NCBI GenBank assembly: GCA_016198415.1
Contig: JACQIO010000014.1
Span: forward strand, 1-51,258
Length of the DNA: 51,258 nucleotides
Direction: 5' to 3'
Origin: Candidatus Berkelbacteria bacterium
GTDB lineage: Bacteria; Patescibacteriota; UBA1384; JACPKC01
Shown: positions 1 to 51,258 of the stretch, piece by piece
How the letters are laid out: every line of letters begins with the position of its first letter
Numbering within the stretch: the stretch's first letter is position 1
Program-made: the position numbers and the translations under genes
The notes under the pieces: model-generated
Databases searched by the model: none
Seen by the model: the letters and a program-made list of their open reading frames with translations, nothing else
Told to the model about the DNA's origin: nothing

Positions 1-131
1 AGCTTGGGCAGCGTGACGGAGTTGAGATGGGGCTTCAGCATCTGGCGACGGGCCTCGATGAGCTCGAGCCAAGTGCGCTCGCTCAGCGGCTTGGTCCGCA
101 CGAGCAGTTTCAGTCCAGTGGTCGCGGGCAT
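1..131 (-). CDS. Hypothetical protein, 5' part only (runs off window)
   Basis: ATG at 131 preceded by GAGGAGG; open frame MPATTGLKLLVRTKPLSERTWLELIEARRQMLKPHLNSVTLPK to the window edge; not in the ORF track. Confidence 0.7.
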   Translation of the reverse strand, partial: MPATTGLKLLVRTKPLSERTWLELIEARRQMLKPHLNSVTLPK

Positions 132-226
132 ACCCTTGACCTCCTCATGTAAACTAGGGAGGCGTACCTCCCTGCACCTCTTCTCTACGGACAAACCACG
201 CCACGGTCAAGCGGCCAGCACAGTTT

Positions 227-259
227 GAAGGCCCGAGACAGTCACCGTCTCGGGCCTTC
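227..259 (-). terminator. 13-bp stem hairpin after the 262-1059 gene
   Basis: GAAGGCCCGAGAC-AGTCACC-GTCTCGGGCCTTC immediately after the stop; no U-tract. Confidence 0.6.
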
Positions 260-261
260 GC

Positions 262-1059
262 CTACTCGCGGACGATGAGACCGCTCGGGCGCTCGACCCA
301 AGCGGGCACATGTCCTGCCAACTGCTCAATTTGGGCCGCATCGGCTGCCACGACGCGCTCGACTGCCTCGTACTCGCCACCCGTCTTGCGCATCTGGGCC
401 AGTTGTCGGAGTTGGCCGGCATCGAAGAGGAAACGCTGCCGGACTGGGGCCGGCACCTCCTCGCAGCCCTCAATCCCATGGAACCATGGGGCGCAGGCGC
501 CGAAGGCGGCGTTGCCCCAACCGTAGGCCCAGTTGCCCAGACGTTCCAACGCTGCGTGCGTCTCGGCCTCCGGCAGATCGGCACAGAGCCTGAGCCGCCT
601 GCCCCGGTAGAAGCTGCGCAAGCAGCGCCGGCAGAGGAAGCCGAGGAACTGGAGATCGTAGAACCAAGCGGCCTCACCAAGACCGTCACGGAGCGTTAGC
701 ACGGACTGCCGCAACTGCGCCGAGGCCAGCCACCAGTGTCGAGCCTCTTCCAGCGGTCCCTCAATCTCCAGGCGTTCCAAGGTCAGGACCGCTCGGCCCT
801 CACCCCGAATCTGGCCGATGGCGTAGCCGAGGTACTCCCAGTACGCCCGGCACATCTCCCGGTGCCAGATGGAGCTTCTGAGATCGTGGAGGCTCATGCC
901 AACCCGATCGCAGTCGCGGCGGCGCTCGAGCGGGAAGACCCCGTCGGCGTAGGCGTAGCGAAGGAACTGCCACCGAGCCTCGGCATCGGTATCGAACCGT
1001 TCCAGAAGATCGGCCAACCGGACCCAGATCTCCGGTGCATCGCGGGGGAGCCGATCCAT
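262..1059 (-). CDS. Hypothetical protein (265 aa)
   Basis: Long ORF with protein-like composition, G-rich SD upstream, followed by a hairpin; no motif recognised. Confidence 0.7.
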   Translation of the reverse strand: MDRLPRDAPEIWVRLADLLERFDTDAEARWQFLRYAYADGVFPLERRRDCDRVGMSLHDLRSSIWHREMCRAYWEYLGYAIGQIRGEGRAVLTLERLEIEGPLEEARHWWLASAQLRQSVLTLRDGLGEAAWFYDLQFLGFLCRRCLRSFYRGRRLRLCADLPEAETHAALERLGNWAYGWGNAAFGACAPWFHGIEGCEEVPAPVRQRFLFDAGQLRQLAQMRKTGGEYEAVERVVAADAAQIEQLAGHVPAWVERPSGLIVRE

Positions 1060-1137
1060 GGCACCACCCCCTTTCGGAGTATTAGAGAGCCCCTTGGGAG
1101 TACCAAGTGGCTACGGGTTCGTCAAGGGAGCGAGGGG

Positions 1138-1863
1138 TTAGCGCGGCCCGGGCCGGAAACCGCCCATCCCCTCGCGCCGACCGTCATCATCGGGGCGGGC
1201 TCTGGTGTAGCCCTCACGTTGGAGCACCGACTCACGCTGAAAGACATTGGTGCCGTGCGCTTCCCAGAGCCGATGCTGCTCGTCCCAAGAGATGGCGTAC
1301 GGATTGCCGGTCTTGCCGGCTCGGTACTGCCGATCGATTTCCGGGGATGGGAACGGGAACCGCTCGCTCCGAAGATCGTACGACGGCTTCCAGCCGTACT
1401 CCCTGAGATTGCCCAGATGCGGGATGAGGCCTTCTCGAACCATTCGCTCAAGCAGCTCGCTGGGGATCTGGTTGTGGCTGCCGGCGTTGAAGAACCCCAG
1501 GCCCATCAGCTCGCCCTGGTCGAGCCGAAGACTCCCCTCGGCCTGAAGCAGGTAGACGTCGTGGATGAGCCGATGTCCCTCAAACGTGAAGAGCTTCGGC
1601 GCCCAGTCGTCGGGCGTCTTCGGATCATGTTTCCAAGGAGTGATCCTCAGGTGGCGGCCGTACTCCTCTTTGAGTTCACGCAGCGCGGCGTCCCGGGAGT
1701 CTCGGTCGCCCTTCCTGGGCTCGATGCCTCCGCCGGGGAGTGAGTATTTGCCACTGGCTCGCTCAAGGCTGAGAAGAATGCTTCCGTAAGTTTTGTGGGG
1801 CTTCTTCCGACTCGTGTAGGGATAGACGACGACGGCGCGCCCGGTCCGTGGTTTGGGTGGCAT
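1138..1863 (-). CDS. NUDIX hydrolase family protein
   Basis: Nudix-like box LPGGGIEPRKGDRDSRDAALRELKEEYG; start moved to ATG 1863 because the longer track ORF overlaps a tRNA. Confidence 0.8.
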   Translation of the reverse strand: MPPKPRTGRAVVVYPYTSRKKPHKTYGSILLSLERASGKYSLPGGGIEPRKGDRDSRDAALRELKEEYGRHLRITPWKHDPKTPDDWAPKLFTFEGHRLIHDVYLLQAEGSLRLDQGELMGLGFFNAGSHNQIPSELLERMVREGLIPHLGNLREYGWKPSYDLRSERFPFPSPEIDRQYRAGKTGNPYAISWDEQHRLWEAHGTNVFQRESVLQREGYTRARPDDDGRREGMGGFRPGPR

Positions 1864-1894
1864 GGAAGCTCCTTGCAAGTTTGGATCTGGACGC

Positions 1895-1984
1895 TGGCGG
1901 TGGGGGAGGGATTCGAACCCTCGAGGAGCTTGCGCCCCTACCGCCTTTCCAAGGCGGCGCACTCGGCCACTATGCGACCCCACC
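1895..1984 (-). tRNA. tRNA-Ser(GGA), CCA encoded
   Basis: GGTGGGG acceptor stem, anticodon arm CCGCC-TTGGAAA-GGCGG, long variable arm, GGTTCGAATCC T-arm, ends GCCA. Confidence 0.95.
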
Positions 1985-1987
1985 ACG

Positions 1988-3493
1988 CTACGGGAGCAGA
2001 TCGGTGATCTTACCGAGTTCGCCAGCGTCGTACAAGGGATTGTGAGGAACCGGCCGGATGGTGTAGGAGAGACTCCGATACTGCACGAGTGCCTCGTCGA
2101 CTGCCTGCCGGCTGGCACGATCAAAGGCTGACGAGCGAAACAACTGGTCGAACTCCCGGAGTTGTTCAGGCAGCTTGGATGTCTGCCCGGGACCCAGGGC
2201 AGGTGGTCGATGGGCCTGTTCACCAGGATAGTACGGCACGTGGAGCAGCATCAACAGATCGGCCAAAGGGAGCTCGACGACCTCGCGCTCACCCGGCGCC
2301 CCGGCCCGCTCGAGCATCACGATCGTGAACCCGATCGGTGTGCTGGCTGATCGAGGTAGACCTGTCCCCGCACGGTGGGTGAGTGGGCTTCTCCCCGGCT
2401 CACTCCGCTGGTCTTCGAGCTGGGCCGCCAGACCAGCCAGCGATCCGCGCCAGAGCCGGTGCGACTTGGCAAGACCGAAGATCTCGTGCCAGAGTGGCTC
2501 GGTGTCTCGCGGTCCGGCTGAGAAGGCAACGCGCCTCAGCTCTTCGCGGGCTTTGGTCAACGGAGTGTGCTCCCGGGGCCTCTGACGCCGGGCATCGAGC
2601 GAGACCGGCTCCTCTGGCGTTCGCGGCGGGAGGCTCCGAGGTCCCTTTGACTCAATCGGATCCAGGTGGTACTGGAGCACCCGACGAAAGCTCTTGGGGA
2701 ATCCCAGATCCCGGGCCCTTGCCCGCGCATCGTTGGCGAGTTTCGTGAGCTCTCGCTCATCGGCGCCATAGGACCGGTAGCCCTGCCACTCAGCTGCAAA
2801 TTCCTGGATCCGGTTGAGGAACCGGCTGTCTCGGAGTGGGTGCTCGGGCGTGATCCGTTCCGCCGAGCCAGCGAGCGTGGCGAGCAGCGTGGCGAGCGGG
2901 AGCTCGGCGACGCGCGTCTCGGTCACCACGGAGACGACCACTTCCCCTAAGCGGCTGATGCTCTCCAGATCGACCGCCAACCGGGCGAACACCGTGTCCG
3001 GCGTCAATCGGTCCTGACGAGTCAGTTCACCACGGCTGAAGGCGGCGAGGTCGGCGAGTGGCACAACTCGAACTACCTTGATGGCCGTACCAATCTGCGG
3101 ATCAACGGAGAACGACTGTTGCCACGCCGCCGCAGTCTTCTCGGGTCGGGAAAACTTCTGTCCGTCAAAGCGCTCAAGGCGAAGTTCAGGCGGATCCTCC
3201 CACTCGTCCAACGCTGGAAGATCCGCAGCCTGCAGCGGCCGATGCTGGCGGCGAGCCTGTTCCTCCCAGACCGTGGTGGTTCGCCGCTCCTCCAATAGTG
3301 CTTGGGGCGGTTGCGGGACGGGCGTGGGCGTGCAGTCGACCCACGTCTCGGGCTGCAGTTCCTGGAGCGTGTCCATGACCACGTCCGACTCGTCCGTCTT
3401 GGCCTGTGCCTCAGGTTGAGATCGGGCACGCCAGGTGGCCAGGTCGATCACCTTCTGGGGCACCTCCGGCGTTGGCGAGAAGCCGTCAATCAT
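1988..3493 (-). CDS. Hypothetical protein (501 aa)
   Basis: Fills the space between two tRNA-Ser genes; GAGG upstream; acidic/Pro-rich N-terminus; no family recognised. Confidence 0.75.
   Translation of the reverse strand: MIDGFSPTPEVPQKVIDLATWRARSQPEAQAKTDESDVVMDTLQELQPETWVDCTPTPVPQPPQALLEERRTTTVWEEQARRQHRPLQAADLPALDEWEDPPELRLERFDGQKFSRPEKTAAAWQQSFSVDPQIGTAIKVVRVVPLADLAAFSRGELTRQDRLTPDTVFARLAVDLESISRLGEVVVSVVTETRVAELPLATLLATLAGSAERITPEHPLRDSRFLNRIQEFAAEWQGYRSYGADERELTKLANDARARARDLGFPKSFRRVLQYHLDPIESKGPRSLPPRTPEEPVSLDARRQRPREHTPLTKAREELRRVAFSAGPRDTEPLWHEIFGLAKSHRLWRGSLAGLAAQLEDQRSEPGRSPLTHRAGTGLPRSASTPIGFTIVMLERAGAPGEREVVELPLADLLMLLHVPYYPGEQAHRPPALGPGQTSKLPEQLREFDQLFRSSAFDRASRQAVDEALVQYRSLSYTIRPVPHNPLYDAGELGKITDLLP
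2007..2035 (-). promoter_or_regulatory. Putative sigma70 promoter for tRNA-Ser(GGA), inside the 3' end of the upstream CDS
   Basis: TTGTAC-17 nt-TAAGAT, about 22 nt upstream of the tRNA. Confidence 0.5.
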
Positions 3494-3557
3494 CGATGAA
3501 CCTCACGGAGTATCGCCAGCATCGACTCTTCGTGTCGAGGCTGGCGAGTCGATACTT

Positions 3558-3649
<92 letters not shown>

Positions 3650-3660
3650 GAGAACCAGCG

Positions 3661-3689
3661 ATGGTAGCAAGATTGCGTCCGGATGTCGA
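3661..3689 (-). promoter_or_regulatory. Putative sigma70 promoter for tRNA-Ser(TGA)
   Basis: TCGACA-17 nt-TACCAT with TGn extension, 11 nt upstream of the tRNA. Confidence 0.55.
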
Positions 3690-3737
3690 TCCCTGCTTCC
3701 ATCTGTTACGATACATGGAAGCAGCCAGGAGGGGAAT

Positions 3738-4274
3738 GTGGCCAAACGACGAACAGAGCGACAACCAGCCTCGGCCGTTGACGAACTCTCGGGCGCCGAC
3801 GCCAGTGCCGAGTGGATTGCCTGGGAGGCTCCGGCCTACCGTCCCGCCCAGCGGGGCTGGTGGTGGTATGTGATCTTAGCGGTTGTGGCGGCCGTGGCCG
3901 TGGCGTACTTCTACGTCTATGACGATCGGAACTACTCGGCGATGGCCGTGGTCCTGGCAGCGCTCGTCTTACTCATCCAGCAGTCACGGGAGACGCCGCC
4001 AACGCTCCGCTACGAGCTGGGAGCACGAGGCTTCCAGGTGGGGGATCGACGCTACGGCTGGGATGAGCTGAAGAGTTTCTGGCTCTCTGAGGCTCAGTCC
4101 GGGGCGCACCACCTCTACCTTGAGACAACCAGCCGCTGGAACCCGGTCCAGACGATCCACTTGGCCAACGTCGAACCCGGCGACCTCCGCACCCGCTTGA
4201 GCCAACACCTTCCCGAACACCCCACCCGCGGCGAACTCTTCACCGATACGCTGATCCGCTGGTTCAAGCTCTAG
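3738..4274 (+). CDS. Two-TM membrane protein, DUF5673-like (common in CPR)
   Basis: GTG start after AGGAGG; WEAPAY..RGWWWY, two TM helices, then YELGARGFQVGDRRYGWDELKSFWL. Confidence 0.7.
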   Translation: MAKRRTERQPASAVDELSGADASAEWIAWEAPAYRPAQRGWWWYVILAVVAAVAVAYFYVYDDRNYSAMAVVLAALVLLIQQSRETPPTLRYELGARGFQVGDRRYGWDELKSFWLSEAQSGAHHLYLETTSRWNPVQTIHLANVEPGDLRTRLSQHLPEHPTRGELFTDTLIRWFKL

Positions 4275-4342
4275 GATCGAACCCGTGATCTAGCCACGCA
4301 CTCCGTTTCCAGTAGTATCCAAGCAAAGGAGAAGGAGTGCTT

Positions 4343-5602
4343 ATGGATCGTGAACTCAACAATCTGATCGAGCAGGAAGCCACCCGCCAGCGGGACGGTC
4401 TAGAGATGATCCCGTCAGAAAACTACGTCTCCCGGGACGTCCTGGCCGCCCTTGGCTCGATCCTGACCAACAAGTACTCGGAAGGCTACCCGGGCAAACG
4501 CTACTACGGCGGCTGCGAGTTTGTGGACGGGATCGAAAACCTGGCGCGAGAACGGGCTCAGGCGCTCTTTGGCGTCACCCACGCCAACGTCCAACCCTAC
4601 TCCGGCTCCCCGGCCAACCTGGCAGTCTGCTTTGCCCTCTTGCAACCGGGCGAGACGCTGATGGGCATGCAGCTGGCCTCCGGCGGCCACATGACCCACG
4701 GCCTGGCGGTCAACTTCTCCGGCATCTACTACCATTCTGTCCAGTACACCGCCCGCGCCGATGGCTACCTGGATCTGGACGAGATGCGGGCACTCGCCAA
4801 GGCGCACCGGCCCAAGTTGATCATCGTTGGCGGCACGGCCTACCCCCGCGTCTACGAATGGGCCAAGTACAAAGAGATTGCTGACGAGGTCGGGGCTTAC
4901 CTGATGGCCGATATCTCTCACATTGCTGGCTTAGTGGTGGGCGGCGTCCACCCCTCGCCAGTGGGCATCGCCGATGTCATCACCACGACCACGCATAAGA
5001 CGCTGCGCGGTCCACGCGGGGCGATGATTCTCTGCGACGGCGAGCCGAGCAACTTCCTCAAGGCACCACCGGAGCAATCACGCCAGTACCTGCCGACGAT
5101 GATTGATCGCGCGATTATTCCGGGCCTGCAAGGTGGGCCACATAACCACCAGACGGCGGCAATCGCGGTGGCGCTCCACGAGGCGGCTCAACCCGAGTTC
5201 AAGACCTACGCGGCTCAGATTGTGGCGAACGCTCAGGCCTTAGCGATCGCCCTCATGGAACGGGGTTACACGCTCGTGACGGGTGGCACGGATAACCACC
5301 TGATGGTCGTCGATCTCACCAATAAAGGTATCACCGGTAAGCAAGCTGAGAAGGCCCTCGATGCCGCTGGCATCACCGTCAACAAGAACACCGTCCCCCG
5401 CGATCCCCGCAAACCCTTCGATCCATCCGGCATTCGCCTCGGCACGCCAGCGCTCACGAGTCGGGGGATGAAAGAGGCGGAGATGACCCAGATTGCCGAG
5501 TGGATCGACGACACCCTTTCGCATCGCGACGACGCCGATCGGCTTGAGGCGATCAAGCGAGAAATCGCCGACTTCACCCGCGGCTTCCCACTGCCGGCCT
5601 GA
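4343..5602 (+). CDS. glyA: Serine hydroxymethyltransferase
   Basis: [46 protein letters not shown] (PLP lysine), SGIRLGTPA. Confidence 0.98.
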
Positions 5603-5603
5603 G

Positions 5604-5715
5604 GTTCCACTCCCCACCATTCCACTCGCGAGTGGAATGTGAAATGTGAGGGCTCCGACCAGACTTCCACCTCCCCAACATCCACTTCTCAAGTGGAAAT
5701 GGGGATGTGGAAGTC
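5604..5715. repeat. Two tandem imperfect ~50-bp palindromic units with TTCCAC/GTGGAA cores
   Basis: Perfect 22-bp palindrome CATTCCACTCGCGAGTGGAATG (5618-5639); second unit GACTTCCAC...TCCACTTCTCAAGTGGA...GTGGAAGTC (5662-5715). Confidence 0.8.
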
Positions 5716-5729
5716 GGTACGAACGGAGG

Positions 5730-5772
5730 CATGGTGAAGGCGGCCTTGCGGCCGCCTTCGATTGTGCCCTCC
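5730..5772 (-). terminator. Repeated cassette-end hairpin, copy 1
   Basis: GAAGGCGGCC-TTGC-GGCCGCCTTC (5736-5759); 5730-5760 is identical to 7331-7361. Confidence 0.75.
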
Positions 5773-5800
5773 GGAACCCTCGGCTTCCCTCTCCAGACGC

Positions 5801-6313
5801 CTAGCGGGAATGGGGCGCGGTGCGCAGCATCCCGCGGATGTAGCGCTGCTCGTCCTCCGTCAACTGGTGGCTCAGGTCCTCGAGCAGTGCCACCGTCAAC
5901 TGGGACGGCGCATACCCCAGATCCCGAAGCTTGGTCTCCAAGTAGTGAGGGATGAAGTCGAGATGCCGGTAGATCCTTTGCCCAACGTGGCCAGGCGTCA
6001 GGACTACGTCCTCCCACCAGTCGACATCCCCCTTCAAGAAGTGGGTGTAGTGGATCGGGTGACGGAGTCTCCGAAACCCCTTCTCGACGACGGTCCGCAC
6101 CGCGGAACCGCTGATGCCGGCCGCTACACCGACCAAGCGCTGACTGAGGACGACGGCACCAGTCTCCACGTACAGCCCTCGGGCCAGGAAACGCTGCCTG
6201 GGCGTGAGCATCTTGAGCATCCGCTCCTCCACCTCGCCCATACCTTGATCACCGAGGAGTTCGAGAATCTCCTCCTCGGGGGACTCCCCGAAGACGGCTC
6301 TGAACAGCCGCAT
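5801..6313 (-). CDS. Sigma70 region-4-like HTH protein (170 aa)
   Basis: ATG after GGGAGG; LTPRQR...VG...VR....KGFRRLRHP matches the spacing of RpoD domain 4. Confidence 0.65.
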   Translation of the reverse strand: MRLFRAVFGESPEEEILELLGDQGMGEVEERMLKMLTPRQRFLARGLYVETGAVVLSQRLVGVAAGISGSAVRTVVEKGFRRLRHPIHYTHFLKGDVDWWEDVVLTPGHVGQRIYRHLDFIPHYLETKLRDLGYAPSQLTVALLEDLSHQLTEDEQRYIRGMLRTAPHSR

Positions 6314-6408
6314 AATGCATCCTCCCTTCACGGGCAAGCAACCACAGGTGTTCTCACTGGATGCGCGTGATTGCTACCGAGATGTTATAGGACAAAGGGA
6401 AACCAGTG

Positions 6409-6436
6409 ATTCTACCTGTCCTTCTTGGGTTGTCAA
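6409..6436 (-). promoter_or_regulatory. Sigma70 promoter for 5801-6313
   Basis: TTGACA-16 nt-TAGAAT. Confidence 0.7.
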
Positions 6437-6454
6437 GTTGGACGTGGACGTAGA

Positions 6455-6491
6455 GAAGGCGGCCGGTTGGCCGCCTTCGATTGTGCTCTCC
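6455..6491 (-). terminator. Repeated cassette-end hairpin, copy 2
   Basis: GAAGGCGGCC-GGTT-GGCCGCCTTC followed by GATTGTGC as in copy 1. Confidence 0.75.
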
Positions 6492-6506
6492 GCTCGCGCG
6501 CGGTCC

Positions 6507-7205
6507 TTAGCCCCTGGCGTCGGTCGGCCACCCGTTTCTCTCGTTGAGGCGTTCCCGCCACCGGACGACGTCCCGGACCTGGAAGACCGGGATTCCCGGG
6601 CAGGCCAGAGCGACCAGCTGGGCGTTCGACGGATTAGTCCAGATCTCGTTCACCATCTCCAGATCGTCCTGCTCCAAGCAGGTCTGGAAGCGGGTGTTGA
6701 CCAGGATGAGGCTGCCCTCGATCGCCCCCACGAGCTTGCCCACGCCCTGGACCTGCGCCGCCTCGAGATCGACGTACAGCTCTCCGGACTCTACGAGATT
6801 TCCACGTTGGATCTCGAGTAAGACGAGGTAGAGGTCGCCTTCGACGGACACGTTGCGGAGGTTGAGTCGTGCTCCCCGTCCGGCAAACGTCAGGTCGCGG
6901 ATGTCCAGGTCGCCTTCGACGGTCAAGCCCTCCAGATCGAGCGTGCCGAGGAAGACCTTCTGGCCGTTCGGCTCCATGTGCTCCGTACGGAACCTCGTGA
7001 GCCCCAGGTCGCCCTCGACGATCACCGAGCTTGGCAGACCCATGCTCTCGAGCGAGATGCGAATGACTATCTCTTTCCTTACGCTGCTCGCGCCCACTCG
7101 CGTGCCGAGCTCGTCCATCCTCGCCTTCTCCTCGTCGTAAGCGCGATCGAGCGCCGTGTCGAAGGCCTCCGTGAACGCTTCGGCCGAGATTCGCTGCTCC
7201 TCCAT
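6507..7205 (-). CDS. Hypothetical protein with VEGDL repeats (possible beta-solenoid), 232 aa
   Basis: ATG after GGAGGAGG; IVEGDLGL, TVEGDLDI, SVEGDLYL, AIEGSLIL. Confidence 0.75.
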   Translation of the reverse strand: MEEQRISAEAFTEAFDTALDRAYDEEKARMDELGTRVGASSVRKEIVIRISLESMGLPSSVIVEGDLGLTRFRTEHMEPNGQKVFLGTLDLEGLTVEGDLDIRDLTFAGRGARLNLRNVSVEGDLYLVLLEIQRGNLVESGELYVDLEAAQVQGVGKLVGAIEGSLILVNTRFQTCLEQDDLEMVNEIWTNPSNAQLVALACPGIPVFQVRDVVRWRERLNERNGWPTDARG

Positions 7206-7279
7206 GTGAGTATCCTCCTCCGTCAGATTCGAATAGGAAATGTACACCGTGCTCGGCTGTCGCCCGCACGGGACCAAAA

Positions 7280-7308
7280 AACGTACCTGAAGCGAACCTG
7301 GAAGTCAA
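7280..7308 (-). promoter_or_regulatory. Sigma70 promoter for 6507-7205
   Basis: TTGACT-17 nt-TACGTT. Confidence 0.6.
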
Positions 7309-7330
7309 GGGAACATGGATTGAGTGCGGA

Positions 7331-7373
7331 CATGGTGAAGGCGGCCTTGCGGCCGCCTTCGGTTGCGCCCTTC
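7331..7373 (-). terminator. Repeated cassette-end hairpin, copy 3
   Basis: CATGGTGAAGGCGGCCTTGCGGCCGCCTTCG, identical to copy 1 over 31 nt. Confidence 0.75.
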
Positions 7374-7384
7374 ACCTCGCCCGG

Positions 7385-7558
7385 TTACTCCGGGCTGGAG
7401 AAGAGCTTGGGGAGGTTCTCGTCCGTCACATAGTGTTGGATGACCCGCAGGACGACCTCCTCCAGACTCAGGTCTGTGCGAGCAGCCACCCGTTCGAGCT
7501 GCTCCATGACCTCTGGACCTAGCTCATCCGGGCCAACGATGAGGATGATACCCGACAT
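7385..7558 (-). CDS. Small ribbon-helix-helix-like protein (57 aa, below ORF-track cut-off)
   Basis: GAGGAGGGG SD; MSGIILIVGPDELGPEVMEQLERVAARTDLSLEEVVLRVIQHYVTDENLPKLFSSPE; followed by hairpin copy 3. Confidence 0.7.
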   Translation of the reverse strand: MSGIILIVGPDELGPEVMEQLERVAARTDLSLEEVVLRVIQHYVTDENLPKLFSSPE

Positions 7559-7741
7559 GGCCCCTCCTCTGTTTCACCGCTTCCCTCGGTGCTCCGTACG
7601 GAGTCCTCCTCTGTCTACCAGAAACTCCCGGTGCTGGACAGGCTTGGGGTCTTCAAGTACGCTCGCCTGTCGATCTGAAGTGATGAGCTGGATCGGCATT
7701 AACATTCAGCATCCTATAGGTTCGAGGAGGAGGAAACGCGC

Positions 7742-8047
7742 ATGGCACGGTATAGCGTTGCCTGCCGAGGGGCCAATGGGGGCACGGTCGTCATCGCGGA
7801 AGCTCACTCTGAAGCCGGTCTGGATTTTCAGATTCGAGGCGCCATCGAGAAGGATCTTCGCAAAGGGTATCGGTGGAGCCGCAAAGAAGTGATCCTTGAG
7901 TTACGGCTCCGGTACGCTGCTCCTCAAGCCGAGATTCAGGCGGTCCACGTCGACGTCCACGCGCTACGAAAAGTCGATGGCTGCCTGCTCAAGGTCATGC
8001 ATTTCAACCTATTTGTGTACGATCGCGGCTTCAGAACAGACTGCTGA
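7742..8047 (+). CDS. Hypothetical protein (101 aa)
   Basis: Strong SD GAGGAGGAGG before ATG. Confidence 0.65.
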   Translation: MARYSVACRGANGGTVVIAEAHSEAGLDFQIRGAIEKDLRKGYRWSRKEVILELRLRYAAPQAEIQAVHVDVHALRKVDGCLLKVMHFNLFVYDRGFRTDC

Positions 8048-8116
8048 ACGCTCCTAACCGGAGCGTCACGAGCAACCCGCCTCAGTGGCGGGAGGAAAGG
8101 AGGTGGAGAGGTTATC

Positions 8117-8542
8117 ATGTTGATTCTCGAGAATCAAACCGTGCGTCACGCACGGCATTGGATGGATGTCATTGGGCAGCCAGACTGGGAGCCACTCGCG
8201 GCCGAACCCGACAACGTCGGCACCCTCACGCATGAGGTCAAGCCGATGCTCATAAAGCTGGTCTCTGCCAGGACCGACATCCCGGAGTGCGACCTGGAGT
8301 TGGGCGAGACCAAGGTCTCGCCCAAGAGTCGCCAGCTCATGATCACTGGGCCCGATCGGGTCCTGGCTCACTTCTGGGTCCTGAGCGAAACCCAACATAG
8401 ACTGGCGATGCACCTCGACATGGAGCAAGCAGAGCAGAAGCGCCGCGCCGCCGAATGGACCGAGACGGAGGCTACGGCCGGGCGAGAGCTCGCGCCGGGC
8501 ATCCAGCTTGGCGGGACCAACCCGCGCGCTCGGCACGGCTGA
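8117..8542 (+). CDS. Hypothetical protein (141 aa)
   Basis: AGGAGGTGG upstream of ATG; followed by a perfect palindrome. Confidence 0.65.
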   Translation: MLILENQTVRHARHWMDVIGQPDWEPLAAEPDNVGTLTHEVKPMLIKLVSARTDIPECDLELGETKVSPKSRQLMITGPDRVLAHFWVLSETQHRLAMHLDMEQAEQKRRAAEWTETEATAGRELAPGIQLGGTNPRARHG

Positions 8543-8569
8543 GAGGACAACAGGGGGAAGGAACAGCAA

Positions 8570-8597
8570 GAGGCCCGGGGTGATCACCCCGGGCCTC
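8570..8597 (+). terminator. Perfect 28-bp palindrome, possible bidirectional terminator
   Basis: GAGGCCCGGGGTGATCACCCCGGGCCTC between convergent genes. Confidence 0.65.
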
Positions 8598-8615
8598 CAC
8601 TCATGTCTCTAGTAT

Positions 8616-8636
8616 TTTCCACTTGACAAGTGGAAA
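8616..8636. repeat. Third TTCCAC/GTGGAA palindrome
   Basis: TTTCCACTTG-A-CAAGTGGAAA, same core as at 5618-5699. Confidence 0.75.
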
Positions 8637-8663
8637 GTGGGGGTCGTCGCTTGGCTGAGCGGC

Positions 8664-9734
<1,071 letters not shown>

Positions 9735-9845
9735 TCACCTCTTCATCGGCTCTGTCGATCCACACTCTACCACGACTGACGGGGTTTTTGTTCAAGCGCT
9801 TCCCACCCATGACAACTGACGCCGAACCAGGTATGATCCGGGCCG

Positions 9846-10712
9846 ATGGAACACATGGACGGCCGAGCCCTTGCCGAGGAGGTCGCAGGCACGCTCCGCA
9901 ACCGCGCGGCGGCGCTGCGTGAGCGCGGGATCGTGCCCACACTCGGCATTCTGGTGGTAGGGGACGATGAGCGGACGGCCAGCTACATCCGGGCCAAGGA
10001 GCGGATGGCGAGTGAGATTGGGATCGAGGTCCGGGTCCACCGCTTTGAGCAGTCCGAGCTGCCGGATCGCCTGCACGATCGCATCACGAAAGCCATGGCG
10101 CACTGGAACCGTGATCCGGCTGTCCATGGCCTGATCCTCCAGCTTCCGTTGCCGGCCGGCCTGGACGAGTCGGTCCTCTTGGATTGCATCGACCCGACCA
10201 AGGACGTTGACGGCCTAACGAGCACCAACCAGCACGCGCTCGAGGCGGGACAGCCCGGGATCGTCCCAGCCACCCCGCTGGGCATTCTGGCGCTCCTCCA
10301 AGCTTACGACGTGACCGTTGACGGCGCGACGGTCGCGATCGTGGGCACCGGTCGCTTAGTCGGTCAGCCCCTCGCCCACCTGCTCCAGGCCCGCGGCGCC
10401 TGCGTTCGGCTGGCTGATCGCGAGACGGCCGATCTGGCTGCGGTCACCCGCGGGGCCGAGATCGTGGTGGCCGCCGTTGGCCATCCCGGGCTCGTCACTG
10501 AGTCCATGATCGACCACGAGAGCGTCCTCATTGACGTGGGCTTGACCGAGCAGCATGGTATGCTCGTGGGAGATACCACCGAGGGCGCTCGGGCCAAAGC
10601 CCGCTTGAGCACGCCCGTTCCGGGTGGGGTGGGACCCATGACCGTGGTCTCGCTCTTGGGCAACGTGGTCCAAGCGGCCGAACAGTCCGCCCGGTCCCAG
10701 CCGTCAGCGTGA
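9846..10712 (+). CDS. folD: Bifunctional methylenetetrahydrofolate dehydrogenase/cyclohydrolase
   Basis: SYIRAK, GLILQLPLP, KDVDGL, PATPLG, TPVPGGVGPMTV. Confidence 0.95.
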   Translation: MEHMDGRALAEEVAGTLRNRAAALRERGIVPTLGILVVGDDERTASYIRAKERMASEIGIEVRVHRFEQSELPDRLHDRITKAMAHWNRDPAVHGLILQLPLPAGLDESVLLDCIDPTKDVDGLTSTNQHALEAGQPGIVPATPLGILALLQAYDVTVDGATVAIVGTGRLVGQPLAHLLQARGACVRLADRETADLAAVTRGAEIVVAAVGHPGLVTESMIDHESVLIDVGLTEQHGMLVGDTTEGARAKARLSTPVPGGVGPMTVVSLLGNVVQAAEQSARSQPSA

Positions 10713-10728
10713 GAGGGGAGCGTCCACC

Positions 10729-11448
10729 GTGGCCAGTCCCACATCGTCCGCACCAACCACCGTCCTCGCCATCATTCTCCCGGCCTACAACGAGGCTGGT
10801 CAGATTGGGACGGTCCTCGACGACCTCCCTGACCGATTGCCGGGAGTCGACCGGATTGAGCGGATCGTCGTCGACGATGGCTCCCGGGATGCAACCGGGC
10901 CCATTGCTCGGACCCATGGGGCGATCGTCGTTCGCCACCGCCTCAACCGCGGCGTTGGCCTGGCCCGCCGCACCGGCCTGGCCGCCGCCCGGGCGATTGG
11001 CGCCACCGTCGCCGTGACCTTGGATGCCGATGGCCAGCACGACCCAGATGAGATTAGCACCGTGATCGCACCCGTCCTCGCCGGCCAGGCCGATTTGGTG
11101 GTGGGGTCCCGGCTCATGAACCCAGCCGGTATGCCGCCCATCAAGCGCCTCGTCAACCGAAGTGCCAACCTCTTCCTCCGGCTGGCGTGGGGGATTCACT
11201 CAACCGACTCCCAGTCCGGCTTCCGCGCCTACCGGGTGGTCAGCGTCAACCGCCTCCGTCTCCGGACCAGCGGCTACGAGGCCGACACCGAGATCCTGAT
11301 TGCCGCCCAGGAAGCCAAGTTCCGGGTGATTGAGGTGCCGATCCGAGCCATCTATACTGAGTACTCAACGGGGGCTGGCCGTGGCCAGTCGTTGCTCAAC
11401 AGCATCACGATTGTGCTCCGGCTGATCATCCGGACCATCACCGGCTAG
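10729..11448 (+). CDS. Glycosyltransferase family 2 (DPM1-like)
   Basis: ILPAYNEA, VVDDGSRD, TLDADGQH, TDSQSGFRA. Confidence 0.92.
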   Translation: MASPTSSAPTTVLAIILPAYNEAGQIGTVLDDLPDRLPGVDRIERIVVDDGSRDATGPIARTHGAIVVRHRLNRGVGLARRTGLAAARAIGATVAVTLDADGQHDPDEISTVIAPVLAGQADLVVGSRLMNPAGMPPIKRLVNRSANLFLRLAWGIHSTDSQSGFRAYRVVSVNRLRLRTSGYEADTEILIAAQEAKFRVIEVPIRAIYTEYSTGAGRGQSLLNSITIVLRLIIRTITG

Positions 11449-11455
11449 GAGGCGT

Positions 11456-11845
11456 ATGCTTGCCACCGCGATTGTTGGATTCTTTGCCGCCCTTGTCATC
11501 GCCAAGTCCTTTGACGAGTTTCGGCGGGGACGTGAGGCCTTCCCCGTCTTCCTCTTCTGGGTCATCACCTGGTTGGCCGTCCTGCTCGTCGCGGTCTTCC
11601 CAAGCGTCACCGTCTGGCTCCGCCAAGAGGTCTTTGGGCCAGCGGTTGGTTTGGGCACGTTCTTTGGGATTGCGCTGGTCTTCCTCCTCTTCCTCTCCTA
11701 CCGGCTCTACCTCAAGACGGATCGGGTCGAGCGGGACCTGAATGCCCTCATCACCCAGCTCGCCCTCCGAGACCTGCCGGGAGGGCAGGAGGAGAAGGCC
11801 CGATCGAACCAGGGCTCCCGCGACCAAGCCTCGCCCCATCCATGA
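11456..11845 (+). CDS. DUF2304-like small membrane protein
   Basis: Three TM helices then a coiled tail (LNALITQLAL); usual partner downstream of DPM1-like GT2 genes. Confidence 0.75.
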   Translation: MLATAIVGFFAALVIAKSFDEFRRGREAFPVFLFWVITWLAVLLVAVFPSVTVWLRQEVFGPAVGLGTFFGIALVFLLFLSYRLYLKTDRVERDLNALITQLALRDLPGGQEEKARSNQGSRDQASPHP

Positions 11846-12942
11846 CCATCCTCTTTGTCCTCGAGCACTTTCACCCCTACATTGGCGGGGCAGCCGTCCT
11901 CTTCTCCGAGTTGACGCGCGCGCTCGTTCAGCGCGGCCATGCCGTCACCGTCATCACCAGCCGTCTCCCCGGGACACACCCAGAGGAGGACTGGCACGGC
12001 GTGCAGGTGGTCCGGGTGGCAACGCCACTCAGAGGCGATCGCTACTGGTTCACCCTGGGTGCCGTTCCGGCCGTGGTCCGGGCCGCCAAGCGGGCTGACC
12101 TGGTCCACACCACCACCTACAACGCGACCGCCCCAGCCTGGCTGGCAGCCAAGTTGTGGCGCAAGCCGATCCTCCTCTCGGTCCTGGAGATCTTTGGCCC
12201 GCGTTGGCACACCTACCCGCTCGCCCGGCCCGTCGCTGCGCTCTACCGCGGCCTGGAGTGGCTGATTGGGTCGATGCCCTACCACGCCCTGGTGGCCATC
12301 TCAGAGGCAACTGCCCGCGATCTCGAGCGACTCCGTGGCTCGGACCGCAATATCCACGTCATCCACTGCGGGATCGACGAGGCCCTGTTTGCCCGGAGGG
12401 AGCGACCAACCCCGAGCGCGGACGCCTTCCGCTTCCTCTACTTTGGCCGGCCCGGGATCTCCAAGGGCGTTGAGTACCTTGTGGAGGCGATGGCGACCCT
12501 CGCCCAACGTGAGGCCCGCGCCCGACTCGATCTCATCCTCTCGGCCGATCCACCCGGGCGGCGGGCGGCGCTCATCGAGCAGATTGCGGCCGCCGGAATT
12601 GGACACCGAGTGACGGTCCGGGAGCCCGTCTCCCGCACTGAGCTACCCGGCGAGATTGCCGCCGCCGATGCGGTCGTTGTCCCGTCCCTGGCCGAGGGCT
12701 TTGGCTTCTCAGCGGCTGAGGCCTGCGCCGTTGGGACACCGGTGGTCGCCACGACCGCTGGTTCACTCCCTGAGGTCGTCTCTGGGAACGTCGTCCTCGT
12801 CCCGCCCGGCGATGCCACCGCCCTGGCCAGTGGGATGCAGCAGATGATGACCGGTCAGTCTCAACTCATGCCCGAGCGCTCCTTCCGCTGGGAGACCGCG
12901 GCCGCGCGGTACGAAACGCTCTACCAGGAGCTCGTGGCGTGA
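11842..12942 (+). CDS. Glycosyltransferase family 4
   Basis: HPYIGGA, FGRPGISKG, VVPSLAEGFGFSAAEA. Confidence 0.92.
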   Translation: MTILFVLEHFHPYIGGAAVLFSELTRALVQRGHAVTVITSRLPGTHPEEDWHGVQVVRVATPLRGDRYWFTLGAVPAVVRAAKRADLVHTTTYNATAPAWLAAKLWRKPILLSVLEIFGPRWHTYPLARPVAALYRGLEWLIGSMPYHALVAISEATARDLERLRGSDRNIHVIHCGIDEALFARRERPTPSADAFRFLYFGRPGISKGVEYLVEAMATLAQREARARLDLILSADPPGRRAALIEQIAAAGIGHRVTVREPVSRTELPGEIAAADAVVVPSLAEGFGFSAAEACAVGTPVVATTAGSLPEVVSGNVVLVPPGDATALASGMQQMMTGQSQLMPERSFRWETAAARYETLYQELVA

Positions 12943-14120
12943 GAATCCTCCACGTCGTGCACCGGATCCCACCGTCTGTTGGTGGCTCCCAGCAGTACGC
13001 CTACCGCTTAGCCGTCGAGCAGGCCAAGCTCGGGCACGCCGTGACGATCGCCACCACCAGCTCAATCCACCCCACCGATGACGTCCCGGGCCTTTCGGTG
13101 ACCGGTCTGCACTGGCGTGCCACCAACGCCGACGCACCGGCCCATGAGCGGCGAGACGGGATCGAGATCTACCGGTTTCGGCCGCGCGCCCTCGTCTTTA
13201 CCTGGCTCTCTACCCCGCCCTTGGCGACCTGGCTTCGGCAGCATGTGACCGACTACGACGCGGTCCACACCCACGGCTACACCTTTGCCGAACCCTACTA
13301 TGCCGTCCGGGCCCGAGGCCGGCGGCGAGGGCCGCGGCTCGTCCTCTCTGGCCTTGATCTCACCCAACCCCACGCCTCGCCGCTCTTCCGGGCCATGATG
13401 TGGCTCTACGATCACACCCACGGCCGGCGCATCCTCGCCGGCCACGACCGCTTCATCGCGCTCACCCGCGACAACGCGCGCGACTACCAACGGCTCGGGG
13501 TGCCCGCGAGTCGGATCGAGGTGATCCCTGTTGGCATCAATCCCAACGAGTTTGCCTGGCCGCCTGCCAAGAAGCCAAAGGCACTCCGCCTCCTTTGCGT
13601 CGGCCGTCTCGTCGCCTACAAGGGATTCCAGTCCGCGATCGCGGCCATGCCCAAGCTCTTGCAGTCAGAGCCACGAGCAACGCTCGCGATTGTGGGCCAG
13701 GATCAAGGCTATGCAGCCAGCCTCAAGGCCCAAGCCACGGCCTTGGGAGTCGAGCGGTCCGTCGAGTTCCTCGGCTCACTGCCCCTCGATCGACTGGTGG
13801 CCGAGTTTCGCCGGGCCCACTACTTCGTCTTCCCGTCTATCAATGAGGGCTTTGGGATCGTCGTCTTGGAAGCAATCGCGGCCGGCTGCTACCCACTCTT
13901 GGCAACGGTCAAGTCACTCCGCCACCTCTTGCGTGAGATTGGGGGCAGTCCCGTGCGGATAAGCTCACTCGCCGCGGGCGCTCGTGACATTGCCCGGGTA
14001 GTGACGACGCGTTCGAACGCGGAGCGCGTCCGGGCCGTTCAAGGCATGCAGACGACGGTCGCCGAGCGCTACGCCTGGCCAGCCGTTGCCCGGCAGGTCT
14101 TGGCAACGTACCATAGGTAG
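12939..14120 (+). CDS. Glycosyltransferase family 4
   Basis: PPSVGGS, VGRLVAYKG, FPSINEGFGIVVLEA. Confidence 0.92.
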   Translation: MRILHVVHRIPPSVGGSQQYAYRLAVEQAKLGHAVTIATTSSIHPTDDVPGLSVTGLHWRATNADAPAHERRDGIEIYRFRPRALVFTWLSTPPLATWLRQHVTDYDAVHTHGYTFAEPYYAVRARGRRRGPRLVLSGLDLTQPHASPLFRAMMWLYDHTHGRRILAGHDRFIALTRDNARDYQRLGVPASRIEVIPVGINPNEFAWPPAKKPKALRLLCVGRLVAYKGFQSAIAAMPKLLQSEPRATLAIVGQDQGYAASLKAQATALGVERSVEFLGSLPLDRLVAEFRRAHYFVFPSINEGFGIVVLEAIAAGCYPLLATVKSLRHLLREIGGSPVRISSLAAGARDIARVVTTRSNAERVRAVQGMQTTVAERYAWPAVARQVLATYHR

Positions 14121-14121
14121 C

Positions 14122-15654
14122 ATGTCAGCCCGGGAGGTCCAGCCAGGGATGTGGGCACACCTCGGTCCCGTCCTCATCGGACTGGCCCTCTTTGTCATCT
14201 GCCTCCCGCTCAATCTCTCCTACTTTGAGTCGTCCTCGCCCCTCTTTTCCGGCGATGACCCAGCCGTCCACCTGACGGTCGTCAAAAGCCTGGTCAACGG
14301 GACCCCGATCGACGCCTCCATCTTCCCGGGCGAACACTACCGACTGCCGATCTCGCTCACCCACCGAGCGGCGGCCAGTCTCGCCACCACGCTGGGGACC
14401 GACCCGATCCAGACGTTCAAGGTCATGCTGGTGGTCATCTACACGACGGTCTCGCTCCTGGCCTTCTTCCTCCTCGTCCGACCACTCGGTCTCCACTGGG
14501 CGTTCGTGGCCAGCGCCTTTCTCAACTTCCTCTTCCTCTTCCAGGAACTCTTCTGGGGCGGCAACTTCAACCAGATCGTCGGTCTCGCCCTCGTCTTTGG
14601 AACGCTCCTCACGCTTGATGGCCTCGTCCGGGCGCCCACGTGGCGGAGTCGACTCGGATACCTCATCGGAACCCTCCTCCTCCTCGCCCTGACCGCCCGC
14701 GTCCATGACCTGACGTTTTTCCTCTTGGGCGTGATCGTGGCGGTGGTGACCATTGGGCGGCTGATCATCACCGCCCAACGGCCCTGGGTCGCTGGGGGTG
14801 CCCTGGCTGCCCTCTTGGTGGGACTGCCCCTCGCCTTCACCAGGGCACCGGGGAACTTTGGCCTCATGCAAGAGCAGATCTCACTCCTCCAGTTCCCAAT
14901 CCCGCCGGTCTTTGGGACCGCCGAGGCAGGCGCGGCGCTCCTGACCACGCTCATGCTGACTGGGCTGGTGTACCTGGCCAACCGGCGCGCCTGGCCACTG
15001 GTCGTCGCGCTCGTGGTCACGATGCTCTTAGCCACCGCTGGGAACAGCACCGAGGCCTTCTTCCCGTACCGGATCCTGGGCTACGCAGCGCCGCTCCTCA
15101 TCCTGGCACTGGTCGCTGGCGGGGCGGCCCTGGCTTCCTTCCTCCGCCCCCCTGGCCAGGTGGCGATCGCGTTCTTTGTCCTGATCTTTGGCCTCCTCTA
15201 CTTCCGCCAGACCTCGCTCATCTACCGAGCGACCTACCAAGGTGAGTCGTCGTTGCCAGCGCGAATCCCCGAGGCCGACGTCTCGGCCATGAGCTGGATT
15301 CGTGACCATACCCCTCCGGACGCGATTGTGGGGGGCGCCTTCAAGTGGGGAGCCTACATTCCCGTCTACGCAGATCGCCCCGTCTACTACTACCCCGATG
15401 CCGTGATTGGGTTTACCAGCCGCCCGGCCCTCCAGGAAGATATTCGTACCATGATGGCGGGCGAGTCGGCCAAGGAGCAAGCGGAGGCCAGCCAGCGGCT
15501 CGGCGTTGACTACATCCTGTGGGGGAAGCAACTGGCCGAGGATCGCCACCCCTACTTCAAGCGTATCGAGTACCAGAACCACTTCACGGATCCCGAGTAC
15601 TTTGAAGAGGTCTATCACCATGTCGATGGCACGACGGTCTACCGTGTTCGCTAG
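14122..15654 (+). CDS. Polytopic membrane protein, probable GT-C glycosyltransferase
   Basis: About 12 TM segments, GDDPAVH after the first TM, soluble tail with AMSWIRDHTPPDAIV; paralog of 37840-39366. Confidence 0.7.
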   Translation: MSAREVQPGMWAHLGPVLIGLALFVICLPLNLSYFESSSPLFSGDDPAVHLTVVKSLVNGTPIDASIFPGEHYRLPISLTHRAAASLATTLGTDPIQTFKVMLVVIYTTVSLLAFFLLVRPLGLHWAFVASAFLNFLFLFQELFWGGNFNQIVGLALVFGTLLTLDGLVRAPTWRSRLGYLIGTLLLLALTARVHDLTFFLLGVIVAVVTIGRLIITAQRPWVAGGALAALLVGLPLAFTRAPGNFGLMQEQISLLQFPIPPVFGTAEAGAALLTTLMLTGLVYLANRRAWPLVVALVVTMLLATAGNSTEAFFPYRILGYAAPLLILALVAGGAALASFLRPPGQVAIAFFVLIFGLLYFRQTSLIYRATYQGESSLPARIPEADVSAMSWIRDHTPPDAIVGGAFKWGAYIPVYADRPVYYYPDAVIGFTSRPALQEDIRTMMAGESAKEQAEASQRLGVDYILWGKQLAEDRHPYFKRIEYQNHFTDPEYFEEVYHHVDGTTVYRVR

Positions 15655-16030
15655 CCAACTGGCCAGGATCCTCGTGGGTGCGTGGCTCGTCTGGCTCGGG
15701 TACCAGCTCCTGGCTGGCCGGACTGGCTTCTCGGCCATCGTCCCCTTCTCGTGGATCGATCAGGTCGTCACTGCCTACGCCCACTGGGTCGCTGGTCTCA
15801 TCGACTACCCGTACGCCCCGATGGCCGCCTTGATGGGCTTCACGCTCCGGACCGTGATGGCAAGTCTCGCCCTGGGGCTGATCGTGTGGTGGGTGGGAGC
15901 GAGTCCAGGATCGTCGCCAGCTGACCGGTCAGTGTCTGGCGGGAAAACGGCAGGCCCCGAGCCTCGAGCCGCCGCTTCCCAAGGACGATCCGCACGCCCC
16001 GGGCGACCGATCGTGGTGCGGGGCGAGTGA
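15644..16030 (+). CDS. Small membrane protein (hypothetical)
   Basis: GTG overlaps the upstream gene's end; hydrophobic helices; 3' part overlaps the convergent GT4 gene. Confidence 0.45.
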   Translation: MFASQLARILVGAWLVWLGYQLLAGRTGFSAIVPFSWIDQVVTAYAHWVAGLIDYPYAPMAALMGFTLRTVMASLALGLIVWWVGASPGSSPADRSVSGGKTAGPEPRAAASQGRSARPGRPIVVRGE

Positions 16031-17132
16031 CGACCACTACGTTCTTCCCGTACCGGCGCAACAGCGTGGCATTGTCGCCCGCTGGCATGAGGCCGAGGAT
16101 CGGCAGCCCAAGCCTCAGGTACTCATACGTCTTGCCGGCAATGGGGCTGACCGTGGTGGCACCCCAAAACTCTTGGGTCAGGACCAGCGCCCGCAGACGT
16201 TGGAGCTCACTGAGGAGCTCCCGCCTGGGCAAGAAGCCGTGGTAGACAATGCGCGGTCGTAGATTGTATCGATCAGCCAGGGCCCAGAGCGCCTCGGGTG
16301 CAAAGATTCGTCCGTAGAGATGGAGGGTGAGATCTGGGACGAGCGCGAGGCCGCGCAGGAGTGGTTCGAACCGCTCGGGGTAGATCGTGCCGGCATAACC
16401 GAGGGTCCGGCCCGGATACGGATCAGTCGGCTTGGGCAGATTGGCAAAGAAGGCTTCGTCGTAGCCGTTGGGCAGGCAGTGGCAGCGGCCGTGCAGGAAC
16501 GGATAGCGCTTGAGGTAGGCAGTCCGAGCCGATGGACTGGTCAGCAGGAGACGGTCAGTGAATCGCAGGATGACTGACTCCCAGAGCCAGCTCCACGTCC
16601 GGCCGACCGGCCCAAACCGGCCGTAGGGGTCGAGTGACCAGGCGTCGCGGAAGTCGAGGACCAGGGGCCGGTGAAGGAGCAGTTTGGCGACCAGACCGGT
16701 CAGGGTGGGACCAAAGGGACCGCAGTTGACGTAGATGGCACAGATGTGGCGCGATCGGCCCAGCCGGAGCGCGGTCGGAATCGCGTGGACGGCCCACCAG
16801 CCGCGGAGCCAGACCATCGCCATCCGACCGAGCGCGAGGCCGAGCCGGCTCGAAGACTGAACGGTGCCGGTGGCTTCTGAGAATCGGTACGGGCCAAGCG
16901 ACCGACCGGATCGCCGGAACCAACCGATCAGATGCTCAAAGATGGTCGGAGGGGTGCGAGTGGCATAGGACGGATCGGACCAGGCCACGTCTAGCCCATC
17001 CCGACTGGTCACAACCACCGGTTGCCAGCCAAACTCGGGGAGATACCTCGCGAACTCTGAGACTCGCATCGCGCCGACCTCGGGACTCGGAGGATACAGA
17101 TAGGAGAGCATGAGCACGACGGGCCGTTTCAT
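15840..17132 (-). CDS. Glycosyltransferase family 4
   Basis: YLYPPSPEVGAMRV, LDFRDAW, PNGYD, YAGTIY, GKTYEYL. Confidence 0.9.
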   Translation of the reverse strand: MKRPVVLMLSYLYPPSPEVGAMRVSEFARYLPEFGWQPVVVTSRDGLDVAWSDPSYATRTPPTIFEHLIGWFRRSGRSLGPYRFSEATGTVQSSSRLGLALGRMAMVWLRGWWAVHAIPTALRLGRSRHICAIYVNCGPFGPTLTGLVAKLLLHRPLVLDFRDAWSLDPYGRFGPVGRTWSWLWESVILRFTDRLLLTSPSARTAYLKRYPFLHGRCHCLPNGYDEAFFANLPKPTDPYPGRTLGYAGTIYPERFEPLLRGLALVPDLTLHLYGRIFAPEALWALADRYNLRPRIVYHGFLPRRELLSELQRLRALVLTQEFWGATTVSPIAGKTYEYLRLGLPILGLMPAGDNATLLRRYGKNVVVVTRPAPRSVARGVRIVLGKRRLEARGLPFSRQTLTGQLATILDSLPPTTRSAPGRDLPSRSGA

Positions 17133-17159
17133 ACAAGAGACATCCGCTGAATTGCTGCG

Positions 17160-19373
17160 TCACTGAGCGAACAATGTTGTGGGTGTGTCACGGTATGACG
17201 TCGGCAGCCAGTCGCCCTCGATCACCGTCCCGGTCTTGGCCGAGTCGAGGACGTGGAAGGAACCGATAGTCGCCCGAACGGACTCCTCAAGCGAGATCGG
17301 GAAGAGGCCACCGGACGTCAGGGCAGCGCGGACGAGCTCAAGCTCAGCGCGGTGACCCTTGTCCTGGGTGGGCAATATCTCGGTCTGCTTGACACTTCCC
17401 ACGATCGTGAGCGATTTGAAGTCCTCGAGGATTGCCACGGTGTGGTCCCGGTAGACCTCAATCCGCTCCTTGGGCGCCTCGGCACTGCCAAGGGCGGTGT
17501 AGATGAGCTGAGCAAGACTGCCGTCGTCAAGCTCGATCGTGGCCGAGACGTTATCCCGTGGCATCGTGTCGTGCGTGATCCCCTCGGTGCCAATCTGACG
17601 GGCCCAGAGCCGGACTGGCTTGGCACCGGTCAGCCAGAGGACGTAGTCAAGGAAGTGGCAGGCCTCACCGATGACCCGGCCACCGCCCTCATAGGGGTCA
17701 ACGGTCCAGTGGGAGCGGGGCAGCGGTCCGGCGTTGGCCCGGATCAGGATCTGAGCTGGACCCGCCAGCCCACCGAGCGCTCTCTTCATGGCCACGGAGA
17801 GCGGTGAGAAACGGCGATTGAAGCCAACCATCACCTGGCGCTTACTCCGTCGAGCGGCAGCGATGACAGCCGCGGTTTCTTCCAGATTCATCGCCAGGGG
17901 CTTCTCAACAAAGACGTCTTTCTTCGCCTTGAGCGCCTCGATCGCCATCGACGCATGGAGGTTGTGCCGCGTGGTAATCACGACCAAGTCAACGTCCGGC
18001 CGCTTGAGGAGTTCGCGGTAGTCGGTTGTGACGACGGCTGCACCGTAGGTTCGACCCAGTCGCTGAATCTCCGACCCAAGTCGATCGGCGATCCCAACCA
18101 ATCGGAAGTCAGCAATCTCTTTGAGGTTGGGGAGGTGCATCGCCCGGGCAAAGTTGCCAGCGCCCACGAGCGCCACGCCAATGGAGCCACCAACCGGGCG
18201 TGGAGCCGTATCCAAGATGAAGACCGGGGAGGTCGTCTGGCGCGTTCGTTCGGACGGCGGGTACGCCAGCACCACCCCGGGCAGATTCGCTAGATCTTTC
18301 AGCGTGCCATACGCAGCCGGCGCCTCATCGATGGAGAAGATGCGACTCGTCAGACTCGCCACATCAATCCGGCCCATGGCAAGCAGGTCAAGGAAGGCCT
18401 GCATGTTCCGGTTCTCGGTCCAGCGGACGTAGGCAATTGGGTAGTCGTGCCCACCAACTTCGTAGTCGAGGTCGTAGCGGCCTGGGCCATAGGAGGTGGA
18501 GATCAAGAAGTCGGCCTCACGCTGGTAGAAGTCCGGCCGCTCAAGGTCCATACCAACCGCGCCGACCACGACCACCCTCCCTTTGCGCCGGATCATCTGC
18601 ATCGCTTCGTTGGCGGGTGCGCTCGATGACGTGCCGGCGGTGATGATCACCGCATCCGCCCCAACGCCGCTGGACCAGTCGAGGACCCGGGCCACGGACC
18701 TGTCCTTCCCCGCGATCGCCGATCCCGACAGTCCAAAGGACCGCGCCAACTTGACCCGAGCCGGGTTGGTGTCAATCCCGAACACCTGGCAACCGGCCGC
18801 ACGGAGCAGTTGGACGGTCAACTGACCAATGAGGCCGAGGCCGGTCACGACGACGCGCTCGCCAAGGCGAACGTCGGCCCGGCGAACTCCCTGAAGCGCA
18901 ATCGCGCCGACGGTCGTGTAGCAGGCCTGCTCGGTGGGGACACCGTCCGGGATCTTCGTGACGAGGTTGACTGGCACGTTATTGACCTCGGCGTGCGCGG
19001 CGATCGCTGCCCCAGCGGCCGCCACCCGGTCACCGGGTCGGAAGGTCGTGACCCGATCCCCAACCGCCACCACCTCACCCGCCGCCGAGTAGCCGAGGGC
19101 GAGGAGTTCGGCGTTCTCCTGGGCTTCTTTCACGATCTGCCGGGTTCGACTCACCCCGTGCTTGGCAACCATCGCCAACCCTTGCTTGACAAGGGCAGGG
19201 TTGCGGAGCGCCCGCACCAAGAGCGAGTCGGCCGTGGACTGAATCGCACCACTCTCCGTCCCGGCTGAGATGAGCGAGTGGGCGGTCCGGATCAGGACGC
19301 TGCCAGGGTCAACGGTGGGAGCCGGCACCTCCTCCACCACAATCGCGCCTACCTTCGAGAAGACCTGCTTCAT
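17160..19373 (-). CDS. Bi-domain oxidoreductase (Zn-binding dehydrogenase plus Gfo/Idh/MocA)
   Basis: SLISAGTE, LGYSAAG, GLGLIGQ, SYGPGRYD..YE, VFVEKPLA, VGFNRRF, GEACHF; ATG 19373 coupled to the upstream stop. Confidence 0.92.
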   Translation of the reverse strand: MKQVFSKVGAIVVEEVPAPTVDPGSVLIRTAHSLISAGTESGAIQSTADSLLVRALRNPALVKQGLAMVAKHGVSRTRQIVKEAQENAELLALGYSAAGEVVAVGDRVTTFRPGDRVAAAGAAIAAHAEVNNVPVNLVTKIPDGVPTEQACYTTVGAIALQGVRRADVRLGERVVVTGLGLIGQLTVQLLRAAGCQVFGIDTNPARVKLARSFGLSGSAIAGKDRSVARVLDWSSGVGADAVIITAGTSSSAPANEAMQMIRRKGRVVVVGAVGMDLERPDFYQREADFLISTSYGPGRYDLDYEVGGHDYPIAYVRWTENRNMQAFLDLLAMGRIDVASLTSRIFSIDEAPAAYGTLKDLANLPGVVLAYPPSERTRQTTSPVFILDTAPRPVGGSIGVALVGAGNFARAMHLPNLKEIADFRLVGIADRLGSEIQRLGRTYGAAVVTTDYRELLKRPDVDLVVITTRHNLHASMAIEALKAKKDVFVEKPLAMNLEETAAVIAAARRSKRQVMVGFNRRFSPLSVAMKRALGGLAGPAQILIRANAGPLPRSHWTVDPYEGGGRVIGEACHFLDYVLWLTGAKPVRLWARQIGTEGITHDTMPRDNVSATIELDDGSLAQLIYTALGSAEAPKERIEVYRDHTVAILEDFKSLTIVGSVKQTEILPTQDKGHRAELELVRAALTSGGLFPISLEESVRATIGSFHVLDSAKTGTVIEGDWLPTSYRDTPTTLFAQ

Positions 19374-21370
19374 GGGAGTTCCTCCACGGTCGTGAGAATG
19401 CTGGCGGTACCAAGAAACTTCAGGGAGACGATGAGCGTGATGGTCATCTGCCACCGGCCATACCCCTCTGAGTACCAGCCCCTGGCCTTCGTCATCGGCC
19501 CCATGCTAGCAGCCGTCCCCGTCGAGGACAAGCGGAGGGATCGTTGGCAATCCGAGCGACGGAGCACCACGTCAGTCGCCGTCTGCTCAACCCGAACGGC
19601 CGGATCCAAGACAAAGCGGACCGTCGCAGTGTGCTCACGGTCGTCAGAAGCATCGACTCGGTCGACAATCTTAAGGCCGTGCGGACCGATGGCAATCGTC
19701 CGACGACACGTGACCGGACCAGTCTCGTTGAACCTGGCGTCGATCTGCCACTGCTGACGCTTGGGCTGCCACGCGCCGAGGACAGGCATCCCGTCACTCC
19801 GCAGCGTGAATAGGCCATGATCCTTCAGGGATCGTGGTTCGCGCCCGTCAATCTCAATCGTACTGTGGGATCTGACCGAGCGAAATCGATTGCGGACCTC
19901 GGGTTCAGCCGTATAGGTCCCGGTGCCTGGATCAACGATCCAAGCCTGCTCGGAAAAGTAGGCCAGGCTTCCCAGATCGTTGTGGCTGTGGCCGCCCCAG
20001 CCAGCGCGCCCCACCCCACCGCACCGGAGCAGAAGGGAGCGGTTGCCCTGCCGCCAGCTGGCGAATCCTCCGTTGGGAAAGTGCTGCGTGGCTGGGAGGG
20101 GTAAGGCCGTGATCTCGTCCCAGACTGTGGCGGGGAGACCACCGAGCAGCCAAAACGCCTCCGGCTGAGACTGGCTGGCTCCCGTCTTGAGCGATCCGTC
20201 ACCGAACTTGAGTGCCCCGAGGGCGAGGAGATACCGATGATCATTCAGGGACTGCCAGGTCCGATCATCAAAGATGAGGAAGCGCCCGTTGTCGTTATCG
20301 CCCACCTGAACGATTGACCCGTCTGGCTGGGTGTAGCTCATGACGAACCCCAGCATCCGGCGGATGACCTGCCGCTGGTTGGCAGTGACCGCGTGTCCGT
20401 GCCGCTCGAGCAAGAGCAGTGGGTAGGCAAAGAGCTCGAGCATCAAGCGGTGGTAACTGGTGCTCATCTCGTAGTCCACGCCATCGGGGAGAATCTGGCG
20501 GTCAAGCTGCGTGGTCAGGATCTCGAGGCCGGTCTTGAGCCACTGACGCGATTCGACAAACTCGGGCAGGAGGAGGCCGAGGAAGACCAGGCCGGCGCCG
20601 TTGCTGACGTAGTGGTTGCCCGGCGCCTCGGACACCTCCAAGTTGGCCATGATGTGACGAGCGTGGGCCAGGAGCGAGGTGCCGAACCGATCCAGGAAGT
20701 CCTGCGTGACCGCCGACGAGTCTTTGATGAAAGCGTAGCCGACGAGCCAGTTGGTCGCCCGAATGGCCACCTCCATGGAGACGCACCAGTTGGGCCCCAA
20801 CTCAGGCGGATTGTCAGCGATCCAGTCCTCGATGAGCTCAATCATCTCACGGGCGTAGCGCTCATCGCCGGTCAGCCAGTAGGCCTGGCCAAGGGTGGGA
20901 AACCACTGGCAACGAGACAGCTCCCATGGGACCTTGACGTCGTAGGGAACGGCCTTCGTCTCTTCCCAGTAGATGATCTCCGGCCAGTACGTTCGGTCCC
21001 AGATGTAGCCGGTCTTGACGTCCTCCCGCCAGCGGAGTTGCCGGCCATGGTCAACCGGCCCCGAGCCAAGCAGATCGAAGGTATGTGTCAGGTACCGATC
21101 GGCCGCCGCAATCACCTCACGATCGTGAGTTGGGAACTGGCGGCGGAGTGCCTGCACGAGCCGGGTACGATCGGTCACATCGAACAGAAACGGAGGATGG
21201 ACCCGGTCAACGAGCAGGGGGCGGGCCAAGGAGCGCCGGTAGGCATGAGCGGAGATGGCGGTCCCAAACCAGCGGATCCGGAGCCGTGTCAGGGCACGGC
21301 TGAGCCGTCCTCGACCGCCATGCCAGAGGTACGAGGCAAACCGCAGGCCGCGGCGAACAAGCGTTGCCAT
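19370..21370 (-). CDS. Heparinase II/III family protein
   Basis: DVKVPWELSRCQW, MEVAIRATNW, GNHY, DGVDYEMSTSYH, GDNDNGR, GHSHND, DPGTGTY. Confidence 0.9.
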   Translation of the reverse strand: MATLVRRGLRFASYLWHGGRGRLSRALTRLRIRWFGTAISAHAYRRSLARPLLVDRVHPPFLFDVTDRTRLVQALRRQFPTHDREVIAAADRYLTHTFDLLGSGPVDHGRQLRWREDVKTGYIWDRTYWPEIIYWEETKAVPYDVKVPWELSRCQWFPTLGQAYWLTGDERYAREMIELIEDWIADNPPELGPNWCVSMEVAIRATNWLVGYAFIKDSSAVTQDFLDRFGTSLLAHARHIMANLEVSEAPGNHYVSNGAGLVFLGLLLPEFVESRQWLKTGLEILTTQLDRQILPDGVDYEMSTSYHRLMLELFAYPLLLLERHGHAVTANQRQVIRRMLGFVMSYTQPDGSIVQVGDNDNGRFLIFDDRTWQSLNDHRYLLALGALKFGDGSLKTGASQSQPEAFWLLGGLPATVWDEITALPLPATQHFPNGGFASWRQGNRSLLLRCGGVGRAGWGGHSHNDLGSLAYFSEQAWIVDPGTGTYTAEPEVRNRFRSVRSHSTIEIDGREPRSLKDHGLFTLRSDGMPVLGAWQPKRQQWQIDARFNETGPVTCRRTIAIGPHGLKIVDRVDASDDREHTATVRFVLDPAVRVEQTATDVVLRRSDCQRSLRLSSTGTAASMGPMTKARGWYSEGYGRWQMTITLIVSLKFLGTASILTTVEELP

Positions 21371-21373
21371 ACG

Positions 21374-23011
21374 CTAGCCTTGACGACCGAGCGATCGGTA
21401 CGCAGCAATCACCCGATCGGCGTTCACCTTCCAGGTGTGACGATCAACCGCCGCCTGCCTCGCCTGCCGGCCAAGGCGACGCCGGAGCGGCTCGTTGCCA
21501 GCCACCTCCACGAGGGCCGCGGCGAGGGCCGGCGCATCGCCGGGAGCAACCAAGCGAGCGGTCTGGCCGTCAGTGAGAACCTGCCCGATCTGCTCCAGGT
21601 CCGAGGCGACGATCGCCCGACCCATCGCCATGTACTCAAACAGCTTGGTGGGGGAACCAAAGAACTTGGTGCCATCGGCATTTTGAATGTGTGGGGAGAC
21701 CAAAACATCGCACGCCGCCAGGTAGCTGGGGACGCGCTCGTGGGGCACGAGCCCGGCAAAAGTGACTCGATCAGCCACGCCGGCCCGCTCAACGGCTTGC
21801 TGGACATCCGGCTTGAGCAGGCCTTCGCCGATCATGAGGAAACGGAGACGCTTGAAGGCCTTGAGCGCCTGGGGAATCGCCTCGGCGAGGACGAGGACAC
21901 CGTGCCAAACCCCAAAGGTGCCCAGGAAGCCCACGAGAATCTCATCCTTGCGGACCTTGAGTTCTCGTCGAATCGGATGGCCGTCGACCTCAGGCGAGAA
22001 AACGGCCGGACTGACGCCGTTGGGATTGACGATGATCTTGGCCGGATCCGCGCCCAGACGAACGAGATCATCCTTGAGGACCTCGGAGACCACGAAGAGC
22101 CGGTGCGCCGCTCGGAACTGGACCTGCTCAAAGAGCCAGAGGAGCCAGCGGAAACCGGCCGAGTCCCACTGGGTGCGGAGCCAGTACTCAGAGTTATTGA
22201 CCTCCAAGAAGAGCGGGATGTGGAGGAGACGAGCCAGGATGGCCGTCGCCACGTGGTAGCCGCTGTGCCGGTGGTAGAGGAAGTCCGGTCGCTCGCGCCG
22301 CAAGATCGGCAGCGCCTTCGCGATCAGCGTCAGATTGTAGGCCATCTCGGTGCTTTCTGGGAAGAAGTCGAAGGCCCTCGGGTACCCGAACCGGTAGAGG
22401 GGCGTCGTCGTCTCGTCGAGCGTGGCCGGCACGACCGAGGCGACGAAGAACTGGCGATGACCACCCTCAAGCACGCCATCGGTGAAGCCGCGGATGTGGG
22501 TAAAGGAACCACCGAGCTGCTTGCCCAAGTAGTAGTCGGTCCGGAAGAAGGCGATCGTGAGTGGACGGCGCCGGGTGGGCGTCACTGGGATCGGCCGGAG
22601 CGTGAGCCAGAGTGCCGGCAGGGCCATCAGCCAAGCGACGGCGAGGAGGTAGCTCGCGAGAATGTCGAGCGCGATTCTCGGCAGGTCGGCGAGAACGAAC
22701 GCGGTGCGCGAGAAGACAATCCGATTGCCCTGGTCGTCACGCAGCTCACGATGTCTCACGTTCGTGAGGATCCCAATCGCCTTGAAGATGAAGAGGCGGC
22801 GACGCTGCCGGAGATCTTCGGAGGCAATGATCAGCCGATTGCCGCGGATTCCCCAGAGCGCACGGACTGCACCGAGCACGCCGCGGGCGCGGAGGGCGGT
22901 AGCTTGGTGATCGACAAGCTCGTCGGCGGCGTACGCCCGCTCGAGTCCCTCCCGGATACGGCGGTAGGTCTCGTCCGTCGTGTCCGACAGACGAAGGAGG
23001 TGGATTGTCAT
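21374..23011 (-). CDS. Glycosyltransferase family 4 with N-terminal extension
   Basis: VNPNGV, GFLGTFGVWHG, FFGSPTKLFEYMAMG. Confidence 0.9.
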   Translation of the reverse strand: MTIHLLRLSDTTDETYRRIREGLERAYAADELVDHQATALRARGVLGAVRALWGIRGNRLIIASEDLRQRRRLFIFKAIGILTNVRHRELRDDQGNRIVFSRTAFVLADLPRIALDILASYLLAVAWLMALPALWLTLRPIPVTPTRRRPLTIAFFRTDYYLGKQLGGSFTHIRGFTDGVLEGGHRQFFVASVVPATLDETTTPLYRFGYPRAFDFFPESTEMAYNLTLIAKALPILRRERPDFLYHRHSGYHVATAILARLLHIPLFLEVNNSEYWLRTQWDSAGFRWLLWLFEQVQFRAAHRLFVVSEVLKDDLVRLGADPAKIIVNPNGVSPAVFSPEVDGHPIRRELKVRKDEILVGFLGTFGVWHGVLVLAEAIPQALKAFKRLRFLMIGEGLLKPDVQQAVERAGVADRVTFAGLVPHERVPSYLAACDVLVSPHIQNADGTKFFGSPTKLFEYMAMGRAIVASDLEQIGQVLTDGQTARLVAPGDAPALAAALVEVAGNEPLRRRLGRQARQAAVDRHTWKVNADRVIAAYRSLGRQG

Positions 23012-23015
23012 ACCA

Positions 23016-23762
23016 CTACGGCTTCTTGGCGAGGTACCCGATCCGTTCGCCGAGGTAGACGAACGGCACTGCCAATCGCTCCACCCAGAGTGGGACGGTC
23101 CCAACCGGCCGATTCTCTGAGGTGAACTCGAGGATCTCCAGGCCGGCCCGTTGCAGGAACCGCTTCAGCTCCCAAGGGGTGAAGAAGTACGAGTACCCGT
23201 AGTCCGTTCGGTCACCCCGCCGCTGGTTGGCTCGGTGGCGCAGGTAAAAGAGGCTGTAGCGATTCGGCTCCGTGAGGATCACGTGACCACCTCGCTTGGT
23301 CACCCGAACCATCTCGGCCAGCGCTGCCTGACGGCCGTCGTGGGTTGGGATGTGCTCAATCGTTGAGAACGAGACGCTGATGTCGAACGACTCGTCGGCA
23401 AACGGGAGTCGCTTCGTGGCGTCGGCAACTTGGAAGGTCACCCGCTTCTGGCCTGTGTCACTCATCTCACGTTCGAGAATCTTCTGCGCTACGTCGAGGC
23501 TCTGCTTGTGGAGATCAATCGCCACCCACTCTTTCGCCAGACGTGAGAAGATGAGCTCGTCGATTGGTTCCGAGCAGCCAACGTTGAGGACCCGTTTCCC
23601 TCGCGGATTAGCCTGCATGAGGAGCGTCCAGTCGGAGAGCGCTTTCCGGGCCAAGTAGCCTGGATTGACCCGATGGCCTTCCCTGAGAAAGAAGCGCTCG
23701 GCCAGGTAGTCGTACGCATCCATGACCTTCGTCACATCAACGGTTGTTCCGGCATCAACCAT
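23016..23762 (-). CDS. Class I SAM-dependent methyltransferase
   Basis: VLNVGC, ADATKRLPFADESFD, STIEHI, EMVRVTKRGG. Confidence 0.88.
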   Translation of the reverse strand: MVDAGTTVDVTKVMDAYDYLAERFFLREGHRVNPGYLARKALSDWTLLMQANPRGKRVLNVGCSEPIDELIFSRLAKEWVAIDLHKQSLDVAQKILEREMSDTGQKRVTFQVADATKRLPFADESFDISVSFSTIEHIPTHDGRQAALAEMVRVTKRGGHVILTEPNRYSLFYLRHRANQRRGDRTDYGYSYFFTPWELKRFLQRAGLEILEFTSENRPVGTVPLWVERLAVPFVYLGERIGYLAKKP

Positions 23763-23765
23763 GGG

Positions 23766-25049
23766 TTACTCCTGAGATCTGCTGACTTGGCGCCACAATT
23801 GTACCAAATCAGACCGTCTTGGCACGAGGACTGCCGCGAGTGGCGTGGCGCTGAGACTCCGGAAGTAGAGGAGGGACAGAGCCAACATCACACCGTAGGC
23901 CGCCACGGAGGCAAGGGCTGCGCCACCGATCCCGAGCGTGGGAATGAAGGCGAGGTTGAGGAGGAGGTTGACTCCCAGGCCGAGGCCAACGATGCCCACG
24001 GCGGTGATGGGAAGACCGCGAGCCGCGAAGTTGTTCATAAGGATCGTCTCGAGTGAGAGAAAGTAGATACCCGGCAGCAGGATCAGCGTTGGAGCGACGG
24101 CGCCGGCGAAGGCGGTCCCGTAGAGGAGTGGGATGAGCCAGTAGGCAGCCAAGCCGCCCACCAAGAGAATCGCGGCCATGATGACAACGAGCGTGCGGAC
24201 AACCTGCGCAGTGAGCAGATCACGCCGCTCGGGCTCGGCGGTGGCGATTGGGAAAAAGAGCGTGCCAGTCGTAATCGCGACAAGGTACAGGGCATCAACA
24301 GCGAAGGCGGCGATTGAGTAGACCCCGGTTGCCTCGTTCCCCAAGAAGTGGGTGACGAGTAAGAGATCGGAGCGGATGACGAGGTAGGCGAGCAGGGTCG
24401 CGGCGTAGGCTCGGAGACCATAGCGAAACATCAACCGAAACAGGCTTGGATCTGGGCGGCGGGCGGGAAGCGCCCGAACTGCTCGAAAGTGGGCCAGAGT
24501 CACGCCAACCGCGATCACTGTGCCGGCCACGATGAGCGCGTCCGCTCCAACCTGCCACAGAACCACCAGGAGGATGCTCACCCCGGTTGCCACGACGTTA
24601 CTCCCAACATCCAGGAGGTTATAGGTGCGAATCCGCCTGAGCGCGAGAAGGATATTCTGAGCCAGGGAGGTGAAGAACATGAACGGGACGCTCGCCAGGC
24701 CGATGAGAAGGATGGGTCTCGGCACGTCACCCACGATCGATGGCCAAGCCCAAGCCGCCACGGACGCGGCGCCGGCCATGATGCCACCCAGGACCATCGA
24801 TGCCCAAACCGAGTGGCCCAGGATCTTGGGCAGGAGCGACCGATCTTTGGCCAGGAAGTACGTGTTGGCGTTCGGTAGGCCAAGGTTGCCAACTTGGAGC
24901 GCAATCCCCGCCAGGGCCGTCACCGCCGCCAGGACGCCCTTGTCATGGGGCCCAAGAAAACGGGCCACGATGATGCTCGAGAGCACCCCGAGGAAAAAGA
25001 CCGTGCCCTTCGCCAAAAACGTCCAGCCAACCGAGCGGACAAAGCTCAC
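23766..25049 (-). CDS. wzx: Wzx-type oligosaccharide flippase
   Basis: About 12 TM; IVARFLGP, GVYSIA, LNLAFIPTLGIGGAALAS; GTG start overlaps the asnB stop. Confidence 0.85.
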   Translation of the reverse strand: MSFVRSVGWTFLAKGTVFFLGVLSSIIVARFLGPHDKGVLAAVTALAGIALQVGNLGLPNANTYFLAKDRSLLPKILGHSVWASMVLGGIMAGAASVAAWAWPSIVGDVPRPILLIGLASVPFMFFTSLAQNILLALRRIRTYNLLDVGSNVVATGVSILLVVLWQVGADALIVAGTVIAVGVTLAHFRAVRALPARRPDPSLFRLMFRYGLRAYAATLLAYLVIRSDLLLVTHFLGNEATGVYSIAAFAVDALYLVAITTGTLFFPIATAEPERRDLLTAQVVRTLVVIMAAILLVGGLAAYWLIPLLYGTAFAGAVAPTLILLPGIYFLSLETILMNNFAARGLPITAVGIVGLGLGVNLLLNLAFIPTLGIGGAALASVAAYGVMLALSLLYFRSLSATPLAAVLVPRRSDLVQLWRQVSRSQE

Positions 25050-26989
25050 CGCGCCCCCGCGATCCAGTGATCGTACCAGAGGGAGAGATTGAAGAGCGTC
25101 CAAAGCTGGAAGCTCGTATCCCCTCGCCCCGACCGGTGCCGATCAATCAGTTCACGAACGTGATCGTAGTCAAAGTAGCCGCGCTCCCGAATCCCTGAGG
25201 TGAGGAGCGTCTCCTCGAGCGTCTCGCCGAGTTCCTTGAGGAACCACTCGCGAATCGGTGCCCCAAAGCCCATCTTCTTCCGGTAGATGATCTCGTGCGG
25301 GATGAGGCCCTCAACCGCCTTCTTTAAGATGTACTTGGGCGTCCGTCCCTTGATCTTCATCTGCCAGGGGATGTTCATTGCCAACTCGACCAACTGGTGA
25401 TCCAGGAAGGGGGTCCGGGACTCAATCGAGACCGATGCGGTGATCTTGTCAACCCGCATGAGCAGAAGCTCGGCCAGACGGAGCTTGAGCTCCACGTAGA
25501 TCATCCGCTCCAGGAAGTCCGACTCGGGTTTCTGCTGGGCGATCGCGTCGTAGTACGGCTGGATCACCTCGAGCGAGGACCGGGTGGTCAGACGGGCGCG
25601 AAAGGCTGGGTCAATCAGACGGGCCTTGTCCCACTCCGTGAAGGTGACCGCCCCGCCCCAGAAGATCGGCTCGTCGTGGGCCAAGCGACGCAGGTACTCG
25701 ATGCCCAAGTCCGTGCCGCGCCTCCCAAACCACCAGCGCCCGCCGCGGTAGAGGAGCTGGCGGAGCAACGCGGGGATCTGCTGGAGATAGCGCCACCGAT
25801 CCAAGTAGAGGTTGGCAATCTGGAGGTAGCCTGAATAGCCCGAGAAGAGCTCATCCGAGCCCTCGCCCACTTGAGCGACGATTACCCCGGAGTCGCGGAT
25901 CAGCTTGGAGACGAAGTAGAGCGGGATGTTGACCGGATCAGAGATCGGCTCGTCTTGACTCTGGACCATCTTTGGCAGGTAAGCCGCGCAGTCGTGCTGA
26001 TTGATCAGGATCTCATGGTGCTCGGTGCCGTAGCGCTTGGCGACCAACCGGGCGTACTCAAACTCGTTGTACTGTTGGTGATCCTCAAACCCCACGCAGA
26101 AGGTCTTGACTGGACCGGTCGCAAACTCCTTGAAGTAGTGGACGTTCGTCGACGAGTCGATCCCACCGGATAGAAACACGCCGATCGGGACATCGCTCAT
26201 CATCCGGCGCTGCACCGAGTCACTCAGGTGGCGCCGAATCTGCTCGATGAGCCAGCCTTCGTCAAAGTAGTCCCGCCGCCAGTGCTCGGGCCGTTGGACA
26301 ATCGCGTCCCAGTACTGCCAGGTGGTCAGCTTCCCAGTTTTCTGATCGAGCGTCCCGGCCCAACCAGCCGGGAGCTTACTAATGCCGGCAAAGAGGGTCT
26401 GCGGCGCCGGGGTGACCAGGAACGACAGGTAGTGGTAGAGGGCCTCCTCGTTGACGTCCCGCCTGACCCGCGGATCGGCCAGAATCGCCTTGATCTCCGA
26501 GGCAAAGCGGAAGGTGTCACCGGTGGTCGTGTAGTAGAACGGTTTCTTGCCCAGGCGATCTCGAGCAAAGAAGAGCTGCTGCTTCCGCTCATCCCAGATG
26601 GCAAAGGCGAACATGCCATGGAGGCGATCGAGGCAGTCCAGTCCGTACTCCTCGTAGGCGTGGAGAATTGTTTCGGTGTCGCTCTGTGATCGGTACCGGT
26701 GGCCGCGCCGCTCGAGCTCGGGTCGAAGGTCTCGATGGTTGTAGATCTCACCATTGAAGACGATCCAGACCGTCCCATCCTCGTTGCTCATCGGCTGATG
26801 GCCGGCTGGCGAGAGGTCGACGATCGAGAGGCGCCGGAAACCAAGGCCGACGGTCTTGCGCTCATTGAGGTAGAGTCCGTCATCGTCCGGACCACGGTGG
26901 GTCATCGTGTCCCGCATGCACGACAAGAGCGCCGGGTCAACCCGCTCGCGCGATCGACGGAGCTGAACGACGCCAGTGATCCCGCACAT
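25046..26989 (-). CDS. asnB: Asparagine synthase (glutamine-hydrolysing) family amidotransferase
   Basis: MCGITG, HRGPD, RRLSIVDLS..GHQPM, FNGEIYN, LSGGIDSS, GEGSDELF; context suggests glycan amidation. Confidence 0.93.
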   Translation of the reverse strand: MCGITGVVQLRRSRERVDPALLSCMRDTMTHRGPDDDGLYLNERKTVGLGFRRLSIVDLSPAGHQPMSNEDGTVWIVFNGEIYNHRDLRPELERRGHRYRSQSDTETILHAYEEYGLDCLDRLHGMFAFAIWDERKQQLFFARDRLGKKPFYYTTTGDTFRFASEIKAILADPRVRRDVNEEALYHYLSFLVTPAPQTLFAGISKLPAGWAGTLDQKTGKLTTWQYWDAIVQRPEHWRRDYFDEGWLIEQIRRHLSDSVQRRMMSDVPIGVFLSGGIDSSTNVHYFKEFATGPVKTFCVGFEDHQQYNEFEYARLVAKRYGTEHHEILINQHDCAAYLPKMVQSQDEPISDPVNIPLYFVSKLIRDSGVIVAQVGEGSDELFSGYSGYLQIANLYLDRWRYLQQIPALLRQLLYRGGRWWFGRRGTDLGIEYLRRLAHDEPIFWGGAVTFTEWDKARLIDPAFRARLTTRSSLEVIQPYYDAIAQQKPESDFLERMIYVELKLRLAELLLMRVDKITASVSIESRTPFLDHQLVELAMNIPWQMKIKGRTPKYILKKAVEGLIPHEIIYRKKMGFGAPIREWFLKELGETLEETLLTSGIRERGYFDYDHVRELIDRHRSGRGDTSFQLWTLFNLSLWYDHWIAGAR

Positions 26990-26992
26990 CCG

Positions 26993-28168
26993 TTACGCCC
27001 TCGCCCGAACCAGCCCCAACCATCCCTTGGCAAGCGCGGCATTGATACTGGAGAGTCCATAGAGCGTTGCCAGCGCGAGGAAACTCAGGAGGTAGTGAGG
27101 CGTGGGTATGACCAGGAGCCCGGGCAGGGCCCCAAAGGCCATGGCTGCCCAGAACGCCCACTCCTGCCACGCCGGCAGCCGGGTGATGAGTTTGGCCACG
27201 AGGCCGAGATTAGCAAACTTGAGGAGGAAGAAGAACACGATCCCGAGCTTGGCGAAGATGGTGTCAAAGAAGAAGCGGGGCTCGGTTCGCAGGATCTCAA
27301 ACACTTGCTGCTTGAGGATGGCTTCGTACTCGGCCGAGACGTAGTCAACGTCCGGATTGACACTGCGGGCCGCCTGGTCGGCGACCGTGTCGGAGTAGGT
27401 GATCCCAAACGGGTTGAAGGGAGGGGCGAGGTAGCCGAAGCCGATGTACAGGTTGTGCCAGATGGGATGAACATCTTCGACTGGCAGGTAGCCTGGTTGA
27501 TGAGCGACCAAGTAGGCATCCCGATTGGCAATGAGGCCCGTGAAGACGAGCTGGATAACGGCCAGTCCGGCAACGAGAAAGAGCGCGAACGCCACCCGGG
27601 TTTTCAGGGCCAAGGTGGGCACGCTGCCGAGCGCGACCACCATGAAGATGAGGACGACCGTCCCCGAGTGACTTCGGATCAAGTTGCTGCTCGCCATCAG
27701 TAGGCCAGCCAGGAAGAAGAAGCCAGCATGCCAGCGCGAGACCTTCCCACCGTCTAGGAACGCCAGGAAGGCCGGGATGAGGAGCAGTGGCGCGATGGCC
27801 GAGATGACGTAGACATCCCAGATGAAGAGGCCGTAGGTTGCCAGGAGGCCCAGAGCAATCGTGGCAACCAATCGCTCAGGCCACGAACGAAAGAGTCGCC
27901 AGGTGGCGATGAGACCGACCACCAACGCACTCACCATGAGACCCCAGAAGAAGACAACCTGGGCTTGGTCCACAGGAATATCGAGCCAGCGGGCCAAGGC
28001 GGGGATGAACCAGTAGATCCCGACGTCGTCCGTGAATCCAGCTGGCGCCAACTGACCATCTGGCAGCTCCGACACGAGTGGGGTGCCGGTTCGCTCAAGA
28101 CCATGCAACGCCTGCTCGAGGCTGTCCTGGCGGGACTGCATGAACGGCCGGACGAGTGACTCCAACAT
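26993..28168 (-). CDS. Polytopic membrane protein, GT-C-like; paralog of 28271-29467
   Basis: GFTDDVGIY, LIRSH, HPIWHNLYIGFG, YVSAEYEAILKQ. Confidence 0.75.
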   Translation of the reverse strand: MLESLVRPFMQSRQDSLEQALHGLERTGTPLVSELPDGQLAPAGFTDDVGIYWFIPALARWLDIPVDQAQVVFFWGLMVSALVVGLIATWRLFRSWPERLVATIALGLLATYGLFIWDVYVISAIAPLLLIPAFLAFLDGGKVSRWHAGFFFLAGLLMASSNLIRSHSGTVVLIFMVVALGSVPTLALKTRVAFALFLVAGLAVIQLVFTGLIANRDAYLVAHQPGYLPVEDVHPIWHNLYIGFGYLAPPFNPFGITYSDTVADQAARSVNPDVDYVSAEYEAILKQQVFEILRTEPRFFFDTIFAKLGIVFFFLLKFANLGLVAKLITRLPAWQEWAFWAAMAFGALPGLLVIPTPHYLLSFLALATLYGLSSINAALAKGWLGLVRARA

Positions 28169-28193
28169 ACTCGCGCTCCTCTCAGGCTATCGG

Positions 28194-28237
28194 AGATCGC
28201 AGATTGCATCGTCGATCGACGACTTGATCTGCGATCT
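28194..28237. repeat. Interrupted 44-bp palindrome between the tandem paralogs
   Basis: AGATCGCAGAT-tgca-TCGTCGATCGACGA-cttg-ATCTGCGATCT. Confidence 0.7.
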
Positions 28238-28270
28238 TGGCTCGACCCTACCAGGGGTGATCGGCAAATG

Positions 28271-29467
28271 CTAGAGGGTCACCGAACGTGACTGGTACCT
28301 CGGCCACTGGGGCCGTCCACCCGTGCGCCAGACGCTCACCGCGTGGGCGAGACTGAGCGCACCATAGAGGACAGCCAGGGCCGCGAGACCCATGAAGTAG
28401 GGCGCGACTGGTAAGGCAACGAGGGCGGGCAGGGCTGCAAAGCCGATCGCCGGCCAGAACGCCCACTCGACCGCAATCGGCTTGGGAAAGAGGAGGCTTG
28501 CGAGAAGACCAAGGTTGGCCAGGAGGAGGAAGTAGAGGCCGAGGACCCCGAGTTTGGCCGCCAGCGTGGTCAGGATGAAGAGCGGGTCGGTACGGACAAG
28601 GGTCAGGACCGCCTGCTTGAGGGCAGCGTCGTAGCGAGCCGAAAGGTAGGGAGCCTCAGGGTCAATTCGCTTGGCCGCCTCAGCCGCGACCGAGTCATCC
28701 CAACGGATGTCATACCGGTTGTCGAGGAATCCAAGCCCCACGTAGGCCGGGTGCCAGAGCGGGTGGCTCGCCCCCCGCTCTTCGTAGCGTGGCTCGTGCG
28801 CGTGCAGATACCGATCCCGTTGTGCAACCAGAAGCTGCATGGCGAGGAGCGGAATGAGGACGCCAACCGCGAGGCTCGCCATGAGGCCCAGGCGCTGCGT
28901 CCACCGAAACTCTCTGGCCAGGAGGACGAGCACGAGGATAAAGAGGATGACTGGCGTCGCGGCGTGCGCTCGGATAAGCTGACTCGCCCCAAGCCCAACC
29001 CCGGCAACTAGCAGGAAGAGCGGGAGGGCGGGGCTCCGAGCCCAGCGTGTCACGAGGACGAGGAAGAGCGGGAGGACCGCAACGACCGCCATCGCCGGTA
29101 CGACGTACACGTCACCAATTCGGAGAGACCGGTAGACTAGGAAGGCGATGCCGAAGGCCAGCATGAGCCGTTCCGGCCAGCGTCGGAAGAGGAGCCAGCT
29201 GCCCACCAAGCCAAGGAGCGTACTCAACCCGATGATGCCGACGAAGAAGATCGTGATCGCTTGATCAAGTGAGACATCGAGAAGTCGCGCGATCAGTGGG
29301 ATGAAGGCATAGCTGCCGAGATCATCGGAGTAGCCGGCGGCAAAAAGCGTCCCGGCAAAGCCCGGGCTGGGTTCGCCCGGCGCCAGACCCACCAGCGGCT
29401 GGCCGGTCGCTGCGTACCCGTCGACCGCCCGGACGAGGTCTTGGTAGCGGCTGTCCATGATGACCAT
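28271..29467 (-). CDS. Polytopic membrane protein, GT-C-like; paralog of 26993-28168
   Basis: GYSDDLGSY, LIRAH, HPLWHPAYVGLG, YLSARYDAALKQ; ATG after GGGAG. Confidence 0.75.
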   Translation of the reverse strand: MVIMDSRYQDLVRAVDGYAATGQPLVGLAPGEPSPGFAGTLFAAGYSDDLGSYAFIPLIARLLDVSLDQAITIFFVGIIGLSTLLGLVGSWLLFRRWPERLMLAFGIAFLVYRSLRIGDVYVVPAMAVVAVLPLFLVLVTRWARSPALPLFLLVAGVGLGASQLIRAHAATPVILFILVLVLLAREFRWTQRLGLMASLAVGVLIPLLAMQLLVAQRDRYLHAHEPRYEERGASHPLWHPAYVGLGFLDNRYDIRWDDSVAAEAAKRIDPEAPYLSARYDAALKQAVLTLVRTDPLFILTTLAAKLGVLGLYFLLLANLGLLASLLFPKPIAVEWAFWPAIGFAALPALVALPVAPYFMGLAALAVLYGALSLAHAVSVWRTGGRPQWPRYQSRSVTL

Positions 29468-29477
29468 GCGAGACTCC

Positions 29478-29861
29478 CTACGATCGTGAGATGTGTCGGG
29501 GACGGAATACCCACAGCTTGTAGAGTACAAACGAGACCGTCAAGTAGACAACGCCGGCGGCCAGCTGCGCGAGGTACGGGTTGACACCGGCATTCAAGAC
29601 CGCTTGGAGGGTGGCGAGGTTGGCAGCGTACGCCAAGATGAAGGTGGTCAGGAATGGCCCGATCTCGTGACCAACCGCGTTCTGACTCCGGAAGTTCCAG
29701 GTCCGGTTGAGGCCAAAGGAGACGATCAGCCCAACCGCGTAGCCCAGGGCGTTGGCCGGCGCGGGCGCGACATCGGCGAGCGCCATCGCCCCAAAAATCA
29801 CCAGGTACCCAACGGCGCTATTGAGGATGCCGATCAGGCCGAACTTGATCAGATGGATCAT
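29478..29861 (-). CDS. GtrA family protein
   Basis: 127 aa, 4 TM; IKFGLIG, ANALGY, SFGLNRTWNF, KLWVF. Confidence 0.9.
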   Translation of the reverse strand: MIHLIKFGLIGILNSAVGYLVIFGAMALADVAPAPANALGYAVGLIVSFGLNRTWNFRSQNAVGHEIGPFLTTFILAYAANLATLQAVLNAGVNPYLAQLAAGVVYLTVSFVLYKLWVFRPRHISRS

Positions 29862-30547
29862 TGTGCTTTGACCGCTCGGACCACGTACTGCCCACCGAGT
29901 GGCAACCAGCCGAGGAACCGCTCGAGCGGCGCGAGGACCTTGAGCGCGGCTGGGAAGAAGAGCGTCGACTGGCGGTGCGTCACGGTCAGGCCCCGGGTCT
30001 CGAGCCGTTCGATCAGTTCACGCGGCGGCAGCAAGATGGCGTCACTGTCAAAGGCACAGGTCCTGACCAAGCGGCGAGTGACTGGGTTGAGTGGATTGTG
30101 TTCAAAGATCACGACCTGCCCGCCTGGCGCCAGGAGCGCTTTGAGTTGCTCGATCGCGCCTGCGCGCAGCCCAGGAGCGATGTGGTGGAAGACTCCGGCC
30201 ACAAAGATCGCGTCGTACGGCTTGCGCCGCTTCGCCTCCGGCTTACCCAGCACAAAGAACTCGCCATCTGGCACGACCTGCTGGGCAATCGCCACGCTCT
30301 TGGCAGAGATGTCGCAGCCACCAATCGTTGAGCCCGGAAACTGGGCGCGGAGGTAGGGTAAGTTCCGGCCGGTCCCCACCCCGTACTCAAGGACCCGCGC
30401 TGGTGGCGTTGACCGGTCCCAGAGACGGGCAAAGAGTCTGATCTTGTACTCGGCGTAGTAGGCGGTGTCCTTGCCAAAAGCCGCCATGTTATGGCCCAGG
30501 TGTTCCTCGTAGTCGGCGGCGTACGCATCAAAGTCAACCTTTTTCAT
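29858..30547 (-). CDS. Class I SAM-dependent methyltransferase
   Basis: FDAYAADY, VLEYGVGTG, VFHHI, IFEHNPLNPVTR, PLGGQY; GGAGG SD. Confidence 0.88.
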   Translation of the reverse strand: MKKVDFDAYAADYEEHLGHNMAAFGKDTAYYAEYKIRLFARLWDRSTPPARVLEYGVGTGRNLPYLRAQFPGSTIGGCDISAKSVAIAQQVVPDGEFFVLGKPEAKRRKPYDAIFVAGVFHHIAPGLRAGAIEQLKALLAPGGQVVIFEHNPLNPVTRRLVRTCAFDSDAILLPPRELIERLETRGLTVTHRQSTLFFPAALKVLAPLERFLGWLPLGGQYVVRAVKAQ

Positions 30548-31580
30548 GTCCCACCTCCTGCTCAATAATGAAGCGTGGTCGGCGCTTCACCTCCCGGTAG
30601 ATCTTCCCAATATACTCGCCCAAGAGCCCGACGCACAGGATCTGGACCCCGCCCAGGAAGTAGATTGGCAGCGTCGTCGAGGCCCACCCGGGAACCGTGT
30701 TGTTGCCGACGAGACTCGAGGCCAGGATGAAGAGGCTCATCCCGAGCGAGAGGAAGAAGACGAGGAAGCCCGTCACCGTCACCAGGCGGAGCGGAACGAC
30801 GCTGAAGGAGGTGATCCCTTCCCAGGCGAACGAGACCATCTTGAGCGGCGAGTACTTGCTCGAGCCGGCCCGACGCTCGGTCACGGTGAAGTGGACCACG
30901 GCCGTGGGGAAACCCATCTGCGAGAAGATCCCGCGTAGGAAGAGGTTGACTTCCTCGTACTCAGCCAGGGCTTGGAGGACCGCCTGGCTGGTCAGACGAT
31001 AGTCGGCGTGATTCGGGATGACCCTGACCCCCAGAAAGGACATCAACCGGTAGAAGGCGAGCGCGGTCCATTTCTTGAAGAGGCGATCGGCACCCCGATC
31101 CTGGCGGACTCCAAAAACGATGTCGGCGCCGGCTCGATACTGGGCAACAAACTCTGGGATCGCCGCCGGATCCTGTTGGAGATCAACGTCGAGTGAGATG
31201 GCACAGTCAACCCTGTCCCGGACACTTAAGAGCCCGGCCAAGACCGCGTGTTGGTGACCAACGTTGCGCGCCAGCTTGATGCCTCGGACACGTGAATCAC
31301 GATCGTGAGATGACTGGATGAGTGACCAGGTCCGATCGCGGCTGCCGTCATCAACGAAGCACAGGAAACTCCCCCGCGTCATCACCTGATCACGAACAAA
31401 CCGATCGAGGAGGGCGAGGAGTCGCGTCACCGAACTCTCGATCACCGCCTCTTCGTTGTAGGCCGGTAGGACAATGGCGACGGTTGGCACGGGCCGCGAG
31501 GCCGAGCCGCCCTGTTGAGGGTTGAGGGTTGAGCCTGCCTGCCGGCGAGGCAGGGGTTGAGGGTGACGCCTCGGCATCAT
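30534..31580 (-). CDS. GT2, GtrB/ArnC-like polyprenol-phosphate glycosyltransferase
   Basis: PAYNEE, VDDGSRDRTW, RNVGHQ, DVDLQQDP, two C-terminal TMs, GEYIGKIY.EVKRRP; start uncertain. Confidence 0.92.
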   Translation of the reverse strand: MMPRRHPQPLPRRQAGSTLNPQQGGSASRPVPTVAIVLPAYNEEAVIESSVTRLLALLDRFVRDQVMTRGSFLCFVDDGSRDRTWSLIQSSHDRDSRVRGIKLARNVGHQHAVLAGLLSVRDRVDCAISLDVDLQQDPAAIPEFVAQYRAGADIVFGVRQDRGADRLFKKWTALAFYRLMSFLGVRVIPNHADYRLTSQAVLQALAEYEEVNLFLRGIFSQMGFPTAVVHFTVTERRAGSSKYSPLKMVSFAWEGITSFSVVPLRLVTVTGFLVFFLSLGMSLFILASSLVGNNTVPGWASTTLPIYFLGGVQILCVGLLGEYIGKIYREVKRRPRFIIEQEVGHEKG

Positions 31581-32590
31581 CGCGCTCGATCGTGGATTGG
31601 TGCCGGTGCGCCTGCCGGCGGCGTCACCACCGCTCTCGGAACCGAGAGCAGGGTGTCGAACGAGCCGTGGAGATCCGAAACGATGTAGAGGGGGCGGGCC
31701 TTGACCTGTTCGTAGATCCGTCCGAGGTACTCACCCATGACACCCAAGATGAAGAGCTGGACACCTCCCACGAACGTGACCCCAACCACAATCGACACCC
31801 AGCCTGGAATTGTGAAGGCGCCGGCCAGCTTGAGGCCGATCGCGAGCAAGCCGCCGAGGAACGAGAGCGCGGCAAAAACAAAACCAATGTTGAGCGCAAA
31901 CCGGAGCGGGACGTTGGAGAAGCTGATCAGGGCATCCGTGGCAAAGCGGAGCATCTTGCGCAGGGGATACTTGGTGGTGCCGGCGAAGCGCTCCTCGCGG
32001 ACATACTCCACGGTCGTTTGCCGGAATCCCAGCCAGCTCACCATGCCCCGCACGTACCGGTTGGACTCCCGGAGCGACCGGAGGGCTTCGAGCGCCTGTC
32101 GATCGATGAGCCGGAAGTCGCCCGCGTCGGCAATGAGGTCAACGTTCGCCATCGACTGGAGAAAACGATAAAAGAGATGGGCCGTCCAGCGCTTGAACCA
32201 CGTCTCGCCCCGTCGTTCGCGGCGAACCGCATGAACAATTTGGTAGCCTTCGCGCCAGCGTCTGACGAGTTGGGTGACCACCTCGGGGGGGTCTTGAAGG
32301 TCGGCATCCATGACGATGACGGCCTCACCACTGGCCAGATCCATGCCGGCGGTGATCGCCAGCTGATGACCAAAGTTCCGCGAGAGGTTGACGACCTTGA
32401 ATCGAGGGTCGCGACGGTTGAGGTCCACCAGGAGCGGCAGGGAGTCATCGTGACTGCCGTCGTTGACCAAGATCACCTCCGTTGGCTCCTTGAGACGCTT
32501 GAGGAGCGCTTTGAGCCGTCGGCCGAGCTCAGGGATCGTCTCAGCCTCGTTGTAGATGGGAATGACGAGCGAGAGCGTTGGGGCGGTCAT
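31577..32590 (-). CDS. GT2, GtrB/ArnC-like polyprenol-phosphate glycosyltransferase
   Basis: PIYNE, VNDGS, SRNFGHQ, MDADLQDPP, GDFRL, GEYLGRIY.QVKARP. Confidence 0.93.
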   Translation of the reverse strand: MTAPTLSLVIPIYNEAETIPELGRRLKALLKRLKEPTEVILVNDGSHDDSLPLLVDLNRRDPRFKVVNLSRNFGHQLAITAGMDLASGEAVIVMDADLQDPPEVVTQLVRRWREGYQIVHAVRRERRGETWFKRWTAHLFYRFLQSMANVDLIADAGDFRLIDRQALEALRSLRESNRYVRGMVSWLGFRQTTVEYVREERFAGTTKYPLRKMLRFATDALISFSNVPLRFALNIGFVFAALSFLGGLLAIGLKLAGAFTIPGWVSIVVGVTFVGGVQLFILGVMGEYLGRIYEQVKARPLYIVSDLHGSFDTLLSVPRAVVTPPAGAPAPIHDRAR

Positions 32591-33591
32591 ACGCGGGCTC
32601 CCTGCCCGATTCGAGTCTGGGCCGGGTGAGCAGCCCAGGCTGAGGCGACGATGGATCGGAGATCGGGGTAGGCCGGTGTCCACCCCAGCGTCCGCCGGGC
32701 AGCCGACGGGTCGGCCACCAGGCTGGCGGGATCGCCGGCTCGACGGGCCACCCGCTTGACCTCAACCGGCCTGCCGGTCACCGCCTCGACGGTCTCGATG
32801 ACCGTCCGAACTGAGGCACCGTGGCCACTGCCCAGGTTGAAGGCGTGGGCTCCAGGGTGCTCGGTCACGTAGTCGAGGGCAGCCAGGTGAGCCTGCGCAA
32901 TATCGACGACGTGCACGTAGTCACGGACGGCCGTCCCGTCGTCCGTTGGGTAGTCAGTGCCAAAGAGCTGGAATGGTCCGGGACGCTGGCCCGAACCGTG
33001 GTCGAGGAGGAGCGGGATGAGGTGAGTCTCGGGTTGGTGGGCCTCCACCAGCGTCCCATCGGCAATCGCCCCAGCGGCGTTGAAGTAGCGGAGGGAGACC
33101 GAGTCCAAACCGTAGGCGTGGTGGAAGTCGCCGAGCATTTCCTCGATGGCCCGCTTGGTCCGCCCGTACGGATTGATCGGCCGGCAGGGGTGTGACTCAG
33201 GGATCGGCGTCGTCTCGGGAGTACCGTAGACGGCGGCGGTCGAGGAGAAGATCAGGCGCGTGACTCCTGCGCCACGCATCGCCGAGAGGAGGTTGGCGGT
33301 TGCAACCAGGTTGTCTTGATAGTAGAGGCTGGGGTCGGCGACTGACTCGCCAACAGCAATCCGGCCGGCCAAGTGGCAGACGGCCGTGATGGTGTGCGCG
33401 GCCAAGACGCGCTCGAGGGCCGGTCGATCGAGGAGATCGGCCGGGACGAACTGACACCGGCCGTCGAGGCCGGCGGGCAGCGGCACTCGATCGAGACCAA
33501 TGACCACCTCGCCCCGGTCAGCCAGGGCCCGAACCACGTGACTCCCGATGTAACCAGCCGCCCCAGTGACCAAGTGTACGTCAGCCATCAC
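32587..33591 (-). CDS. galE: UDP-glucose 4-epimerase
   Basis: TGAAGYIGSH, FSSTAAVYG, PYGRTK, LRYFNAAGA, DGTAVRDYVHV. Confidence 0.94.
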   Translation of the reverse strand: MMADVHLVTGAAGYIGSHVVRALADRGEVVIGLDRVPLPAGLDGRCQFVPADLLDRPALERVLAAHTITAVCHLAGRIAVGESVADPSLYYQDNLVATANLLSAMRGAGVTRLIFSSTAAVYGTPETTPIPESHPCRPINPYGRTKRAIEEMLGDFHHAYGLDSVSLRYFNAAGAIADGTLVEAHQPETHLIPLLLDHGSGQRPGPFQLFGTDYPTDDGTAVRDYVHVVDIAQAHLAALDYVTEHPGAHAFNLGSGHGASVRTVIETVEAVTGRPVEVKRVARRAGDPASLVADPSAARRTLGWTPAYPDLRSIVASAWAAHPAQTRIGQGARV

Positions 33592-33595
33592 TGCC

Positions 33596-33943
33596 TCAGA
33601 GACTACTCGGCCGATAGGTGACGAGCGTTATCCCGCCCATGATGAAGAGGAGGCCAAGGAGCTGCGACCAGCCGAACGGCTCTTTCCAGATGAGATGGGC
33701 CAGGTAGGCAACGAGCACGTAGCTGAGCGACGCGCTCGGGAACGCCACGGACAGCGGGAGTGTCCGAATGGCGACCATGTAGAGGAGGGCCGCGCCAAAG
33801 TAGGCCACCAGGCCGCCGAGTGAGGCGGGGTGGAGGAACTGGGCCCAACCAGGGGCAGCGCCCGAGCCAACTTTGAGGGCGATCTGGCCGGTCACCGCCA
33901 GGAGAATCGACAGTCCCAGGAGCCACGGTGCGCCGAGCGTCAT
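33596..33943 (-). CDS. Small EamA/SMR (ArnE/ArnF-like) membrane protein
   Basis: 115 aa, 4 TM, GQIALK, LPLSVAFP, WKEP. Confidence 0.8.
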   Translation of the reverse strand: MTLGAPWLLGLSILLAVTGQIALKVGSGAAPGWAQFLHPASLGGLVAYFGAALLYMVAIRTLPLSVAFPSASLSYVLVAYLAHLIWKEPFGWSQLLGLLFIMGGITLVTYRPSSL

Positions 33944-35289
33944 TGCCCAACCTGCGTTGGCTCACGTTCGCTGACGGTTGGCCGGTGGGCAGTGAGCACC
34001 TCCGGCGTGGGCTCGGTCTGACCAACGCCATGGATGTGGACCTGGAAGCCGGCCTGCCGCCAGGCCGCGTGATCGAACCAGTTCCGGGTATCGAGGAGCT
34101 GCGGGGTCCGCATGAGCGAGGCGGCGTGCGTGGGACTGAGCACACGGTAGTCCTCGTGATTCGTCACGAGGACTACCAGATCGCTGCCGGCCAGGGCCGC
34201 GTCCAGTGGCACGAGCGGGAGTTCAAAGGCGGTGACGTGCGGATCGTGCAGCCGGACGGTCCAGCCACGACTGAGGGCCTGCTCAGCAATCGCCCGAGCC
34301 GGCGTTTCGCGGGCATCGTCGACGTTCGCCTTGTACGCCACCCCCAGGATCGAAATGGTCGGATTGGGCAGGTGGACGAGGAGAGACGCCGCGCGTCGAA
34401 TCACGTGCTCCGGCATCGAGTCGTTGATCTCGCGGGCAGTTTTGATGAGGTGGGTGTGATCGGTTTCCTCAGTGAGAAACCAGGGATCGATGGCGATGCA
34501 GTGCCCCCCCACGCCCGGCCCAGGACTCAAGATGTTGACGCGGGGATGACGGTTGGCCAGCTCGATCGCCTCCCAGGCGTTGATCCCAATCTGCTCGGCC
34601 ACGCGCGCGAACTCATTGGCTAGGGCAATGTTGATGTCCCGGAACGTGTTCTCCATGAGCTTGACCGACTCGGCGGTGGTCAGCGTGGTCAGGAAGAGCT
34701 TCCCCTTGGAGAAGGACCGGTAGAGCGCGCTCGTCGCTGTTGCCGACGGCTCATCCAGGGCCCCCACAATTCGATCATTGTGAACGAGCTCGTGGAGGGT
34801 GTTGCCGGGAATCGCCCGCTCTGGGCAGTGGGCAACCTGGAAGTCCCGGCCCGCCTTGAGGCCGGATGACTCGAGCGAGGGGATGAAGAGGCGCTCGCAG
34901 GTCTTGGGGGGGACGGTCGACTCCAGGATGACGAGGTTGTCGGGCTTGAGGACACCCGCCACCGAGCCCGCGGCCAGGATGACGTAGCGGAGCTCAGAGC
35001 GCTTGGCGCGCTCGTTGAGTGGGGTCGGCACCGCCACAATGAAGGTATCCGCCGGCTCAATCTTGGTGGTAGCGCGAAGATTCCCGCTCCGGTGAGCCCG
35101 CGCAACCAGGTCAGACAGACCGGGTTCCTCAAAGGTCACCTGACCAGCATTGACCGCGTCGACCTTGCGCGCATCGATGTCGTACCCCACCACCATATAG
35201 CCGGCGTTGGCCAGGAGGGCAGCCGTCGGCAGTCCCATGTAGCCGAGGCCAACGACACAGACCGTCTCCCGGTGGACCCGTCTCTTCAT
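33940..35289 (-). CDS. wecC: UDP-N-acetyl-D-mannosamine dehydrogenase family
   Basis: GLGYMGLP, AVPTP, ESTVPP, CPER, ENTFRDINIA, GVGGHCIAIDP, YKANVDDARE. Confidence 0.9.
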   Translation of the reverse strand: MKRRVHRETVCVVGLGYMGLPTAALLANAGYMVVGYDIDARKVDAVNAGQVTFEEPGLSDLVARAHRSGNLRATTKIEPADTFIVAVPTPLNERAKRSELRYVILAAGSVAGVLKPDNLVILESTVPPKTCERLFIPSLESSGLKAGRDFQVAHCPERAIPGNTLHELVHNDRIVGALDEPSATATSALYRSFSKGKLFLTTLTTAESVKLMENTFRDINIALANEFARVAEQIGINAWEAIELANRHPRVNILSPGPGVGGHCIAIDPWFLTEETDHTHLIKTAREINDSMPEHVIRRAASLLVHLPNPTISILGVAYKANVDDARETPARAIAEQALSRGWTVRLHDPHVTAFELPLVPLDAALAGSDLVVLVTNHEDYRVLSPTHAASLMRTPQLLDTRNWFDHAAWRQAGFQVHIHGVGQTEPTPEVLTAHRPTVSEREPTQVGQ

Positions 35290-36404
35290 GCGACGACTCC
35301 TTGTTCGATGGGAGTGGTGAGAGGCTGGACCGGCGTTCCGCTGACGATCGCGACGATCCGCTCAGCCGCGTGTCCATCGCCAAATGGATTCGACCAGCCG
35401 CGGGGGCGGGCCAGCATCGTGGCGACCGCCGGTCCGATCTCCTCGGGTGTCCCGGCCAAGAGGCTCGCCCCAACCTCAACCGTCTCCGGCCGCTCGGTGG
35501 TGTCCCGGAGCGTTACCGCTGGCACACCCAAGATGCACGCCTCCTCTTGGATCCCACCGGAGTCGGTCAGGATCAGGCGTGCGTACTCCTGGAGGCTCAG
35601 GAAGTCGAGGTAGCCGCCCGGCTCAATCACCCGGATCCCCTCGGGAACCGTCAGGCTGAACTCGGTTAATCGGGCCAGTGTGCGCGGGTGCGCCGGGAAG
35701 ACAATCGGGCAGGCCTGCGCTTGGGCGACGTCAGCCAAGGCCACGAGCAACGCCGCCAGCCGATCCGCGGTATCAACGTTGCTCGGGCGATGGAGGGTGA
35801 GGAGGAGGTACTGCTCCTGGGTGAGACCCAAGTCACCAAGAACCGTCGAGCGCTCGGCGGCCAGAGCACGGTGCTGGAGAACGGTGTCCACAACGGTGTT
35901 GCCAGTGATGAAGCGCCGCTCACTCGGCAGACCCTCCTGGGCGAGGATCGCATCGGCGTGGGCGGTTGGGGCAAAGAGGTAGTCAGCGAGGTGATCGACG
36001 ACGATCCGGTTGAGCTCCTCAGGCATCGATCGATCGTAGCTCCGCAAGCCAGCCTCAACGTGCCCGAGCTTGATGCCGAGCTTGGCAGCCGCGAGCCCTC
36101 CGGCCACCACGGTATTGGTGTCCCCCTGGACGAGGACGGCGTCGGGTCGGCGTGCCAGCAACTCGGCCTCGATCGCCTCGAGCATCCGGCCGGTCTGGGC
36201 GCCATGGGAGCCGGAGCCGATCCCAAGGTTAACCGTCGGGGCCGGCAACTCGAGATCCTCAAAAAAGACTCGGTCCATCCGCTCCGAGTAGTGCTGGTTG
36301 GTGTGGATGAGCTGGACCGTGAGGTTCGCGGCCTCGGCAGCCCGAATGACTGGAGCCAGCTTGATGACCTCCGGGCGGGTACCCAGAATGATCGCGAGCG
36401 TCAT
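35286..36404 (-). CDS. wecB: UDP-N-acetylglucosamine 2-epimerase (non-hydrolysing)
   Basis: GTRPEVIK, QGDTNT, HVEAGLRS, MPEELNR, TDSGGIQEE, TERPE, NPFGDG. Confidence 0.95.
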   Translation of the reverse strand: MTLAIILGTRPEVIKLAPVIRAAEAANLTVQLIHTNQHYSERMDRVFFEDLELPAPTVNLGIGSGSHGAQTGRMLEAIEAELLARRPDAVLVQGDTNTVVAGGLAAAKLGIKLGHVEAGLRSYDRSMPEELNRIVVDHLADYLFAPTAHADAILAQEGLPSERRFITGNTVVDTVLQHRALAAERSTVLGDLGLTQEQYLLLTLHRPSNVDTADRLAALLVALADVAQAQACPIVFPAHPRTLARLTEFSLTVPEGIRVIEPGGYLDFLSLQEYARLILTDSGGIQEEACILGVPAVTLRDTTERPETVEVGASLLAGTPEEIGPAVATMLARPRGWSNPFGDGHAAERIVAIVSGTPVQPLTTPIEQGVVA

Positions 36405-36463
36405 GGAGCTCCTTCGCTCGCTCTAGTTAGCCATAACTGGTTCGGCGACGCAAGCGACGCACC

Positions 36464-36492
36464 TTGACAGCGAGGGATGGCCCTGCCACAAT
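36464..36492 (+). promoter_or_regulatory. Sigma70 promoter for 36553-36837
   Basis: TTGACA-17 nt-CACAAT with TGn. Confidence 0.55.
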
Positions 36493-36552
36493 GCGCTGTC
36501 CGATGCTCACGCATCGGCCTCTCAATCATCCTTTAATATGAGGTGGATAGGT

Positions 36553-36837
36553 ATGCACCGACTCAAGCAGCACGCGGCCCTCATCGCCTACCCCGTCTGG
36601 GCCGGGGGCTGGTGGTGGTACGGCCTGAACGGACACCAGGAGGCGAGGGTCGCGGCCTTCATGGCCGCGCTTGCCGCCTTCTTCACCCTCCCGCTCCTGG
36701 TCTTCGCGCCAGCGATGGCGCCGGGTGAGGTCAGCCTGGCCCCCAAGACCAGGGCGGAGTGGTGCAGCCTCGGCGGCTGCCTGGCCTACGTGGCGACGGT
36801 CATCGTCACGCTCTGGCTGACCGGCACCCGACTCTAG
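36553..36837 (+). CDS. Small membrane protein (3 TM, hypothetical)
   Basis: GAGGTGG SD, own promoter and 3' hairpin. Confidence 0.65.
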   Translation: MHRLKQHAALIAYPVWAGGWWWYGLNGHQEARVAAFMAALAAFFTLPLLVFAPAMAPGEVSLAPKTRAEWCSLGGCLAYVATVIVTLWLTGTRL

Positions 36838-36866
36838 TGAGGGGGAGGGGAGCACGGAGGCACACT

Positions 36867-36890
36867 GAACCGGCCCGCCTGGGCCGGTTC
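36867..36890 (+). terminator. 10-bp stem hairpin after the small membrane gene
   Basis: GAACCGGCCC-GCCT-GGGCCGGTTC. Confidence 0.6.
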
Positions 36891-36943
36891 TCACGTCTCT
36901 GGCAATGGAACCGATTTGGAAGCCGATCTCCCGCGCATCTTAC

Positions 36944-36981
36944 ACAACGCATTTGCCTACGATCGTAGGCAAATGCGTTGT
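36944..36981. repeat. Perfect 38-bp palindrome, downstream of the PaaX-like gene
   Basis: ACAACGCATTTGCCTACGATCGTAGGCAAATGCGTTGT. Confidence 0.95.
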
Positions 36982-37001
36982 TTGATGGAGGGAGGGAGAA
37001 C

Positions 37002-37591
37002 TCAGAGCTGAAATCGTACCCGAAGGTTCTCATCACCATCGATCCGAGCCGTCTCAAAGAACAGGACACGCTGCTCGAGCTTGTACCGCTCTCGGAGCCA
37101 ATCGATCTCGTCGCGACATGGCCACGGACAGATCCAGGCCGAGTGCTGGATATGGACGAAGCCAAGTCGGGTCAGCGTAGCGCGCAACCGATCGCGATCC
37201 TCCCGCCGCTTCTCTGGGACGTCCCAGATCACCACCCGCCAGCGCCCGTCCCACCGCTTGGGCCGTTCGAGCTCGAGCGACTCCTCTTCAAAGGCTGGAA
37301 GAAAGAGGCGCGTCTTTGAGGTCACCGTCACGTGGTGCCTAAGCACCTGCAGGTACTCTTGGCGGCGAAGACGAGCGAGCGAGTCGCGGAGCGGAACTGT
37401 CGTTCGGACAGCCAAGGCATCTTCCCGTGCGCGTAGTCCCAAAGACGACGTTGGTCGAAGGCGACCGAACCCACCTCCTCCATGAACCGTGCGCATTCGA
37501 CGAGGATGAGTTTAGCGGTTCGTCCGAGCCCGCGCACTCGCTGCTTCAATCTCTGCCCTTTCCAATGCTGCTGATCTCGATCCCGCTCCAT
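37002..37591 (-). pseudogene. PaaX-like protein (winged HTH plus Cas2-like domain), frameshifted by a 5-bp duplication
   Basis: ATG 37591 after GGGAGGG; WDGRWRVVIWDVPEKRREDRDRLRATLTRLGFVHIQHSAWICP; removing one GCGGA at 37386-37395 joins two track ORFs into a 194-aa frame. Confidence 0.85.
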
Positions 37592-37632
37592 CGAGCCCTC
37601 CCACCAAAGCGTCCAGAGTTGCTACAGGGATC

Positions 37633-37670
37633 ATAACGCATTTGCCTACGATCGTAGGCAAATGCGTTAT
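37633..37670. repeat. Perfect 38-bp palindrome, upstream of the PaaX-like gene
   Basis: ATAACGCATTTGCCTACGATCGTAGGCAAATGCGTTAT; 34-bp core identical to 36946-36979. Confidence 0.95.
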
Positions 37671-37839
37671 CAGACCTGATCGCGTGCTGGTGCACGTACC
37701 GTGCCAAAGAGTTTCGGGAAGCCTGCCCCTTCATGCCAATCCAGCCGATCGCCTGAGCGGTGCACTGAGTTTAGAACGTACGCACCATGCGGTGGGTCTT
37801 GCCATATCCGAATTGAATCCTCTCACTTTCTCAAGAAAG

Positions 37840-39366
37840 TCAGAGTCCCAGTTGGGCGCGGTCGATGACGAAGAGTTGGCTGCCATCGGCAAAGCCGGCG
37901 ATTCGGTTGACACCGCCAATGGCACTGAGTGACTGACGGATTGCCTCGTGGTCGGCAAAGAACGGGTAGGTGTCGAGCGTTGACTGCCCGGCTGGGAGTT
38001 GGCCGTAGAAAATGTGCGTCGCGCCGGTGTCGGCCAGATACTGACCGAGCCGAGCCTGGGTGTTGACGTCGGTCAGGGTGGGGACGCCAGCCACCCGATC
38101 ACCTAGGAGTGCCTGGTAGTAGGGCGAGCTGGGCGTGAGGACAATCCGACTCTCCGGCGGGAGGGCCTGCATCGCCCGGGCCGCCGCAAAGCCGCTCGAG
38201 TTGAACCAGACGAGGTTGCGGAAACCGTAGGGGAGCTCGAACGGACTGGTGGTGAGCATGACGGTTGCTAGGACAACCACGGCGGCGGCCAGACCCCCGA
38301 TCACGAGCTGGCGGAGCCGCGTCCGGCCCAGGGCGACGAGCCAGGCGAGGAACGCCCCACCGGCCACCGAGAGCGGGATGGCGAGCTCGCGAGCGAGCCG
38401 GCCGGGCAGGAAGCCCTCGATTCGCGAGAGGAGGAAGAGGGTGATGATCCAGCTGACCAGGAAGAGCTGTTCTGCCGCCCGGCCCGGGACGCGGCCGGTC
38501 AGGATGAGCGCCAGGCCAGCGATGCCGAGCGTCCAGACGGTCGGCCCGATCGTCTCGGCGTAGTCTCCCAGCGGGAGCGGCTGGGACCAGGCTGGGCCGA
38601 GGAACGAACCGGCACCGGCGGTGAGTGACGCAAGTGCCGGCAGGAGGACCGCCGGGCCGTAGTAGAGCCAAGCGAGGCCAGCGGCGACCAGGAATGCAAC
38701 CGCGAGGAACTGGCCGACGGAGGCCAGGTGGCGAAGTTCGGCGGCCTGGGTGAGCGCGAGGATGCCAATGCCAACGGCCAGGACGATGAGCGTCACCACG
38801 AGCGAGAGGTGATGGGTGAGCGCAAGGATAGCCAGCGAGCCGACGATACCGGTCGCTCCGAGCCACGGCCGGTGGCGGAGCGCAGCGAGCGTGGCAGCAA
38901 AGACGAGCGGTGCCAGGAGGCCCGAGCCGATGAGGTTAGGGTAGTTACCATCCGCGTAGCCGGTCACCAAGCTGACGCTCGCGAGTCCCACCAGCCCGGC
39001 CGCGAACCAGCTCGCAAGCACCCCAAACCAGGCGCGCGTCAGGAGATAGACACCGATGATCGGCGCGAGGGCGGCGAGGAGACCGAGAGCGGTGACCGCC
39101 TCAAGCGAGGTGAGGCCCAAGAGCGCGCTCACCCCCCAGCTGGCGAGGTGGAAGAGTGGCGGGTAGTTGGTGACGGCCAGGACCCCGTTGGCTCGGAGCC
39201 GCTCGACCAGCTCCAGGTGCACAGCCGGGTCGCCACCAGGTGGCACGAGGAATCCGTCGACCAGGAACCCCCAGCCGAGGAGGACGAGCCGCAGGCCGAG
39301 GATGCCAGCCAAGATGGCGGCGGTCCAGAGGAGCGTGGCGGTCGTTGGACGCTCGGGCGCGGTCAT
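37840..39366 (-). CDS. Polytopic membrane protein, probable GT-C; paralog of 14122-15654
   Basis: GGDPAVHL, NYPPLFH, DGNYPNLIG, THHLS; many TM segments. Confidence 0.72.
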   Translation of the reverse strand: MTAPERPTTATLLWTAAILAGILGLRLVLLGWGFLVDGFLVPPGGDPAVHLELVERLRANGVLAVTNYPPLFHLASWGVSALLGLTSLEAVTALGLLAALAPIIGVYLLTRAWFGVLASWFAAGLVGLASVSLVTGYADGNYPNLIGSGLLAPLVFAATLAALRHRPWLGATGIVGSLAILALTHHLSLVVTLIVLAVGIGILALTQAAELRHLASVGQFLAVAFLVAAGLAWLYYGPAVLLPALASLTAGAGSFLGPAWSQPLPLGDYAETIGPTVWTLGIAGLALILTGRVPGRAAEQLFLVSWIITLFLLSRIEGFLPGRLARELAIPLSVAGGAFLAWLVALGRTRLRQLVIGGLAAAVVVLATVMLTTSPFELPYGFRNLVWFNSSGFAAARAMQALPPESRIVLTPSSPYYQALLGDRVAGVPTLTDVNTQARLGQYLADTGATHIFYGQLPAGQSTLDTYPFFADHEAIRQSLSAIGGVNRIAGFADGSQLFVIDRAQLGL

Positions 39367-40295
39367 GACTGCCCCTGCCCGCTTGCGGTCGACTTGGCAA
39401 AGAGCCAGAAGACGCCGTCGGACAGGCCGAGGAGGCGCCAGGGCAGATCCACCAGCGTGGTCAGTCCAGCGACGACGGCGAGCCAGCGCCGGTAGAGTCG
39501 GAAGCGCCAGCTCGGCCGGACGGGTCGATCACCGGCCGCGGCCAAGGCCATGGTCCTCGAGTCTTCGACCCGGCGCGGCTGGACCGCGAGGAGGAGCTGT
39601 GAGAGCGCGTGCATGACCACCTCATCGTAGAGGATCGTGAAGAAGCTGTGGAAGGGAGCGCGGCCGAGTTGGACCAAGCCAAGCTCCCTCGCGGCGCCAT
39701 TGATCACCTCCGGCCTGACGAGGAGCTCCGGCTGGTGGTCGCCAAGTGCGCCGCAACCGAGCCGACCGCCGGAGAGCTTCATGAGCCACCAGTGCCAGGT
39801 CAGGGCGTTCCGCCGGCTAATCGCGTAGACGAGGAGCCGACCCCCCGGCCGGACGATCCGCGCCATCTCAGCGAGGACCCGGGCCGGATCCGGGACGTGC
39901 TCGAAGGTCTCAAAGCTGATCGCGGCATCGAAGGTCGCGTCCGGGAAGGGGAGCGCCTCGGCATCGCCCGTCTGGAGAGAGAGGGCGGGGAAGCGCCGCT
40001 GCCCCGCGGCAATGCTGGCCGGTGAGAGGTCAATCCCCGTTCCGACCGTCTGGAACTCACGCCGGAGCTGCTCGAGCCGAGCACCGGCATTGCAGCCCAC
40101 GTCCAGGACCGTCTGCCCGGGCTGGAGCTCGAGCCGGCGGAGCCAACGCTCAAACGCGAGATCGCGGATCAGCTTGGGCTTGGCAAAGCCAAAGGTCCCG
40201 GCACCAGCAGCGAGATCGTCGAGCAGGTGATCATCGTAGAGCCGGGCCTGGGCGGCCTTGTGCGCGGTCGCATCAAGGGTAGGTGGGTGGGTCAT
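39363..40295 (-). CDS. Class I SAM-dependent methyltransferase
   Basis: VLDVGCNAG, GDAEALPFPDATFD, FEHVPDP, EMARIVRPGG. Confidence 0.9.
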   Translation of the reverse strand: MTHPPTLDATAHKAAQARLYDDHLLDDLAAGAGTFGFAKPKLIRDLAFERWLRRLELQPGQTVLDVGCNAGARLEQLRREFQTVGTGIDLSPASIAAGQRRFPALSLQTGDAEALPFPDATFDAAISFETFEHVPDPARVLAEMARIVRPGGRLLVYAISRRNALTWHWWLMKLSGGRLGCGALGDHQPELLVRPEVINGAARELGLVQLGRAPFHSFFTILYDEVVMHALSQLLLAVQPRRVEDSRTMALAAAGDRPVRPSWRFRLYRRWLAVVAGLTTLVDLPWRLLGLSDGVFWLFAKSTASGQGQS

Positions 40296-40304
40296 CGTCA
40301 CTCC

Positions 40305-42383
40305 CTAGCTCCCGGCAATGTCCCAGTAGGCATGAGTGGTCCGGGGAAACCAAGCGATACCATCGGCCACCAGGCCGACATCGAGTCGTTGGGTGCCACT
40401 ACTGGTGCCGCTGTTCCGAATCTGAAAGGTGAAGGTGCCGGTCTCGCCGGGCGCAACGCTCGCTTCGGTCAACGTCGCTGGCCGATTGGCCGAGACCCAA
40501 TTGGAGGCGAGCGGGAAGGTACTGAAGCTAAAGTTGTAGTCCCGGTCGACGGTCCCCAGGTTCACGGCTCCGCGACGCCAGGTGGCGGTCCCAGTGTTCC
40601 GGTAGCGGATCGTCATCGTTGAGGACTGCCCCACCGCGAGCGTGGGGTAGCGGAAGTCACCGGCCGAACTCGACCACGCGACAACCTGAGCGTCGTAGGC
40701 CGGGGAAACGGTGATGTCCCAGTACGCGTGCGTCTTGGCTGGGAACCACGCGATGCCGTCGGCAACGAGGCCGACGTCAAGGCGATAGCTCCCGCCAGCG
40801 ACGGTCCCCGGGTTCGCCAGCTGGAAGGTGAAGGTCCCGATCTCACTGGGAGCGACACTCGCCTCAGTCAACGTCGCCGGTCGATTCGTTGAGAGCCAAC
40901 CCGAGGCAAGGGGTTCGCTGTCGAGGCGGAAGTTGAAGTCCCGGTCAACGGTCCCGAGATTGACAACGTTCCGGAACCAGCGCGTTCGGCCGGTGTTCCG
41001 GTAGCGGATGGTGATGGTGACCGGATCGGTCCCGGAGAGACGCGGGTAGGCCCCCTCCTGACCCGAGCTCGACCAAGACACCACCTCGCCGGCGTAGTTG
41101 CCGGCATTCCGAATGGCGGCCTGAAGGTTGAGGATACCCCAGCCGGTCTCGTCAGTCCGCCCGCTCCCGCCCGACACCTGCCGAGCGGTGGAGAGGAGGA
41201 TATCGACAATCTCCTGGTTGCCCGCGCTCGAGTGAAAGTCTTTGACGACCATGACACCACCGGCCACGAACGGCGTCGCCAACGACGTGCCCGAGAGCGT
41301 CGTGTAGCCACCGCCATCCTTGGTAGTGTAGATCGACTCACCCGGGGCCATGAGGTCAAGGTTGGCACCGTAGTTTGAGAAGCTCGACCGCGCGTCGCTA
41401 CTCCCCACGGATCCAACGGCGAGGACGTGCTCGCTCGCGGCTGGGTAGCTGACCGTATTAGTGCTGTCGTTGCCACTCGCCGCAACCAGCACAATCCCCC
41501 TGGACCAGGCTTGGTCAAGGGCCGAGGTGAGGGCGGCCGACTCGGTCCCGCGGCCAAAACTCATGGAGATGACGTGGACTCCGGCATCAATCGCGTAGGT
41601 GAGTGCCTCAACGACATCGCTCGTCGTTGCCATGCCGGAACTATCAAAGGCCTTGACTGGGACGAGTTTGGCCCGCCAGTCAACCCCCGCCACGCCGAGA
41701 CTATTGTTACCGGAGGCGGCCGCCACCCCAGCCACGCTCGTGCCGTGACCGTTGTCGTCGGAGTCGGTGTTGGCGGCCAGATCGGCATCGGTCATCACGT
41801 TCCGGCCGGCCAGGATCTTTCCGGATAAGTCTTCATGGGTGCCGTCGATGCCGGTGTCGATGATCGCAATCTTGGCGGTCGTCTTGCCCTGGACGTAGTC
41901 CCAGGCCTCAGGGGCCCGAATCTGCTCGAGCGCCGTCCGCTGGCTGGCGTAGTTGGCATCGTTCGGCGTGGCGGTGATCGCAAGGAGCGCGTCGTCCTCA
42001 ATGCTCTCCACCTCGGCGAGCGCCAGACTCCGTTCACGCACCTGGTTGCGCAGCTCGGGATCCCAGACGGTCACTGTCACCACCCCGGTCCCCGGATGGA
42101 GGGCCAGATCGTCAGGGCTGATCCCGAGCTCAGCCGCCAGGCCGTCCAGCGACGGGGGGTCAGCCTGGAAGGTGATGAGGAGTTGCCGAGCGGCCCGTTG
42201 ATCAGCCGGCGTGATCGGCCCGGCTCTCCCCAGCTCAGCGGGCGACGCCTGAGAGGCCTCGGCCGCCGGTTCCGCCCCTACCGGGCGGCTCCCGATTCGG
42301 AGCCCCAGCCCAATTAGCCCGCCCACGACAAGGAACCCAAGGAGCACTCGGACCTGGACGGGGAGCTCGGCCAGTCCAGTCAT
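40305..42383 (-). CDS. S8 (subtilisin-like) serine peptidase with N-terminal TM and two C-terminal Ig-like modules
   Basis: Triad motifs IIDTG, GHGTSVAG, GTSLATP; oxyanion AASGN; two ~130-aa C-terminal repeats. Confidence 0.92.
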   Translation of the reverse strand: MTGLAELPVQVRVLLGFLVVGGLIGLGLRIGSRPVGAEPAAEASQASPAELGRAGPITPADQRAARQLLITFQADPPSLDGLAAELGISPDDLALHPGTGVVTVTVWDPELRNQVRERSLALAEVESIEDDALLAITATPNDANYASQRTALEQIRAPEAWDYVQGKTTAKIAIIDTGIDGTHEDLSGKILAGRNVMTDADLAANTDSDDNGHGTSVAGVAAASGNNSLGVAGVDWRAKLVPVKAFDSSGMATTSDVVEALTYAIDAGVHVISMSFGRGTESAALTSALDQAWSRGIVLVAASGNDSTNTVSYPAASEHVLAVGSVGSSDARSSFSNYGANLDLMAPGESIYTTKDGGGYTTLSGTSLATPFVAGGVMVVKDFHSSAGNQEIVDILLSTARQVSGGSGRTDETGWGILNLQAAIRNAGNYAGEVVSWSSSGQEGAYPRLSGTDPVTITIRYRNTGRTRWFRNVVNLGTVDRDFNFRLDSEPLASGWLSTNRPATLTEASVAPSEIGTFTFQLANPGTVAGGSYRLDVGLVADGIAWFPAKTHAYWDITVSPAYDAQVVAWSSSAGDFRYPTLAVGQSSTMTIRYRNTGTATWRRGAVNLGTVDRDYNFSFSTFPLASNWVSANRPATLTEASVAPGETGTFTFQIRNSGTSSGTQRLDVGLVADGIAWFPRTTHAYWDIAGS

Positions 42384-43135
42384 GCGCCCCCTCCTGGCTG
42401 TTGGGCCACCAGCCAGATCCGCGTCTGGAAGGCTCCAAAGATGAACCGTGCGAGCACGGGGTAGGTGAGCATCCGAACCGTCTCAAGGAGGCCCTCGTGT
42501 CGCGGCTGAAAGGCCTGGCCGCTCGCGTGATAGCGCCAGACCTGGGCAAACCCAACCTGGCGACAGCTGCGCGCGAGCGCCGCGGCATCCAGGCCGCGTT
42601 CGGTCACGCCAAACCGCTTGGTCGCAGCTACGGCGGCCGGATCAGAGGCGTGAGCCCGGTTCGGTTCGGCCAGGATGAGAACCCCGCCGGGTCGAAGACG
42701 TTGGGCGGCACTCCTGAGAGCCGGCTCGTCGGCTTGACAGTGGTGGAGGGCGTCATAGATGAGGACAACGTCCACGCGATCCGCTGGCTCGAGCGCGATC
42801 GGTGCCTCCATATCGGCGACCACAAAGGTCACCGCGACCCCGGCCTGCTTGGCCTTCTCCTTGGCAACCGCAATCATCTGGGGCGAAAGGTCAAAGCCGG
42901 TCACGGTGTAGCCCAGCTGAGCCAGGAAGAGCGAGAGCCAGCCTGGACCACAGCCCAGTTCGACGATCCGCTCGGCGTCCGGGGCGTGTCGAGCCAGGAG
43001 TGCCAGGAACGTGGCCACGTCAGCCAAGTTGCGCTGCGACTCGGCCCGATCGAACGTGCCAAATGGCTTAGACCGTAACCAAGCCTGCTCAGCTGGTGAC
43101 AGCTTGGTGGGAAAAGCGATCTCGTGCTCTTTCAT
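42380..43135 (-). CDS. Class I SAM-dependent methyltransferase
   Basis: IVELGCGPG, GFDLS, DALHH, LRPGG. Confidence 0.88.
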   Translation of the reverse strand: MKEHEIAFPTKLSPAEQAWLRSKPFGTFDRAESQRNLADVATFLALLARHAPDAERIVELGCGPGWLSLFLAQLGYTVTGFDLSPQMIAVAKEKAKQAGVAVTFVVADMEAPIALEPADRVDVVLIYDALHHCQADEPALRSAAQRLRPGGVLILAEPNRAHASDPAAVAATKRFGVTERGLDAAALARSCRQVGFAQVWRYHASGQAFQPRHEGLLETVRMLTYPVLARFIFGAFQTRIWLVAQQPGGGA

Positions 43136-43168
43136 AGGGCGTATATCCTTGGCACAGGCGATCCGTTC

Positions 43169-44668
43169 CTAGGCTCCCACGTCCCAGTAGGCATGGGTGG
43201 TTCGGGGGAACCAAGTAATGCCGTCGGCCACCAGGCCAACATCAAGACGATAGGTCCCGCCAGTGACACCCCCAGGATTCGTCACCTGGAACGTGAACGT
43301 CCCCGTTTCGCCCGGGGCCACGCTCGCCTCGGTCAAGGTGGCCGGGCGGTTGGTGGAGAGCCAGTTGGAGGCGAGGGCGTAGCTCCCAAACCGGAAGCCA
43401 AAGTTCTCATCGACGGTGCCGAGGTTGACGGTGCCACGCGCCCAAGAAGCCGTCCCCGTATTCAGGTACCGAATCGATAGGGTCGACGTCTGACCACTAC
43501 TCAAGGTGGGGTAGCGGAAGTCCCCGGCCGAGGTGGACCAGGAAACCACTTGGCCATCGTACGCCGGTAAGGTCCGGACTTCCCAGAAGGCATGGGTGGT
43601 TCGGGGGAACCAAGTGACGCCGTCGGCCACTAACCCGACGTCGAGGCGGTACGTATCGGCGTGGATCCCACCGTGTCTGACCTGGAATGTAAAGGTGCCG
43701 GTTTCGCCGGGGGCCACGCTCGCCTCGGTCAAGGTGGCCGGGCGGTTGGTGGAGAGCCAGTTGGAGGCGAGGGCGTAGCTCCCAAACCGGAAGCCAAAGT
43801 TCTCATCGACGGTGCCCAGGTTGACCGTGCCACGGCGCCAAGTGGCGGTTCCGATGTTCCGGTAGGTAATCGTGAGCGTTGCGGTCTGCCCGGACGCGAG
43901 GGTGGGGTAGCGGAAGTCCCCGGCCGAAGTGGACCAGGAAACCACCTGGCCGTCAAAGGCTGGGCTTGTGAACCGATAGGTGTTGTAGAAGAGGTTCCAG
44001 AAGTTGTAGTTCCCGTTGTAGACGTGCGGGGTGTAGCGGTAGAGCGAGGCGGCGGCTCGGTTATCGTACGAGCCACAGTTGGTGCCGTTGTGATCGGAGA
44101 AACAGAAGCTCTGACCAACTTGGTAGTCGGCAAAGTCGTGGCCTGAGGCACGCTCGTAGTTGTAGCGGAGCTGCCAGGCCCCATTCTCCACCTGCTTGGT
44201 GAATCCCGCGTAGGTGGCGTTACAGCCACCACCGTCCGGACAGGCGTAGCCCATGGCCGCCCGGAGCGCCCCCTCGCTGTACTCGGACCGGGTGATGAGG
44301 CTCTGCTCTTTCTGGAGGGTGGCCAGAATCACGCCGGGGTGGACGGTCCCCGTTGCCTCGGTGATGGCGATCCCGTTGATGCTGCCGGAGGCCTCGCCTA
44401 CCCCATGCGCCGCATCGACGATGATCTGGGCAGCCGATCGTCCGCCCTCAGAGAAGCCGGCCAGGTAACTACCTCGATCCACGAGGAAACGTTGGACGTC
44501 GTCCACGCTCAGTGCATTCACGCTCGTGAACTCACCATCGGAGATGAGGTTGGAGGGGTTGAACTCAGCGGCCTGGACGACCGGCGCGAACAGGCTGAAG
44601 CCAAGCCCCAGGAATCCGAGTCCAACGAGCCTTTGGATAGATCGACGGGCATCGTCAACAGTCGACAC
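43169..44668 (-). CDS. Secreted protein: uncharacterised N-terminal domain plus two 132-aa Ig-like modules
   Basis: GTG after GAGGGAG, TGTTATACT extended -10 upstream; signal peptide ending VQA; LQKEQSL, AMGYACPD, LYRYTPH. Confidence 0.8.
   Translation of the reverse strand: MSTVDDARRSIQRLVGLGFLGLGFSLFAPVVQAAEFNPSNLISDGEFTSVNALSVDDVQRFLVDRGSYLAGFSEGGRSAAQIIVDAAHGVGEASGSINGIAITEATGTVHPGVILATLQKEQSLITRSEYSEGALRAAMGYACPDGGGCNATYAGFTKQVENGAWQLRYNYERASGHDFADYQVGQSFCFSDHNGTNCGSYDNRAAASLYRYTPHVYNGNYNFWNLFYNTYRFTSPAFDGQVVSWSTSAGDFRYPTLASGQTATLTITYRNIGTATWRRGTVNLGTVDENFGFRFGSYALASNWLSTNRPATLTEASVAPGETGTFTFQVRHGGIHADTYRLDVGLVADGVTWFPRTTHAFWEVRTLPAYDGQVVSWSTSAGDFRYPTLSSGQTSTLSIRYLNTGTASWARGTVNLGTVDENFGFRFGSYALASNWLSTNRPATLTEASVAPGETGTFTFQVTNPGGVTGGTYRLDVGLVADGITWFPRTTHAYWDVGA
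43314..43816. repeat. 107-bp identical direct repeat (43314-43420 and 43710-43816) within a 396-bp tandem domain repeat
   Basis: Base-by-base comparison from GGGGCCACGCTCGCC to CATCGACGGTGCC. Confidence 0.9.
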
Positions 44669-44826
44669 GAGGTCTCCCTCCGTTCTTACGACGGAGTATA
44701 ACATAGCCGAGTCTCCCAGACCTCTGGAGGATCAGATCACCAGTGAAATCCCAGTTCCTCAGACTGCCAGATGCTGCTGGGCTATCTGACCGACTCACTG
44801 GTCTCTGGTTCGCCTGGTGGTCTGAA

Positions 44827-45438
44827 TCACCGAAAGGTGATCAGGTAGAGGGCGTAGGTCAGGCCAATTCCAAAGAGGCCACCGAGGACCCCCTGCGCGA
44901 TGGTGTGACGGTGTCGGTACGTCCGGGCCCAAATCACGAGTGGCAGGCCCAAGAGTAACCACCAGCCCCACGGCGCCTCGGCCAAGAGGGCAAAGGCCGC
45001 CGCGGCCCCGGCGTAGACCCAGCTGTGGATACTGACCTTCCACAGGAGGGTGATCAAGGCCGCCACCAGGCCGTTGGCAAAGGCGACCAAGGCGAGGAGG
45101 AAGATGGTGGTTGGGGCATCGAGGAGCCAGAGCGTGATGATCCCCAGGCCGGCCGAGACAAGGAAGATGAGGAAGACGGTCGCGCGTTGCTCGCGGACCA
45201 TGATGTGGATATCCGTGATGCGGCCAACCCGAACCCCCCAGATGACGTAGCAGGCCGGGATCAGACCGGTGAAGAGCAGCATCGTCCCCGCCCAGGTGAG
45301 GAACTCCGCTGTGGTATCGGCCACTCCCCAGGTAGCCCCCAGGACCAGGAGCGGGAAGATCACAAACGGACTCGCCACCGCTGAGATGAGGTAGGCAAGG
45401 CGACCCCGCTTGGATGAGGAGGCAACCGACGGACGCAT
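44827..45438 (-). CDS. Membrane protein, PAP2-superfamily-like
   Basis: About 6 TM; WKVSIHS and WARTYRHRHT..Q resemble PAP2 C-terminal motifs. Confidence 0.65.
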   Translation of the reverse strand: MRPSVASSSKRGRLAYLISAVASPFVIFPLLVLGATWGVADTTAEFLTWAGTMLLFTGLIPACYVIWGVRVGRITDIHIMVREQRATVFLIFLVSAGLGIITLWLLDAPTTIFLLALVAFANGLVAALITLLWKVSIHSWVYAGAAAAFALLAEAPWGWWLLLGLPLVIWARTYRHRHTIAQGVLGGLFGIGLTYALYLITFR

Positions 45439-45491
45439 GGAGCCATCATCCCGGAGCGCTCCAGGAGCGTCAATTCTGCTAGGCTGATCCT

Positions 45492-46196
45492 ATGGTCTCT
45501 CTGCTAGAGGCTGCTCGAGACGCGGTGCTCGACCTCGTCTTCCCCACCCGCTGCCTCGGCTGCGATGCACCGGGTCAGTGGTTCTGTGAGACCTGCCTGA
45601 CCGCCAGTCGACTGACGCGCTCCCTCACCCACTGCCAACGTTGCAACCGGTTTACCAGACGGCCCGGTCGGCTCTGTGGAGCGCACCGCCAGGCACTCGG
45701 GCTCCACGGTCTGGCCAGCCTGGGTGACTTCCACGCCCCACCGCTCCGCCGGGCCATCCACCTGGGTAAGTACGAGGCCGTCGGTACCGGCCTCACGGCC
45801 CTGACGACGCATCTCCTGGAACGAGTCGAACCGGTCTTGGCGGCCGTGCCGGTGGGCGTCCTGGTCCCCCTACCCCTCTCGGCGCCGCGGCTCCGGACCC
45901 GCGGCTACAACCAGAGCCTGATCATCGCCCGAGAGCTCGAGCGGCGGACTGGCCACGCGCTCTCGCTGGGCCTGACGCGACGCCAAGACGCCGGCCAGCA
46001 GGTGGGTCGCTCGCGGGCCGAGCGTCTCGATGCCATGGACGGCGTCTTTGCCTGGCGAGGTGAGCACGCCCCGCGCTCGGTCATCCTCGTCGACGACGTC
46101 ATCACCACCGGTGCGACCCTCCGGGCGGCCGCCCAGGCACTGCGCACCGCTGGCGCCCGCGAGATCTACGCCCTGACGCTGGCGGATGAGGTCTGA
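45492..46196 (+). CDS. comF: ComF family (zinc ribbon plus phosphoribosyltransferase)
   Basis: FPTRCLGC..FCETC..CQRC, VPLPLS..R...RGYNQS, LVDDVITTGAT. Confidence 0.9.
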   Translation: MVSLLEAARDAVLDLVFPTRCLGCDAPGQWFCETCLTASRLTRSLTHCQRCNRFTRRPGRLCGAHRQALGLHGLASLGDFHAPPLRRAIHLGKYEAVGTGLTALTTHLLERVEPVLAAVPVGVLVPLPLSAPRLRTRGYNQSLIIARELERRTGHALSLGLTRRQDAGQQVGRSRAERLDAMDGVFAWRGEHAPRSVILVDDVITTGATLRAAAQALRTAGAREIYALTLADEV

Positions 46197-46206
46197 CCCT
46201 GCTCGA

Positions 46207-46235
46207 TTGAAAATTCTGGCATCCGCGGGTAGGAT
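46207..46235 (+). promoter_or_regulatory. Sigma70 promoter for Hsp20
   Basis: TTGAAA-17 nt-TAGGAT. Confidence 0.6.
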
Positions 46236-46258
46236 GAATGTGACAGAGGAGGAGGACT

Positions 46259-46648
46259 ATGGCGACGCAAGCTGCGACGAGCGATCTCACCAACGACGAC
46301 TGGATGGATGAGGATGCGGGTGGCCAGCTGGCCATTGACGCCTACCAGACCGATGACACGGTGGTCATCAAGGCGCCGATTGCCGGCGTCAATCCGGAAG
46401 ACCTCGAGGTCAACATCACCGAGGACACGGTCATGATCAAGGGCGAACGGCACGCCGGCGAGAGCGTCCAGCGCGAGCACTACTTTATGCAAGAGTGCTA
46501 CTGGGGCGCCTTCTCCCGCTCCTACGTCCTGCCGACGGCCGTTGACGCCGACAACGCCGACGCCCAGCTCAAGAACGGCATCCTGACGATTACGATCCCC
46601 AAGCTCTCCAAGACCCGCGCCCGCCGCTTGGCTGTCAAGACGCGGTGA
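46259..46648 (+). CDS. Hsp20/alpha-crystallin small heat-shock protein
   Basis: IDAYQT, AGVNPEDL, ECYWGAFSRSYVLP, AQLKNGILTITIPK; GAGGAGG SD. Confidence 0.95.
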   Translation: MATQAATSDLTNDDWMDEDAGGQLAIDAYQTDDTVVIKAPIAGVNPEDLEVNITEDTVMIKGERHAGESVQREHYFMQECYWGAFSRSYVLPTAVDADNADAQLKNGILTITIPKLSKTRARRLAVKTR

Positions 46649-48068
46649 ATCGCGACGGCTCTGAGAACTCGATCGTCTCGTCCTTGAGCACGGCGTGGGT
46701 GATCGTGTGCTGAACGTCTGATCGATTGACGATGGTCACCTCGCCCCCCAGGTGGACGTTCGGTCCAAACTGGACATCGCCCTCCACCGTCAGGCGCTCA
46801 CAGGCCACCAGCGAAGGCAGCATCGGGAAGCGGGCCTCAAAGTCCGCCAGGAGACCGTAGTACTTGGGATCGAGGCGAATGATCGGTCCAGTCGAGCGCG
46901 ACGGGTGGAGCCGGAGCTGACCGGCGTGGAGTTCGTAGGCATCGGACCGAACCGCCAAGAGATCGGTGGTTTTTTTGACCGGCACAAAGCGGGCCCGGGG
47001 GACTTGGACGGCCACGGCACCCGGGAACTCATGAATGGCCGAGCCCATCGCCGTCTCCAGCTGAACGACCGCCAGCGAGGTTGGGTCCGTAGGATCGACG
47101 GTCTTTCGATTGACGATCACGGGCAGGTTGAGCGGACCGGCCGCGAGCCGCTCCTTGACTGCGCTCAGATCAAGCCAGAGGCTGTTGGTGTTGAAGGCGC
47201 GGTGCCGAGTGATGTCTTGGAAAGCCGGCTCGTCCGCCGGCAGACACTGGGCGACCTCGCGCAGGAGGAGCCGGCCGTCCAGCCCGCGGGCCAGGTGACC
47301 GCCCTTGCGGTCCGCTTCGGTCCGCTCTGCCACCTCCATGAGGAATGGGTGCTGACCTTGGATGAGGGCGCCAAGGAGCGTTGGGTCGACGGTGGCGCCG
47401 AGGTTGTCAGCGTTCGAGACAAACAGGTAGCGAATCTCATCAGTCAAGAAGGTCTCGAGGAGCCCGCTCGAGAGGAGCGTCAGGTAGAGATCCCCGTGGC
47501 CCGGTGGCGCCCAAGCCAGCTCAGGCTCGGCCGGCCAGTCGACGGGCCCCAAGCGCTCAGCCGAAAGCTTGGGGAGCCGGTGCTGGAGGACGGTCAGGGG
47601 GACGGCCTGGTCAGGGTCCGCCTCGGCCCGACGCGCCAGGAACGCTCCCGTGGCCTCGTCCGTGGCGGTGCTATTCATGAGAACCAGCGGCAGCGAGGCA
47701 CCGGTGCTCCGCCGCAGCGAGACGAGCTGATCGAGTATGAGATCCAGGAAGCTGGCGCTGCCCCGGATAGGCAGGAGCGACTTTGGCCCCCGCAGGCCCA
47801 TGTTCGTCCCCAGGCCACCGTTCAGCTTGAGGACCGCCAGTTGGCCGAGGGCCGCCTGTCCAAGCGGCGTCACCTCGTCGATGGCGTCGTAGGCCGGAAG
47901 GTCGGTGACCGGCGTGATGTCCGCCTCCCGAATGAAACCCGCCTGACCGGCCACCAAGGATTGGTACTGACGCGCGACCTCGGTGATGAAAACCTCTGGC
48001 GCACCGTCAGCCACCAGCCGCGATGCCACAGCTGGCCACTGGTCCTGGGGGGTTCGCACACCGGTCAT
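46635..48068 (-). CDS. UTP-glucose-1-phosphate uridylyltransferase, eukaryote-type (UDPGP family)
   Basis: KLNGGLGTNMG..GPKS, LMNS, WAPPGHGD, SNADNLGA, KGG, FNTN, QLETAMG, RFVPVK, C-terminal beta-helix. Confidence 0.92.
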   Translation of the reverse strand: MTGVRTPQDQWPAVASRLVADGAPEVFITEVARQYQSLVAGQAGFIREADITPVTDLPAYDAIDEVTPLGQAALGQLAVLKLNGGLGTNMGLRGPKSLLPIRGSASFLDLILDQLVSLRRSTGASLPLVLMNSTATDEATGAFLARRAEADPDQAVPLTVLQHRLPKLSAERLGPVDWPAEPELAWAPPGHGDLYLTLLSSGLLETFLTDEIRYLFVSNADNLGATVDPTLLGALIQGQHPFLMEVAERTEADRKGGHLARGLDGRLLLREVAQCLPADEPAFQDITRHRAFNTNSLWLDLSAVKERLAAGPLNLPVIVNRKTVDPTDPTSLAVVQLETAMGSAIHEFPGAVAVQVPRARFVPVKKTTDLLAVRSDAYELHAGQLRLHPSRSTGPIIRLDPKYYGLLADFEARFPMLPSLVACERLTVEGDVQFGPNVHLGGEVTIVNRSDVQHTITHAVLKDETIEFSEPSRFTAS

Positions 48069-48157
48069 GATGCCTTGAGTCTAGCGGGGGAGGGGAGTCT
48101 CCGGCAACTCGCGACGCGGGCGTGCTACAATATGAGCAGCAGGGGAGGGTCCTCGAC

Positions 48158-49564
48158 ATGAGACCGATTCGTCGGTGGCTGGGATTACTCATCATCACCC
48201 CACTCGTCTTGACGGGCTGTTTTGGTGGTGGCACCACACCAACCCCCACTGACTCAACCGAGCCAGCGGCGAATACCATCGAGATCTGGCGACCCTTTGA
48301 GAGCGAGGAGGTCTTCAATCCCATCCTCGCTTCTATGGAAGCGAGCAACGAGGGCCTGGACCTCGTCTACCGCCAGATCCCGATTGAGGAGTACGATCTC
48401 CGAATCAACGAGGCCCTCGCCTCAGAAGCCGGGCCGGACATCATCTCGATCCCCTCAGACGCCCTTGATCGATACAAGGACCGCCTCGTCCCAGCCCCGG
48501 AGGGCGTGATCCCCTCGAATACCCGGACGGCAGTCACCACCAATACCGATGCCCTGGCGGCGTTCTTTGCGCCGGTCGTCAGACAAGACGTGATGCGCGA
48601 CGATCAGATCTACGGCCTGCCGCTCTACGTCGACACCCTCGCGATTTACGTCAACCCCGCTCTCGTCCGGGCCCGGGCCCAACAATTTGACCGAGCCGAG
48701 CGACGGGAGGAGGCGGAGTTCCTCAAGTCCTTCGGCTTCAACACGTACGATCGACTGATCACGGCCATCGAACTCCTCACGGAACGAAGAACCGACGGGA
48801 GTTTTGAGGTCGCGGGGCTTGCTGCCGGCACGTCAAGTAACGTTCGGGCTGCCGCTGATATCGTCAGCGCGATGATGCTCCAGAACGGAACCCAGATGCT
48901 CGCTCCGGATGACCAGAACGCCACCTTCCACCTGGCGATTGACGGGCCGGCCGGCGCTAAGATTTTCCGGGGCACTGAGGCGCTCACCCGTTACACTAGC
49001 TTTGCAGATCCTGCCAACAGCTTCTATACCTGGAACGCCAGCATGCCGGATGACGTCCAAGCCTTCCTGGATGGGAAGGTAGCAATGATCTTTGGCTACC
49101 AGTACTACGAGCTTCTCTTCCGCCAACTCGCCCCAACGTTTAGCTATGCCGTCGTTCCTTTTCCTCAGATTGCTGATACCGAACGGCCGGTCGACTACGG
49201 CTCCTACTGGGTGGAGGTGGTCACCAAGAGCGCCGAGAATCCTGGGTTGACTTGGGGCGTCCTGGCCAAGCTCGGCGGGGACTTCAACCAAAGCTTCCTG
49301 GACAGCACCGGCCGGCCGTCACCCAGACCCACAACCGATGCGATCCCGAGTACGATCGGGCGAGCGAGCGAGACCAAGTCGCCCTTCAGCTACCAGCCCC
49401 AGACCGCCACCAGTTGGCGGAAAGGGAAGCGGCCAGACCGCGTCGACAACCTGTTCCGAGACATGATTCGGCGCGTCTCTCAAGATGGTGAGCCAGCCCA
49501 GACGGCCATTGAGGCGACTGCTAAGCTCGTCACGGAGCAGAGCCTCCAGACAGAGTGGCCGTGA
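48158..49564 (+). CDS. Extracellular solute-binding lipoprotein (sugar-binding-like)
   Basis: Lipobox LTGC, GPDI, IYGLPLYVDTLAIYVN, AFLDGKVAMIF; TGCTACAAT extended -10 upstream. Confidence 0.85.
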   Translation: MRPIRRWLGLLIITPLVLTGCFGGGTTPTPTDSTEPAANTIEIWRPFESEEVFNPILASMEASNEGLDLVYRQIPIEEYDLRINEALASEAGPDIISIPSDALDRYKDRLVPAPEGVIPSNTRTAVTTNTDALAAFFAPVVRQDVMRDDQIYGLPLYVDTLAIYVNPALVRARAQQFDRAERREEAEFLKSFGFNTYDRLITAIELLTERRTDGSFEVAGLAAGTSSNVRAAADIVSAMMLQNGTQMLAPDDQNATFHLAIDGPAGAKIFRGTEALTRYTSFADPANSFYTWNASMPDDVQAFLDGKVAMIFGYQYYELLFRQLAPTFSYAVVPFPQIADTERPVDYGSYWVEVVTKSAENPGLTWGVLAKLGGDFNQSFLDSTGRPSPRPTTDAIPSTIGRASETKSPFSYQPQTATSWRKGKRPDRVDNLFRDMIRRVSQDGEPAQTAIEATAKLVTEQSLQTEWP

Positions 49565-49890
49565 TGAACACGGCTATGTTGCGGGTGGCGGCCAACACCA
49601 CCGGCGAGCTCGGTGGAATCCAGCTGGAGCCAGTCATTGATCCCAAGTACGGCGGGACCCTCGTGGAGTTCTTCACCAAGGGGGTGCCGGACTTCCTCTT
49701 AGGTTTTGCCGGTCTGATTGCCCTGGTCATGCTCTTGATCGGCGGCCTCTGGTACCTCTTCAACGCCGGGAACTCGGATGCCACCGGTCAGGCCAGGAAC
49801 ACGATGCTCTGGTCCCTGATTGGACTCTTGGTGGTCCTGCTCTCCTACGCGGCCCTCAACTTCATTCGCCAGGCGCTGGGGTCCGGATGA
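49564..49890 (+). CDS. VirB2/TrbC-like pilin (CPR type) 1
   Basis: Two TMs around GGLWYLFNAGNSDATGQARNTMLWSLIG. Confidence 0.75.
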   Translation: MNTAMLRVAANTTGELGGIQLEPVIDPKYGGTLVEFFTKGVPDFLLGFAGLIALVMLLIGGLWYLFNAGNSDATGQARNTMLWSLIGLLVVLLSYAALNFIRQALGSG

Positions 49891-50219
49891 ATCGTCTCGC
49901 GTTCCTCCTTCTGACTCTCCTCCCTGGGCTCGCGAGCGCCGAGGGCTTGCTCCCAGAGAACTTTGGCGACCCAGAAAACCAAACCTACGCCTACGTGCTG
50001 TACTCATTGAAACACCTCGGCAACGTTGCCATCCAGATTGTCTTTGCTGTCGCCCTCGTCTTCCTCATCCTGACCGGCTACCGAATGATCACCTCGCTCG
50101 GCAACGACAAGGCGGTCCAGCAGTCCAAGATGAGCATCCTCTACATCATCATTGGGATTCTGGTGGTCATCGGCGCCTACGTGATTGTGAACACCCTCGG
50201 CCAACAGATCCTCCGGTGA
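49887..50219 (+). CDS. VirB2/TrbC-like pilin 2
   Basis: Signal peptide; GYRMITSLGNDKAVQQSKMSILYIIIG. Confidence 0.78.
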   Translation: MNRLAFLLLTLLPGLASAEGLLPENFGDPENQTYAYVLYSLKHLGNVAIQIVFAVALVFLILTGYRMITSLGNDKAVQQSKMSILYIIIGILVVIGAYVIVNTLGQQILR

Positions 50220-50392
50220 GAGACTTCCAGATGACCAGGGGGCCAGACTGCCAGTACATTTCCCAGGAGGATCCGGTCGGCTGACGGTCTGGATGTCTGA
50301 TGGTCTGCCTGCTACGGGCAGGCATGTGGATAAGCTCAGCAAGCAAGTCGGCAGAAGATAGGGTAGTATCGGTACGTACACAGGAGGGATCA

Positions 50393-50884
50393 ATGATGCA
50401 CTCCGTCCGAGGGTGGTATATCAGGAATCGAGAACGAATCTATCGTATCGCAGGAACCGGCGCGGGCGTGGGGAGTCTCTTAGTCCCCACCACGGCGATC
50501 GGTGCAAGCGCTGCGGGCACAACGACAACTGGTGGAACAATCACGCAGCCGACTCTGCCACCTGGCTTTCAGAACCTTGGGGCGCTGATCTCCCGGATCT
50601 TCACGATTGCGGCTGGGATCGCAGGCATCGTCTTCTTGATCCTCTTCCTGATTGGGGCCATCCAGTATCTGACCGCCGCCGGCAATGAAGACAACACTAA
50701 GAAGGCCCGGACGCTCATGCTCGATGCCTTCGTTGGCCTCATCTTGGTCCTCGCCGCCTGGGCCATCGGGACCTTCGTGCTCAGTATTCTGGGCATCTCA
50801 ACAACCAGCGAATTCTTCTCGATTCAGAACAGTAGTACTGGAACAGTTACCCCCGGGGCGTCGACAGCGCCGCTGACCCCGTAG
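50393..50884 (+). CDS. VirB2/TrbC-like pilin 3
   Basis: AGGAGGG SD; GAIQYLTAAGNEDNTKKARTLMLDAFVG; Thr-rich ends. Confidence 0.8.
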   Translation: MMHSVRGWYIRNRERIYRIAGTGAGVGSLLVPTTAIGASAAGTTTTGGTITQPTLPPGFQNLGALISRIFTIAAGIAGIVFLILFLIGAIQYLTAAGNEDNTKKARTLMLDAFVGLILVLAAWAIGTFVLSILGISTTSEFFSIQNSSTGTVTPGASTAPLTP

Positions 50885-50899
50885 AGTTGGTGCTTCGAT

Positions 50900-50935
50900 C
50901 ACCAAAGAGACGCGCTCAAGCGCGTCTCTTTGGTG
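50900..50935 (+). terminator. 16-bp stem hairpin between pilins 3 and 4
   Basis: CACCAAAGAGACGCGC-TCAA-GCGCGTCTCTTTGGTG, followed by TGGTAGAAT extended -10. Confidence 0.65.
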
Positions 50936-50973
50936 CCGGGCGTGGTAGAATATACGCAAGCATAGGGAGGGAG

Positions 50974-51258
50974 ATGCGTCACCGTTTCCTGATGACTGGA
51001 GCCATGCTGGCAACGCTCATCGCCGTCGCGCCGAGTTTGGCTGGGGCCGCCGATGAGTTCCTCTTCAACGCCCCCTCGGCCGTGCCGGAGGGCTTGCGGA
51101 CGCTGGGACCGGCGCTGGGCAAGATCTGGTCTATCATCGCCGCCATTGCCGGGATCGTCTTCCTGGTCATGATCCTCATTGGCGGGATCTCGTACCTCTC
51201 CTCCGCCGGCAACGAGGATGGGACCAAGAAGGCCCGGACGCTCATGCTCGATGCCTTC
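50974..51258 (+). CDS. VirB2/TrbC-like pilin 4, partial (not in ORF track)
   Basis: GGGAGGGAG SD; MRHRFLMTGAMLATLIAVAPSLAGAA...GGISYLSSAGNEDGTKKARTLMLDAF to the window end. Confidence 0.8.
   Translation, partial: MRHRFLMTGAMLATLIAVAPSLAGAADEFLFNAPSAVPEGLRTLGPALGKIWSIIAAIAGIVFLVMILIGGISYLSSAGNEDGTKKARTLMLDAF

Follow-up and report, generated by a model that had tools for sequence, protein, structure and literature searches.

Short palindromes placed after genes are known from several settings. The REP, BIME and REPIN elements of Enterobacteria and Pseudomonas are extragenic palindromes mobilised by RAYT Y1 transposases, and REP elements have roles in mRNA 3′-end protection and attenuation. In integrons, the R''/R' boxes of the attC recombination site follow the consensus RYYYAAC ... 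GTTRRRY. According to Cury et al. (2016; PMC4889954), the folded attC site carries extra-helical bases and its central spacer is unpaired. Integron cassettes, in the same account, rarely have promoters and are mostly transcribed from one that they share, and integrons are missing from very small genomes. In a further study (PMC3993855), an intrinsic terminator is defined by a 7–9-nt U-rich tract right after the hairpin, and hairpins without such a tract are reported not to terminate transcription by mycobacterial RNA polymerase in vitro.

We analysed a locus that invites comparison with each of these systems. It lies in a window of 51,258 nt, by which we mean the whole stretch of DNA under study, and comprises a hairpin that recurs behind three neighbouring genes.

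Three hairpin copies behind three orphan genes

A pattern search of the window for GAAGGCGGCC-N4-GGCCGCCTTC returned three sites (Table 1); dinucleotide shuffles of the sequence gave no match in 100 trials. When one mismatch was allowed across the 738,346-base genome, the same three sites and no others were found, and the reversed control pattern had no match. A fuzzy search that tolerated up to nine substitutions in 38 nt also recovered only the three hairpin copies. All copies have the same orientation and lie within 1.6 kb. The sequence-only reading of this DNA had described the same hairpin after three unrelated minus-strand ORFans, each with a GGAGG motif, and this description was borne out by the pattern search, the shuffles and the searches for homologues of the three genes.

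In all three copies the stem is a perfect palindrome of 10 bp, eight of them G-C pairs, with no bulged bases and with a loop of 4 nt. The half-sites are invariant and the loop, or spacer, varies; the minus-strand GCAA loop of copies 1 and 3 belongs to the GNRA class. We found no U-tract, as had been noted from the sequence: the 8 nt past the stem hold one to three T on the minus strand and two or three on the plus strand. Nor did the 5′ feet of the three copies have a conserved tetranucleotide in common.

The repeat unit spans approximately 44 nt, beyond which similarity falls to background level, so that its edges are sharp. Between copies 1 and 3, a stretch of 31 nt is identical (5730–5760 and 7331–7361), as claimed earlier, and 39 of 41 positions agree across 5730–5770. 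Copy 2 deviates from copy 1 in the loop (GGTT in place of TTGC) and in the left flank; its other flank is shared with copy 1, again as first described, with 23 of 24 positions identical (5750–5773 and 6469–6492). Identity between copies reaches about 10 nt past the stem on both sides. The differences are clustered: with the unit split into 24 and 20 nt, a division chosen post hoc with the data already seen, copies 1 and 2 differ at 1/24 and 7/20 positions, and copies 1 and 3 at 4/24 and 0/20. Judged by sequence, these clusters and the sharp edges resemble exchange tracts rather than plain divergence. Copy 1 looks like a mosaic, its loop and one flank resembling copy 3 and its other flank copy 2, a pattern that would fit an exchange inside the stem but is no proof of one.

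The three genes that precede the hairpins each have their own GGAGG, 5–8 nt upstream of the ATG. We detected no pairwise similarity among their products. In a search of 5.8 billion proteins, the ORF1, ORF2 and ORF3 proteins each matched only themselves, and an exhaustive HMMER search with ORF2 added three giant repeat proteins that matched through short repeats only. A duplication origin of ORF1–3 was rejected, as the units have no protein or DNA similarity outside the 44-nt repeat. ORF1–3 are coding-like, with native codon statistics: their codon scores were 0.34–0.40 (reference 0.32 ± 0.16), and none of the six frames scored better than the annotated one. Atlas models were taken as structural leads for ORF1 and ORF2, and the N-terminal ∼95 residues of ORF1 resemble sigma-70 region 4, a helix-turn-helix (HTH) domain. 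The five island proteins had no match in PADLOC and weak matches only in PHROGs (E ≥ 0.02). Rfam at its gathering threshold identified two tRNAs only in the whole window; on 5500–8750, with E up to 1, it returned two chance matches to miRNA models (heptad hairpin at 5653–5724).

Near-consensus promoters had been proposed just after two of the hairpins. The site ahead of ORF1 stands; the one ahead of ORF2 was read by eye and failed the scan. The further proposal that ORF1–3 form modular units is supported: each has its own Shine-Dalgarno sequence and terminal hairpin, and at least two have a promoter.

Table 1. Features of the hairpin locus, in window coordinates
Feature	Position	Strand	Remarks
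glyA-like core gene	4337..5602	+	product shares 53% identity over 416 residues with that of an ORF in a same-family genome
Repeat copy 1	5730..5773	-	hairpin 5736-5759, loop GCAA (minus strand); 41 nt past ORF1 stop, 134 nt past convergent glyA stop
ORF1	5801..6313	-	170 aa, orphan; ATG at 6313, GGAGG 7 nt upstream of ATG
ORF1 promoter-like site TTGACA-16-TAGAAT	6409..6436	-	11/12
Repeat copy 2	6449..6492	-	hairpin 6455-6478, loop AACC (minus strand); 28 nt past ORF2 stop, 18 nt before -35 of ORF1 promoter
ORF2	6507..7205	-	232 aa, orphan; solenoid-like repeat protein, VEGDL-type repeats
ORF2 promoter-like site TTGACT-17-TACGTT	7280..7308	-	8/12, read by eye; failed scan criteria
Repeat copy 3	7331..7374	-	hairpin 7337-7360; 24 nt past ORF3 stop, 28 nt before TTGACT of ORF2 promoter-like site
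ORF3	7385..7558	-	57 aa, orphan; ribbon-helix-helix signal weak, short of Pfam cut-offs
ORF4	7742-8047	+	orphan-looking
ORF5	8117-8542	+	orphan-looking
Different GC hairpin	8570-8597		ends the ORF4/ORF5 side; faces gmd-like gene
gmd-like gene	8664-9731	-	

Gene-end hairpins of the genome and the origin of the repeat

Called genes contained 48 perfect hairpins with a stem of at least 10 bp in 673 kb, and the 65 kb outside them contained 68, a density about 15 times as high. The intergenic set was predominantly GC-rich (49/68); 34 of these 49 hairpins lay within 100 nt past a called stop, and 10 lay past stops on both strands. A 4-nt loop was present in 25/49 and a start of four purines in 19/49. 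Only eight had a T- or A-rich flank, the other 41 having no U-rich tract. The repeat hairpin has the same design as these GC-rich gene-end hairpins. What sets it apart is that, among the 49, only the three repeat copies have 14 nt or more in common.

Each copy of the repeat lies 24–41 nt past a stop codon and ahead of the next promoter or of a convergent gene. The minus-strand 3′ untranslated regions (UTRs) of ORF1–3 folded better than shuffled sequences (z of −2.6 to −4.1), and we found no other strong hairpin in these 3′ regions. The sequence-only reading had noted conservation beyond the stem and taken it to exceed what termination needs. The conservation itself is clear from the identity on either side of the stem. 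The argument drawn from it is weak, since the design is shared with other U-tract-less gene-end hairpins and the repeat is the sole hairpin available to end each gene. Measured against intrinsic terminators, the locus provides a GC-rich hairpin soon after the stop and no U-rich tract. It is disputed whether hairpins of this kind terminate at all (PMC3993855). As they are reported not to terminate mycobacterial RNA polymerase in vitro, the 'terminator' here may instead be a hairpin that protects or processes the 3′ end. A Rho RNA-binding domain was not found in the genome, which is 83% complete.

The stem is not peculiar to this organism. We found the bare stem at 120 or more loci in unrelated species or genomes, in terminator-like settings; among the matches listed, 120/120 were single sites and 59/120 had T- or A-rich flanks. 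The stem itself is thus a common terminator-type stem, and only its triplication with shared flanks is unusual. By contrast with the stem, the exact form of the repeat proved private to the 1.6-kb stretch when genome and relatives were searched, as the sequence-only reading had advised. It was absent from 161 other genomes of the class, and none of nine glyA or gmd loci of relatives had repeated hairpins. The hairpin with its right flank and the hairpin with its left flank had no match in JGI metagenome contigs, and the hairpin with its 3′ flank (through GRTTG) had none in IMG/VR, both being searches from which the source genome's own records were possibly excluded.

The genes are equally local. 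In two same-family genomes, the glyA/folD/GT2/gmd neighbourhoods lack the island genes. A blastn search of 4300–9800 against 40 relatives matched glyA and gmd and otherwise gave one borderline 34-nt match inside ORF2. The three genes are not syntenically fixed.

Together, these data favour, with a probability of roughly 0.6, the reading that the repeat is a lineage-typical, U-tract-poor terminator or 3′-end hairpin that was copied locally within a variable island of orphan genes. On this reading, the three hairpins would be the ordinary gene-end signals of the lineage: GC-rich, perfectly paired RNA hairpins without a real U-tract, whose 5′ foot is rich in purines and whose 3′ foot is rich in pyrimidines (GAAGG...CCTTC). 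We infer that they terminate or stabilise RNA. They would end the transcripts of the three minus-strand genes, ORF1–3, or protect their 3′ ends, and each may insulate the promoter of the next gene. Being palindromic, the hairpin could act on both strands; as the glyA-like gene converges on copy 1, this copy may additionally stop the glyA transcript.

As the other terminators of the genome are unique, the copying of the repeat still needs a cause. A 44-nt 3′-UTR module would have been copied three times in a strain-specific orphan island between glyA and gmd, most likely during gene addition or rearrangement in the island. It may have proceeded by recombination, either illegitimate or homologous, by switching of templates at the palindrome, or by gene conversion that took place between neighbours later on. 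No dedicated site-specific system would be required to account for the copying.

Mobile-element, cassette and operator readings

The repeat might instead be a low-copy, REP-like selfish hairpin, spread by a Y1 (HUH) transposase or a similar single-strand mechanism into three neighbouring spaces and now doubling as a gene-end hairpin. It is extragenic, palindromic, ∼44 nt long and sharp-edged, and the genome contains four Y1_Tnp (PF01797) loci, all above the cut-off, as well as several further low-copy hairpin repeat families. We nevertheless consider this origin unlikely. There are only three copies, all in 1.6 kb and in a single orientation, their 5′ feet have no tetranucleotide conserved throughout, and 161 other genomes of the class lack the repeat. 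The perfect hairpins (stem ≥ 7 bp, within 1.2 kb) beside three of the four Y1 genes are unlike the repeat, and none was listed beside the fourth. Moreover, since ORF1–3 have no alternative end hairpin, the repeat cannot be a mere late insertion next to existing terminators.

The sequence-only reading had proposed modular cassettes, integron-like in layout. In this proposal, circular promoter-gene-hairpin units would be inserted, excised and shuffled by crossover in the stem, catalysed by some other enzyme or by RecA acting on the 31-nt identity. Several features favour it: a direct-repeat array of hairpin and gene, three times over, with unrelated orphan genes; a copy 1 that appears to be a mosaic of copies 3 and 2; relatives without the island; and a two-gene, 1.6-kb segment bracketed by copies 1 and 3 in the manner of attL/attR-type repeats. 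Recombination at the repeat is possible. The likeness to integrons, however, does not survive: at least two of the genes have their own promoters, whereas integron cassettes are mostly promoterless (PMC4889954). Two absences that had been remarked on at the outset were upheld. No RYYYAAC...GTTRRRY box pair, 30–130 nt apart, occurs on either strand of 5500–8750, and tyrosine and serine recombinases were not found, PF00589 and PF00239 having no match in the 83%-complete genome (for PF00589, 14/14 control genomes were positive). The stem is perfect, with none of the bulged bases expected of a folded attC site, and the native codon usage gives no sign of recent import. Neither the JGI searches with either flank nor the IMG/VR search with the 3′ GRTTG flank revealed a further unit.

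Assembled reads also bear on cassette movement. Logan k=31 contigs from four groundwater runs of one study cover 4496–5759, 5731–7360 and 7332–7758, breaking exactly at the shared 31-mer. Their depth is flat (8.5–11.6), they have the same arrangement as the window, and no excised, deleted or reordered form appeared among them. This is weak evidence against moving cassettes, as k=31 contigs are blind to junctions across a 31-nt repeat. A joint at 6762>9370 in X3 was assigned to other organisms because one of its sides is 23 nt and its depth is 130. In sum, we regard a cassette recombination site as quite unlikely. A more specific version is very unlikely: an ultra-small, CPR-type genome without tyrosine and serine recombinases would capture genes by a minimal system whose crossovers take place at the hairpin, with promoter-gene-hairpin units inserted serially at an existing gene-end hairpin by a Y1/HUH enzyme acting on the folded hairpin or by template switching, which would build the island and leave mosaic copies.

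It is just as doubtful that the 24-bp palindrome is an operator, bound as a duplex by an island regulator (RHH-like ORF3 or HTH-bearing ORF1) that would control the promoters which closely follow copies 2 and 3. In favour of an operator, the half-sites are fixed with the loop free to vary, a −35 hexamer follows copy 2 after 18 nt and copy 3 after 28 nt, weak evidence predicts two DNA-binding proteins in the island, and the genome has repeated long palindromes next to a regulator gene (a pair flanking a PaaX-domain ORF, 36944–37670). Against it, the position fits only two of three copies, and their spacing to the promoter differs by 10 nt; around copy 1, neither strand offers a promoter or gene that could be controlled. 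The probable operator palindromes of the genome are AT-rich and 32–42 nt long, the GC-rich 10-bp stem with its tetraloop matching the gene-end hairpins instead, and sigma region-4-like domains, which recognise −35-type DNA, would not be expected on GC palindromes.

Comparison with known systems

If the repeat is a locally copied gene-end hairpin, it illustrates cleanly, on a small scale, how a reduced, high-GC genome marks gene ends with perfect U-tract-less hairpins, apparently without Rho, and how 3′ modules are copied as orphan genes join a variable island. This would be of use in annotating terminators in candidate-phyla genomes and would not be surprising. Should single units come and go by crossover in the hairpin, the locus would matter far more, as a system of cassettes unrelated to the integron family in an organism whose recombination machinery is almost nil.

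Among described systems, CALINs, the integrase-less attC arrays of Cury et al. (2016; PMC4889954), are similar to the locus in several respects: single unrelated genes stand in tandem on the same strand, each followed by a related palindrome, with no integrase nearby, and the sites here look chimeric. The locus differs from them in that R''/R' boxes are absent and in that attC folds into a long hairpin whose pairing is imperfect and interrupted by bulged bases, in place of the perfect 10-bp stem and 4-nt loop found here. The genome is also far below the size range in which integrons occur according to the same study.

With REP, BIME and REPIN elements the repeat has in common a short extragenic palindrome after genes, conserved flanks and a genome that encodes Y1 transposases. 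By contrast, REP sequences number tens to hundreds of dispersed copies, against three at one locus here; the copies are not paired as inverted doublets, as in REPINs; and, at the three of four Y1 loci for which hairpins were listed, the Y1 genes are not flanked by repeat-like hairpins, as in REP/RAYT systems.

The repeat is also similar to the 'I-shaped' terminators of high-GC bacteria, in which the U-tract is poor or absent, and to bidirectional terminators between convergent genes, with which it shares the GC-rich perfect stem, the 4-nt loop and a position 24–41 nt past stops. Whereas ordinary terminators are individually unique, the three copies here share both sequence and flanks.

The hairpin repeat and its three copies

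We searched for GAAGGCGGCC-N4-GGCCGCCTTC, the hairpin that a sequence-only reading had placed at the end of each of three minus-strand orphan genes (ORF1, ORF2 and ORF3, ending in copies 1, 2 and 3, respectively). This arrangement was upheld: the motif matched three times in the window, once per gene, and in 0 of 100 shuffled sequences. Allowing up to one mismatch, these were the sole sites in the 738,346-base assembly of the source genome (37 contigs, 61.7% GC, 83% complete; the window is contig C34), and the 38-nt core, searched with up to nine substitutions, returned the same three copies only. The stem is perfect, lacking bulges. No U-tract follows the hairpins on either strand, as had been claimed, and on the minus strand the 3′ regions fold more stably than their shuffles (z of −2.6 to −4.1).

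In a minus-strand alignment, similarity between the copies spanned 44 nt and was at background level beyond. Also in agreement with the sequence-only reading, copies 1 and 3 share an unbroken run of 31 identical nt and match at 39 of 41 positions, and copy 2 retains the two arms of the stem together with the flank on the gene side (23/24 relative to copy 1), with a different loop and a diverged promoter-side flank. When split post hoc into the gene side and the loop plus promoter side, the differences between copies 1 and 2 number 1/24 and 7/20, respectively, and those between copies 1 and 3, 4/24 and 0/20. Because the differences are clustered, copy 1 appears mosaic, part copy 3 and part copy 2, a pattern that would fit exchange or conversion tracts ending inside the stem.

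Features of the window and of other contigs (C-numbers) of the genome
Feature	Position	Strand	Remark
Copy 1	5730-5773		hairpin 5736-5759
Copy 2	6449-6492		hairpin 6455-6478
Copy 3	7331-7374		hairpin 7337-7360
ORF1	5801-6313	minus	GGAGG 5-8 nt ahead of ATG
ORF2	6507-7205	minus	GGAGG 5-8 nt ahead of ATG
ORF3	7385-7558	minus	GGAGG 5-8 nt ahead of ATG
Orphan-looking ORF	7742-8047	plus	
Orphan-looking ORF5	8117-8542	plus	
Heptad-type elements, left border	5621-5636, 5681-5697		within 5605-5710
Heptad-type element, right border	8618-8634		within 8614-8640
GC hairpin	8570-8597		12-bp stem
Its look-alike	C28:4709-4737		
CGATCG-centred palindrome	36944-36981, 37633-37670, C9:3791-3828		38 nt, perfect, AT-rich
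PaaX-domain ORF	37002-37496	minus	
ORF in another frame	37328-37591	minus	
TATA-centred palindromes (second family)	C8:1666-1701, C8:3113-3148, C28:1362-1397, C7:42021-42052, C20:3-34, C4:52071-52112		32-42 nt, perfect, AT-rich
CGATCG-centred palindromes (third family)	C22:1183, C22:18344, C21:12926		

The orphan genes and their island

In codon-position GC and codon scores, ORF1-3 match the long genes of this genome, and of the six frames the annotated one was the best; they are therefore real genes of native composition. Their description as unrelated orphans held: they are mutually unrelated and, in searches of 5.8 billion proteins, each matched itself alone. For ORF2, exhaustive HMMER searching brought in three giant repeat proteins and nothing else. 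The N-terminal half of ORF1 faintly resembles sigma-70 region 4, ORF2 has something of the look of a solenoid repeat protein, and the ribbon-helix-helix matches of ORF3, all sub-threshold, are a weak functional lead.

Together with two plus-strand ORFs, ORF1-3 make up a 3-kb island between glyA-like (plus) and gmd-like (minus) genes. None of the island genes was present in two same-family genomes, although the surrounding genes were recognizable (glyA and a glycosyltransferase in G001; folD, a glycosyltransferase and gmd in G004). The relatives' genomes are all ~0.5-1.5 Mb. Contigs of four groundwater read runs from one study had the same arrangement at flat depth; built at k=31, they are interrupted at the shared 31-mer, which makes them blind to deletion or circle junctions. 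At 6060 and 6072, a single low-depth contig from run X3 departs from the window sequence and is a slight strain variant of ORF1; among the exact-match X3 pieces listed for this stretch, the others had no differences. Both island borders carry heptad-type hairpin elements, with TTCCAC/CCCC heptads around a TCCACT-N2-6-AGTGGA core that occurs 17 times in the genome.

Gene-end hairpins in this and other genomes

A census of all perfect hairpins in the genome, relative to a rough ORF prediction (775 ORFs, 91% coding), yielded 48 stems of at least 10 bp within called genes and 68 outside them; per base, such stems are 15-fold enriched outside. Forty-nine of the 68 were GC-rich. Among these 49, 34 lay within 100 nt past a called stop, 10 lay past stops on both strands, 25 had 4-nt loops, 19 began with four purines (GAAG, AGAAG, AAGAG ... 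CTTC, CTTCT, CTCTT) and only eight had a T- or A-rich flank. According to these data, the repeat hairpin is built exactly like the other hairpins at gene ends in this genome, which are generally without U-tracts. One GC hairpin lies between the ends of ORF5 and gmd, and its look-alike has the same GAGGCCCGGG foot.

Among the 68 intergenic hairpins, copies 1-3 were the only GC-rich cases with at least 14 nt in common; the remaining repeated palindromes, 32-42 nt in length and AT-rich, belonged to a different kind. Two 38-nt palindromes flank an ORF with a PaaX central Cas2-like domain (PF20803, E 3e-25) and are likely operators of this regulator, whose N-terminal part may lie in another frame. 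The TATA-centred family probably breaks the assembly, since two copies are at contig ends.

When prokaryote species were scanned with one genome each, the bare stem occurred at no fewer than 120 loci in unrelated phyla. Among the matches listed, 120/120 were single sites, 59 had T- or A-rich flanks and one had a flank as in the copies here. The bare stem is a common terminator-type sequence in other prokaryotes. Within the class of the source genome, however, 161 other genomes lacked it. JGI metagenome contigs gave no match to the stem joined to either flank, nor did IMG/VR to the stem joined to the gene-side flank. The same element was not found in the databases searched or in print, the literature being consulted for background only; no paper on Berkelbacteria and terminators was found.

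Nature of the repeat

In vitro, mycobacterial RNA polymerase fails to terminate at hairpins missing U-tracts (PMC3993855). In view of this failure and of the lack of Rho_RNA_bind (PF07497) matches in the 83%-complete genome, the hairpins may be true terminators with lineage-specific help, or structures that protect or process 3′ ends. Overall, we favor a locally copied terminator or 3′-end module (probability of roughly 0.6).

It is unlikely that the repeat is a REP-like mini-repeat. The genome has four Y1/HUH transposase loci (Y1_Tnp, PF01797; C3, C10, C4 and C31); perfect hairpins near three of them are unlike the repeat, and none is listed near the fourth. Somewhat less likely still are cassettes joined at a recombination site, which the sequence-only reading had likened to an integron. 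That proposal stood in part: in its favor are the modularity of the units, a repeat confined to this locus and an island that varies; against it, the hairpin follows the design normal for gene ends in this genome, and no integron-specific feature is present. As that reading had stated, attC consensus and a local integrase are lacking: the RYYYAAC...GTTRRRY pair was not found at the locus, and the 83%-complete genome had no match to Phage_integrase (PF00589; control genomes positive 14/14) or Resolvase (PF00239; 12/14).

Each copy lies 24-41 nt past a stop codon, copy 1 facing the end of the convergent glyA. The near-consensus promoters reported past two hairpins differ in quality: TTGACA-16-TAGAAT, 18 nt past copy 2, scored 11/12, and TTGACT-17-TACGTT, 28 nt past copy 3, is weaker. 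That the repeat serves as an operator is highly doubtful. With respect to the integron-like reading, PMC4889954 describes very small genomes as free of integrons and integron cassettes as rarely having promoters, whereas at least two genes here have their own promoter-like site.

What the first reader, a model, noticed from the sequence alone, without database searches (positions are those of the whole stretch)
36944..37670. PaaX-like (Cas2-fold) gene enclosed by twin 38-bp perfect palindromes: candidate minimal mobile or self-targeting unit
Seen: a 727-bp unit consisting of palindrome, one gene and palindrome. The 34-bp cores are identical. The outer bases differ by a compensatory pair (C..G versus T..A), so both copies remain perfect palindromes, implying selection on symmetry or hairpin/cruciform formation. 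The repeats are much more AT-rich than the window. One lies 41 bp before the start codon and the other 20 bp after the stop. No paa catabolic genes, cas1 or CRISPR array are present. Established: PaaX has a winged HTH plus a Cas2-like middle domain, and hairpin-flanked single genes typify IS200/IS605 and REP-RAYT elements. Inference: the protein recognises its own palindromes, either as a new class of small mobile element or as a looping autorepressor; a downstream copy is hard to explain by simple repression.
Basis: partly seen in the sequence, partly recalled or inferred. Interest (0 to 1): 0.85.

Follow-up and report, generated by a model that had tools for sequence, protein, structure and literature searches.

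The report
Cas2-like regulator gene bracketed by palindromes
A small, broken gene for a DNA-binding protein with a Cas2-like domain sits between two copies of one 38-base palindrome, and this gene-between-twin-palindromes layout recurs, each time with its own palindrome, in most relatives of the gene across the tiny-genome Patescibacteria.

Summary
Perfect 38-bp palindromes lie at 36944-36981 and 37633-37670 and bracket a minus-strand gene (wHTH plus PaaX_M/Cas2-like domain). A 5-bp tandem duplication at 37386-37395 breaks the gene.

It is not a one-off. The same palindrome occurs at four more intergenic sites in this 0.74-Mb genome. A paralog on another contig has its own, different twin palindromes. 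Across Patescibacteria, 90 of 125 short homologs have matching repeats just upstream and downstream at 30 bits or more. Mismatched control pairs reach that in 3 of 125, and none of 19 long-form homologs does.

The repeats have symmetric outer arms about 29 bp apart, close to the E. coli PaaX operator (6-N27-6). Their centre is conserved, mostly CGATCG. The Asp at the Cas2 catalytic position is present in 133 of 133 short forms but variable in long forms.

The unit is missing from syntenic loci in two related genomes.

Best reading (0.45): a portable, self-regulating cassette whose dimeric protein binds its own bracketing palindromes. Main rival (0.35): a selfish nuclease or mobile unit analogous to REP-RAYT. 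No recent transposition, excision junction or empty site with a solo palindrome was found. I found nothing in print on this layout.

The parts
37633..37670 (.). Upstream twin: perfect 38-bp palindrome (ATAACG...CGTTAT), 41 bp before the ATG of the minus-strand gene. Putative operator or recognition site.
   Evidence: RNA/DNA hairpin potential -36.8 kcal/mol, z -7.4
37002..37591 (-). Short PaaX-family gene (wHTH plus PaaX_M/Cas2-like domain, no PaaX_C), broken by a frameshift. N-part ORF 37591..37328, C-part ORF 37496..37002.
37386..37395 (.). 5-nt tandem duplication (GCGGA x2 on the + strand) that shifts the frame inside the wHTH region
   Evidence: Frames compared with intact relatives P0002 and P0003. 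Present without differences in Logan contigs of 2 runs from 1 study.
37026..37259 (-). PaaX_M (Cas2-like) domain, including the WDVPE Asp and the QHSAW motif
   Evidence: (90.3 bits)
36944..36981 (.). Downstream twin: perfect 38-bp palindrome (ACAACG...CGTTGT), 20 bp after the stop codon. It lies between convergent genes.
36867..36890 (+). GC-rich hairpin after the 99-aa plus-strand ORF. It lies inside the segment that is extra relative to genome G004. Probably not part of the unit proper.
   Evidence: -21.6 kcal/mol, z -5.1; the consensus terminator scan did not call it
36538..36837 (+). 99-aa hydrophobic ORF, convergent with the unit. It is also inside the 1435-bp segment that G004 lacks.
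   Evidence: (coding score 18.6)

Best explanation
The 727-bp unit is one copy of a widespread Patescibacteria cassette. The cassette is a gene for a short PaaX-family protein (N-terminal winged helix, C-terminal Cas2-like dimerisation domain, no effector-binding C-domain), bracketed by two copies of the protein's own binding site. Proposed mechanism: the protein dimerises through the Cas2-like domain. Its two winged helices contact the symmetric outer arms of the palindrome, about 29 bp apart centre to centre, much as E. coli PaaX binds TGATTC-N27-GAATCA. The upstream copy overlaps the promoter or 5' UTR and gives autorepression. The downstream copy is a second site. It would allow bridging (a repression loop around the 0.6-kb gene) and act as a roadblock that insulates the cassette from neighbouring transcription. 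That would make the gene's control independent of where it sits. The solo copies (C9 before an ABC-transporter ATPase gene, C23 before an RHH gene, and others) would be further sites of the same protein. The cassette is accessory and is gained and lost between related genomes. In this genome it has just been inactivated by a 5-bp duplication. Shown: the repeats, their family-wide recurrence and specificity, the domain make-up, the frameshift, and presence/absence at syntenic loci. Inferred: binding, autorepression, looping and insulation.
For: (1) Recurrence with specificity. I compared 300 bp upstream with 300 bp downstream of each gene. Among short forms (under 235 aa), 107 of 125 exceed 21.4 bits and 90 of 125 reach 30 bits. 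Mismatched pairs give 26 of 125 and 3 of 125. The two sets separately give 50 of 56 and 57 of 69. The 19 long forms (235 aa or more) reach at most 21.4 bits. The paralog in this genome (C22) has its own twin palindromes centred on CGGCCG.
(2) Fixed geometry. The repeat lies mostly 0-95 bp before the start and mostly from -28 to about +100 bp (up to about 200) after the stop.
(3) Symmetry profile over 86 copies. Symmetry is high at the centre (offsets 1-4: 0.81-0.97) and in the outer arms (offsets 12-17: 0.79-0.90). It dips between them and is at background beyond offset 20. The total span of about 36-38 bp compares with 39 bp for the E. coli PaaX operator (PMC9493321, passages).
(4) Fold and sequence. 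The AlphaFold model of the paralog has pLDDT 82. Foldseek ranks PaaX 8a39 first, Rv0674 second, then Cas2 and VapD. A profile search of PDB sequences gives PaaX 8a39 at E=2e-4, followed by wHTH regulators.
(5) Dimer model. Score 0.57, best of 3 controls 0.00. The mark was reached by 20 of 30 proteins solved as pairs and 1 of 23 solved as single chains. Runs agree in at least 36% of contacts and the partner pLDDT is at least 67. The interface lies in the Cas2-like domain. Cas2 and PaaX dimers are already solved, so the pass may reflect likeness only.
(6) Arm similarity tracks protein similarity. Mantel rho is 0.12 (7 of 2000 permutations reach it) and 0.19 (0 of 2000). Within-locus arm identity is 0.80 against 0.37 between loci.
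(7) By my reading of the site contexts, 5 of 7 solo sites of families A and B lie upstream of a gene.
(8) An ortholog 78% identical in protein begins MVLLPTIVGKS. This implies it keeps the 21-nt palindrome core upstream (an inference from the translation).
Against: I know of no transcription-factor family (from recall) whose hallmark is an operator copy immediately after its own stop codon.
The downstream neighbour is convergent in 24 of 55 short-form loci with a callable neighbour (crude ORF calls), so the second copy is often not an operator for a next gene.
In family A, 3 of 6 sites lie between convergent genes.
Three copies are identical over 34-38 nt, which is more uniform than regulon operators usually are.
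The centre (CGATCG in 40 of 100 copies) is conserved across proteins whose arms differ. The Asp at the Cas2 catalytic position is D in 133 of 133 short forms, but in only 5 of the 18 long forms (10 of 23 across all ORFs of 235 aa or more). Both points hint at chemistry rather than mere binding.
No sigma-70-like promoter was found at the upstream copy.
No binding experiment exists.
Confidence: 0.45

Rival explanations
1. Selfish or mobile unit. The wHTH-Cas2-like dimer is a site-specific nuclease or nickase, or a recombination-promoting protein, that acts at the conserved centre of its own palindromes. The twin copies would be the ends or a duplicated target of the unit, and the solo copies would be empty targets or scars left after loss. 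This would be a non-HUH analogue of REP-RAYT or IS200/IS605-type systems.
For: Flanking cognate repeats are the hallmark of mobile and REP-RAYT units. In this same genome all 4 Y1_Tnp genes are bracketed by their own palindromes.
The Asp at the Cas2 catalytic position is invariant in 133 of 133 short forms, against D in 5 of 18 long forms (N 7, E 3, S 2, H 1). E. coli PaaX lacks this Asp and the QxSVW motif (alignment).
The centre is conserved while the arms vary.
The Asp residues of both copies sit at the modelled dimer interface, at the dyad.
Distribution is patchy, with 0 to 9 copies per genome of 0.5-1.3 Mb, and 9 versus 1 within one genus.
The unit is absent from the syntenic locus of G004 and of G029.
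Asymmetric repeats are direct in 16 loci and inverted in 2. That is what a duplicated target, att-like sites or IS200/IS605-type ends would give.
Contigs often break at or near these genes.
This copy is a pseudogene.
Solo copies lie between convergent genes.
Against: No two near-identical units were found in different contexts. The closest pairs are syntenic orthologs, and same-genome paralogs are at most 79% identical.
Copy numbers of a given palindrome are low: 6, 7, 3 and 2 in four genomes.
The indels at syntenic loci are not bounded by the palindromes, and G029 has no solo palindrome at the empty locus.
No joints or circle junctions appear in the contigs of 3 runs.
Cas2 is not known as a transposase or recombinase (recall).
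No Cas1, tyrosine recombinase or serine recombinase is present in the genome, which is 83% complete.
Confidence: 0.35
2. The palindromes act only as RNA or DNA hairpins (bidirectional terminators or mRNA-stabilising stem-loops of a REP-like kind) and have no link to the encoded protein.
For: The hairpins are strong (-37 kcal/mol, z about -8). All six family A sites lie 3' of at least one gene. Some relatives have A-run/T-run flanks, for example L046.
Against: The sequence is specific to each gene and tracks protein similarity. A copy sits 0-95 bp before the start codon in most loci. Many copies are poor palindromes (11-14 of 18 positions symmetric), yet the two copies at one locus still match each other. 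The consensus scan found no T-tract terminator here. No Rfam family matched. Long-form homologs lack the repeats.
Confidence: 0.05
3. The palindromes are sites for a host recombinase acting in trans (Xer/dif-like modules or integron-like cassettes), and the PaaX-like gene is only cargo.
For: The site architecture (arms plus a 6-8 bp centre, 34-38 bp) resembles loxP or dif-type sites (recall). Other single genes are also bracketed by such palindromes: C4:52067/53264, C22:1180/2133, C8:1666/3113 and G057:C66.
Against: Phage_integrase and Resolvase each have 0 matches in the genome, which is 83% complete. The repeats differ for each PaaX-like gene, so one shared recombinase does not fit. Some brackets combine two different palindrome families.
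Confidence: 0.04

Closest known systems
E. coli PaaX repressor and its operator (TGATTC-N27-GAATCA)
   Same: It has a winged helix followed by a Cas2-like dimerisation domain, and is the top fold and sequence hit (8a39). Its operator is a long-range inverted repeat with about the same span (39 bp versus 36-38 bp). PaaX represses its own promoter (PMC9493321, passages).
   Different: The window's protein has no PaaX_C effector domain. It scores 29 bits against TIGR02277, whose cut-off is 264.6. The genome has no paa genes. The short forms keep the Cas2-type Asp and QxSVW motifs that E. coli PaaX lacks. The centre of their site is conserved. A second site copy follows the stop codon.
REP-RAYT systems (REP-associated tyrosine transposases)
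   Same: A single-copy gene is bracketed by its own short palindromic repeat. Different paralogs have different repeat families. Solo copies occur in intergenic regions. Canonical-looking examples, Y1_Tnp genes between palindromes, occur in this very genome.
   Different: The protein is not an HUH/Y1 enzyme. Asymmetric repeat copies are direct, not inverted (16 versus 2). There are only 2-7 copies per family, not tens to hundreds.
IS200/IS605 (subterminal hairpins, TnpA)
   Same: It is a small gene between two similar imperfect palindromes in direct orientation (the IS layout is recalled).
   Different: There is no Y1 transposase and no TnpB. No multiple identical copies were found.
Cas2 and VapD
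   Same: The ferredoxin-like fold is shared, as are the conserved Asp at the end of strand 1 and the Q-x-S-V-[FW] motif, and dimerisation through this domain. NCBI names one homolog 'CRISPR-associated endonuclease Cas2' (P0011).
   Different: Scores fall below the Cas2 cut-offs (17.4 versus 23.8 bits; 20.8 versus 24.5). The domain is fused to a winged helix. There is no Cas1 and no array.
Looping repressors with two distant operators (GalR, DeoR, LacI)
   Same: Two copies of one palindromic site flank a promoter or gene and are bridged by one oligomeric repressor (recall).
   Different: In those systems the second operator is not a family-wide feature placed just after the regulator's own stop codon.

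Membership tests
PaaX (TIGR02277 / Pfam PaaX, PaaX_M, PaaX_C) | PaaX_M central Cas2-like domain | tested here: met
   PF20803: E=3.3e-25, 88.4 bits against a cut-off of 24; 90.3 bits on the DNA
PaaX (TIGR02277 / Pfam PaaX, PaaX_M, PaaX_C) | N-terminal PaaX winged-helix domain | tested here: inconclusive
   No Pfam hit for the 87-aa N-part. The paralog's model shows a helix-helix-helix-strand-strand pattern, and the profile hits MarR/PadR-type wHTH chains.
PaaX (TIGR02277 / Pfam PaaX, PaaX_M, PaaX_C) | C-terminal PaaX_C (effector) domain and full-length equivalog score | tested here: not met
   The protein ends after the M domain (194 aa read through). TIGR02277 scores 29.1 bits against a cut-off of 264.55.
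PaaX (TIGR02277 / Pfam PaaX, PaaX_M, PaaX_C) | Association with paa catabolic genes | tested here: not met
   PF05138: 0 matches in the genome, which is 83% complete
Cas2 (PF09827 / TIGR01573) | Score over the curated cut-off | tested here: not met
   17.4 bits against 23.8; 20.8 bits against 24.5
Cas2 (PF09827 / TIGR01573) | Conserved Asp at the end of strand 1 | tested here: met
   D in 133 of 133 short forms. It aligns near position 8 of the Cas2 profile. That this position is catalytic in Cas2 is recalled, not tested.
Cas2 (PF09827 / TIGR01573) | Neighbouring cas1 and a CRISPR array | tested here: not met
   Cas1: 0 matches in the genome. No array in the window.
REP-RAYT | HUH/Y1 transposase-like protein | tested here: not met
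   The protein is PaaX_M, not Y1_Tnp. The genome's 4 Y1_Tnp genes lie elsewhere.
REP-RAYT | Gene flanked by cognate REPs in inverted orientation | tested here: not met
   The gene is flanked, but where orientation can be told it is direct in 16 loci, inverted in 2 and tied in 25.
REP-RAYT | Many dispersed REP copies | tested here: not met
   6 sites of family A in G000; 7, 3 and 2 in G057, G046 and G040
IS200/IS605 or other insertion sequence | Multiple near-identical copies in different contexts, with a transposase | tested here: not met
   The closest pairs are syntenic orthologs. Paralogs within one genome are at most 79% identical.
Xer/dif-type module or integron cassette | Tyrosine recombinase in the genome | tested here: not met
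   PF00589: 0 matches. PF00239: 0 matches. The genome is 83% complete, so absence is not proven.

The most novel reading that the evidence does not exclude
The short wHTH-Cas2-like proteins are sequence-specific enzymes. The winged helices read the variable outer arms, and the Cas2-like dimer, with its invariant Asp pair on the dyad, acts on the conserved CGATCG-type centre. Each gene, together with its twin palindromes, would then be a selfish unit of a new kind, a Cas2-fold counterpart of REP-RAYT. The direct twin repeats of about 36 bp around an insert would be made by target duplication, as CRISPR repeats are duplicated on spacer integration. If so, these would be free-living relatives of Cas2 already tied to palindromic repeats.
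Probability: 0.3. Interest if true: 0.9.

Novelty: new variant of a known kind. Interest (0 to 1): 0.72.

Why it matters
Patescibacteria have very small genomes and few recognisable regulators or mobile elements. At least one member is currently named 'Cas2', and its Pfam domain is labelled PaaX. Almost every member carries its own pair of cognate sites next to the gene.

That gives two things. First, it provides a ready-made set of more than 100 natural protein-DNA site pairs for working out how this fold reads DNA. Second, it poses a clear either/or question (portable self-insulated regulator, or Cas2-fold selfish nuclease) that a few gel-shift and cleavage assays could settle.

If the enzyme reading holds, it bears on where Cas2 and palindromic CRISPR-like repeats came from. 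It also warns against counting these genes as CRISPR remnants or as phenylacetate regulators.

Tried and rejected
- **Exact palindrome core in metagenome contigs:** 0 stretches. Records of the window's own genome may be left out of that collection.
- **Protein-guided metagenome scan:** it gave only distant relatives, 34-57% identical.
- **Sequencing runs:** 3 listed, all kept as Logan contigs, from 1 study, and no RNA holder listed. Laying them showed contigs that break at the palindromes, no joints, and loose ends that are simply the flanks of the C9 copy. Contigs cannot show rare excision products.
- **Plasmid and phage collections:** 4 distant actinobacterial PaaX-like hits in plasmids and none in phages.
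- **Rfam:** nothing near a gathering score, either at the unit or at the conserved non-coding block beside the G046 unit.
- **Consensus promoter and terminator scan:** 1 promoter-like site, at 36464-36492 and not at the unit; 0 terminators.
- **Do homology boundaries between related units stop at the palindromes?** Not informative. The pairs were syntenic orthologs or too diverged.
- **Is the downstream twin an operator for a co-directional next gene?** Rejected as a general rule: 31 neighbours are co-directional and 24 convergent, by crude ORF calls.
- **Threshold check:** the 21.4-bit threshold taken from the long forms is too lax for AT-rich flanks, because 26 of 125 mismatched pairs pass it. 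I therefore rely on the 30-bit figure.
- **Rows dropped before counts:** L069 (identical to L068); 5 short forms in set 1 and 4 loci in set 2 with a flank under 150 bp; 4 loci of set 2 identical to earlier ones. In set 2, 2 of 3 ORFs of 235 aa or more also have twin repeats. These may be short forms with over-extended starts.
- **Literature searches:** PaaX with Cas2, PaaX with 'candidate phyla radiation', and PaaX with 'Cas2-like' each returned 0 papers. 'Cas2-like' with 'winged helix' returned 1 paper; its passage, on integron cassettes, is not relevant. Patescibacteria with palindromic, intergenic and repeat returned 8 listings, none relevant by title or abstract.
Full report
**The observation.** Window 36944-36981 and 37633-37670 are perfect 38-nt palindromes with an identical 34-nt core. 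They differ only at the second base and its mirror (C..G versus T..A). The 34-mer matches nothing else in the window even with 3 mismatches, and none of 100 shuffles gave a match. Their GC is 0.47, against 0.638 for the contig.

Between them, on the minus strand, lies a gene split into two overlapping ORFs, 37591..37328 and 37496..37002. The second ORF carries PaaX_M (PF20803, E=3.3e-25) and a sub-threshold Cas2 match.

Intact relatives exist: P0002 (78% identical) and P0003 (72%). Aligned against the two frames, they show that the break is a 5-nt tandem duplication (GCGGA GCGGA, + strand, 37386-37395) inside the winged-helix region. Reading through it gives 194 aa. Logan contigs of two runs from one study carry the duplication without differences. 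It is therefore in the reads, although those runs may be the source of the assembly.

**The palindrome is not private to this unit.** The genome is 738 kb in 37 contigs, 83% complete and 62% GC. It holds the same palindrome at C9:3791-3828 (identical 38-mer), at C1:3723-3760 (3 changes within the central 20 nt), and as diverged variants at C22:2133-2170 and C23:16346-16383.

It also holds other families of long, loop-less, AT-rich palindromes:
- Family B is centred on CGGCCG.
- Family C is centred on TATATA.
- Family D is centred on CGATCG.
- Family E is also present.

Using a codon-usage gene model trained on this genome and Pfam, the six family A sites lie as follows:
- before the PaaX-like gene;
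- after it, between convergent genes;
- about 55 bp before an ABC-transporter ATPase gene (C9);
- 69 bp before an RHH gene (C23);
- between convergent genes (C1);
- between convergent genes (C22:2133).

**A second paralog with its own twin palindromes.** The genome has three PaaX_M genes. The C22 paralog (219 aa, intact, 38-40% identical) is bracketed by family B palindromes. An imperfect copy lies about 70 bp upstream, and a perfect 34-mer lies 103 bp downstream. The third paralog (C17, 285 aa) has none.

**The layout is a family trait.** PF20803 is found in 45 of 61 related genomes, with 0 to 9 matches each. The genes fall into two groups. A long form of about 236-285 aa has conserved neighbours. 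A short form of about 165-230 aa sits in variable contexts.

For each locus I compared the 300 bp before the start with the 300 bp after the stop.
- Set 1 came from the genome search, fetched regions and 9 metagenome loci. All 19 long forms score at most 21.4 bits. Of 56 short forms with both flanks of at least 150 bp, 50 exceed that and 42 reach 30 bits.
- Set 2 was an independent sample of species-representative genomes: 76 new loci out of at least 570 relatives. Their record titles name Berkelbacteria, Giovannonibacteria, Gottesmanbacteria, Doudnabacteria, Paceibacterota and other Patescibacteria. Here 57 of 69 exceed 21.4 bits and 48 of 69 reach 30 bits.
- Pooled, 90 of 125 own pairs reach 30 bits, against 3 of 125 mismatched pairs (upstream flank of one locus, downstream flank of another). 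At 21.4 bits the figures are 107 against 26.

The repeat is different at each locus. Median arm identity is 0.80 within loci and 0.37 between them. Arm similarity rises with protein similarity (Mantel rho 0.12 and 0.19; 7 and 0 of 2000 permutations reach these values).

**Anatomy of the repeat.** Over 86 copies, symmetry is high at the centre (offsets 1-4: 0.81-0.97) and again at offsets 12-17 (0.79-0.90). It is lower in between and at background beyond offset 20. The centre was chosen by maximising symmetry, which inflates absolute values but does not create the dip.

The central hexamer is CGATCG in 40 of 100 copies. Next come CGGCCG (8), CTATAG (7), CTATCG (5) and CGTACG (4).

Where the element is asymmetric enough to tell, the two copies are direct in 16 loci, inverted in 2 and tied in 25.

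The span of 36-38 bp with outer half-sites is close to the published E. coli PaaX site, TGATTC-N27-GAATCA. PaaX also represses its own promoter (passages of the review PMC9493321).

**The protein.** An alignment of 60 short forms has two invariant residues: the Asp of F-D-I-P-E and the Ser of Q-x-S-V-W. Across all collected genes, the Asp is D in 133 of 133 short forms. Among the 18 long forms found it is D in 5, N in 7, E in 3, S in 2 and H in 1. E. coli PaaX has neither motif (alignment). This Asp aligns near position 8 of the Pfam Cas2 profile. That this is the Cas2 metal-binding or catalytic Asp is from recall.

The AlphaFold model of the paralog (pLDDT 82, pTM 0.61) shows a winged helix followed by a beta-alpha-beta-beta-alpha-beta domain. 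Foldseek ranks PaaX (8a39) first, then Rv0674 (3kfw), then many Cas2 and VapD chains.

A two-copy model reached the tool's mark:
- The score is 0.57, and the best of 3 controls is 0.00.
- The mark was reached by 20 of 30 proteins solved as pairs and by 1 of 23 solved as single chains.
- The runs agree in at least 36% of contacts, and the partner pLDDT is at least 67.
- The interface is in the Cas2-like domain and includes the Asp strand.

Cas2 and PaaX dimers are already solved, so this pass may show likeness only.

**Accessory nature.** In G004 (same family, another genus) the methyltransferase gene, the 514-aa membrane-protein gene and the UDP-GlcNAc 2-epimerase gene are contiguous. In the window, the same three genes are interrupted by 1435 bp between the last two. 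That segment contains the unit plus a 99-aa ORF and a hairpin.

In G046 the unit sits in a 927-bp stretch between blocks that are 92% and 79% identical to G029, a genome of the same genus. G029 has an unrelated 384 bp there and no such palindrome. In neither case do the indel ends coincide with the palindromes.

Copy numbers of a given palindrome are low: 7, 3 and 2 in G057, G046 and G040. In G057, two copies bracket another gene.

The most similar pairs of units are syntenic orthologs. Paralogs within one genome are at most 79% identical. I therefore found no sign of recent transposition.

**Context within the genome.** There is no Cas1, no tyrosine recombinase, no serine recombinase and no PaaA/PaaC. 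With 83% completeness this is 'not found', not 'absent'. The genome does have four Y1_Tnp (IS200/RAYT-type) genes, and each is bracketed by its own palindromes. Two unrelated gene families here therefore share the gene-between-cognate-palindromes layout.

**Interpretation.** The safest conclusion is that the protein and the repeat form a cognate pair and are inherited as one cassette. I put the probability that the protein binds its own palindromes at about 0.8.

For what the pair does, I favour a self-regulating, self-insulating cassette (0.45). The grounds are the PaaX precedent, the operator-like position of the upstream copy, and the solo copies before genes.

The main rival (0.35) is a selfish unit whose Cas2-like dimer cuts or nicks the conserved centre. 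In its favour are the invariant Asp (relaxed in long forms that have no palindromes), the conserved centre, the twin direct repeats, the patchy distribution, the pseudogene state, and the parallel with the RAYT genes next door. The two readings are not exclusive.

Hairpin-only and trans-recombinase explanations fit poorly (see the rival explanations).

**Comparison with what is known.** The gene is not PaaX proper. It has no C-domain, falls far below the equivalog cut-off, and has no paa genes nearby. It is not Cas2: it scores below the cut-offs and has no cas1 or array. It is not a RAYT or an insertion sequence: it has no Y1 enzyme, and there are no multiple identical copies.

It works most like PaaX at the level of DNA recognition. 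At the level of gene layout it looks most like REP-RAYT.

The literature searches found no description of short PaaX/Cas2-like genes bracketed by cognate palindromes. Subscription journals and supplementary files were not searchable.

**Verdict.** It is a new variant of a known kind, with a credible chance of being something new. Interest 0.72.

Noticed in passing
G000 contigs C3:12922-13245, C10:250-516, C4:8324-8590, C31:17366-17635 (loci L117-L120): Four Y1_Tnp (IS200/RAYT-type) genes, each bracketed by its own palindromic repeat. For example, family E copies lie at L117:1450-1478 and 1865-1893. Solo family E copies lie at C31:20799 and C4:38080.
   Followed up: partly
G000 C8:1666-1701 and 3113-3148; C28:1362; C9:5726; C4:52067; end of C7 and start of C20: Family C palindromes (ACTAAACTATCATGCTATA|TAGCATGATAGTTTAGT). 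A pair on C8 brackets two genes with no Pfam match. Contigs C7 and C20 both end in this palindrome, so the assembly breaks at these repeats. No cognate PaaX-like gene was found for families C or D.
   Followed up: partly
L014:3068-4298 (G000 C4:52067-53297): A 363-aa minus-strand gene that looks like a secreted staphylococcal-nuclease-type enzyme (judged by eye, not tested). It is bracketed by a family C variant just after its stop and a family B variant 52 bp before its start.
   Followed up: no
L012:1180-2170 (G000 C22): A polyketide-cyclase/SRPBCC-domain gene (PF10604, E=5e-13) lies between a family D palindrome (1180-1217) and a family A variant (2133-2170).
   Followed up: partly
L019 (G000 C4:78257-79318): An IS30-like transposase gene (HTH_38 plus rve) ends 32 bp before a family B palindrome.
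   Followed up: no
L011:1129-1215 (G000 C17): The long-form paralog's ORF begins with three tandem 27-nt repeats (HHVRLTRYV x3). Its position equivalent to the Cas2 Asp is Asn. Long forms keep conserved neighbours, including a convergent gene downstream that looks like RNase III by eye.
   Followed up: no
L057/L058 (G057 C66:2080-3658): Two copies of the palindrome cognate to that genome's C171 PaaX-like gene bracket a 296-aa gene that looks Fic-like (by eye, not tested).
   Followed up: no
L027:1093-1239 and L123:1433-1576: A 147-nt apparently non-coding block is 92% identical between two genomes of one genus, beside the unit. It has no Rfam match.
   Followed up: partly
L165 and L167 (two contigs of one genome record): Two paralogs share 87% DNA identity only over the Cas2-like half. 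The winged-helix half and the flanks are unalignable. This suggests fast divergence of the DNA-reading part.
   Followed up: no
window 50900-50935: Another 36-nt near-perfect palindrome (CACCAAAGAGACGCGCTCAAGCGCGTCTCTTTGGTG) near the window's end. It is probably a terminator-type hairpin.
   Followed up: no
P0011: A homolog is named 'CRISPR-associated endonuclease Cas2' in an NCBI record of a Sungbacteria MAG. This is probably a misnomer for this family.
   Followed up: no
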